64,000 bases of DNA from contig OZ024740.1 of the NCBI GenBank assembly GCA_964016885.1, positions 223,386,001 to 223,450,000 of the forward strand. The letters are read 5' to 3'. The first letter of the stretch is position 1; each line of letters starts with the position of its first letter. The notes under the pieces are model-generated. The model was not told the DNA's origin and searched no databases. It was given only the letters and a program-made list of their open reading frames with translations. Shown in pieces: positions 1 through 64,000 of this stretch. A program made the translations under genes and the position numbers. This DNA comes from Eledone cirrhosa. Lineage: Eukaryota.

Positions 1-1679
1 AAAACTAGCACCTACTTTAGCAGGGAAAATGTCCTTAAAATGCATGTTGATTAACTCACAAGTTAGATAGGATCTGCAAGACTAGCGCTTATTTCAGCAA
101 TGAAAATGGCCTTAAAATACTTGATTAGTTCACAAGTCGGTTATGTGACAAGAGATTTTCCAATCGTGACTAGCTCACTTGCTTGGGTATACCATCAGCA
201 AGATGTTATTTCTTTTTTAAGGCAGTAGGGTAACTTCAAATATATTTGGGTGTTAGTTTCAGCTGGTCAATCATATAGGAGCTACATCTTGTACTTTTAG
301 TATGTCAACATAAAATATTTATATTTAAAAAATTTCTATCTATGCTACGTGTTGTAAAAAGAATATTTTCAATATGGTTGCTGTTGAACTGACAGCCATT
401 TAATTTCTTTCGAATAGTTAGCCCAGATCAATGTTGCTATAATGCATTCAGATACATTGTGAGTTGAGGCCTAATACAATAAGATAAATGAGGATATCGG
501 TTTAAAACATTTGTCAGATAAAAAGCAATCATCTTTTGTATGTTTTCTTCAGGAGAATGACCACCCAGAATTGGATATACAGTGGACAGATTAGAAACTG
601 ATATAATGGTCATATATCATGTTTGAATGTTGAGAAATTTGATTGATCAGTAATATCCATAGCTTTTAACCTCCATGTTATAACTGAAATGAGTATAGCC
701 AATGATTAATGGCTTTCTATGCTTAGCAGCCAACGAAGAATGATTAAATTATTCCCCTTGTTGAAACAGAATTTTTTTTTCTCTCTTCCTTTGATGAGCT
801 TCTAGACTTATGTTAATGTCTGAGATAAACATTGAGAAAGATACATTGGTTCCGTAATTTCCCAAGTGAATACTGATTCACTAGTGCTTGATCAATTTGT
901 ACTTCCCTCTACCTGCTATAAATTGTCACACAATATTCTTCAAATAATCATTCTGTGAATTGACAAGACATGAATCAAATTTCTAAGAATGGCTTTTCTT
1001 TATTCTTTTCAGGTTCTAATGTTCTTTATCAAGTATAATTAAATTTCTTCTTGGTTTTTCTATTTTCTTTTCAAAAAGTACGTTTAAGTATTTATCTTTT
1101 TCAGATACTGGAAATAATAGTACTTCTGATGTTTTTCTATCCTCCTAGAATATCAATTCCTCTTTACGTAAGATTAGTTTGCATTAGAATTAAATTGCAA
1201 CATTCAACTAATAAATCTAACTTAGCATACACAAATAGTTTAATTATTACAAATATTAAAATATTGCAAAAATACAATTTTAGAATCTACTAGCTAACAC
1301 TATGGACAGGCCATGGTTTAATTAGAAATAACCACAAAATATTACAGATAAAAATGTCATTTAATTGTTTTATTTATAAGTTATATTATGCACACAAATA
1401 ATATAAACATTACCATGTAAATTCAACAAATGACTGAAACTCACTAAAATAGAATATTTCAATAATATATAACTTGAGGATAAACAACATTTTACATAGA
1501 ACATAGGGTTGAAAGAAATGTTGACAACACTACCTTATTTCTTTCTTTCTCTCTCTCTCACAGACACACTTACCATTCTCTTTCCATAAAGACTTGAGAT
1601 TAAAAAATAAGAAATGTTGGCGTTTGGTGCTGCCATCTGCACCATTAGTATTTCCATAAAACATACACGGCAAAAATCG

Positions 1680-1845
1680 CCCACTACTCACTCTAAATGG
1701 TTGGCGTTAGGAAGGGCATCCAGATGTAGAAACCAGGCCAAAATCAGTTCTGTGTGAACAAGACATGGTCACCTGACCTAGCATTGCTCATAACAGGACA
1801 ACTCATCTAACCTATGCTACTGTGAAAAATGGACGTAAAATGGTG
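1680..1845 (+). mobile_element. SINE family B / RTE-tail fragment
   Basis: GGTTGGCGTTAGGAAGGGCATCCAG...AAAAATGGACGTAAAATG matches the 3' part of family B. Confidence 0.7.
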
Positions 1846-4800
1846 TGGTGCTTTAAGCAGATGATAAATTCATTTTCATTTTGAGAGAACATCTGTCTAT
1901 GACAGGTAAAACTCCCAGATGCAGTGGTCAGGGCTATGCAAAGCTGGTAATAGGTCCAAGCCAGACATAAATTGTAGACACCTCACTTCCACAAATGGGT
2001 ACCATATCCAAGCTATAGGTAAATTGTAGGCACTGAATTCGGTAAAAAGTCCATAGAAAATGTAAAATGTTACCCTTCCATTCACCTTGTAAAAAGGCCC
2101 AGTTTAAATGTAAAATGAAGCACTCCTCCCACCAAGCTGGTCATAGATTCAGGTCACTTATGAAACAAACTATTTCAAACTGTTCATTAAACACTTTAGT
2201 AATTGGCACCAAATATATATGATGTAAATGTGTGTACTGAGTATATAAATTGGACATAAATTGGTACAAGATGTATTTGCAAGAGAACAGGTGAGCAGGT
2301 ACCCTCAAAATCATAGGTCCATGCTACCTGGTTCATATGTCTCCACTCCACCCCACCCCTCTTCTGGCCTGGTTATGATATGTATATATCTGATATATAC
2401 AAGAACCAAACATGTATAAAACAGTATCTTAAGATAAGCAAATAGACATCAACAATATATTGAAGCTCAAATCCTAAGACATTATATTCTTCTATCTTTT
2501 AAACTCACTCATGTCACTGTATATTACATTTTTTTTTCAGTATAAGAACATTAAAGTAAAAGTGTGTCAATATTGTTATACTTTGGGAGGTTCATGCTGT
2601 GAATAAAGAAAGCATGCACCTGTTGAGTTTCACTTCAATTTATTTTAATATTCATCAGTTTATTAGTTTGATAGCTCTTTAGTTGATCGTTAAAGCACTT
2701 TCGTCACACATTATGTGACTTCTTTTGTTACTTTGTATTTCATCTTCGATCTGCTTTTCCACCATCTTGTCTTTGTGAGCTTTGCACTTGTTTTATTCAT
2801 TTACTAGTCTTTGTTATCAGACAATGGTAATGTTGATCTTCATCCTAAATGGCATAGTTTATTATATTGGGCCCAGTGCTTGACTGGTACGTATTTTATC
2901 GATCTCAGAATATGAAAGACGAAGTCAACCCAACTAAAAATCAAGACATAACTAAATAGCAGCAGCTATAGTATCTCGTGTTCTACTGATATAGTCTTCT
3001 ACCATCCTATATTAAATTTCTTCCATAACTTTATGATTCATCATATTTACTAAATTATGGTGTTTGGTTGGTAGAAAGAGTAAGAACACAAGATTAGCTA
3101 TTTTGTTGCAGGTAGTTTTAAACATTTAAGAAATTATCTTTTATGTATTTCTAATATATTTTGGTTTTAATAGATGACTAAAAGGGTTGGTACCAAGAAG
3201 GGTATCCAACTGTAAAACATGAATAGCATGTGTCTATTGTGACACCTGCAATAATAACTACGTCTTTAGTAGGGAAAATGGCCTTAGAAGTCTTGTTGCT
3301 GTTGTTATGATAGTATATTTAGGTTGAGTCTCAGCATCTTTCTTTAATAAAATGTTATCATCTGAAAGATAGAAATATTATCTACAAAATCCCAATTAGT
3401 GTTGTATAATATATGAATGCTCCATCAGTTCTAATCCTGACATAGTTAGCTTTGCATTTCAGCTGCTCAAGTTAAGAAACATAGTACCAGTCCAAGGTAG
3501 TGGATTTTTAGAATGTTTCAAGAATTGGACATGTATCTCCTCTGGCTCATTATGCTCCGAGTTCAAAGGTATCCGACCCACATATGATCAACATAGAGAG
3601 GTAGGCTTAAAACCAGGCATAATCAGAGAGGCTCCATTCAGCTGTGAATTAAAAATGGCTAGGTTGAAATCTATTTGACTTGAGTCAATCAATTACTTCC
3701 TTTCCAGTTATAACAATTATTTTACGTTTTGAGAGAAAACAATATTTACAACAAATATCACAATGACATAGGTAATATGTGAATATGTGGTAGATGTCCA
3801 TAAGTAGGTAGTTGTCAAAATCATTATCTAGATCGATAAAAGCAAAGCACAATAATGTTTGCAATTATCACACCTGAAATAAAGCATCTGTGTTTTCTTT
3901 CTCTAGTATAAATCTAAACTATACCATATCTAGTAAGATCATATCTAAGATCAACTTTGCTATAGCTCTCTCAATTATTATTGTCAAGAATAATTCTAAA
4001 CTACAACATATTCACGTCTAACTTTTGTATAGCTCTCAATTACTTAAATTGTGAATCACTGTGGGACCTCCATAATTGCGTTTCTTATGTCATTGCAACA
4101 GATTTCAGTAAATACTATTACATTGGTTATTGGAGATAATACTTTCCTGAACTACCACTTAAACCAGTGACTGGCATTATAATTTCAGTTTCTGTATTTC
4201 AGCTGAAGAATAATAATTGTTTTTGATACCGATACAAATTCTATGCTCTAATGAGTCTGAAAATCTACAAGAAGAGCAAATTCAACAATCTGGTACTTGT
4301 TGGCTACTCTGGTCTGGTTTAGCAAGCTCAATAAAACTATTACTAATGGTATATTAATATACACCAGTAATACGATGTGATTATTTCAATTCAATATACT
4401 ACCTTTTTCTAAAATTAAAATGGTCTCATAAAAAAATCAATATCAGCTCAAAACAATGAATAGGGGGATAGAAAGGCAATGTTATGGTGTATAAATGTAA
4501 TAGACGGTTTATGTGTGTGCATACATGACTCTGCATAAATTAAAATACTTTCATTAGAGATAGTAACAAAATATTGCCAATATAACATCATTAGATTCTA
4601 GAACCAAATTATAAGATTCTTCTATGAAGTAACTGACTATTTCCTTCTGTATGCAGTTACTGAAAAGGAATATCTACACATTGAATGGGGAAAGTAACCT
4701 GTTCTACATTAATCTGACTTTTCAGACACAAAGGTGATAAATCATTTTCTTTTTAGAATTACTAAAAATATATCGTACATGTATAGATATATGAAGAATA

Positions 4801-5907
4801 TTTTTACAATATGACAGATAATTTTGAAAACATAAATTTGTCTCCTATGTGTAACAATAGATAATTAATGAACATGTATAAATAAATAAATGAAAGAAAT
4901 ATACAAATTTATGAAACATAAGCTAAATCCACCATGTTTGCATTAGGTTAAAGTGAATCATAATTTTGCTCATGCTCAATCACTATACATAATATCAAAT
5001 AAGGCATTGGTTTGAAAAAAGGAAAGAAAAGAAACTGAAAAAGAATATATTTTCCTTGTTTATTTCATTTGTCAAAACGAGAATCTAAATTTCATCCAAA
5101 CACTATAAGAATTTGCTTTTATCTCAGTGAAGAGAGAAAGCGTGTGTGTGTGTATATACACTCTCACCCCCCAATATCTTTGTCTCTTTCTCATTTTTTA
5201 CCAGCCACTTCTGTTACTATGTACACTCCCCATCAACCCATATATTAGTTCTCTTTCTGTCCCTCTTTTATTCTATCTTCCCTTCTCTTTATATGTTGCA
5301 AAGTGTGATACCAGAATAACTAAACAACACATCAAGTATTTTATAATACATTCTTCTTATTGCTTTATTTGGAAATCTGGCTTCTGAATCACAAGCAAAA
5401 TCTTAATTACATAAATATTCACTATTTGAAAAACCTGTTGATGGGGGAGCATTTGCATGGTAGCTTGACCTGCTAGAATTAGCAGGCCAATACCAACCTA
5501 CTGGAATCTTAGCTAAAGGAATAATTTTCAATTTAATGTTTCAGATATTGTGAAATGGCTGGAAAATATTAAGATTAAAAATGGGGAAAAATAAACTTCT
5601 GGCAAGTGTAACTTACACTGACATTGAGTCAGTTTAAAATGAAGCCTTCAGTTATACCTATAAAATGCCACTTACTGATCTCTGATCACATGATTATTAT
5701 GGAGTTGTAGGGGTACCATCAGAGGCATTTATAGCCAATTGGTGGCCAAGCCTGTTTAGGTTTGGCCAGAGTCGATTTCTCAAAGAGAGAAATCATAAAG
5801 GAGAATCGACTCCAAAAGAATGAAGGAAAAATTGCGCTTCAAAAATATATGAACTCAAAGGGCAAGGGAACGGAATGAATACTTCAATGCATACTTTCTG
5901 TTGCTTT

Positions 5908-6130
5908 AATCATCATCATCACCATTTAACATCCATTTTCCATGCTAGTGTAGGTTAAATGAGTTGTCCCATTGTGAGACATGTCAGATCAGACGAGCAT
6001 GACCTGCTCATACAGAACTGGTTCTGGCTTGGTTTTTATGACGGGCAAAATCCCTAACACCAACCACATTAACCGTGTGTATTTGGTGTTTTTTGTCATG
6101 ACACCTACACGACCACTTTACTGTGTGGGC
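5908..6130 (-). mobile_element. SINE family B fragment
   Basis: CATCATCATC...TTTAACATCCATTTTCCATGCTAG...CCCTAACACCAACCAC matches family B in reverse. Confidence 0.65.
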
Positions 6131-7059
6131 TGGGCACTAATGGCAGTTCTGATTCTTCTGATAAGATGCCACAGAAAATATAATAGAAATAAACCTGAGT
6201 ATGAGTGAATATTCTTCATTTCAAATTGTTTAAAGAAAGAACTTCACATAAACATAATAGAATTCATTATTCTCTACTTATTTCTCACTAAAAATAAACC
6301 AGTTCAATTTTATTGAATTTTGACAGGTAGATAAAAGAAATACAGACTGCTGATTTGTACCCTACATACAACTGAAGGTCACCAGAGCAACCATAAAACA
6401 TGAGCTTACAGACACAAAAAATACAATTTTTTTTCCTAGATTTCTAAATTCATTTAACAATGCCCTAACTATTCAGAATGGACTCAATATTGGAATTATT
6501 TATGTTTGGAACAACTTGACAGGAATCAATACTGACAGCTTGCTGAGCTTCTTCAAGGCAAATTGGTCTTTCGCTAGAAGTAACATGAAAAAAAAAAAAA
6601 AAAAAAAAATCAATAAGAGCAGGCCAAGTAGAATTTTTGGGGAAAGATTCTGAATGGTAGACTGTCTGAATTGCAAAAAAAAAGAGAAGAAAATCAATTT
6701 TCTATGTGTCATATGAAGTATGCCAATATTTTTCTATTTTAGCAATATATATCATTCTAAAATAAAACTATATAAAACTTAGAGACAAGAATTATGTGGT
6801 TTACTTAGGGTTGATTGTGTTTATTTTCTTGCACCTAAAAAAAAAAAAAAATCAATATTTGCAGTTTATAAAGGAGATGGTATGCATGCATGGTCCGTAA
6901 CTGCTGAGTGAGTTATAGGGAAGCATATTGACATGCAGAATTTCTAGGGCATTTTAAAACCTGGCCTAGCCCAATCCTATCCAGGCCTGAGTACAGCAGA
7001 TTTCTTGTAAAGAAGGACAGGGGCAGTGAGAAAGTCATATAGAACAATGGACCACAGAA

Positions 7060-7200
7060 TGTGATTGGCACTTTTTTATCAACCCCAAATTAATGAAAGG
7101 AAATGTTCACCTTGGTGGGATTTGAACTCCGAGAGCAGAGAGTTGAAATGATATAGCAAACCATTTTTTCTGACATTCTAATAACTCTGCCAATTCATTG
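7060..7200 (-). mobile_element. tRNA-derived SINE, family A (old copy)
   Basis: ATGAAAGG...GGGATTTGAACTC...CTGCCAATTCA matches family A in reverse. Confidence 0.65.
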
Positions 7201-7699
7201 CCTAAAGGAGATAGTATAGGTTTTAGTTAAATGTAAAATTTATATACTAAAAGGACACCATCTATTTGATTTTTCCATAACTACTCCTTTTAAAATGAAA
7301 ATATAAGCTTAGCTTCAAATTAATTTAAAAAAAAAAAAAATTAGACAGGAGAGCTATTTTATTCAAAACAACAAAAACGAAATATTTTATAAAAGTTATC
7401 TTATGTTATCTTAAACTGATATTTTTCTTATGGTGCAAATATAAATTTAAAGTAGCTATAGAATTATCTTCATTTGCACTCAAGCAAGTGTTTAGATAGA
7501 TAAATTAAAAAAGAAATTACTACTCCTTTTTGGGTGTTTTAGGGACAATAATAGATATGGCTGATGATAATTGGGTGAAGAAGTGTCAGTAGTTCTCAGT
7601 GGAAAGAAGATAAGATAAAGGCGAGCTAAAGAAGACTTGGGAAAGAATGTTAATTGTTAACTAGTATGCTGAACTTTATAAATGAGATATTAGAAGACT

Positions 7700-7960
7700 T
7701 AACATCATGCAAGCATAGGGAAACAGATGTAAAAAAAGATGGTCTTGGTATTGATGATGATAAGTATGGAAAAACAAATTTTAAAAATGTTGATTTTGAT
7801 GATGATGATTTTGATGATGATGATTTTGATGATGATGATTTTGATGATGATGTTCTTGATGATGGGGCTAATTATGAAACAAGCATGGACAAAATGGGAA
7901 AAAATGATGATATTGATGATAATGGCGAGGATGAGGATATTTCTATTGGTGATAGTAATG
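7700..7960 (+). repeat. (GAT)n-rich low-complexity tract with embedded RTE/SINE 3'-tail modules
   Basis: GATGATGATTTT repeats and recurring AAGCATGGAAAAACAGATGTAAAA-like motifs. The Asp/Met/Ile-rich ORFs here are artefacts of the repeat. Confidence 0.8.
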
Positions 7961-7963
7961 GAG

Positions 7964-8093
7964 ATAATTGTTTCTACTTTTGACACAAGGTCAGCAATTA
8001 TATCAGTGAATTACTGGTACTTTATTTTATCGACCCCGTATGGATAAAAGGCAAAGTTAACCTCGGCAGGATTTGATCTCAGATCATAAAAGG
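7964..8093 (-). mobile_element. SINE family A (5'-truncated)
   Basis: TTGTTTCTACTTT...CTGGTACTTTATTTTATCGACCCCGTA.GGAT.AAAGGCAAAGTTAACCTCGGCAGGATTTGA. Confidence 0.85.
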
Positions 8094-8184
8094 AGGTAAC
8101 TCTATGATGGAGATAATGTTTGATGATAAGGCTGACAATGAAAATGTTAGAGATGATGATCGATCTAAGCAGGGAAAAACAAAT

Positions 8185-8562
8185 TGTAGTGTCTTGTTTA
8201 TTTCCTTATGTGCATATGTAATTGAACAAGGAACAGTAGTTTACAAATTTCTATTTTGACACATTGAAGCACAATAAACTGTAGAATAGTAGATCTGTTG
8301 AACTGAAATGAACATGTAATAATAACACTGAAAGTAATTCTGTTATGACAGAAAGAATCTTGTACTCTTCAAACTGATAGACTCTACTTCAGATCTGTTG
8401 GATAGAATTGTGTGCCCCAATTTAGCTGAAGCATAACATATAATAAAAAAAACAAGAGAACACTGGAAACGTGTGATTGTGATATGGTTGGCTTTCGTTA
8501 AATAATTAACCAATTACACAGCAATTGTTAGATAGCCCTCAATACGAGTTCAATATGTGACA
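8185..8562 (-). repeat. 3' LTR of the Gypsy-type element
   Basis: Aligns colinearly with 10385-10748 (5 mismatches in the first ~96 nt, more diverged further in). Confidence 0.88.
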
Positions 8563-10384
8563 CATGCCACCTCAATAAGAAAGTCGATTCAGTGGGTTAC
8601 TCTTTCTGTTAGACTGCCAGTTTATTCCTATCATCATGTCATCAAGTCTGTGTTTTTGAGGTTTGAACTTCGTCGGTTTCTTTACAATGATGCTGTAGTC
8701 ATCGTTGCTTGACATTGATTTAATTCTGTTATGGGTAAACTGACAATTTCCCATCGATGGGAGCAACTGGTCAAAACTCGTTATACAACTTTTGTTTTCG
8801 TTTGTAACGATTGCAGTATTTGCAACTTTCTGTGCAAGAAATATGACAGGACTTGCTTTATTCAGGCACTTGTTGCAATACCAGACATTAGTAAATCATG
8901 GATTGCAGCTGGTGCATAATGGTCTTCCAAGTAACTTTTCACCAGGTGAAGCAGATTTCCTTCTTGATCTAGATTGATGATTGAGAAGAATTTGCTGGAG
9001 TTATGGATACCAATCACCAATGATAGGATTTCTTGCAGATAAGGGATGCTTGATGGTTTGAACAGCTCGCTTGGCAATGTCCATTTGACTGTGGATGCCA
9101 AGGATCGATAAACAATCTTTCAATGTGGTAAAGTCCGGAGTGTTGTCTGGTATAACAGTTTTGGCAGTCCAAAATGACTGAAAGGACAACAAACACTTTT
9201 GTATGTTTTCTGTTTTGCATGGCATGCAAGGCATGGCATTGATATAATTGAAATAAGAATCGATGACAATGAGTAAATTACCAGTGTGGCTCATAAAAGC
9301 CCAGTCCATGTGAATATGCTCCCATAGGCCATCTTTATTCCATGTCATTGTTGATTCATCTCTCAGAATTCAATTTTGTTGACAATCATCACAATTGGAA
9401 ATTAATGTAGGCCACCAGAATTCAAGAGAAATCTTAATGTTTGTCGTGACTGTTGCGAAGCAGTGTTATGTATTTAGTAAGGAACAAACATTTTCGTTAC
9501 CCAATATAGAATTCTGTCACGTTTGAAAAAGAGGTTGCACTTATTTCACAAAATCTATTTTCCAGATATGACCATGCATTTGATTCACTGAATATGTCTG
9601 TTGCCTTCTGTAATTCTTTTCACACAATTGCTGTACTTGACTCTGAATGGAATGTCATTCACTTACTCAACTGCAAAGAATTTCCTCATCTGCATCTTGG
9701 CATTGCATCAACTCCCATTGAGGGAGACAAGTTCAAATATTGGTTTTTTCAGCAGTGTGACTGATAAAAATCATGATTCAATCTTGGTGAATTACCTTGT
9801 GAAGTTTTCTGGTACTTTTACAAAACTTTGCATAATAGCCTTTCTTGCCACAGTTTTTACAAGTAGCTTGGAAAGCAGGACATTTGTGCTGTATGGACTA
9901 CGATTTTCAACAATCGTAATACGATTTATCATGTAAATTCTTTCTTTTGTTTTGTTTAGTCGTTTTGGAACAAGCAATAACCTCCTTTTTTGAATTGTTA
10001 CAACATTTGTATATTTGCAAAGAACGCTGTCGAAATTGTACTGTAGCTTGCAAATTAAATTCGCTAACTTCATTAGCTTGAAAAAAGTTTTTGTTCTTTC
10101 GGCCAATATCAGTTTCTTTGAAGGAGCAACATGAGTGAGAATCGAATTTTTTAGATCGGCATAAGTCATCTTCATGATATTCTTCAGAATGTTACAAATG
10201 GACAAACTTTAATGCTTGTATTCTGACCAAAGAAATAAATTTCATGGCCACCATCTTGTATGCTATCCTCCACTTCGTCCATGAAAGCCTTTGCTTCAAG
10301 GGCCATGAGCAAGTTGGTGACATCTTCAACCGACTTCAGGTTTATGTCACCAAAAAATTTTCCTTGCCCTATCAGCGATGCCAT

Positions 10385-10748
10385 TGTTGTGTCTTGTTTA
10401 TTTCCTTATGTGCATAGGTAATTGAATAAGGAACAGTAGTTTACAAATTTCTATTTTGACACAATGAAGTACAATAAACTGTCAAACAGTAGAACTGATG
10501 AGCTGAAGTAAGCATGTAAAAATAGTAATACTGAATATAATTCTATGGTGACAGAAAGAATTGTGTACTCCTCAAACCGTCAGACTGTACTTCAAACCTT
10601 TTGGATAAAATTGTGTATCTCCATTTAGATGAAGCATAATATATAGGCAAAGAAACATGTGATTGTGATATAGCTGGATGTCATTAAATAATTAAACAAT
10701 TACACAGCACTTGTTAGATAGCACTCAATACAAGTTCAATATGCAAGA
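10385..10748 (-). repeat. 5' LTR of the Gypsy-type element
   Basis: Aligns with 8185-8562; followed in element orientation by a TGG-initiated PBS-like sequence. Confidence 0.88.
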
Positions 10749-10907
10749 CAGATGTAAAAAGAATGATGATATTGATTAAGTTGTTACCGATGATGATTAA
10801 ACAAGCATTTAAAAACAGATCTCAAAAAGTTGATACTGATATTATTGTTAATGATGCTGATATTAATTATGATGATGATGGTATTTAAAAATAGCTGTAA
10901 AACAAAT

Positions 10908-11039
10908 TGTAACCCATCACCTGGTATAACACTACCATCTGGCTATTTGGTACATTTAGTAGCACCCATCTTGTGTGCTAGCATTGGCAGCAGATCTCCA
11001 GGCAGAAGATAATTTCCTTTAAACTCATCTGTCTTGGAT
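10908..11039 (+). repeat. Left copy of a 132-bp inverted repeat
   Basis: Reverse complement of 14143-14274 with 6 mismatches; starts TGTAACCC. Confidence 0.9.
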
Positions 11040-11074
11040 TACTCTAATTGGTGATTCAATAATGCTTATGTTCT

Positions 11075-11710
11075 TGATTGTGATGCTGATGATGATAATT
11101 TTATCGATAATGATAATGTTGATGATGATGATGATGATGATATAGACAGTGATGATAATGCAAGTATTAAAAAAACAGATGAAAAATTATGTTCTTGTTG
11201 TTGGTGATGATATTTATGTTAATGTAGTTGATGTTGAGGATTTTTGTTATGTTGATGTTACTACTGCTGCTGATGATGGTAATGTTGATGACAAAAATAC
11301 TTATGTTGATGATGATTATGATGCAAACATGGAAAAACAAAAAAAATATGACATGATTGATGTTGCTGTTGATGATGTTGATGATTGTGATGTTGATTAT
11401 GATGATGTTGATATTCTTGATATTCTGGATAATGATAATATTGCTGCTGCTGATGATGATGATGACGATGATAGAAAGATGTTATTGATGTTGCTACTAC
11501 TGTTAATTATGATAGTGGTGTTGATGATAATGTTCATGTGCTTGGTGGTGTTGATGTTATTGATGTTGATGATGAAGATAACGATGATGTTGATCATGTT
11601 GCTGCTCGTGGTGATGATGTTGATGTTGTTGGAGAGGAAGATGATGTTAGAGATGATGTCAATAATAATGTTGAAGGTAATAATGACGACAATAATATTG
11701 AAGATGATAG
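11075..11710 (+). repeat. Degenerate (GAT/GTT)n low-complexity tract
   Basis: Long GATGATGTT-type array that explains the 228-aa, 115-aa and 69-aa ORFs. Confidence 0.85.
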
Positions 11711-12019
11711 TGTTATATTTAGATGTACACCAGATCAGTGTCACTAATCATCATTTTATGTGTTTATATATTTCCCAAAAATTTCAAAGCGATACCTTCA
11801 ATGATAAACGCGTGGTCATCAAAGCTAACTCTTGATTGATTTATTCACAAACCTATATATCAAGAAAGCGTGCTACTGCAAGTTTACCAAACAAACAGTC
11901 TTAAACAGAATGCCATTAATTGGGTATGTTTATTAGGTGAGTTTGGTGAATGAATAGAGGTAGTTTAAAGAGAGAAGTTGTTAGTCTTGCTGCAGGCATG
12001 ACGAACAGTGTTAGTGCTA

Positions 12020-12220
12020 TAATAAATGCACCAAGTACACTCTGTAAACATGTTGATGTTTGGAAGAGCCTCTAGTTGCTGAAAATATCAGAATTGAAAC
12101 ATTCTAACATTATACAATCTCCAGCTTATTTAGAATAAGAACTGACTTGGATGGTAATGAACCATACGACCCATGCCAGCATGGAAAGTGACATAAAATG
12201 TTTTGGTGATGAGGATGATG
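12020..12220 (+). mobile_element. Old SINE family B fragment
   Basis: AAATGCACCAAGTACACTCTGTAAA...CCCATGCCAGCATGGAAAGTGACATAAAATG. Confidence 0.55.
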
Positions 12221-13993
12221 TTTGTGGTGGTATTGGTAGTGGGGGTGAGAGTAGTGATAAAGATGATGATATTGGATTTATCTAAAAATCACTGATGATT
12301 AGTGAAGACAATATTCAGCAAAATATTATTTCCGAAATAAACCCCAGGAAGCAATTTATATGTATTTGCTTTATGATTGCTTTTTTTGAGAAGAGGAAAT
12401 AAACCTAAGAAATCAAAACAGAATTGCTTTTTGAGAAAATATCATACAGATAAATTATAATTTACTTTGATGTGTAAATTTTCTTTTAACTCTCATATAA
12501 GGTCAACAACTTCAAACTATGATTACTAAATAAATTATTTTTAACACTTTCGTCACCTTATTTCTTATGAAATAGACTGCCTATAGCATTCAATTAATTT
12601 TGAAAATAATAGAAAATTCATAAAGATTTAGTTATAGAACTAACTTTGTTAGTTTTATGCTGTTTGAATCATAACTTATCAAATGTTTTTACATAAAATC
12701 ATGAAATATTTCAATTTAAATAAAAATAACCTTAAGGAAAACAACTTTGTATCATAAAAGCTGGGACAGTTTAAAGCAGTTTGGAATCAAAAGGGTTAGG
12801 CTAATAAGCTCTTAATTCTCATGTTGCAAAATTCACTTATTTCAAAAATGAATAGGTCCTAACCTCACAAGTTATTCTTTATTTCAGGAATTTACAACAG
12901 CTATAAATTCGAAAACTTTTCTCTTCATAATAGCATTTAAAGTGAAACATTTTCAGTAATGTTCCTACTAACAATGAATACAGCTACCTCCTATTAATGA
13001 TCCTTTTTATATTCTGATAATATTCCTTCTATGCATTTCCATTACTAATGCAATATTTTTATTCAGTACTGTATTTTATATCTTTCATTTTCGATTTCTT
13101 TGGAAACCTTTTCATATATGAATTGCATTTGCTATAATAAACTGATACATTTTCTTTTAAGGCTGAATGTGTTGTCTACAGTCAATTTGCCTGGAGGGTC
13201 TAAAATCAACCATGAAAAGAATTATTTCATTATATTTTGATATAATGTGTCGAATTTTCTTTACAAAACGATATATATTTTTCTTCAAACTTCATACCTT
13301 GTTTTATTAGTAGGAATTTCTTAGAACTTCCTCCTCTTTTATTACAACAGAAATTATAATGTAATTCATTTTGCTTAAGCAATATACAAAACTGGAACAT
13401 TTATTCAAAACCAGACTTTCAATGAGTAATGTTTCTTTTCTTTTGTTATTGTTGCAACATAATCTTTTAGAAATTTATCATTCTAGAATCTGGAATCCTT
13501 CAGGGATTCCTTTAGAGTTACACTCATAACAAAAGACATTTTTTTTACCACCAGCAGAAACTATTCCTTGTCATACAAAACTAAGTAAATCCCTAACATT
13601 TATCTATATATACATCTGTCTATCTAAACAAATATTTATCTATTTAACTACGATTTATTCTTTCTTCATTTTTCTCTTTCACAATAGAATTTAAAAATCC
13701 TTTTCTTTCCAGATCTCACTTTGTACATACATGCCAATCTACCTTATGTACACTGTGCTCCTTTAACAACCAGGTAGTATTAGAAGGGAAAATCTTCGAA
13801 ACGTTGATAACCACATAAAATATGTTTAAATATTTATTCAGATAACAATCAAGGTTCAGTATCAAAGTTAAATGTGGTAACCTGTTTTTAATTCTAGAGT
13901 TGACTATTTAATTATTTATCACCATAATTTTATTTCGTAATTTTAGGTTTAGGTACCCTTTTTCTAATTAGCCATAGCATTAAACTATGGACA

Positions 13994-13995
<2 letters not shown>

Positions 13996-14050
<55 letters not shown>

Positions 14051-14084
14051 GTGTGTGTGTGTATGTGTGTGTGTGTGTGTGTGT
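13996..14084. repeat. (GA)n(GT)n compound microsatellite
   Basis: Direct inspection. Confidence 0.97.
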
Positions 14085-14142
14085 GGATTTTATATATGAC
14101 TTAAAAGAGGAGGGGGAAGCATTCATAACTTTTTTTCAAGGT

Positions 14143-14274
14143 ATCCAAGACAGATGAGTTGAAAGGAAATTATCTTCTGTCTGGAGATCTGGTACCAATG
14201 CTAGCACACAAGACGGGTGCTACTAAATATACCAAATAGCCAGATGGTAGTGTTATACCAGGTGATGGGTTACA
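14143..14274 (-). repeat. Right copy of a 132-bp inverted repeat
   Basis: Reverse complement of 10908-11039; ends GGGTTACA. Confidence 0.9.
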
Positions 14275-15797
14275 TATGCCCCTCTAAATAAAGTGTACTG
14301 CTGTTCTGAGTAAACCTCAGGAACATTTTTCTTGGATTTCGACTTCAGAATTAAATTCTTAGAAAGAGTTTAAAATTTTAAAGATAAGAAATAGTTTGAG
14401 GGGGATTTGTTCTTTCTAGCAAGTTGTGTGTCTCCATACAGGCTTTCTCTGTCATTCAGTCTAGACAAAAAGAAAACAGTAGCAATAACCTCATTAACCC
14501 CATCACTCTAAGGTGCAATGCAGATTATCTCACATAAGTACAGAAAAGCAGCAACTGCTGCTCTACAGCTTTCATAATAACAGTTTTACTAAAAACTACA
14601 AGCACACAAGAACAAAAGAACTGATATAGAGCTGCAATATATCACCCCAACTTGTAAAAAAAATGATGATGATGGTAATGATCATGATATTGGTGATGAC
14701 GATGATGTTGAGAATAACGATCACGCAAACATGGAAATACAGATGTAACAAGAATGATGGTAATGTTGATGATATTGATACTGATTATGATGATGCATGC
14801 ATTTAAAAACAGATCTAATAAAAGTGATGTTGATGTTATTGTTGATGGTGGTGTTATGTTGTTCATTTTAAACAACAGAGAATTATGATGGAAACCATGC
14901 TGAAGATGCTACATCGGTCAACAATTCACTGTTTAATGTGAAACAGTCATGGATTGTGACTAGAAGATTTGGAACAACCCATTCTGATTGTATTGTCCAT
15001 ATTTGACATACTTTCAATGACTGCATGCCCACATACCCCAATCACCTTACAGGGTGTATTGAGTGCTATTTCCATTAGACTTTCACCACTACCACTTTAA
15101 AGAGTGTACAAGCTGCATTCTTTCATAGCACTAACACTTTACATTGTGTACTAGTTGCCTTTTATCTTGGCACCAGCACTAGAGAGGTCGATGAATCCAA
15201 CCACACATTATCACTCTCTCAAACCACCCTTCTCTGATCTAGAATATGACAACTGCAAAGGTCCATACAATTACTTGGCTGGTACTTTATAGATGCCAAA
15301 ATATGAACATCAAAAAGGCTATCATCAGGATTTGAAAAAATATCCAACACTAATAACTGCCAAATCAATTAAAGTGTGTGTGTGTGTCACACCTCTTCTT
15401 ATTTAATATTGTAAGTGGTGATATATGTTTACATTTTGCATATACAGAGATTCGCAGGCTCAGCAATTAGATGTGCATATATCCGTACCTTAATTAACTC
15501 CTTACATCTTGTAATGATTTAGTGGAAAATATTTTGCATGCATGTTAATTCAAATATTTATAGTAGGTTTGCTATGACAGATTGTTGACAACGTATTTTA
15601 TGTCATAGTGTTCTTTTATGTCATAGTGTATTTTATGTCATAGTGTTCTTTTGTGCTTTTCTTTGAAAAGAGTTAAAAGAAAAGAGACGAGTGACTCTTG
15701 ACATCAAAGAGGATATTGGGATGTAGAATTCTGTCTCAAAATATTTAATCCTGTATATGCAGCATGAACAAAAACAAGCATAAACTGATGTTGATTA

Positions 15798-15837
<40 letters not shown>

Positions 15838-18044
15838 TTTGATCAGTTGTAGTGCACCTGAGCACTGTACACAATAATCTCATTATTATTTTTATTATAA
15901 ATTTGCCTGTCTTAAATAATACGAAAGTTGCTTTCTTTCATATCAATGTTTGTATGTGTGTGTATATATGTATGTGTGTATATATGTATACACACATACG
16001 TGTATATATATGTATGTGTGTGTATAAATATATATATATATAGTACCTGTATAGCTGTTATGGTGAACAAACATGGTTAAGTTACATAGGCATTGCTGAT
16101 GTTAAACAACAACAAGAGTAGTGTCATGCAGTATGCACAAAGTATTTCCTATCCCAGACTTCACTGAACATAGGCCAACCAGCAAAGCTGATGACACCAA
16201 TTATGATAATAGTTATGGTGTTGAAGAAGAGGACACTGTTGATGGCAATAATCACTGTACAATAAATGAAATTTTCTTAACTTTACAGATTAATTTATTA
16301 AAGCAAGTTATATCAATGAACTTCTGTAAAGAAATTTGTTTCTCTTTTTGGGGTTTATGACAATTTTATGATGAGCAAAGGTGCAGTAATGTTTTCAAAT
16401 TTTGACATTTAATTATAATTAAAGAAATTATTTTTACAACTGGGTAACCTTAGAATGAATATTCTATTCAACGATACAAATAGAGAAAAAGGAAGTCTGA
16501 TTCATCAGTCATGCACATTGAGGCATGAATAATTATATGCCTTGCCCAAGGACAGATTATATGATGTAATAAGGTTTGATCTTGTAAATATGTAGCCAGC
16601 AGAGCAGTACCGTATCTTAATCAATCAAGGCTAAATATTGTATTCTTTGTGTACAAAATAAACTTTTAAGCTCCAAAATCTGCCTGCTATATTATACAAT
16701 GAAGTTATGATAATACTTTCAACTAGCAATAACCATGCTTCAGATAAACCTCATTGATTTTAGTACCACTTCTGAGCAAAGCAAATAATAATGATGGTTT
16801 CTAATAGAGGCCCAAGGCCAGCAATTTAGGGGAAGGATGTGTCAATTCCATCGACCCTAGTGTTTGATAAAAGGATGAAAAATAGTTATATTACCAATAT
16901 ACTATACACAAGCCATGTAGTGTGTGTGTATATATATCCATACACTTAATTATGCATAGTGTATCTTAACATATATCATAATTAATACCATTGATATTTT
17001 TCAATATAACCATCTGTCATATATTTGTGCATTCCAGTTATGTGTAAACATATGTAGACAAACTACACACACACACATATATATATATATGAAAAATTCA
17101 AGACCCCAGGGGTCTTGAAATTTTCCTATTACCCACTCTACTACACCCATATATAGAGTATTCTGGTGAGTAATGGCCTAACTGCTTTTTGCCACCTCCA
17201 TTCTGATATATATATATATATATATAGACATGTTTCAATTTTATTTGATACTCTGAGTGAAACATATATCACCATCATCATCGCCATTTTATGTCTGTTT
17301 TTGTTTTAATAGAGAAACAGATATAAAATGGTGATGGTGATGATATATGCTTTGCTGAGGAAATGTAATAAGATTTTGTATAAGATACTCTATATACATA
17401 TTTGCTTCTCTGAATGAGATCTTTTTAATGATCTTTTTTTATTGAAATATTATGTATGTTTGTGACATATTTAATCATATATAATAATATATACAGCTTC
17501 TAAAAATTGTGAGCTGATTAACAGCCTGTATTGATTCTAGTGGTATTTTAGGCCTGCATTTTGTCTGTATATACAAATAGTTTTGTATTGTTAGACCTAC
17601 GCATGCATGCAATATTATTAGTTTTTAATTTCTTATTTCACCTTGCTGGATCGATGAGTGATGACAACATTTTCTCTCTACAACTATTTATATTATTCTT
17701 ATAACTTACAGAATTCCTTTTGATGACAAACTGTCCTGGCAATGATGGCCATATCAAATTGGAAAGGTCAGATTTAATCCTTCAGTTCAGAAACTGCAAT
17801 CAAACTGCAGTCAGGGAATTTTAATCAGGCTTTCTATATTTAGGTTGCTTGATAGGGAGTAAATCCCTTGAGAAAGTTGCTTGTGAAGTGTTCTTTAGAG
17901 TACTTTACTGAGATCTAACCTTCAGTGATTTTGTATAAGATACTCCATATATACATTTGCTTCTCTGAATGAGATCTTTTTAACAATCTCTTTTATTTGA
18001 GATGTTATACTATTCGTGACAAATATAATTATGTGTAATATTAA

Positions 18045-18252
18045 TAATTGTTTCTACTTTAGGTACAAGGCCAGCAATTTGAAGGATGGGGGTCGACTAT
18101 ATGTAACCCAGTACATTACTATTGCTTTATTCTAACAACCTCTTAAGGATGAAAGGCAAAGGTTACCCTGGCAGGATTTGAACTCAGAACATAAAGAGCC
18201 ATAAGGCTATGCTGCTAAGCCTGTTCTCCGACACTCTACCGATTCTGCCAAA
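18045..18252 (-). mobile_element. SINE family A
   Basis: Near full-length reverse copy with B box (GAGTTCAAATCC) and A box (TTGGCAGAATCGG). Confidence 0.85.
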
Positions 18253-18464
18253 TAATATATATATATATAAATAAAGTTTATATAGTACCAGAGATTGGAA
18301 GCACTGTAAACTGACATCTGTTTCTTGCTGTGCAGAGCCATTTACAATGAGTTATAAAACTTCTGATTTGTAATTTAGCACTGTTGTCAGAGTGAGTTTA
18401 TTAATATGCTTAATAATATTTCATGCAGAATAACACTTGGAACATCTAATACATAAAATCACTC

Positions 18465-18567
18465 GTCGAGGTTAACTTTGCCTTTCATCCTTACGGGGTC
18501 GATAAAATAAAGTACCAGTAAAGTACTGGGTAATTGCTGGCCTTGTGCCAACAAGTAGAAACAATTA
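18465..18567 (+). mobile_element. SINE family A (3' half)
   Basis: GAGGTTAACTTTGCCTTTCATCCTTACGGGGTCGATAAAATAAAGTACCAG...GTAGAAACAATTA. Confidence 0.9.
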
Positions 18568-18723
18568 TAATGAGCTATATTATAATACTTTGAAATAACA
18601 TTACATCCAAACATCAAAGACTTCTCTCACAATGATATACATATCTTATTCATCACCACTTTTGAACTTTTTGGAAACGTATAACTACTACCATTAATAT
18701 AACTATAATATTAACATTACTAC

Positions 18724-18785
<62 letters not shown>

Positions 18786-21700
18786 TTTCTGCAGTTGCCA
18801 TCTGGCAAATTCCACTCACAAGATAATGGTCAATCCAAAGATATAGTAATGGAACGAAGCTAAAACTATATGGTTGAGAAGTTAATTCACTGCATAATCA
18901 CACAGCAATGCCCACACCTATGTGATTCAATATATTTTGAAAAATATAATTTAGAAATGTTTAGTTAAACAACTTTAGTCAATTTTTATTAAGTTGCTGT
19001 GTTGAATATAACAGATTTTTTCATAAAATTATGATGGAAGAAATTTATACATGAACATTTTAAAACAGTCAATTTTTCATGAGAGAATCAGAATTTTTGT
19101 TAGGTGAGATTGTAGTGAAATTATTAAGAACCATGAAATATCAAAACTCATTACTCATAACATAGTGTAAATTGTATTTTGATTATTATACATGAAAGAA
19201 CTATAGCAAAAGATGTTCATCTATATCATCAAATTAACATTTCCCATCCGTTATGATTTGCTGATATGGGACAATTGTCAGCCTCAACAACGCTTTTTAA
19301 CCCTAGATCAACTCAGATTGATCAGACCTATGAGGAAATGAATTCAAGTTGGGATCATTTGATTTTTTTCAAGTTTATTATAGTATGCATCACATTATCC
19401 AATGTCCTTATTTTAAAGTTGTAAGTTTTAATTTGAGGAAGAATTGTTTGCTATTTCTAGTAGGTTTAATGATAATGTAGAGACTCTGCAGGTTAGTCTA
19501 TTTAAGTTGTAGCATAGATAATGTGTTTGTAGTCTATTTAAGTTGTAGCATAGATAATGTGTTTGAGAAGCAAAAATTCCTTAGCAGACAAATTTAAATT
19601 ATTTAAAGTTTTAATTGAAAAATTACACAAATTTGTTTCTTTTAATGTATTTATGACAAGTTCAAATTAGATACTTAACCTTTTTAGTGTTATGGCCTTT
19701 TTTACTATATAATGAAAAACAGCAATGCAATTATCAAAAAAAAACAAAAAAAAAAAAAAAAAAAACAGTATGATTCAAATAAAATAGATTAACTATTTCT
19801 CAGAAGTGATAGATATTTCTCAAACTTGTAAATTAGGCAAAAAATTGCTACTAATAAAACCAGGTAAAATTTAATTAATTATGATAATTTTTTCACTTGC
19901 CTACTAATGAATATTTGGACAAACTGTAAAATTCTGACTTCTTGCAGAATTAGACAGTATAACCTAAATTATCAAAACTGCCAAATTTCTGGAAGGTTAT
20001 TAGGCTAAAATTAAAATTAACTATGCCCCATAACATAAGATGTGCCCCTCAGCATAACTGATTTGTTTGGAAGTATGTTACACATTTAGACTGAAGTATC
20101 AGTTTTGTAATATTTTTAGTTATGTTATCAACACCAATATATAGGACTTGCAGGGCTACAAAGGAAACCCCCAAAAATTCATACACATCAGTTATAAATT
20201 ATGTACTAAATTGTATGAGTAATTTAGAGTTATTGTTTTACATCTGATTTTCTATGGTTGAGTGAATCCCTGAGCTTATCCAACTTCCATGGGTGTTAAG
20301 AAAATCAAAGTGAAAAATACCATCCATGGTAGGGCTAACCCGCCAGAAACTGCTGATACTTATTTACAACTTAGTGGCCTAGAGTAATGTGATAAGATGT
20401 CACCTGATTGGGGAATCAAAGCCATATGATCGTAAGCCCAACACCTAACCGCAAGGGAATGTGCCTTTGCTACAATACCATATATCACTTGAATCATCTT
20501 GCCTAGGTGTTGATTCATAGAACTCTATTGTTGAACAGAAGTGTACAATGATGAAAATATTTTTTAAAAGGTATGAAATAATAAACAGGAGTGAAAGGGG
20601 AATACATAGGTTGTGGGTGTTAACTAATAAAAAAAGGGTGTATCACAGCTATGCCTTGTGAGCAAGATGGTGAAAACATTGCCACGGAGAACAGACTGTA
20701 TTATCCACTGCATCAGCCATTCCATATCACGGGATCCCTTCTTTAGGCAGGATGCACTTATCCTGATTTTGCTAGAGAGAAGGGGTGTCCATAAAGGACA
20801 CTGAAGGTTTCAAAAGCGATTGACATGAAAAGGAAGCAGTTGTTCAAGTTCCAGTGTTTGGATATCTTCGATAATTTGAATTGGTTTATACTATTACAAA
20901 TAGGATCCTCTTTACTATGTATTCTCATCAATAGAATGTTTAATAATGAGAAAAATCTTTAAAATATGGATGAGTTCAACTATAATAGTTATGAAACTTT
21001 GGTTTTGGGCAATATCCAAATACTAGTGTTGTTGTTTGGGATATTTTGGTGTCACTACAAATCAAAAGTTATCAGACAATTCAACTAGCTGAGTGACTCT
21101 GAAAATTTTCTGGCAAAATTAATGGTACTTGGATGACTTCCAGAAATGAAGTTCAAGTAATTCAGCCTACAACAATATATTTTGCACTATATTAACTCCA
21201 GAATTACCATAATCTAAAATGGAATGATATTTAAGCTTAACATAATTTGCAAAATATGTTAGATAATATTGTTACTGAAAACATACATTAAGACAGAAAT
21301 GGTAACACATAAAAAAGGAGATAAACATAAACAAACAATAACTGTCTGCATTCTTGGCTAGAGTTTATTCCAATACATTGCCATTAAATTATGGAATCTA
21401 TATATAAATAATATTTGGTTTTAAAATGAAAAGGAATAATGCGATGTTGCATACACAGAGACAGTTTATTCTAAATATACGAAGTTATAATTTAATCTTG
21501 CTTTATATACTTAAAATATTCAACTATGTTCATAGCATGGTTTATTGATTTACAGGGTATCTCATTTTACCTTAACACTTTTTAACTCTTTATTTCAAAA
21601 TCATCCAAAGCTATGTGATTTTATGAAACTAAATCCTTTGTTTTAAAGGGTTTTATTTAAATTAAAATTTGCCAACATAATTTCATATAAAACCAGATGA

Positions 21701-22899
21701 TATGTTACTATCTTAATAATTAAATAAACTATTTTCACAATTCTTCAAAATGTTCAATTGATTGAAATAGAAATACGGCCATTAGGAATATAATTACAAA
21801 ATGCTTAATGACTTATAATTTTAACTTTTAGACTGCTTTCTCCACATTGGTCATTTGCATTAAAAAAATGTATTATATTTTCCTATAACTTAATTTATTT
21901 TTTCTTACAGACTTAAATAATTAATTGGGGAAAATTAATTTTCATGTGTAGAGAAAAAGAGTTTGATATTAATGGGTTAAACGTTTTACAATTAAGTGAA
22001 AGAATTTCATTTGTAATTTAATGCAAAAGTCCTCTTGCTAGAAACACGATTTTACATTATGACAAAAACGTAGCCCTTTTTTACTAATCCACTTAAATTT
22101 GTATTTATTTCTATGACACAAACAATTTTAAAGTGTTTATATTTATCTAATAAACTTTGCATCAAAATTGAGTGTAAGAGCCCTTGTTTAGTTATGATTT
22201 AAATGCCAATTCAATTATATGAAAATGAGTTATGTTACTCAATCCGTATTAAGTTCTAGTTGTTTTCATTGTATTTCCTTAGAAATACAGTACCAAATGA
22301 GTTAACAGATGGGGAGCCAAAGAAAATCGAAATTATATATAAGTAAAAAGTGACAATGAAAAGTGAGATACCCTGTATGTCAAAATGTATTGTATGATGT
22401 ACATGCTTTTTGTAAGGGTATTAGCTCCAATTTTCAATTAAAGTAAGCATATTGATTTGACTGAGAGTTGAAACTGCTGAGAGGTGCCATGCTATTTCTA
22501 TCAGCCCAAACTAGAATATTTAATTTAGTATGTCTATATTTGGAACTCAAATCCTGCTTGTGTTAATATACTAAGTACAAGTAATATAGCATTTCACTTT
22601 TTGTGGTATAGTACGAGGAGGAAGGTAGGACCTATGATATTTGTAAGCCCTTCTATAATATTGTGATTGATGCAGTTGAAGTTTACTCTGTGAATTTGTA
22701 TGTAGATGACTGGTAAAAATATGGGTAGTCAGAATTCCAATCAGTAGCATTTTTAACGATGACGTGTTCATCAAATTGTTAATTGTATGTGTGTGTAAAA
22801 CTAAAATTGTCAATTTCCTTAACTTGAATGTAAATATATCCAGATTAAATCAGGCCCAACCACAAACTGATCCATACATAAACCAAACATTGACAGTCG

Positions 22900-24240
22900 A
22901 CTTAAGACACCCAAACCATGCAGCTTAAGGATGAGCTAAATCATGCCTATTCTTCTAAATATGACCCCACCATCCTATGAAACAAAGCACCAACTTACAT
23001 CAATCCCTGGTTCAGTGACTACAATGCTATAGCTGTAGATTGATAAACCCAGCTAGAACAAAATGAGTTCTTGTTAGTAACAAAAAACTTCTTACAATGG
23101 AACAACCTATCTGTCATATCCTAGTTCAGAGACATCTCACAGAAAACTAGAACTAGGTTCAACTATTTCGATATAATAGATTCTACTGCTCAATTTCTAC
23201 GTATCTTTTAGACAAAGCTGTAGAGTTTACCCATAGGTTTAGTTACATTAGCCACCAGGAATTGGAAATAATTATGCATACCTCAAAGACCATCTGGTTT
23301 ATCAGCGGGTATATATGGGGTAACATATCTGACACTATTAGTCTATATTGAGATGTTGGCCTTTGTTTATTATACAATTGCAATGGTATTTCCCAAAACA
23401 GATTCCATAAGGATCTAATCTCTCCAACACCAATTTCCTTGACATTCATTTCGAATTGGCTTTGGGTGTAAACTATACCATAAAACTCACAAAAAAATTA
23501 AATATATAAACAGAGGTTCTTGCCACTCCCTTCTGTAGTTTAAAAACACTCTAGTCTCTAATATTAGTCTTGGGATTTCCAAACATTTATTCATTAAGCA
23601 AATATTCAATATAAATATAAATAGAAAGAAAGTAATCTGGTTTACCCTACTTACTCAACATAAAAACAAATGTACAAAGGGTATTCTTAGATCTAATAGA
23701 AAAGCACCCCCACACAACATAGACACAGTAAAATATTCAGTAGGTGCTCAGTGAATACAAGCTATTCTTGCAGGCCCTCTATGTGATCAAATATTTCTGC
23801 TAAAACCTAACCTGATGTAGATCACGCAAAGTAATGAAAAACTGCCATCTTCAGCAGAGATGTAATATCAAGTCCATTTGTATATGAAGCCAGGGTTACT
23901 TGTATCACCATGCAGAATGTAGTGAAAGATAAGTAGATATGGTACAAGATCATTTGAAATAACCAAACTACTCACATATCTCTTTCCGTAATCCACATTG
24001 AAATAAAGTCCACCATGGCCCTGGCAAAGGTCTAGCAGTTAAAAGATAAAAGAGTCCTTGCTAAGATAAAGTGGATAATTCATTAATGGAACAAATATGT
24101 GTTTCTTCTGACTTAGTAAAAAGTGCAGGATTTTCCTGGACTTGAACTCATCAAAAACTCTAAGAACAGGGTATTCAATGCTGTTCACATCTCAAGGGAT
24201 ACCTGTTTCTTCATGAAAGAACCACAGCCAAGATACACAA
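22900..24240 (+). mobile_element. Highly degraded Penelope-like retroelement (RT + linker + GIY-YIG remnant)
   Basis: Broken-frame motifs CRLINPART, FDIID, LDKAVEF...ISHQELEIIMHTSKTIWF, KVIWF...KTNVQRVFLDLIEKH..QHRHSKIFSR..SYSC. The linker motifs parallel those of the element at 60314-61788. Boundaries approximate. Confidence 0.75.
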
Positions 24241-24958
24241 TCAGTACAAACAGAAATGTTACATCTACCATAATTACAATACATTAACACGCTTTTCTGC
24301 ATGCCACACAAGCCACAGTTTTCCAAAACATACACCATACTATCAATTGACTTAACTTATACATAAAAGAATAGACAGAGACATAGAAACACACATTACA
24401 AATATACACATTACTAAACAAGAAAAGCCTCCTATATAAAATGGATCAACACATCTTATGAGTCATGAAACTCTCATTTAGACATTAACTCTGCACCAAA
24501 ACACCAGTGCCTTGAAACCTAAGGTAGTACAATACATACTATGTGTATGAATCATAATAAATTGTCTCTATTGCACTAGATAGTGTGCACCTTTACTTTT
24601 TATTTCATATAGATATATTCAGCACATTTTATGAAGTAAATAAATATTTATAAGAGTAGAGAATAACCAATAAAGTGTAATTCCAAAAATATCTGAAGCA
24701 CTTCAGAAATTAATAAAAAGATCTTTGGAAGAATGTTTTGTTTATATACACATATATTCTTTCTTTTGGTCTTTCACTGGTTTACATAATTAGACTAAGG
24801 ATTTAATCAATTATATCAGCCCTGATGCTTTTTTTTTATCAAGTCTGATAATTAGTTTATGAATCTTCTGTTTTTTAATGTTCAGATATTGGGCATACAC
24901 ACACAAACATATGTACAAATGTGGATACAGACGTATAAAGACTCCTCAACACACACAA

Positions 24959-24964
24959 AAAGAG

Positions 24965-25050
<86 letters not shown>
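24959..25050. repeat. (GA)n(GT)n microsatellite
   Basis: Direct inspection. Confidence 0.97.
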
Positions 25051-25052
<2 letters not shown>

Positions 25053-26605
25053 GGGCTTCTACACTCTTTTGTCTATCAAATTTCTTTCAAAAGGCATTAG
25101 GCAACCCAATGCTATACCAGGCACTTGCCTAAGGTGCCATGCAGCAGGAGTGAACCTGAAACACATGATTACAAAGCAAACTCATTAGCTGCACTAGTGT
25201 GTGTTAGACAAATGCAAGCTGTCCAACACATGTCAGCATGGAAAGATAACAGATGATGCTGAGGCTATTGGGGATGAGGTTGACAATATAAACTGGATTT
25301 CTAATGAATTGTAATTTTATAATAGAAATTACAGATATGATGTATACATTCTTGAATCATCCTCTAATCTGAAATAAATTTCCATAAAATACTTCAAAAT
25401 TTTATAGTCCTTTTCAGTTACAATAAACCTAATATGGAAAATATGCTGTTCACATAAATCAATTAAAACTCATTTTATTAGTAAAAGATTCATTAATTCA
25501 AATTATTCCATTTGATACTAACCTTCCAAAAACTCTCTTTATTTCTATAAAACAAAAACCGCTCATATAAAATGTTTCCTATTTAAACTAAAATTTTCCA
25601 ACAATTTGATATAAAACGTCATAATGAATTGTGTTTAATAATTAATTCTTAATTACTTCATATACACTGTATGTATTTGGAAATATGGTAACAAAAGAGA
25701 TAATGCTAAAGGTTGAATGTTAGTGGAGTTACATAATACTTATGATTATATTCCTCTTTTGAAAATAAGTGACTCTCGGTTATTCAATAATAATTGAAAT
25801 AATTTCCAACAATAATTAATAAGAAAGTAAGCTGAATTAAAATTAAAAAAATATGCATTTTGCTATCTTTATAATAGCCTTCTGAGTCAGTTCATAAAGC
25901 AAAGTTAATAAAGATTGAAATAAATTTAATCTAACGAATCACTAAAAAGTTTACACACAGAAAGACAAAGAAATCACAACAATGGCCGTCATAAAACCTA
26001 TCAATAAGCTAAATTTTCTTCCCAACAAATTTTATTCAATTAAATCAGGTGGAAATCAAATTCTTCTATTGATTTTATTTACATGGCCAAGATTTTTTGC
26101 TGCATTGTCTTTATTATTGATCATCTTACATTTCAGAATACTTTCTTAACGTTTCTCATTTGACATGGCTAAAATCAGCTTAATGTAATGTTTGTTATTG
26201 ACTATTGCAACTATTGAACTATTATTTAAAATATGACTTCATGTAATGAAAATGAAAGAAAGCCATATTTCTAATGATAAAAAATTGAAATAAGATTTTG
26301 ATTGAAATAATCTCATATAGTTGGCTCTATATACATTAATACTGTTCTAAATCCGTGGATAAGAAAAAATACGTTTATAATGCTGCAAATATCTTAATAC
26401 CATCGTACTACAGTCATACATTTCTTTTATTAGTTATGTGGCTAAACATTCCCTCTGCATGTACGTTGTGTAGTGCGGCATTTTATCCCACAGCAAGCCA
26501 AATTTGGCAAGTATTTTCTATTGTAGCCACAGGCGAACCAATGAATAACTGCGTGCGTGCGTGCGTGTGTGTGTCTACATATATATATATATACATGTGT
26601 GTGTA

Positions 26606-27268
<663 letters not shown>

Positions 27269-28187
27269 TATATATATACACATACATATCTTTCTTAGAG
27301 CTAGTTTGTTGTAAGAGACTATTTTGAGTTCCTAACTCAATGTATACCTTTGATATATATACATACATATATTTTTCATGTTACAATTGTTAAAAGTTCA
27401 TGCTATCTGCTTTGCATGTGTTTTACATCATTATCTGACTTGGTGTAAATATTTCTACATATGTAAAATGCCAGTTGTTTTTTTAATGTAACTATTTGGC
27501 TTTTGTCTATTATGAAACAACCTTATATATGTCAGAGAATGCATATGGGAATAAAGAAAGGAAATAAATGAAATATATAAAAGTTGCATCTTGGGGTATA
27601 AGGAGGATAAGGTTAGGAAATTTTGCAATAGGCAAACCGTCAATTACTCCAATGTCTTCAGCTTTTCTTCATAGTTTATTCTGTACCCAAGTAGCTAAAA
27701 GCAATTAATGAAAATTCTTTTTCCACCTTTGGGGCATAAATCTGAAGATGTTTTCAAACCTAGAAACTCAATCAGATAGGCTGGTTGCCAATTCAGATGA
27801 AGTGACAAAAACGCCCTTGAGGAATATTGATTCTACTTTAATGAACACCCCCATGAGTATAATATATATTGTTCTGAATTTTAATATTTGACTTCTCATT
27901 CATACCTAAAACCATTATAATCTATGGATGATTAAGGTCTGCAAATGTTTATCAAAATATAATATTTATTATTATATTTATTTAATACACAGTATATGAA
28001 TTCTACATTTAATGAATGTTTATTGTGTATATTTCACGAACACCAAATAAACATGTATAAAACTATTTATTCTGAATTGGTGTCTTGTATGTAAAATGTA
28101 TATTTCATGAAGACTTCTTAATGTTAGGGTGAAATATATCAGGACACAAATTATATGTATGAGTTAATGTATATATCTGTGCAAGAT

Positions 28188-28231
<44 letters not shown>

Positions 28232-28235
<4 letters not shown>

Positions 28236-28405
28236 TAGGTAGAGAATCAGATGCCATGCTTTCCAGCATAGCTACGTCCTTTTACGATCCAAGTTCAAAT
28301 CCCGCCGAGGTTAACTTTGCGTTTCATCCTTACGGGGTCGATAAAATAAAGTACCAGTAATGTACTGGGTAATTGCTGGCCTTGTGGCAAAAGTAGAAAC
28401 AGTTA
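28232..28405 (+). mobile_element. SINE family A
   Basis: Same consensus; inserted next to (TA)n. Confidence 0.9.
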
Positions 28406-28848
28406 TTTTTATTTCTCTCTCTCTGAGAGAGAGTGAGAGGGGGGGAGTGGTTAGGGAAGTGGTCATGCTGCGAATAAAACACATGAACATGTTGGTTTTA
28501 GTTTCAATTTATTATAAACTCCCAGTCAGATAGTTTAATAACAGGATGGTTGTTTAGTTTTTGATAGTCAAAGTTATTTTGTTCTGTCATACAGGATGGC
28601 ATAGGGCAGATTAAAGGAGTAACACAAAATAACAGCAAAGATAGTCATTGAGGAGGTTACAGAATGTGTGACAAATGAGCATTGACAATCAACACCGAAA
28701 ATACCATCCAACTATCAAACTAACCGACTGGAAAATTGTAATAAATGGAAGTGTTTTTATTAGCAGCATGACCCTCCCAAAATATATCAATATCTCTTTC
28801 AACATACATCTTGCAAAACAAATATGAAAGCGAAGTGTGTGTGTGTGC

Positions 28849-28896
<48 letters not shown>

Positions 28897-28898
<2 letters not shown>

Positions 28899-31511
28899 AG
28901 CCACAATGACAGAGGACAGAGACATTGTTATGTTAGCAGGGGACTTCAATGGTCATGTTGGACAGCTCTAGGATGGATACACTGAGGTACATGGTGGGCA
29001 TGGTTATGGCTCAAGAAATGAAGAAGGAGTGAGGCTTCTTGAATTTTGTGATGCAAGTGCACTAGCCATTTGCAACACTAACTTCAAGAAACCTACCAAC
29101 CACCTAATAACCGACAAATCAGGTTAGCACATAAGCCAGAATGACTTCTTTCTAGCTAGGCAGCGAGACAGACAGATGGTGTCAAATACTAAGGCATACT
29201 CCAGGGAAGCATGTACCCCACAGCATAGCTAAGTCGTTAGTGACATCTCAGTTAACAAGAGACAAAATGAGATATACAGGAAGGTGTGGAAAAGAAAGGT
29301 CTGGAAGCTAAAAGACCTTTCACTGAAATATAAATTTAGGAAAGCCCTTCAAGATGTGTATGATGAAAAAGAAGACGATTTAGAATCGTATGACATAGAT
29401 GATAACTGGAATTTCTTATGTGACAACTTACTGCAGGCTACTGAAGAAACTTGTGGCTGAAACAGAGCTCCGACCAGACAGAGAGTGACCTGGTGGTTGA
29501 ACAGCACGGAAAAATGGTCAGAGTAGAGACGGATACAGAGCCACTAAGAGAGAAGCTAGACGTCAGGTGTACTTAGCACGCATGGAGGCTGAGAGTAGGA
29601 GGTTTGTCAATGTTCTGTGATGGGATGATAAGAGATGTGCGGTGTTCCGCATTGCAAGGCAGTGTGTCAGTGTAAATCAGGATGTTGTTGGAGATAAGTG
29701 TGTCCGGAATGATGCCAGTATACTTAGTGTCATGAAGGATCAGAAAAAGGAGGCCTGGAAATGTCATTCTGAGAGACTGATAAATGCAGAGAACGAATGG
29801 GAGAGAGAGAAATTACCCCCAATAGACCCAACAAAGGGACCAGGTATTGAGATTGACGAATATAGGGTCCAAGAGGCGATTAAGGAAATGAAAAACGGTA
29901 AGGCTGCTGGATCATTGGGGATAGTTGTTGAGATACTGAAGGCATCAGGGGACGTAGGCACTAAACTGGTTACACACATCAATCAAGCTATATATGGTGG
30001 TGTCAGACCCAAAGACTGGTGCAGCAGTATTCTCATAAATTGCTACAAAGATAAAAGAGATGCTCTGGAGAGGAGCAATTATAGGGCATAAAGCTGATGG
30101 ATCAGGTTATGAAAGTGGCAGAAAGGATATTAGTGCAACTAATTAGAGAAAGGGTCAAATTAGATGATATGCAGTTTGGTTTTGTGTCTGGAAAAAGTAC
30201 AACAGATGCCCTCTTCTTAGTGTGACAACTACAAGAGGTTCTTAGAGAAGAATAAGCCACTATACTTAGCCTTTGTTGACCTAGAGAAGGCCTTTGATAG
30301 GGTATTCTGATCTGTCATCTGGTGGTCCCTAAGGAAACTAGGTGTAGAGGAATGGTTTTTGAGGACAGTGCAAGCTATATACAGAGGTGCTGTCAGTAAA
30401 GTGAGAGTAGGAATGGAGTTTAAGTGAGGAATTCCAGATTCAAGTAGGAGTACATCAGGGTTCGGTCCTCAGCCCACACTTGTTCATTATAGTCCTCCAA
30501 GCCATAACAGAGGAGTTTAAGACTGGCTGCCCATAGGAACTTCTCTATGTTGATGATCTGGCTCTTATAGCAGAATCAGTAGAGGAGCTAGAGAAGAAAT
30601 TCCAGCTATGGAAACAAGAGACCTGAGAGTGAAGATAGCTAAAACAAAAGTGTTGATAAGTAGAAAAGAGGACAAAACTCTGATTCCATCAGGGCCATGT
30701 TCGATATGTAGAAAAGGAACTTCCATAAATTTTATAAAATGTACACAATGCAGATCTTGGGTACACGAGATGTAGTGGGATAGCAGATAAACTAACAGGT
30801 AGGGAAAACTATGTATGCAGTAGATGTACAGGGATATTTGGCAGTAGAAATCCCAGTGATAGACACAGTTTTCAAATACAGGTGGGTCTATAGAAGTGGT
30901 TGAGAGCTTCCGGTACTTAGGTGATCAGATTAGCATGGGAGGGGGTGTTCCAAGGCCATAGTATCTAGAATAAGGACAGGTTGGAAGAAGTTTAGGGAGC
31001 TGCTTCCTCTGTTGACAAAGAAGGGTTTCTTCCTGCATATGAAAGGATGGTTATATGATGACTGTGTGAGATGCGCGATGCTGCATGGTAGTGAGACATG
31101 GGCAGCAACTGCAGAGGATATGCGACGGCTGGAGAGAAATGAAGCAAGCATGCTCCGTTGGATGTGCAATGTCAATGTGCATGAACAACCAAAAATAGAT
31201 GAGTTGAAAAAGTAACTGGGTATAAGAGGGATAAGTTGTGCTGTGCAGGAGAGAAGACTGAGATGGTATGGACATGTGATGTGCATGGAGGATGACCGCT
31301 GGGTAAAGAAGTGCCAAGATATCCCAGTTGAAGGAAGATGCAGTAGTGGAAGACCACGAAAAACATGGGCGGAGGTGGTGAGAGCAGACCTCAGATTGCT
31401 GAAACTCACGGAGGAGATGATGAAGGACGGTGACAAGTGGAGAGATGCTGTGCTGAATAGGACCTGTCCCACAGTTGCAAGCAGGGAAAAACGGACGTAA
31501 AATGATGATGA
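28897..31511 (+). mobile_element. 5'-truncated, decayed RTE-clade LINE (APE endonuclease C-terminus, RT, PHD-like finger, (ATG)n tail)
   Basis: Motifs MLAGDFNGHVG, RLLEFCD...ICNTNFKK, MKNGKAAG, NYRA, QFGF, AFVDLEKAFDR, GVHQGSVLSP, LYVDDLAL, MLHGSETWA, RRLRWYGHV, GRPRKTW. Ends GCAAGCAGGGAAAAACGGACGTAAAATGATGATGAT. Multiple stops and frameshifts; flanked by (TA)n. Confidence 0.95.
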
Positions 31512-31524
31512 TATATATATATAT

Positions 31525-31940
31525 ATCATCATTTTACATCCACTTCTCCCTGCTTAGACTTTTGTCCTGTTGTGGGCAGTGTCCTGTCGGCTGACCTTGT
31601 CTTGCTCATACAGGAACTGATTCTGGCTTGATTTCTACAGCTGGATGCCCTTCCTAACACCAATCACATTTACAGTGAGTGCTGGGTGCTTTTTTTTCGT
31701 GGCACCTACATGTCCACTTTACAGTGTGGGCTGGGTGCTTTTTTGCCATGGCACCTCCATGACCACTTTGCAGTGGGATGATAGGGACTGCAGTCCCTAT
31801 CATCTCATTTCTACAGCTGAGTAAACTGGAGCAATGTGAAATAAAGTGTCTTGCTCAAGGAAACAACACATCACACGGTCTGAGAATTGAACTCACAACA
31901 TTTCGATTGCAAGGCCAATGCTCTAACTACAAAGCCATGA
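31525..31940 (-). mobile_element. tRNA-derived SINE, family B
   Basis: Near-identical to 26643-26979 over most of its length; sits tail-to-tail with the RTE LINE. Confidence 0.85.
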
Positions 31941-33940
31941 GGTTGCTCTTCAGCACTACTTGTACCATGTAACCCAGTACTACCTGTGCATGGTTGAGTC
32001 ATCAGCGACTAAACCAGCAACCCCACCAAGCTTGCTTGTTGAGGAGGGTGAAGTTGGACCCCTTACGGAATGTAAAACAAAACCCGTCAAAAGGTGGAGG
32101 AACTCAGGAGAGTCAACGGTCATCCAATAAACGTTTTCTAGTTTGTTTTTTCATTAAGACATCTCTCCAGGAGAAGGTCACTCTGATATAAAACCTGCAA
32201 TTTCATTTGCATCCAATGATGTAGACCAGTTCTTCCTTTGGGGCAAATGCATTCAATGTTCAGAGAGTGAGATTGGTCTTGTAGCTTTTATAAGTGAGGA
32301 AAGGTTTTATACAAGCACAGGTATAGCTTGATATGTGACATTATTCGCAATGCATTGTATTGCTGGCCATAGGCAAGTCCCTAGCAGGACTAAAAAGCCA
32401 CATTTGTGATGCTCATGCTTAAGTATCGAGCGATGGCATTACTCGAAATTGAGTTACAGCCATCATATATATATATATATATAATTTGTAACCTAATAAG
32501 CAATGATAATCCTTCATATGTGAACCGTAGTTGCATTACTTTGAGTAAGTTATAATTTCCAGATGTTCAAAGTAAATGCAACATAATTTCTTTTAATATT
32601 ATGAATACAGAAGTATAGATTTTAAATATGAATATGCGCACGCATGTGTATCTTCCTGTTTGGAATATGTAGACTGTATATTTGTGTCTTGAGACACGAT
32701 TTGGTGCCAGGAAGGGCAGGTGGCCATGAAAAACTGTCATAAAACGTTCCATCTAACCCATGCTAACTTGGAAGGTGAATGTAAAAACGATGATTAAATA
32801 TTCATTACAAAATATTAAAATATTTTATTATAAGTAAAATTGTTATTTATTTAGTTTACATTAACTAAAAGTCAACAACACTCATCCCTCATAGCTTTCA
32901 GCTTATTGACTGAACTGGAATTGTAAACATTAAGTGTAAAGAATTGATTCTAAATAATTTTAAATTTTGAATTATCATTTATAAAAAAAAAATTCAGTTG
33001 GTTAACAGTTCCACTAACAACATTTATATCTTAAAATTGTAAAATGTATATTTTCATTCTTTACATTAAACATTTACTCAAAATATTTCTTGAAATTTGA
33101 ATTTAATTTCAAATACAACTCAACCTCTGCAGTTCAAACGTTTATTTATGAGGGACTTTCATGTGTTTTGATATATGCTAATGTTGTTAAATGAAAGAAA
33201 TTGACAAACTGTTAACTTAAAGTGCAAATAGTTCACTTTTCTACAGCTACGTACATCCATAACATGATTCTCATGGGGATTCAGTGTGTCGTGTGTGATA
33301 AATCTAGCCCTTTGCATTAGAGGTTCACTTTCCATCTCCTCAATTTTACACATATGGCTTGTCTCAATCCAAGACACGTATCTAAAATGCCATGCAGTGG
33401 ACTTCTGATTATCATTGAAAATATTTCATATTGTTTAATTTTGATTTAATATATTAGTATAATTTCGCTCAAACATAACTAAATACAATAGATAGTAATA
33501 ATTTTAACGGTATTTAATTGGTCGCTTCTACCTGACTTAATATTTAAAAACAACTGTCACACATCATGTCCCTTCTTTCTTTCTTTCTTTCTTTCTTTCC
33601 TGTTGCAGTTATGTATTCCATCCTCTCTTTTATCTCCCTCCTTTTTATCTTCATCTTTTTTTTCTTTCCCTCCTCTCGTCTATTTAGCACACTCTCTCTT
33701 CTGTTTCTTCTCTAGCATGAATATTTAAATATTTTAACATTTATGTACTTATGTGTTTATTTATTTATTCTATATTTTCTTATACTCACCTCCTATTGAT
33801 ACTTATATCTCCCTCCACATCCCTCTCTTCATCATATTTAGTTTGTCATGTTATTCCTTCTTGTGGTATATAAACATAGTTTTGTTGTAATAAATCACTG
33901 TCAAGAAATTCAACCATCAAGACAGTTGAGCTATGTCGTA

Positions 33941-34002
33941 TTTTATCTGATGAGGACGTACTTAAAAAACAGCAAAGTACCTCCAAAATATATATAATAA
34001 AA
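33941..34002 (+). ncRNA. Degenerate minimal type I hammerhead motif (core GAAA mutated to AAAA)
   Basis: TTTTAT-CTGATGA-GGACGTACTT...AAGTACCTCC-[A]AAA-TATATA-TA-ATAAAA: stem I, stem II and a palindromic stem III are present; the core change fits CpG decay. Confidence 0.5.
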
Positions 34003-36547
34003 CATTATGTGAACATCGTCATTTATTAATATTTTGAATAATATTAATAATTCCAGAAAACCTCTTTGTTGAGTGCTTTGAATCTATTGTAAAACTATAT
34101 TCATTGAGTAATCAATGAACCTTATTAACATTTGATCATTATATATATATATATATATATATATAGGCACATATTCTAAAACATTTTGCGATTTCATGAT
34201 CATTATATATATTGGCACATATTTTAAAACATTTCGCGATTTCATGATCATTATACAAAAGACCAAGTAAAAATTTACACCAGACTTAAGAGAAAGTATA
34301 AAGATATCTACCATAAAATAAAAGCCAAACCTTCCAATGTAATTTAACCACCAAATAGAATTATAATTGAATGAACTTTGAAACTACACCAGGATAATAA
34401 TTTATCGTTACACTTCTTGTAAAAAAGAAAAACTGCTTTTCACACAATTCAATAAACAAAAGATTTTGTATAGGTCAACAGATATATTCTCTTTTTGTTA
34501 GAGACTAAATTGCTTTCAGCATTTTCATAAGATTTAATATATAAGGATATATATCAATTTGTAAGCATTTTTTTTTCTTGCTAACTATTAGCCAAATAAA
34601 CAATATTATTGATATAATTTGAAGCTTGGCACATGTATTTTAACTGAAAAGTTTTGTTTATGATAATGATGTTGTAAGAGCATCATCTATATTTAGAATT
34701 ATTTGGTACATTATATTTGAAAATCTTTTTAATATTATACATTATGTATTGTCTTTTTCATCTGTTTGAAGACCAATTTATCAACTATCTACATTTGTCA
34801 ACACAGTATATTTAATTGCTATGCTTGGAGAAGAGATTTGTTGTACATGATTTTACACTGACAGAACTAACAAGAGAGTAATATTTTACAATAGTACGCA
34901 AACATTTACTCACCATTTTCTCTGTAATATTATGAAAACATAGTTGTTGGCAGAAACTTAGGATTTAAACAATACGTTAGGCTTTCTTGCGAGCTAATAG
35001 ATTATTCAGTTTTCCAGAACATTACTTTTATATAGATTTTTAGTGCAAATACTTTCATTGAAAGTAAAAACTTATGTGCTTGTTGTTGTTTAACACCAGA
35101 TAATCCCTAATTAAACAAACCTAAGATCAAGGGCATGGATATGATTATCCTCTTTTTTTTATGAGTCTCGATAGAAGAGTGGCTACATTTTATACACGAT
35201 TGATTTACAATATACTCAAATATTACTGTTGACTCATTTTATTGTAGATGGTACTAGAGAGTAGTCAGCCCTCGGTGGTTCCTTGATGCTGTAGGAGCTT
35301 CAAACAGTAGAATCTGGGTCAAAATGGATTGAAAGAAGCCTCCAGTCATGCCAAATTCTCTGATACTGGTGTAAAAATGCAGCCTGTAAAACTTATATGC
35401 TGATTGCTGGTTGAAAGGACATCCAGCTATAGAAATCGTGCCAAAAAGGGATGAGAGGACCCTTCCTTTGTGTCAAGTGCATGACAATCTCTCTCTTGGG
35501 TATAAATGCACCCAGACCATTCTGTAAAGGGGCTGGTGACAGGAAGTGCATGCAGCCATAGAAACCAGGCCAAAGAATGGAGCAGAAGCACTTTTCAGGT
35601 GTGTCAAAGGCATAATAAACTCCTTTGGGCTAGTGCCATAAATGGCATTTAATGCACTCTCAAGAATATGGGAAAGTAAATAAGAATTGGGTCACTATCG
35701 CTTGTGAGAGGGCAGTAACTCCGAATAATAACTGACTTCCTCTGTAGATGACTCATTCTAACTTTGCTAGCAGGGAGAATGTAAAATAATGATGTAACAT
35801 TGTGAAATTTTATATATATATATATATAAAATTTCACAATGTTATATATATATATATATATATAAATTTTATTACAGCATTAATGAAGCTTTAGAACATG
35901 GCCAAGCTAACAAATGCAGAATCGGTCTGTAGCTTTAGCACTCAGATGGGGAAAAGAACCCCAGAGTAATAACAGTACGTTCAGACAGCTTAGAAAATCA
36001 GATATAGCGGTCGGCAGTCCAGCCGCATCACTAGAGCAACAAAAATACAGGACCCAGGAAAAGATTTTATACTGACCCGGACAGATATATATATATATTA
36101 TAGAATTTTTTTTATCAATGATGTCAGAACAACTCCATTCCAAAAACGTCAGAATGGAGATGTTCGGACACTGTTATATTGTTTAATAGATTCCAAGGTA
36201 ATCAGTACAGAGGGAAAAATGAAATTGCTTACTGCATTGAAAGAAACCTTTGTAAATCAATTAAATAATTTAATGTCATTTAATCTTCTTTATTTCTATT
36301 CAATATATATATACATACATACATACATACATACATGGATTGTGTATCAGGAGTAAAGAAGGTAAAGGTGAATATATGTCTTATATATCATCATCATTTT
36401 TAAACATTTAATTAATTATGTATGCTTGGACCAGTTGGTCTGTGAGACTTGGCTGGATAAGTGACCTCACGTAGTTCATACATTCAGTTTTTGTTTTTGC
36501 ATAACCTTCTTGGCCAAATGCCCTTTCAAACACTAAACATGGATTAT

Positions 36548-36705
36548 AGGTGGTGAATTGGCAGAGTCGATAGAATGTCAAGTTGAATGTTTTATGTTAT
36601 TCGTTCTGGCTCTCTGCTCTCTGAATTCAAATCCCACTAGGGTCAACTTTGCCTTTTATCCTTTCGAGGTCGATAAAAAAATGTCCAATCCATTACTGGG
36701 GTCGA
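36548..36705 (+). mobile_element. SINE family A (diverged)
   Basis: GGTGAATTGGCAGAGTCGATAG...GAATTCAAATCCC...ACTTTGCCTTTTATCCTTTCGAGGTCGATAAA. Confidence 0.75.
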
Positions 36706-38609
36706 TTCTTCCTTCATTTGTACGAAATCTGCTCTACTCAGGCTTGGAGACGGATGGGCTCCTCCAGGCTTAAAATGTCCAAGAAATTCTGTATATCAGT
36801 ACAGCACCTCTACGACTATCAAGAGTTACAGGACCATACATACATATGCATATTGGTTTTTACATGGTTTCTCTCTACTAAATTTCACTCACATGACATT
36901 TAACAGGCCTAAACTATAGTAGAAAACACTTGCCCAAAATGACATATTGTGGTACAGAACCCAGCCATGTCTGCATCTAAGTATAGAAAGACATTTTTAT
37001 GAGAACCACACTTTTATCACTTAAAAACTAATTAATTATAAATACATGTCAAAACATTTAATGCATTATCTTAAAAAGTCTATTTTCAATTATTAGAGAA
37101 AAGAAATGACAAATACTAATATGTGTCATAAATTTTATCAAATATTGTAAACAGATTTAATGTACAATTCATATTCCTTTTAATGCATTCAATTTAAAAA
37201 AATCTGCTTTCTGTGTATGTGCTAATTAATATAGTTATTTATTTAACCAATGGATGTTAGTTATTCCATTTTGTTTGTCTCTAACTTTTTCATCTTCATC
37301 AATGTTGATATGAGGAAAACAAAGCACAAAAAATATTGCAAAAAATAGATCACAGCAGTAGTTTATAGCATACAGCGTTTGAGAAAGTAGATAAGTTAAA
37401 ATGTTCCGATGTTTCTTTTGTTTATAATTTGTAAAGAAACACATTACTCAGTTTTAGAAATTCATCTGTGAAGAATAATACAAACAAATCTCATTTTCTT
37501 TACAAAAACTATTTTGTCACTTAATAAAAAACAAAATCAGATATTAAAAAGGTATTGAAAACACCACTTTGATTCTACACATACAAATGTGAAAAAAGCT
37601 TATCAACAACTAAACCTTATGGCATCTGATATGAACACAAATACTTCAGAGCAACTCTTAAAGCAAACAACGTTTTAAAATTTTGTTGAATCTTTTATAT
37701 TTTCAAATTTTCAACAATGTTATTTTGCAATCTATATCTTTGAAGCCAGGGATATCTAACAAAAGGGTGTTTTTTAATGACTATGATAAAATGAGATAGC
37801 AAATGTAGAAAATAAACGAAAGAAAAAAAAATGAATAGACTAGAAATTTCAAAAGATAATGATTATTGGTAAAAACTATTATGAATCTATCTTATGGGCA
37901 TGTTATCAGTAACTTACCCCCTGTTGAAAAGCTAACAAATAATCAACAGCTTGAGAAGTTAATTATCAAGAGAACACAATTACTTATAGTATGAATTTGT
38001 ATCAGAACAACAATCACCTTAACGTTTTGTATATTTCAATTGAGTTTTTCTTCTTTCATCTTAAAAAAAAAAAATCTTCAAATTTTGCTTTTTACAATCC
38101 AATGAAATACTATTTATGAAACAAAATTTTCATTTCATTTTGAGAGGATCATTCAACGAATCACAACATACACAACAGCTGTTTTTCATATGATTAAACA
38201 ACTAAATAACTGCTCTGTCAAAGTTCTTTTGTCAAAATTTGTGACCTTACCAATGACTGTGTTCCCTCTGCACCTTTTTTTTAAAACTTACTTCATGTTA
38301 TTTATTAATTGGTAGAGTATGGGACTTACACTCATAAAATCCTGAGTCCAATTCCCAAACTAAGTGGTGTGTTTGGGCAAGACTCTTTATTTTATGTTGC
38401 TCCAATCAACCCAGCTGCAAAAAATGAGCTGTGACATCACTGGAACCTACCTGTATTGGCCTTTGCATTCTTTTAACTATTCCCTGGCCTTGAGAGGGTG
38501 GGGAAGGGCATGCATGGGGTCACTACAGTTCTTCCTGGCCTCCAATTTGGAAGGAATTTATCCAGTTGCAAACCCATGATCAATCATAACTGTGGTTGGG
38601 CCTCATTAG

Positions 38610-38800
38610 GGCTGGTGATTGGCAGAACCAGTAGAGAGTCAGACACCATGCTTTGAAGCATAGAGTTACTGCCCTTTATGATCTGAGTTCAAATCCCACC
38701 GAGGTTAACTTTTCCTTTCATCCTTATGGATAAAGTCCCAGTCACGCACTGGGGTTGATTTAATTGACTTTCCCATCCCCCAAAATTGCTGGCCTTGTGC
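38610..38800 (+). mobile_element. SINE family A at an inversion breakpoint
   Basis: Consensus match; immediately followed by the 16-bp CATTATTTTAATGAAT. Confidence 0.85.
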
Positions 38801-39300
38801 CATTATTTTAATGAATAGGATAAACAAGCACGGCTGGGTTGGAAGTGATATCATGACTGGTGGGTGTAAAATCAGTGGGCTGAAATTTGCAGATGACAGG
38901 GTGTTACTTAACTTGACAGAAGTTGATCTCAAACTTGTACTCGATAGGTTTGATACCAAGTGCTGCATGGCTGGAATGAAAATCAGTGCTGCAAAAACTG
39001 AAACATTTGTCCTCTCAAGAAAACCTGCACAGTGCACCCTACATGTAAATGGGGTTCCTCTGAAGCAGGTAGAGAAGTTCAAGTATATCAGGTGATGGAA
39101 GGCAGGAGGCTGAATTAAGAGCAAAAATTGGAGGAGCTGACTAAGTAATGTACAAGCTTCAGCATTCACAATCAGAAGGGAGATAGGCATAAAAGCCGAA
39201 CTCACTATCTTCAATTTGGAATTTGTGCTAAACCTTAACTACGGTCATGAATTTTGGGTAATGACTGAAAGACTACGACCACGAATATGAGCAGTCAAAA
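38801..39300 (+). mobile_element. RTE-type LINE, RT C-terminal fragment
   Basis: IILMNRINKH...LKFADDRVL...GMKISAAKTE...LKQVEKFKY...LxYGHEFWVMTERLR. Confidence 0.85.
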
Positions 39301-39505
39301 TTGCAAGACATGCATGCAGCCTCCTTATCAACAAGCTTGGGATTTAAGATTTGCCACTCTCAATGGCAGAACAATGAAAAGTAAATGTGATGAGATTGTG
39401 CAGATGCTTGAGAGGAGACAATTAGAAATGTGCTGTGGGCAAGAAGATGGAGAGATGCTTCAGCCATCACAGATACTCTACCGATAATGCCAATCCACCA
39501 CTGTC

Positions 39506-40385
39506 ATTCATTAAAATAATGAACAGAAGAAGTGGCAGTATGCACGCATGGCAGAGTCTAACTCCCACATTGAATGGTTTTGATTTAGCACCATTTCTCC
39601 AAACACAAATACTCAAACATTTGTATAGAGACATCAGGGAAGCAAGGAGCTGACCATTGATCCCATACTCCTGCAAAACTTTCCACAGCAGTTCCCGAGG
39701 AACATGATTATATGCCTTTTCAAGGTCAATAAACCAGGAATATACCTATTCCCAATACTCCCATGATTTCTCAAAGACCTGCCACAGTATAAATATTTGG
39801 TTGGCTTTGCTGTGTCTGGTGCAAGAATCAGTGTTCATCAGCTAGCTTGGACTTGACAATCTCCCTGCATCTCTTTGCCAGACATTTAGCATAAAATTTA
39901 CCAGGAAGGCTTAATAAGAAGATCCCTCTGTAATTGAAACAATCTCTCTTGTCACCCTTTTAGATAAATGGGATCATCATTCTCAATTGCCATTGTTTAA
40001 GTGCCTTTCCAGAGATCCAAGCCACTCAGTTCACATGAGTCAACCAGAGAATACCTTCTCTATTTAATGCATTTAACATCTCATGTCAGATTTTATCTTC
40101 CCCAGCAGCCTTGTCACATTTGTGCTCTTTAACTGCTCTTGTGACCTCAGCCTCAGAAAGATTAGTCACTACTCCCAGATGCACCTCGTTTACATCAGTA
40201 GATGCTGTTGTGATCGTTTTTAAGAGATCAGCAAAGTATTCTCTACCTCAAAAGGATACACCTTTCTGAAGAGAGAACCCCAAACACGTTCTTGATAGAA
40301 GATGTGGAGGATTGCTTCTTATTATGAAGTCGGTGGATGGTCTTCCAGAACACTTTATTTGGTTATCTGAAGTCAGATTCCAGCT
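39506..40385 (-). mobile_element. RTE-type LINE, RT N-terminal fragment (inverted relative to its own C-terminal part)
   Basis: KAAGEDKI, NYRGI, FIDLEKAYNHVPRELLWKVLQEYGI, SKPFNVGVRL...ILPLLLFIILMN, ending exactly where the plus-strand fragment begins. Confidence 0.85.
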
Positions 40386-42612
40386 AAAGTTCTGCTCCTT
40401 TAAAAGGTGAATAACTTATTCCAAGAAATGAAACGAAGTAAATTTATTTATTGCAGATAAGTTGTAAATGTAAGTAACAGTTTTTTTGTACTATATGAGA
40501 GTGGCTAACCTACTAGATAATATGACAATCACTGTCAATGAGGTATTGACTAACAAGCTGTAAACAGTAATCCACAAGTACACTGTTCCCTCTCTTTCAT
40601 CACCACTATAATCACCTCATTTGAATTAACTAGTTACACTCTCCATTCAAGCCAAAATGGTTGTCTTTCCCCTCAGTATCACCATTATTGTGTCTTACCT
40701 CCGAGACACACAGTAACTGTTTTGTTAAATCTCTGAAAATCTCCCCGCTCCCCATATGCTTTTCCTACAAACGTTGCCCTATAGATATTCATACTAAATA
40801 TCTATTGCCATCATTATTTTCACCTGTTCAGGAGAGCAATTGGGAGGTAACAGAGTTTGACCACTCTTTGTCAACTGACTAACTTGTACAAAAACAAAGG
40901 TAAACACTTTTTTCTTTGGGGCATGCATATTTGTGTGGTTAAGGAGTTCACTTTGCAACCACATGCCATCAGGTTTAACCCTGCTGCATAGCATCTTTTG
41001 CATCTGCCTTCTGCCATATTAATTTCTGGTTTTAACATTGTTGAACAACATCTTTCATAGGAATTTGCAACAATGTAATGAAAAAATTAATAGTTGTGAT
41101 TTGTAACTTAATTTTATACTTTTAGATAATGGATTTATTTTGTTTTCTTAATCAGAGAAAACTGTTTGTTTTTTCGCAGACATGCTCGTTTTTCTAACAA
41201 ATTAATTAACACGAAAATGAAGACAAAAATGTTTAAACATCACTACAAACTATTTAAGATGAGATCACAAAATATTGGATGAAATATTAAATTTCAGAAC
41301 AGAGTATTTATTTACATCAAAATTGAGATCAATAAACAGAAAAATTAAAATAAATTATAATAAACAAGGAAAATGTAAATAAAAAATAAAAAATTGAGAC
41401 AAGCAACAATATTGGATATGGGAAAGGAAAAAAGAAATCGTATTTTAAAAATTGTATTCAAGCTGTCCTTTTTATTTTTTCCACTCAGGAGTTTTATGGC
41501 ACTTTTAAAACGAATTCTAATATCATTCTATAATCATGAATATCATCATATTCATATAATCATAATACAATCAGGAATGGCAAATGTATAAGCCCTTCAG
41601 GTTAACACATTCACCATTCTGTCCATAGGGACCATGAAGCAACATCTGTCTGATGTATGAACATATTGTGACATCATTTATTACGTTGACTGTATTAAGA
41701 ATACAAATATTACTAAAGTCTGAATTATATATTTTAATATTTCAATTCTCCTTAGTGGGTTTTTTTTTTCGTTTTTATTTATTTAAGTAAAGCTTTATCT
41801 CAGCACCTCTGTCAATACAGAGATTGTTGCGTTTCATGTGTTGTCATTTCTTATTTTATGTCTCCTACAATCCAACCATCATCATCATCGTTTTACGTCC
41901 ATTTTTTCACGATAGCATAATCTCTGTATTGACAGAGGTGTTGAGATAAAGCTTTATACCACACAGCATTGCCAGCCCAATATTTCAGCCAAATTACCAC
42001 ATGAACCTAAATACGTAATGACTTGCTTTTGATAAATAACAGCCCATAATAAATAACAGGTTAAGCCAAAAAAATTACGAAGCATAATATTTTCTCCTTT
42101 TTATTACATTGCTCCCACACATTATAATTCTGTATGAGTTCATATCCTTGCCACATTTCTCAATCACTCTCAACAAGGATTTATGCAAGTAATTTTTAAA
42201 GTCTTAAAATATATCTGATTAATATTCCATTCATTATATTTTATAGTAATTTGTGAATTCGATTATTTCTTTTTTAAAAATAGAGCGTGGTAGATTTAAT
42301 ATGTATATTATTATATATATTAAGTGAAGGCGTGTGGCTGATTGGTTACAGAACTGGATTCGCGATCGTGAGATTGTCAGTTCGATTCCTGATGCGTTGT
42401 CCTTAAGACTTTATTTTACGTTGCTCCTTCTACCTGGAGTTGCGATACTATCTATATCAGTCGCAACGAAAGTCGATCGACAAATATATATTATTATAGA
42501 AAATTAGAAACGTTCCTTCATAAAATTGTTTCCAGTTGTATATTATAAATGTGCTTGTTTGCATGTTCATAGATTTCCATATGTTACCAACTCCCAGCAT
42601 TATTAAAAACAA

Positions 42613-42806
42613 TGGTTGGTGGATTGGCAGTATCGGTAGAGGGTCGGACGCTATGCTTTGCAGCAAAGAGTTACGGCCCTTTATGGTCTGAGTTCAAATA
42701 CCGCCGAGGTTAACTTTGCCTTTCATCCTTACGGGGTTGATAAAATAAAGTACTAGTAATACACTGGAATAATTGCTGGCCTTGTGCCAAAAGTAGAAAC
42801 AATTAT
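42613..42806 (+). mobile_element. SINE family A, full length with TSD
   Basis: A box TGGCAGTATCGG and B box GAGTTCAAATAC; flanked by direct repeat ATTATTAAAAACAATG at ~42599 and ~42802. Confidence 0.92.
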
Positions 42807-45800
42807 TAAAAACAATGCATATCTAAGACCTTATATACCCCCCCCCTCAACAAGGATAACGGATGCGCCCTAGCCAATTGCCCAATCCGCAACACTAATT
42901 GTTGCCTACGTACTTAGGTAGTATACAGGCTAGAAAGTAACAAGTGCAATCTATTTTACAAAGGCATTCGACCATCACATCTCCGTATTAAAGAGCATGT
43001 TAACACCAACTCCTCCCGTAAACACGCCATCAAATGTGGAAACCGGGTCAACATTACCACCACAATCTTAGCTACCGAACGCTGAGAATTAAGGAAGGTC
43101 TCTTAATCAAGTAATTAAAACCTAGGATCAATAATCGAATGGAAAGAAGTGCACCAGAATGGCTAATTTAAAAGCCTGTATTCCAACATTCAGCCGCCAG
43201 TTTCATTTTTTCTTTCATATCAAATCTATGTCCTCACTATGCAAACACACACACACATACATATATCGCACACATATTTTCCCCGTTTTATTATATACAT
43301 ATTCGCACATCTTTCACTACATAAACATACATTCATGCACTCATACAAACATCCCACTAACCACACATTCACGCACATTCATGCGTATATCATACACTTC
43401 ACAACGAGCATGTTCGGAATTTTAACGTCTTTTCATTTCACTTAAATCTGCTCTCCAAACAAACAAGTCTTTCCGATCGATCTTTTAAGTCTCTCATAGG
43501 GTTACGCCCTTGATAATGAGTTTTTAAATATTTGGGATCATTAAATTTTCTAAGGTAAGATTAGTTTGTTATCTTGCCGATTTAATGTTCTTCCTAACGC
43601 ATTGTTTGGTTTTCAAAATTATTTAAATTTGTGTTTCCTATATAACAATGCTTCAAGCAAGCTACAAAACTTATCAAAACACATAACTTTACAATGTTGG
43701 GTAGGAAACTAAATCTGTCACCTGGTTTAACACAACTACTCAGCCCCTGGATATTTGAACATTTTTTATACTAACCCGCCTCAACCAATGTATAAATCGA
43801 AACCCATTAAAACGTTTTATAAGGACCATTTCTTAAGTTATGTTGTTAGCAGCAACGTAATAAAAAGAGACTTGGTTATATTGTTTTATCATTGTAAATC
43901 TTAATTGAAAATCACAAGCTGTGTCCTTCATTATAAATCTGCTGGCTGAAAACATTTTAGCCAGATATTTGAAGGCTCTGAAAAGGGTCATAGCCACTGT
44001 CTCCTTATCTTAGTCTTAAAAATAAATACATACCTAAATAAATAAACACCTAAAAATTATAAAATAATATTTTCAATATGTGAATTATTACTCATGACCT
44101 CAGCACTCTACCGATTCAAGCACACTTTGGCTAACTTTTAAAATTATATTTCATTCTTGTATTTCTATATTGTCATATTTTAAACCGTTTTTATTACATT
44201 TAATAAATTCTTTTACTTCAGTAATAAAATCCTGCCTGAAGACGAATATTTTAAAATAGAGTGAAAGCTTATTTTGACATGGTCATGAAATGTAAATAGT
44301 TATTCTGGAATTTAGAATGTTTTTAGTATAGGAATGTCTATCTAGCAACTACAGAATACATAAATTGATATATTTATCTTTCTTCTTTTTTTAACATTTG
44401 AAATATGTTACTCAATCTATTTCCTATAAACTTCAAAGAATTTGAATTCAGTTGTTGAAAAGAATTTTTGGGGTAATTATGTGCAAATTTTCTTTTCAAA
44501 GTTTTTGAAAGACACAAAAGTTGAGCTCAGTATTTTTCATACATATTTTCAAATACTTTAAATGGGTACAAAAATGTTTTCATGGAAATCTTGAAGAGAA
44601 AAATGTTATTTTGTTTCTTGGAATCGCTAGCAATCAACTGAATGACAACTGAACAAATCTTTCCTGGCACACTAAAAACTCTCAGAGCATACTGGCTTAT
44701 TAAAATCAATATACTTCAATATAATTTCTTTTAGTAATAATATCAACGCAGCAGAATATCTGGAACTCTTATAATTTACTGAAGGATCAAACAGTGAATT
44801 CTTATTTATATTTACATTTTAAAATAGTTTTCAGATTTGGTGTTCAATAAAATTGATGCTATTTGAAAGAAAATTAGCCAACCTCAAAGCAAAATAAATT
44901 AATGGAACACATTTTGACGGTCGTATATCATGTTTTGCCTCTCATTTATGGAAATGAATACATGAGTTCAAATTTTCCTCTTCGTGGAAATATATTTCCT
45001 TAGTTACCATTGACTTTTAAATGCTTAAACTTTTGTTTGATGTTTACTTCAGGACCGTATATATCATGAAATCATTGTGCAAGTATTTAAATTATTTTTA
45101 AGATAAAAAATTTGGAATATATAAAATTTACAGCAACACTTTTTCAGATTGAGCTGGCGACCTGCAGGAATGTATCCCATAAAACTTTTCTCAGATGTTT
45201 GAAAAATAGAGATCGCAGTTCTATCACAAAATAAATTTGAAGTGAAATGACTTGCTGAAGAACAATATGCCATTTGGTCCAAGAATCGATCTCTTAGCCT
45301 TATTAGCATAGCACCCTAACCCTTACACTGCAGTGTATCTTCACAAATCAAGAGTTTGGAGTGATTTAGCAAAATAACTAATTTACCCACAATGAAGCTG
45401 CTATTTAGAATATAACATAAGAGGTTCATTACATACAATTTTGAGAGCAGGGTTGAAATTAAAGAAAATACTTTTAAATTGACAATTTTGTGTTATAGAA
45501 TTAATGGCAGCCACAAGTGAATTGGTATTAAAAAAGATAAGCTGACTAAATTTACAATTAAACAGTTTTCAGTGTATAATATTCTCTGTTTACTCCAATG
45601 CCAATTGGCTCAGTTTTTTCTATAAGTCGAGTGACGTTGGTCTAATGGGCTGCCATATTTAAAACCAATACTTGGTCCATGTGTGCAAGTATTAGAGGTC
45701 ATTCTGTTGTATGACTTTGAACCAGATTGTCTGCTTGAAGATAACATTATCGTGATACTTACCTGATCTTGTTCCCACCCCTTGCATAGTGTTACTTTTT

Positions 45801-46030
45801 TTGTTGAAAAACCAGGCAGGTAGAATATGTTTCCCAGCAAAATTATTCCATTAGCACAGTGGTTTGGCACAGTGGGTATCTATATGGGAAGATATGCAAT
45901 CCTATGACAGTCCTGTATCCCCTTCACAGTTACAATTCTGAGAAGCCGATTCACGGCCTGTTCCAGATGTACTATATAACTATATACAGATATAGTAGTA
46001 AAAGTTGACAGCTATTTATGAGTCATCTCC

Positions 46031-47030
46031 TTACTATTTTACCTGTTGCAGCCATCTGACTGATGCTATGCTGGAGTACCACCCTTGTTGCTACATGTTC
46101 TATATTCAGCCTGTGTTGCCTGGCTATTGGTGTCGGAGGTTACCTTTGTTCCATACTGTGGGCTCATCTTGGATCCTGGATAGTAGAGTGTCAAGATGGT
46201 TCTTGAAAACATCCACGTCCACACCATGCAGTTCTCTCAAATCTTTTGGGAGATTATTGAAGAGATGAGGCCCTCTGAACCCCAGACTATTGCAATATCT
46301 GCACCTTACTCTAGATGTGGAAGACAGGACCTTTGGCACCAGACAGTGACGTCCAGTTTGGGGGTTGGTCTAGCTCTCAATGTCAAAGTTTGACGCTAAT
46401 CCCTCCATGAACTTCCATATTAATATCACTGTGTATCTCTCCCGCCTTCATTCCAAGGAGTTGAGTTTTAGTTCTTTTAGCCTCTCCCAGTGTTCCTCTT
46501 TGTGGCAATCCTCTTGGTGTAGCTTCATTGGATTGCCTCAAGTTCTGTGGTTAGTTTGAAACTATGCGGTGACCACAGTTGGGAGCAATAGTCCAGTCAG
46601 CTTAGGACAAATGTCCGCCATAGAAGCAACATAGTCTTTTGATCTCTTGTCCTGAAAGTCTGCAAGATCCAGCCAACAAGTCGTCTGCACATTGTCGCCA
46701 CTCATGATATGTTACGAAAATGATGCATCATTGCTCGTGTCTATATCCAGGTCTCGTATCACGATTTTCGATTCGTTCTGGTCCTTGCAGTTTGATATTG
46801 TAGGGCTTGAAATTTTCCAGCATTAAATTGCGCGATGTTGTCCTTAGTCCATTTGTATATGGCATCCAAATCTTGCTGTAAAAGAGTACCATCAACTTGG
46901 ATCCGGATTGCCTGTGCTACCTTTGTGTCATTTGCATATCTAGTCAGGAATGTTGTATGTACTACAAAAGGCATGTCTGAGAGAGCCACGAAAAACAATA
47001 GTGGTCCCAAGACTGCCCTGGGGCACCCCA
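46031..47030 (-). mobile_element. 5'-truncated, decayed CR1-group LINE (RT C-terminus and 3' tail)
   Basis: AVLGPLLF...YANDTKV...LQQDLDAIYKWTKDN..QFNAGKF, LDYCSQLWSP, RGPHLFNNLPKDLR...FKNHLDTLL..IQDEP; tail GATGGCTGCAACAGGTAAAATAGTAA. Confidence 0.88.
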
Positions 47031-50000
47031 CTTGTTATTGATGTTTCCTTTGAGAGGACCCCCTTTAAAAACATTAAAGGCATTTATTTTGTTCAAAAGT
47101 CTTGCATGATTTTCCACCAGCATGTATATGTAATACTTTACATTACATGTCTCTACGTAGATAAGTCACATCTGAATATATCAAAAGTATTTGTTGTCAT
47201 ATTGCTGCCTTTAGTTATTCAAACTTTCATGAAATTAATTCTAGCTTTATAGAAAATATTTTTTCACAGATCCAAAGTTTTTGCTGCAATCATTAAAATG
47301 TCATGATTATTCAAGAATAAAACATTATAATTAAGTAATGAACCAACAATTATAAAATATCTCATTTTCAACTTTAAAATATTTCAATTACAATGCCCAA
47401 AAAATGTTTTTGTAAAATACTTTTCTGTTAAAACTGAACGATGAAAAACCACTCCTCACCATAAATAGTATATAAATTAAATTTTTTTTTTACATTTTAC
47501 ACAGGGATAAAAGGCAGTGTATAAGATCTTTTTCAAGGCCCCCAAGACGTATGGGAATGGGGTATGATGGTTTCTCAATCAGAAAGTTGGCAACAATGCT
47601 TCTAACAATGCAGTCTCTATTAAAGGCACCCAGGGTCAGTTGGTTTTTTTACACAAGGCAATAGGTTAGGTCCACCAACCAAGTAAGCCACAGTAAGATT
47701 TGAACTCAGAATGCAAAGATCCAGGACGAATACTGCAAGGCATCCTGTCTAATGCACTAATAATTCCACCAAACCACCACCTGGGCAGATACTTTATTTA
47801 TAAACCCCCGAAGGAATGAAAGGTAAAGTTGACCTCATCAGGATTTGAACACAGAATGCAGAGAGCTAGAAAACATTTTGAATCTACCACATTTTGTTAT
47901 ATTTTACAAAATACACAATCGATATTAACAGAAATCTATTAACTAAAACAAGTTCGTTAAATACGAGACCTTAAGCTTTAAAATCATTTACTAGTATTTA
48001 GTATTTTATATTATGCCGAATCTTATTGCAATGAGCTTACTCTTGTTTTGTTTTTTTTCTCAGAAGTCAAAAGAATAATCTCTAAAGAAGAATTATTAAA
48101 AGATATTAAAAAAACAATATTCCTATATTCAGGTTTGCTTTAACGTTTTGAAAGATTTTATAAAGTATTCATCAGCTTATATTAAACAGCTTAACTGAAA
48201 GTGAATTTGCCTGATTTTTGTGACATTATATTGTCTACGAATTTAACACTCTTATGTCAATTTTTTTAATAAATAATACAGACTATATACTCGAATGACT
48301 AAAGTAAAAATTATTATTATTAACCTTTGAAACATATCTAAAACACGCAGTTGTATGCATGAAAATAGATAAATACAACATATTCATAAAATATATTTTC
48401 ATGAATAAGAGAATTTTAATTGAAACAATACAGACGTTTAAAGAATGAGAATGGGACTTAAGCAAATCAATAACAAAAATATATGTAGCTGCAAGCAATC
48501 GGGTAGAGTAATATATATACCGAGGTACTAAGTAATTTGTATAATGCACCCTGCATATTACTCTCATAACTTAAACACTCCGTATACACCTCTCTCTCTG
48601 TATATAGCTTTATCCATCTCGCTACCCATCTATCTATCCATCCTTTAATTATTAGTCATAATTTTTGCCTCTCATTTCACTCCTTACAACGATCATATTT
48701 TTGTTTTACTGCCATTGCCTTGTACTATAATAACTACAAATCCCACGCTATATTTCTCTAATGTACAGATGATGATTGTTGGCTTGGTTGTGGTTTTGGA
48801 TTTTGCCTACCTGATAGCCTGTATTAGAACTAAAATAAACAAATGAATCAACAAATGAAGAAATAAAATACGATCTTTTTGCTGAAGGAGAAAACACTTA
48901 AATAAATTTATATTGTACTTATAACACTTTTTTCTTGACCAATCCATACACTTTCTATGCTATTTTGCTAAATTATTATTATCGGGGAATTACCTTTAAA
49001 TCACATGCTTCCTGTTTTGATTACTCATAACCATGTATTGTGTTAGAATGCCTATTAACATAACACTATACTCTATGAGTCACTGTCAAACAGAACAATT
49101 TCTTTAGCAATTTTATTGTTCAGTCTTCTTGTTGAAAGAGTCTTTTTCTGTTTCCCTATATTACATCGTATCAATGCTGTTATTCTATGGAAAGAAAACC
49201 AATGTGTTAGAGAATAAAATTAACATCCATTAAAGATATTTTGTGAAGTCGACCAAAATTTCTGTTGCTTTAGGCAGTCTCACTTATCTGTGGACAATTT
49301 GTGCTCTTGATTTTTTTTGTTCCTTGGAATGTCTCGCAATTTTATCTGCAGTATGTTGAATGTGTTTAATAGAAATCACAAAGAGATAGGAAATTGCATT
49401 TTCATATATTTGCAGTCAAAAGTGTTGATTTAGATACTTTCACAGAAATCATAATACAGATTCAATTTTTGTTACTAAAACTGCTATGAATAGCCTAATT
49501 TAACTAGATTACTCACACCTAAAATGTTAGTAAACTAATATTTTTATACACTTTACAAAACATATATTTGTAATAAAGGTTATAAAGAAAGGAATAACTA
49601 ACCAATATTTTGTACAATTTGAGAATGAAAGAATGTATAAATCGACTATGATCACAAGATATTTTACCTTTAACTTTTCCTTCTAACATTAGCACAATAC
49701 CATCAAATTTAGGGGAGTAGAAAGACAATTATATTTACTGCAGTACATAACTGGTATTTTATTTTATTAACCTCAGAAAAATGAAAAGAAAAATACACTT
49801 CAGTAGGGTTTGACTTTAGAATGTAGAAATTCCTAATTAAATACGGTACAGTATTTTGTCCAACAATCTAGCATTCAGCAAATTTTGTGTCAATAATTGT
49901 TACATATTAAATATACATAATCTTATAATTCTCTTAGATAACTGTGATGTGCTGAATTCAAAACATTTTCTGGACACATATTTTGCTCAGGATTGAACAT

Positions 50001-53000
50001 GTAATCCCCTTCATTCAGTTGTATTTATCTCACACCCATGTGAATATTACCTGCCTACACATCCATTATCACTCTATAATGGAATATCCCAGAGACATCT
50101 TAAAACACAAAGTCAAAGGACTACGACCTCCACCCAACAGCTATAGTTATGCTTTTTAATATAGTTTTTGTCTACAGTAAATGACTTCCAACTCAAAAAG
50201 TCTTATTGGTTGTCAATTCTCTCAGGACGGGTTTAATGTGACAGCTAGTTGTTTAACCCATTTCAGTAAAATTATTAAAAATGATATGGATCACCTGGAT
50301 GATGTAAAATCAGAAACACCCAGTAATTCCAGGATACAACAATGAAGGTATGTTCAGGTATGTGCATCCATGGAATGGACTTCAACTTTGATGATAAGTG
50401 CTACAGATATTAAATAAAAGAAACAGCTTACACAAGCGATTACCATGCACCTAGTTCAGCATTAGACAGTTACGTGTAACCATAACATAATGCTTAGTGT
50501 GACTTAGCTTGGCACAAAGTATAACAAGATGGTCTCTTTGTATAACAGGTATAGACTATCTAGTTTTCAGTTTATCTAATTTCCCTTAAAGCCTACTTCT
50601 ACTCATCGATATAGTAAATTACACTTGCTCAAGCTATCAAGCAGTGAGATCAAATCCATGTCCTTGTGATTGTGAAGCAGATGTCATAACCATTTGGCCA
50701 TTCTTCATCCATAAGCATTCATAATGTATGAAGAACTACAAGTTTTTAGGCTCGTCTCTCTCTCTATATAGGGCTTCCCAAATGATATATAAAGAGGACC
50801 ATGATGTGTGATTATATACTGCACTTCAGACATATGTAAATCATATAAGCAAGGAGAAACAGATGAAATTATATTGTTGAAGATTATGATGATGAAGATG
50901 AATATAAAATATTCATTTCCATTTTCATTTAGAGAAAGTGTAGATTCTAGAAGTTTTGAGGGGAGCTTTTCAATTCTATTTATATATAGCATTTTGATTT
51001 ATGAAATGAACTAGTTATTGACAGAATTATGCTAAAATATGAAAGGATGCAATTATTTTATTTTATGTTTGTTTATTAATGCTGTTTAACAGGTTTTTGT
51101 TTAGCTTCTTTTTAGATTACTGCATATAAATATTAATTTCTTTGGTGAAGTCTATTGATAGAATGACTTGCAGCATTGCATGTATGCTGTTCTGTTGATA
51201 GTCAAACACAACATAATGCCGCATTATTATCAATATATTGACATTATATGCACTATCATTGCAGAACTGTTAGATATGAGACATTGATTTCTTGTTATAT
51301 CTATTTTGTTTTGATTTTAATGTAGTTATTTCTATTTATGTTTTGGATACACAATAATATCGTTTGGTTTCTTGCCATATATATATATATATATATATAT
51401 TTCTTCTGTAAACATTAAGAAATATTTTTATAAAATGGATGTCTACAAGGATAATAATCAATAAAAGGAGAAATTAACAAAAACAATTGTGATAGAAGTT
51501 TGAAAAGTTACTCAGTGGAAATCTATCTGAACTTCAAAATACTTTATAACAGTTTGTGTATTGCTGCATACTATAAAAATAGCTTATCAGATGGATCTCT
51601 TCGAAAAAATAATAATCGTTCCACATATTTCGTCTTTTTTATGAACAGTAACAAAAACATTGGATACAATGTAAGTCTAATAAAGTTCAAGAAAAGTTTA
51701 CAAATTGGATTTTAAATTTAAATTGTTGTTTTCCTATTTTATTTTTATGTAACAATATGATAATTAGTTCTTTTCATGTTAAACATCAGTGGGGTGTCAT
51801 GAAATTTTATAAAACAGCTTCTTTGAAATATATACATATATTCAGTGTCAGACTTGGTCTAAAAATATTGGTTCCCAGGAGATAAAGGGGACCCACCCAC
51901 AGAATGCGATCATTTAATTTTTATAATGAATAAATAACATTTTCAAAAATTACGTAAGTGAAAACAAAACAACGCAAACAAATTTTTGCCTCCAAAAATG
52001 TGTATTTTCTTTCTTATCATATTACTGGCAGAATACAACAATAGTAAATGTTAATACAGAATGTTATGATTGAATTTTTAAATAATTGTGAATGTTTATA
52101 TCTGGGAATGTGTGTATGTATGTATGTATGTGTGTATATATAGATTTGTACAAAAATTATTCTCTCTAGGGACTTTAGACTGAAGAATTGACCACTAATT
52201 GATTTTGCATATGTCTTTAATCCACTGATATAAAAGATCATTTGGCCAGTAGCTTGTGTGTATGTGTAAGTATATATATATGCTTGTGTGTGTCCATATA
52301 TAAATGCATGCATGAATGAATTCAGTAAGTTATACAGTTAGACAACCAGTGATTCTAATTGTTAGCACTATTATATATCTTGGTTTCAATCAATTCTCTA
52401 AGGAATTGTTTGACCAAATGCTTAGCTTATTTATTTGTTTTTCTTAAATGTTTATTCTTTCTCTATTTGCTCACTATACAGAGGGATGTGGAGGGTGAGA
52501 GAGATGGAGGCGATGACAGTGAGAGTTCGGCTCTCCACGTTTGGACCATATCCTTGTGCTTATTATCTATAGAGTTCATTCTCCAGTCTTTCACAGACAC
52601 TAATTATGATATATAAGAATGGCGTCAATACACCAGTCTACAAAAGACCAACATTTCGCCCATCATATATCGTCTTTCCAAAAATTCTTTTCATATTAAC
52701 TATCTCATGTTAACTTTCTTACTATTGTACTTGCAAATATTTACTCTATCAGACATTTTTTTAAAGATTTTTTTTAAAGCAAAGCATTGGTCCCTAAAAT
52801 ACTACGGTAGGCCCCTGCACTGCTACCATAGGACCCTGAAATGCCACCATGGGCCCAGTGGGGCCCACCTGCTATTGGGCAATCTGGCCAGTCTACCACT
52901 GCATATATCCACTAGCATCATTAGGTTAACCCTTTGGCTTTTATACTGGCCTAATCTGGCAAGAATTTTCTCACTTCTTTCTATTCAAACTGGCTGTAAC

Positions 53001-53357
53001 CAGCCACTCATACTGATGTTAAGGTATTATCCTCAAAATAAATATCAAAATCTCATATATTCAATATTATGTGAGGTAAAGCCTTTACTATGAAAATATA
53101 ATAGTAAATATAGAGTAATGTAAATGCCAAAAGGTAATGCCTTTATTTCTATAGTTGCATAGATTGGAAGAGTCTCCACAAAGTAATGATATTAAATGAT
53201 CACATATTCATACAGAAAGTGGTGAAATGATTACAATTGTGTGGCAGAATGGAATACTGTGCTAGTGGGTTATAGTCAAACATTGTCCGTACCATAATAT
53301 CGGGCCTGAAAATTGAAAACATTAACCATAAGGTATAGTTTAAGTTTCATTATTTAC

Positions 53358-53721
53358 TGGACGCCATGCTTTCCAGCATAGTTACGTCCCTTTACGATCT
53401 GAGTTCAAATTCCGCCGAGTTTGACTTTATTTTATCGACCCCGTAAGGATGAAAGGCAAAGTACCAGTAATGCACTGGGTAATTGCTGGCCTTATGCCTA
53501 AAGTAGAAACAATTATTTACTTTTGAAAAGGGTAGTGGATTGACAGTATCGGTAGAGGTCTGATGCCATGATTTGCAGCAAAGTGTTATGGCCCTATATG
53601 GTCTGAGTTCAAATCCCGCCATGGTTAACCTTGCCTTTCATCTTTACATGATCGATAAAATAAAGCAGCAGTAATACACTGGGTTAATTGCTGGCCTTGT
53701 GCCAAATGTAGGAACAATTAT
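53358..53721 (+). mobile_element. Two tandem SINE family A copies (the first with a rearranged core)
   Basis: 53358-53516 and 53530-53721 match the consensus. In the first copy the core segment TTTATTTTATCGACCCCGTAAGGATGAAAGGCAAAGT is inverted. Confidence 0.85.
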
Positions 53722-54568
53722 TTTTCTTTAATCTATTCTATACCTCTTTTCTTTACCAAAATTATACATTTAGATATAGAAAATTATTTCGATTTTAGAA
53801 TCCAATAATTTCAATGCTGGACAACTCTGTCAAGTAAAACAATGAACATTTTATGTCATAATGAGTGGTATTTTCCATTGATTTCTGAACAAACTAATTG
53901 TTAATATAACATGTATCCTCAGACTTAATTTCATCATCAATAACCATTCAAATTCTAAAAGAATGCCATGATTTTCTCAATCTCCAAATCAAAAGAACTA
54001 GACAGCAGGATGGCTGAGAAATACTATTATGTACTGCAAGGGAAGGCAAATCTAAGAAAAATAACGTTTACATGGCAACACAACAGGAATGTATAAAAAT
54101 GTGAAATATGTGAGAATTGTTTCACTAAGCTAGACTTAGCTGGAAGCCATTATTAATTTGGCTATAAACTGAAAAAAAAACTCGAAATATTAAAAAAACT
54201 ATGGCAAAGAAAATTCATCTGTTTTAAACGTCTTTTTCAGATTTTGGATAAACGCACATCAAACATATGGAATCAATGTTTCAAGAAACAGAATTTGAAA
54301 TCGTTTGGACAATTTCTATTTGGTTGCTTATACTATTTATTTTATTACAGAATGTGTCTTATAAAAAAATCTGAAAAGTTGAAGCTTCAAACTTTGACAT
54401 AAGGAGAAACTATCATTCATAAAAACATTTCATAAACATTTTCACAGAAGAGTTTAACACTTTCTTGATATTTCTAAAGAAAGACAATGCTTAGGATTTT
54501 CAAATAGTTGTGAAAATAATGTTTTGGAGAGATTTAGTAATATAATTTCTCGTTATTTTCGTGGATTT

Positions 54569-54932
54569 AGGGCGATGGATTGGCAGTATCGATAAAGCGT
54601 CGAGGAACATGCCTTGTGACATATAGTCACATCCCTTTACGTTCTGAGTTCAAATCTTACTGAAGTTAGCTTTTTCTTTCATCCTTAATAAAATACAGTA
54701 AAATAAAGTACAGTAACACACTGGGGTTGATTTCATCGACTTTCTCATCAGCCAAAATTATTATCCCTATCCTTAAAACAGAAACCAATGCTTAGTGACA
54801 GCCATTTGCATTCTAAGTTCAAATTCCGCTGAGGTTAGCTTTGTCTTTCATCCTTACGGGTTGGATAAACTAAAGCACCAGTAATACACTGGGATTCATT
54901 TAATCGATACCCACTGCCAAAAGTAGAAACAA
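54569..54932 (+). mobile_element. Two tandem SINE family A copies
   Basis: GGATTGGCAGTATCGATA...GAGTTCAAATC, then a second 3'-half copy from ~54810. Confidence 0.8.
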
Positions 54933-56071
54933 GCATTATCTTACAGAAAATTATGATAGAAGGGTCATTGGTCAGATAAATATAAATACTTAAAAACAAG
55001 CAGTTCTGAGACAGTAGTTTCAGGTTGTTATCAAAACCATTAAGGTAATTGCTCAAATTGCGAAGCTTGTCTACTTTTCACTTCGACTGTTAGAATTCTC
55101 ATCAAAAGTCATTGCTAATGTCATTGTAGAGCTGTATCCTTTGTCACTGTCAACGATGAGTGTATATAAGTTCAATCATATAAAATTCATATATAAATAG
55201 TTGAATATTCTACAGAGAATTGTTCTCTTAGCATAATTCTCTAGTTCAATTAGCATAATTTTACAGGACTGGGCCTTTGAATTACAGATATAATCTATAT
55301 GAAGGACTTACACATATTTTCTCTACCTAATTTGTCTCTAAAGCCTTGGGCCAACAAAAAGCTATGGTAAAAAGAACTTGCCCCAGAAGATATACTTGGA
55401 TTGAACCCAGGGCCACATGACTGAAGTGATCTTACCTACTCAGCTATATGTACCCGCATCACTGAAAATCTTGTTAGAAATTGAACTTCCTCTTGGCTTC
55501 CTCTTTTGAACATTGGCTTTTATGGTTCCTTAACTTTTCCACATCATGTTACATTCACTTTTAAATTCATATTTGATCTTACTGCTCTTCTAGATAAGTC
55601 ATGCTCCAATTCCTAGTTATACATTATATTTTGACATGGTTTCTACAGATGGATATCCTTCCTTAACGTCCATCACTTTACAGTGTGCCACAAGCAATAA
55701 TGAGGTTGCCTTAAACCCTACAATACTGAAGAACGCCCACTATTTTATGTCTTCAATGAAAGAGGACTAAGAGAATAAAATAGAGTGGTCACAAAGGAGG
55801 AACCGGGCTAAGAGAGTGAAAGAAAGAGTAATGTGGGAGAAATAAAGAATGGGTTAATTGAATAATAGTGTAGGGAATAATGAACACACACATGTATGTA
55901 TGCGTGTACACACATATGTAACCATACATATGTATGCATATACACCCGTGTGTGTGTGTACATATGTATATGTGTATATGTATGTATATATGTGTAAATA
56001 TATATGTATGTAAATATATATGTAAATATATATGTATATATATATATGTGTGTATATGTATATATATATAT

Positions 56072-56745
56072 ATATTTAATGTATAATAAACAATACAATA
56101 TAATTACCTCATTAGCAGAGGTTTCCCGAATAATACGGATGCAAAAAACGTCTGCATTCGTTCGTCAATCAAGGCAATATAAACAGATATTTGAAAAATC
56201 CCAAGAAAGGGTAAAAAAGTTTAACGGACCAAAAAATAAATAAAAGTAATAATACAAGAAATGTATAAAAAATAAAGAAATCACAATACACATGCAGTTG
56301 TACATACACACAAATATGCATTTACACACATCCCCTTACTATATTTCTTTATTTTTATTTTTTATACATTTCTTGTATTATTACTTAGTATCGATAGAGG
56401 GTCGGACGCCATGCTTTCCAGCATAGTTACGTCCCTTTACGATCTGATTTCAAATCCCGCCGAGGTTGACTTTGCATTTCATCCTTATGGGGTCGATAAA
56501 ATAAAGTACCAGTAATGCACTGGGTATTGGCTGGCCTTGTGCCTAAAGTAGAAACAATTATTACTTTTATGTATTTTTTGGCCCGTTAAACTTTTTTAGC
56601 CTTTCTTGAGGAGATTTTTCAAATATCTCTCTTTAAATTTCCTTCATTGACGAACGAATGCGGACGTTTCTTGCATCCGTCTTATTCAGGAAACCTCTGG
56701 TAATAAGGTAACTATATTGAATTGTTTATTATACATTAAATATTT
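56072..56745. repeat. Imperfect fold-back palindrome (~200-bp arms) interrupted by a SINE
   Basis: 56072-56280 is the diverged reverse complement of 56343-56385 joined to 56560-56745. Confidence 0.88.
56386..56560 (+). mobile_element. Young SINE family A inserted in the arm of a palindrome
   Basis: Consensus match; TSD ATTATTACTT on both sides. Confidence 0.92.
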
Positions 56746-56898
56746 AGATCTGTAACTTACCTAGAGCACTCTTCATTCCTCTGACTTTTTCAACGGAAAC
56801 GTCAACACACATATATATATATATATATATAAAACGAAGTAAATGTGGTAAGGAACCAGATGGACCATAACGCTCCAAAGTACTCAATAGGGTAGGTT

Positions 56899-57269
56899 AA
56901 TATATATAATATAATATATATAATATAATATATATAATATAATATATATTATATATATAATATAATATATATTATATATATAATATAATATATATTATAT
57001 ATATAATATAATATATATTATATATATAATATAATATATATTATATATATAATATAATATATATTATATATATTATATAATATATATTATATATATTATA
57101 TATATAATATAATATATATTATATATATAATATAATATATATTATATATATAATATAATATATATTATATATATAATATAATATATATTATATATATAAT
57201 ATATTATATATTATATATATATATATATTATATAATATAATATAATATATATAATATAATATATATATA

Positions 57270-57309
<40 letters not shown>

Positions 57310-57327
57310 TATATATATATAATATTA
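56899..57327. repeat. AT-only satellite ((TA)n with TATAA/TATTA interruptions)
   Basis: Direct inspection. Confidence 0.97.
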
Positions 57328-57485
57328 TAGGGTCGGACGCCATGCTTTCCAGCATAGTTACGTCCCTTTACCATCTGAGTTCAAATCCCGCCGAGGTTGA
57401 CTTTGCCTTTCATCCTTACGGGGTCGATAAAATAAAGTACCAGTAATGCACTGGTAATTGCTGGCCTTGTGCCTAAAGTAGAAAC

Positions 57486-57490
<5 letters not shown>
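57328..57490 (+). mobile_element. Young SINE family A (5'-truncated) in (TA)n
   Basis: Near-identical to the other young copies (56386-56560, 59577-59767). Confidence 0.92.
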
Positions 57491-57522
<32 letters not shown>

Positions 57523-57794
57523 TATATATATATAATATTATATATATATATAATATATATAATATTATATATAATCAATTAAGTTAAAGTGTACATCTAC
57601 ATATGTATACAGAAGTATTAGTATGCATATAAATACACACATGTATACATATGTACATGTACTCAGCTTTTCACTAGACACTTTACAGTGAGTGTCAGCT
57701 AGTCTGTATGTAACCACACAGGCGGACCGGGTTTTAGAGTCATACGAGTTTTCAAGGAAACACATTTCCTCTATTCTCCAGAGGGCCAGACAGG

Positions 57795-57839
57795 AATATT
57801 GGACTAGTTTCGATGTTATTACATCTCATCAGCAATATT
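57795..57839 (-). ncRNA. Minimal type I hammerhead ribozyme (mirror copy)
   Basis: Exact reverse complement of 58560-58604. Confidence 0.92.
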
Positions 57840-58559
57840 TACCCATCTTCCGGCTTCTCTGGAGAATTGTAAAAGCACATATCGTTATATGCTTTTTCTA
57901 TGAAAATTAGTAGTGGGTAGACTAATTTGCATAGAACGTGAGTCATTGTACGCACCGGTTCAGCGGAAACGATAAAAACAAATAACGAAACGAAATTAAA
58001 TTTCGTTTCGCTTCTAACTCACTTTTGTATGACTGACACTTAAACAATTAAGTTAAAGTGTACATCTACATATGTATACGGAAGTATTAGTATGCATATA
58101 AATACACACATGTATACATATGTACATGTACTCAGCTTTTCACTAGACGCTTTACAGTGAGTGTCAGCTAGTCTGTATGTAACCACACAGGCGGACCGGG
58201 TTTTAGAGTCATACGAGTTTTCAAGGAAACACATTTACTCACTGTAAAGTGTCTAGTGAAAAGCTGAGTACATGTACATATGTATACATGTGTGTATTTA
58301 TATGCATACTAATACTTCCGTATACATATGTAGATGTACACTTTAACTTAATTGTTTAAGTGTCAGTCATACAAAAGTGAGTTAGAAGCGAAACGAAATT
58401 TAATTTCGTTTCGTTATTTGTTTTTATCGTTTCCGCTGAACCGGTGCGTACAATGACTCACGTTCTATGCAAATTAGTCTACCCACTACTAATTTTCATA
58501 GAAAAAGCATATAACGATATGTGCTTTTACAATTCTCCAGAGAAGCCGGAAGATGGGTA

Positions 58560-58604
58560 AATATTGCTGATGAGATGTAATAACATCGAAACTAGTCCAA
58601 TATT
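58560..58604 (+). ncRNA. Minimal type I hammerhead ribozyme
   Basis: AATATTG-CTGATGA-GATG-TAATAA-CATC-GAAAC-TA-GTC-CAATATT: stem I 7 bp, intact CUGAUGA and GAAA cores, stem II 4 bp, palindromic ACUAGU stem III, GUC cleavage triplet (cut after 58597). Confidence 0.92.
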
Positions 58605-58896
58605 CCTGTCTGGCCCTCTGGAGAATAGAGGAAATGTGTTTCCTTGAAAACTCGTATGACTCTAAAACCCGGTCCGCCTGTGTGGTTACATACAGACTAG
58701 CTGACACTCACTGTAAAGTGTCTAGTGAAAAGCTGAGTACATGTACATATGTATACATGTGTGTATTTATATGCATACTAATACTTCTGTATACATATGT
58801 AGATGTACACTTTAACTTAATTGATTAAGTGTCAGTCATACAAAAGTGAGTTAGAAGCGAAACGAAATTTAATTTCGTTTCGTTATTTGTTTTTAT

Positions 58897-59440
58897 TATA
58901 TATAATATTATATATATATATAATATTATATATATATATATAATATTATATATATATATAATATTATATATATATGATATTATATTTATATTATATATAT
59001 TTATATATTATATATATATTTATATATTATATATATTTATATATTATATATATATTTATATATTATTTATATATTATATATATATTTATATTATATATAT
59101 TTATATATTATATTATATATATTTATATATTATATATATATTATATTATATATATATTATATATTATATATATATTATATTATATATATATTATATTATA
59201 TATATATTATATTATATATATATAATATATATATATATTATATATATAATATATATATATATTATATATATAATATATATATATTATATATATAATATAT
59301 ATATATTATATATATAATATATATATATATAATATATATAATATATATATATATATAATATATATAATATATACTCTTTTACTCTTTTACCTGTTTCAGC
59401 CATCCGGCTGAGGCCATATATATATATATATTATATATAT

Positions 59441-59484
<44 letters not shown>

Positions 59485-59808
59485 TATATATATAATATTA
59501 TATATATATAATATTATATATATATAATATTATATATATATAATATTATATATATATATATAATATTATATATATATAATTGTTTCTACTTTAGGCACAA
59601 GGCCAGCAATTACCCAGAGCATTACTGGTACTTTATTTTATCGACCCCGTAAGGATGAAAGGCAAAGTCAACCTCGGCGGGATTTGAACTCAGATCGTAA
59701 AGGGACGTAACTATGCTGGAAAGCATGGCGTCCGACCCTCTACTGATACTGCCAATCCACCGCCCTTATTATATATTATATATATATAATATTATATATA
59801 TATAATAT

Positions 59809-59842
<34 letters not shown>

Positions 59843-60179
59843 ATATATATAATATATATATATATATGGCCTCAGCCGGATGGCTGAAACAGGTAAAAGA
59901 GTAAAAGAGTATATATTATATATATTATATATATATATATATTATATACATTATATATATATATATATTATATATATTATATATATATATATATATTATA
60001 TATATAATATATATATATTATATATATAATATATATATATTATATATATAATATATATATATATTATATATATAATATATATATATATTATATATATATA
60101 ATATAATATATATATAATATAATATATATATAATATAATATATATATATATAATATATATATATATATAAGATATATAT

Positions 60180-60233
<54 letters not shown>

Positions 60234-60313
60234 TATATATATATATAATATTATATATATATAATATTATATATATATATAATATTATATATATATAATA
60301 TTATATATATATA
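58897..60313. repeat. AT-only satellite with mirrored CR1-tail fragments and a central SINE
   Basis: 59372-59416 and 59867-59911 are reverse complements and match the CR1 3' tail at 46031-46070. The flanking TA interruptions are also mirrored. Confidence 0.9.
59577..59767 (-). mobile_element. Young full-length SINE family A in (TA)n
   Basis: Minus strand GGGCGGTGGATTGGCAGTATCAGTAGAG...GAGTTCAAATCCC...GTAGAAACAATTA. Confidence 0.93.
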
Positions 60314-61788
60314 ATTCTGCCCAAATTACTGATCTTGTGGGCCTCTTTCTTCTTTTCAACTTAAATGCTTCCTTTCCCCACCTTAAAGGTGGTTTATATC
60401 GTGATGACTGTCTTCTTCTTTCCAACAACCTTATCCTCTCAGAAATAGAAAAGAACAAAAAGCTTATTAGAACTTTCCTTAAAGACTATTATAGTCTTCA
60501 TATTACTTTTGAAAACACAAGTAAAGTAGTTAATTTCCTAGATATAACTTTAGACTTAGCTACGGGTATCTACCAACCTTACCATAAACCCGACCAAAAC
60601 TTACATACACTCACAATCTAATCACCCTAAATCTATCCTTAAAAACCTTGCATATAATATATCACTTAGAATTTCTAACCTTTCGTCTAACCAAGACGTT
60701 TGATAAAAATGCGACCTTCTATAACGAAGCTCTAGATAGAAGTGGCCACAAAAATAGATTAGAATATATACCTTCTACTAAAAATACTATAAACATACAA
60801 CCTAATATTACCAACAAACACCAAATGAAAAGTATACACCTAAATGCCACCCACACTATACCCCAAAATACCAACTCTTCTAAAAAAAAGTATAGTAACT
60901 CTCAAAAAACTACTCATCATACAACTCTAATAAATGTTAATAATAAAACTCCTAATAAACAAGATAAAACACCTAAATCAATAAATCTAACTAAAAATGT
61001 GCGTGGTAGTGTCATTAACATTAATCCTCCTAGTTAACATCACGATGCAACCTATAAAAATAATAAACAACATAGAAACCGTAATAGACGAGTTACTTGG
61101 TATAATGCTCCATTTAATTTACAAATTAAGGATAATATTGCTAAAAAAATTTTTTATATCCTAGAGAAAAACTTCCCGCCAAACCACAAATACCATCAAA
61201 TCTTAAATAGATCAACAGTTAAATTCTCATACTCAACAACCAAAAACATAAAACAAAATATAAGTGCCTATAATGCATATAAATGTAAAAAAAAACATAA
61301 GTATACCACCAATACATCAAACTAACCATAATACCTCCTCAAATACAGAATTAACGAAAGGTTGTAACTGTAGAAACAAAGCAAACTGCCCATTAAAAGG
61401 AAATTGTCTTGTTAACAACATAGTTTATAAATGTAAAGTTAAAACTAAAGATTCTATTTGCTCATATATAGGAGCTACTTCTAACAATTTTAAGATAAGG
61501 TTTAATACCCACAAACATAGTTTTAAAAATGCCGCACTGGCTAATACAACATCTCTAGCAGAAAAAATTAATAGTTATAGAAATAAGAATATAGAATATG
61601 ATATGACCTGGAGTGTGCTCAAAAGAGCCACCCCTTATCAAAATAATAGAAATGAATGTAGATTATGTTCCCAAGAACTATTTGAAATAATGAAATCTAA
61701 GGATATCCTATTAAATAAGCGACAGGAATTAATTATATCGTGTAATCATAAACTGAGAAAAACATTTAAATATTATAAACCTAATTAA
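60314..61788 (+). mobile_element. 5'-truncated Penelope-like retroelement (RT C-terminus, thumb, Cys-rich linker, GIY-YIG endonuclease), frameshifted
   Basis: SAQITDLVG, GLYRDDCL, VNFLDITLDL, YQPYHKPD, SNHPKSILKN, VTWYNAPF...KNFPPNHKYHQILNRSTVKFSYS, CNCRNKANCPLKGNCL, IVYKC...YIGATSNNFKIRF..HK.SF, CRLC..E, LLNKRQE...CNH. Confidence 0.93.
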
Positions 61789-62620
61789 TATATATTTTAG
61801 AAATTAATATATAATTTAATTTAAATGTAGTTAACCTATAACTTTAATTTAATTAAAATTCTACTACAGATGAGATTAAAAAATATTGTGTAATCATAAA
61901 TTGTGAAAAACTATTAATATATACGTTGTAAATTAATTTATAGATTAATTTTAGTTTATTTAACCTTTTATTAAAATTCCTTTACAGATGAAATATAACA
62001 AAATATCGTGTAATCAATAACAGAGAAATATTTTTTAATATTATAAACCTAATTAATGTACAATTTAGAAATTTATTTATGAATTAATTTTAATTTAGTT
62101 AACCTATAATTTTAATTTAGTTAGCTTAAAATTAAAATTCTAATACAGATCGATTGCAGAACATCATGTAATCATAAACTGAGATAAACTTTTAAATATA
62201 TACCTAATTAATATATTCTTTACAATTAAATATATATATATATATATTAATTTTAATTTTTGTTAACCTATAATTATATTCTACTATAGATAAAATACAA
62301 AATCTGCTTTAATTATTATAAACCTAATTAACATATACTATAGAAATTAATATATAATTTTTAATTTAGTTAACCTATAATTTATATTCTACTACCGATG
62401 AAATACTTGATTTGGTTTTCCCTATTACTAAATTCATTTCCTAAAATTGATACCATAATGTTAATATTTTTAATTTAGTTATGCTATAATTAATACTCTA
62501 CTACTGTTTAACTTCAAAATTCCGCTTTAAATATTATAAACCTAAGTGGTATACACCTTAGAAATCAATATATTAACTATTTTTAATTTAGTTAACCTAT
62601 AATTAATAGTCTACTTATAT
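61741..62620 (+). repeat. Degenerate ~110-160-bp tandem array derived from the PLE ORF end / 3' UTR
   Basis: Recurrent TGTAATCATAAA (61741, 61888, 62008, 62167), TTATAAACCTAATTAA and TAGTTAACCTATAA motifs. Confidence 0.8.
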
Positions 62621-62799
62621 TAAAATGCATAATTTTGCCTTCTTTCTTATATTTCCTAATACTGAAACTACTATGTAAACACATATTATGATCTAAATGC
62701 AGATTAATATTCTATGTTCCTTGAAACCTATATTTACTATTTCCCACTAATAATTTTAATCCCCTCCCCCCCCTATATTTATTCGTATTTGTAAGCGTG

Positions 62800-63091
62800 G
62801 ATGTATGTATGTGTATGTAAGTATGTATGTATGTTTGGGTGTTTGTATGTGAGTATAAAAATACATATGTGCGCATGTAAATAAGTGTGTATGATTGTAT
62901 ATATATGGATATATGTGTATATATATATATGTATATATGTGTATGTGTATATATATATATGTCTATATATATATATGTGTATATATATATATGTGTGTGT
63001 GTGTGTGTATGTGTATGTATATTTGTAGAGATGTGTGTATGTATATATATATGTGTGCATAATTGTCTGACTGTGTGTATTTATTTATTTA

Positions 63092-63164
<73 letters not shown>

Positions 63165-63193
63165 ATGTGTGTGTGTGTATATATATTTATGTG

Positions 63194-63256
<63 letters not shown>

Positions 63257-63607
63257 ATGTATATCTCTTTATTTATGTATGTCTGAGTTGTGTGTGAGCG
63301 TGAGGTGGTATGTGTATATATATACATGGATATGTGTATGTGTGTGTATATATACGTATATGTATGTGTGTGTGTATATATATGTGCGTATATCTATATA
63401 TATATATATGTGTGTGTATATGTGTATCTATATATATGTGTGTATATATATATATGTATATGTATGTATGTGTATGTGTATGTACATATATGTGTATATA
63501 TATATATATATGTGTTGTGAGTATATGTATATATATATATGTGTGTATGTATGTGTGTCTATGTATTTATATATGTATATGTATATGTCTCTATATATAT
63601 ATGTGTG

Positions 63608-63662
<55 letters not shown>

Positions 63663-63690
63663 CGGTGTGTATTTTATGTATGAGTATATA
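62800..63690. repeat. (TA)/(TG) compound microsatellite field
   Basis: Direct inspection; explains the YIYI/CVCV ORFs. Confidence 0.97.
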
Positions 63691-64000
63691 TTTTACTTGT
63701 TTATTTCTTTTTAATATATTTCTTTTTATTTCTAAATTTATAGATACATTTTATAAATAGGCAGTTGTCTGACACCCTCAGTAATTACTGACCCCCTTTA
63801 ACTACTTTGGTTCTGCATCTAGATGTAAATATATGTGGCAGTGTTTATGTGTGCGCCTTAATATCCATATAGTTATAATAATGATATATACGTATGTGTG
63901 TGTGTGTGTGTGTATGTTCGTGGGTATGTGTATGTTTATGTGTATATGCGCGTGTGTGTATGATTGTATGTATATGTGTGTATATATGAGTGTATATATG

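Follow-up and report, generated by a model that had tools for sequence, protein, structure and literature searches.

Metazoan non-LTR retrozymes are non-coding elements that occur as tandem repeats with a GC content below 50%, one type I hammerhead ribozyme per unit, a self-paired predicted circle, and thousands of genomic copies (PMC7229834, PMC7761336, bioRxiv 10.64898/2026.07.22.740005). Their units measure 170 to 400 nt in one report (PMC7229834) and up to 972 bp in another (bioRxiv 10.64898/2026.07.22.740005), compared with 469 nt for the family described here, and their circles have been shown by northern blot in these accounts, whereas the present family is described here from DNA. Passages of the same reports propose mobilisation by Penelope-like elements (PLEs) and synthesis of multi-unit cDNA from a circular template (PMC7229834, PMC7761336, bioRxiv 10.64898/2026.07.22.740005), and editing comes up there only as something that might make the RNA heterogeneous (PMC7229834). 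Insertions of EN+ PLEs, as far as described in passages on their structure, combine a partial tandem with an inverted, 5'-truncated copy, a tail at one end only, AT-rich or (TA)n targets, short duplications (8 to 10 bp in PMC8557442 and PMC3846280), and two internal starts; in vitro, reverse transcription begins at two internal sites, both strands are extended, and the tail maps there (PMC11167929). The origin of the inverted ends is left open in passages of PMC3846280 and PMC8557442, the former suggesting that the head-to-head form arises when an antisense template primes itself. The minimal hammerheads (min-HHR) of PLEs lack helix III and loop 3, from which the canonical metazoan type I motif is distinguished in the relevant passage of PMC4209133. 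Among the papers listed by full-text literature searches, none dealt with retrozymes of cephalopods or with genomic copies of retrozymes that carry edits.

Judged by the DNA-testable features, all of which are found in the family, the element described here is a metazoan non-LTR retrozyme and thus of a known kind, sharing with the described examples a non-coding tandem organization, low GC content, one type I hammerhead per unit, and a self-paired predicted circle. Two-armed arrays with a fixed tail and edited genomic copies set it apart, as neither is described in the passages on known retrozymes. We consider it probable that this is a retrozyme family with Penelope-type ends whose arrays arose when a PLE-like reverse transcriptase repeatedly copied circular ribozyme RNA from two fixed priming sites. 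What is new is genomic evidence for PLE mobilisation and for multi-unit cDNA from circles, both of them hypotheses in the passages cited above (PMC7229834, PMC7761336, bioRxiv 10.64898/2026.07.22.740005).

The locus lies in a 64,000-nt stretch of Eledone cirrhosa DNA (the window, to which all positions refer). Self-comparison reveals a period of 469 nt (57572-57771 equals 58041-58240 at 98%, and 58237-58427 equals 58706-58896 at 99%), as the initial annotation had claimed, but the repeat is not a plain tandem: the whole locus is a head-to-head palindrome of two arms of about 1.4 units each, set in (TA)n. With unit positions named q1 to q469 (q1 being window 58358), the left arm on the minus strand (57572..58240) comprises 1.43 units (q271-469, then q1-469), and its outer end, fixed end 1 of the q464-469 class, adjoins the left (TA)n target flank (57489..57573). 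The right arm on the plus strand (58237..58896) comprises 1.41 units (q349-469, q1-469, and q1-70), and its outer end, fixed end 2 (q70), adjoins the right (TA)n target flank (58897..59373). Both arms meet head to head at 58237..58240 in a 4-nt overlap that represents microhomology. One complete unit on the plus strand (58358..58826; GC 36%), predicted by folding to form a branched circle, is followed by a 70-nt "tail" (58827..58896, plus strand) that is present at one outer end only and contains the 13-bp hairpin and U-rich run lying between the two fixed ends. These two arms are the informative feature of the locus and were overlooked in the first reading, as was the editing record. The absence of a credible open reading frame stands as annotated, since the longest stop-to-stop frames in 57572-58828 span 50 to 86 aa and a Pfam scan of three such unit frames returned one sub-threshold match and nothing else.

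Each arm carries one type I hammerhead, at 58551..58611 on the plus strand (with an extended stem I, a stem II of 5 bp, and a helix III that is short and palindromic; cleavage is predicted after 58597, i.e., q240/241) and at 57788..57848 on the minus strand of the left arm, so that the locus alone would release no monomer, just as the initial annotation had concluded. The Rfam scan suggested there as a check found model HH9 in both arms (58549-58619 on the plus and 57780-57850 on the minus strand) at 31.8 bits, with E-values of 7e-5 in 10 kb and 1.3e-6 in 181 nt; the motif matches the model end to end, though its score lies below the gathering score of 52. Together with the short palindromic helix III and the extended helix I, this end-to-end match identifies the motif as canonical metazoan type I and not as the min-HHR of PLEs, i.e., the type I hammerhead that had been annotated is there but is not "minimal". 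Six pairs in stems I and II show two-sided changes among 11 natural sequences (0/500 shuffles on cell count), most of which come from one deep split between the unit family and its sister family. Rfam miRNA matches were rejected as AT-repeat noise.

Folded as a circle, another check that had been suggested, the unit is strongly self-paired, with a minimum free energy of -156.3 kcal/mol and a z-score of -11.8 (60 shuffles; -8.0 for the reverse strand). The predicted structure contains stem I (58560-66/58598-604) with its extension (58551-57/58605-11) and a further helix (58532-42/58616-26), stem II (58574-78/58583-87), hairpins at 58387-415, 58464-502, and 58503-528, and a long-range pair (58365-72/58654-61). 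Every stem of the hairpin chain named previously is thereby recovered except for the long-range GCGAAACGA pair, which is absent from the computed circular fold, its 5' half being taken up by a local hairpin. According to the computation, the catalytic core is partly paired with palindromic loop III in the best fold, and opening it would cost 1.5 kcal/mol.

Exact matches in the assembly number 1,463 for the 31-nt hammerhead core and 6,165 for a 42-mer of the unit (reversed controls, 0 each), and a whole-unit search gave at least 364 matches with 38 of 695 candidates scored. The family thus has thousands of copies, mostly in back-to-back arrays, which answers the copy-number check of the initial annotation. 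Its view of a young, non-autonomous, hammerhead-bearing retroelement is supported. Subfamilies span 99% to about 86% identity, and a sister family of ~430-490 nt (62% identity) is alike in hairpins, hammerhead, and end positions. Four sets of loci were analyzed: 37 top-match loci, 33 stretches that take in, whatever their similarity, those of the first 100 core matches listed for contig 1 that the first set lacked (the unselected set), and two sets of 20 stretches each picked from searches for A>G variants. At least two hammerheads within one arm, a defining trait of retrozymes, are present in 12/29 unselected loci, while the window locus has one per arm. Four of seven sequencing runs were compared with the unit, over q1-368. 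Run X1 yielded no contig, and X2, of unspecified read kind, gave one 499-nt contig that makes a single circuit of the unit (depth 2.4), as tandem DNA would too; in run X3, which looks like genomic DNA, contigs exit the unit at 58427 (q70) into AT repeats. None of these runs was counted as evidence on expression.

The anatomy of the window locus is that of the family. Sixty two-armed insertions were counted, setting aside three secondary arrays, L100 (which is a segmental duplicate), and the two satellite-like arrays L097-099 and L140. In 53 of them, one arm has its outer end within q66-71 and the opposite arm within q463-469; by set, the counts are 25/28, 18/21 (the unselected set, in chromosome order), and 10/11. 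Each of the 25 one-armed loci likewise terminates at one or other fixed site, and among 20 additional loci, 11 have two arms and both fixed ends. Both outer ends are 3' ends of the sense strand, ~70 nt apart. The arms meet within 8 nt in 45/60 insertions and overlap or lie flush (gap 0) in 39/60, the largest inserts at the arm centre measuring 216 to 598 nt. Summed, the arms exceed the unit plus tail in 51/53 cases, meaning that template sequence was read twice, and both arms are longer than one unit in 23. The 598-nt insert (L132:4178-4775) is unrelated to the unit, has direct terminal repeats, and lies between the arms beside a hyper-edited tract.

At least one flank is TA-rich at 69/77 loci, in line with the annotated insertion into (TA)n. 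Five non-TA targets (L046, L073, L091, L096, and L131) show shared strings of 9 to 17 nt that overlap the element ends, so target duplications exceed 4 bp where visible, as is typical of retrozymes. No open reading frame is attached in the two-armed loci, the inner flanks of one-armed loci contain no PLE frame, and the combination of reverse transcriptase and GIY-YIG frame between repeats that marks an autonomous PLE was absent from the sampled loci. Within this sample the unit is therefore independent of any reading frame and is not the pseudo-LTR (pLTR) of a full-length PLE, which the initial annotation had named as a refuting outcome.

These insertions show the PLE-type "inverted copy plus tail" signature. 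As in EN+ PLEs, a partial tandem is joined to an inverted, 5'-truncated copy, the tail is one-sided, targets are rich in AT or made of (TA)n, duplications are short, and there are two internal starts, but the unit family has no reading frame, its tail is ~70 nt instead of 30 to 40, and both of its arms can span many units (PMC8557442, PMC3846280, PMC11167929, in the passages describing insertions). The non-autonomous PLEs of Chlamys (MRC1) are similar in being non-coding, multicopy, head-to-tail, and PLE-mobilised; unlike the unit, for which no such shared end was found, they have 3' sequence in common with an autonomous family and mostly lack canonical hammerheads according to a passage of PMC8557442. 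The unit family also differs from the products of L1 twin priming in that both of its priming sites are fixed and its arms overlap over several turns. In L1 twin priming, two target-primed cDNAs are joined by microhomology, with the second strand primed at variable sites and the arms not known to overlap. Retrotransposition of circular RNA reportedly also gives rise to circRNA-derived pseudogenes, which are similar to the unit family in this respect.

Some loci carry clusters of A>G changes that are confined to the ribozyme strand and identical in every unit and both arms. L077 of the unselected set has 11 A>G relative to its nearest relatives in all three units (30/30 cells), and a string with two of these changes was found in L077 and at no other locus searched. 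L123 has 17 sites (73/73 cells, both arms), again with a string found at no other locus searched. For L167 (9 sites, 140/140 cells, both arms; the runner-up among 40 scored candidates reaching 97%) and the similar L174, L173, and L135, polarity was set by the nearest sampled relative, which for L167 differs at 4 non-A>G sites as well. In L124, 55 A>G extend across exactly one turn, from q69 to q68. One unit of L132 has 33/76 As edited in q1-240 (the last at q233) and 0/72 in q241-469, with the preceding partial unit edited again; in this single case, where the boundary is bracketed between q233 and about q265, the edited tract is by its pattern one monomer as bounded by the predicted cut site. 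In L156, units of two types, distinguished by five A/G sites and two C/T sites, take turns throughout the plus arm and in the inner part of the minus arm, whereas their order is scrambled in the outer minus arm; as the pattern reads, this locus is a dimer read repeatedly, with DNA-level duplication afterwards.

Edited loci are rare and were mostly located by targeted search, with L123, L124, and L132 found by requiring one A>G and allowing further ones. Searches of this kind gave 19 and 12 matches, 8 and 6 of them with further A>G, while matched T>C searches gave 12 and 7 matches of which none had a second T>C. Derived locus-fixed changes outside the search windows of the edit-selected loci number 15 A>G and 0 T>C; at unselected loci there are 11 A>G (six from L077) versus 3 T>C, or 6 versus 2 outside the windows (p 0.29). 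A T>C excess among unit-private changes (25 versus 13, p 0.052) was considered as a polymerase-error signature and dropped. Edited As are preceded by U or A in 71/83 cases (p 7e-5), with no preference for a 3' G (p 0.47). ADAR favours As with such 5' neighbours. The four hyper-edited loci have only 3 to 20 sites in common, and this partial overlap indicates that the patterns are molecule-specific. Unit position q265 (window 58622) differs from pass to pass, being T, G, or C, within 7/65 loci (Bonferroni p about 1e-3), and could reflect an adenosine modification that the reverse transcriptase misreads.

The edits serve as a barcode of a single RNA molecule that reports the template strand, repeated reading, and the use of the same molecule for both arms. 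Since editing differs between molecules and its pattern repeats from the innermost to the outermost unit of both arms, a single molecule must have been read over and over, beginning at two sites; A>G on the ribozyme strand in both arms points to sense RNA as the template of both, and not to the antisense RNA proposed in a passage of PMC3846280. The edits thus bear on the origin of PLE inverted ends. A closed circle best fits these patterns as the simplest template for repeated reading. We accordingly favour, with reasonable though not high confidence, a reading in which this genome directly preserves the life cycle of the retrozyme in fossil form: individual circles edited by ADAR (monomers and ligated dimers) would have been read for up to ~15 turns by a PLE enzyme twin-primed on one sense molecule, edits would have become heritable and founded subfamilies (recurrent A>G at q110/114/115, 157, 206, and 245), the cut site would be marked in vivo, and the head-to-head form of PLEs would derive from sense RNA instead of an antisense template.

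In such a cycle, arrays with at least two hammerheads would be transcribed and their RNA cut at q240/241, probably as dimers given the short and palindromic helix III, and the cut RNA would be closed into monomer and sometimes dimer circles, some of which ADAR would edit. A PLE would then nick both strands of an AT-rich target, each target 3' end would prime cDNA on the same sense RNA with starts ~70 nt apart, and both cDNAs would extend beyond one unit length before their ends are joined by microhomology; unequal exchange may later lengthen some arrays at the DNA level. If this is true, A-to-I edits are heritable and the ribozyme cut site is marked in vivo, and the data suggest that RNA edits can pass into the inherited DNA of this animal. 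They also provide exact points for an in vitro PLE assay, namely the cut at q240/241 and starts at q465 and q70.

It seems unlikely that the same PLE machinery instead used an uncleaved linear multimer transcribed from a source array, with units made identical by DNA duplication or conversion after insertion. DNA-level duplication is clear in L059, L097-099, L140, the outer part of L156, and L168, higher-order duplications being visible in several long arrays, and it could homogenise units inside one arm; uncleaved RNA was the main substrate of an anole PLE in vitro according to a passage of PMC11167929, and 1/9 Xenopus dimers showed cleavage in a passage of bioRxiv 10.64898/2026.07.22.740005. 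The window locus, which has no A>G cluster, is compatible with a two-unit template as well: 431C>T and 467T>A are common to the outer units of both arms and absent from the inner ones, and an assembly string search found no second occurrence of the q467 junction string. Such sharing is impossible from a monomer circle and needs a dimer template or arm-to-arm conversion. However, conversion between arms is not general, as unit-private changes are shared in register at 3 sites in 2 loci compared with 96 unshared in 50 loci. Moreover, the same patterns of 11 to 17 edits are present in the innermost and outermost units, and in both arms in L123, with strings found at no other locus searched; the calculated chance that independent editing repeats 17 sites is ~1e-6 even with only 25 editable As. 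The assembly may nevertheless lack a source locus in which the edits are fixed.

Very unlikely, in our view, is a cleaved monomer without covalent closure that is kept together by its fold and on which the enzyme jumps from the 5' end to the 3' end of the same or another monomer. The change from unedited to edited sequence at about the cut site in L132 and the switches of subfamily inside single arrays (L056 and L158) would fit such jumps, but ligated dimers or trimers account for L132 and L156 equally well. Only 2 of 529 cut-site crossings have an indel, and arm 5' ends at q236-250 number 4/174 versus 5.6 expected, without any pile-up, which argues that the enzyme neither halts nor stumbles there. 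Finally, it is most improbable, and already largely refuted within the sample, that the unit is no more than a pLTR belonging to some ordinary autonomous PLE, or else a PLE-derived satellite spread as DNA: end anatomy does match PLE termini, two arrays are satellite-like (L097-099 with >55 units, and L140), and a passage of bioRxiv 10.64898/2026.07.22.740005 traces vertebrate retrozymes back to pLTRs and suggests that tandems grow locally, but two-armed loci whose arms meet within 8 nt in 45/60 cases have no space for a reading frame, no PLE frame lies in the inner flanks of one-armed loci, and the restriction of A>G clusters to one strand speaks for an RNA stage.

Returning to copying of circles by a PLE-like enzyme, the initial annotation had suggested mobilisation by the PLE copy 1.4 kb downstream of the unit (60318-61788 within 60318-62790, plus strand). 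This copy is 5'-truncated and frameshifted, and its family is large and young, with frames of 828 aa (64,345 candidates, 150 scored; open frames of 722 to 866 aa in 12 copies). While the family is indeed young, its flanks have nothing in common with the unit beyond AT-rich low-complexity sequence, and we rejected it as a partner. In the 3' region of the copy, several repeats rich in AT look like hammerhead cores that have decayed. A second PLE family (L145; G000:C28:42.00-42.06 Mb) has a 1,218-aa frame, a 4,146-bp tandem unit, and many 100%-identical copies, with two fixed ends 45 to 58 nt apart in (TA)n and the same age class and anatomy as the unit family. It shares no sequence with the unit either, so that of the two families searched for terminal sequence shared with the unit (828-aa and 1,218-aa), neither showed any, but it is currently amplifying and would suit a biochemical PLE assay well. 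We take the neighbour to be "Hydra-like" and the 1,218-aa family to be "Neptune-like"; these tentative labels follow sequence motifs, as Pfam left the neighbour's protein unnamed and gave a weak RVT_1 match alone for the other. A head-to-head junction with the end of another PLE at L064 was not counted, as the PLE arm is 96-98% like its best kin and hence older than the retrozyme arm, and a supposed chimera at L076 turned out to be an inverted copy of flanking target DNA.

Several arrays switch subfamily in register (L056:3068-6006, L158:1670-7371, L138, L081, and L052), L056 passing from A to B to sister family C, and related arrays are often nested in one (TA)n, which suggests template switching among retrozyme RNAs. 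The youngest subfamily (L129-130, L139/125/126, L127, and L128), with a 468-nt unit and A>G at q110, 114, and 115, forms two-armed arrays of up to ~25 units on several contigs with almost no differences, and at L134 the length of an A-run differs from unit to unit. The satellite-like unit arrays (from G000:C1:95.62 Mb onwards for L097-099, and L140) show higher-order repeats and DNA-level growth. Another hammerhead-like tandem repeat with a 310-nt period and at least 13 units (L041:1-4150) adjoins a copy of the unit family. Within the window, three SINE-like repeat copies (56387-56561, 57326-57491, and 59576-59750), two of them inverted around the unit locus, and a second palindrome in TA-rich DNA with short repeat ends (59165-60148) lie close to the element.
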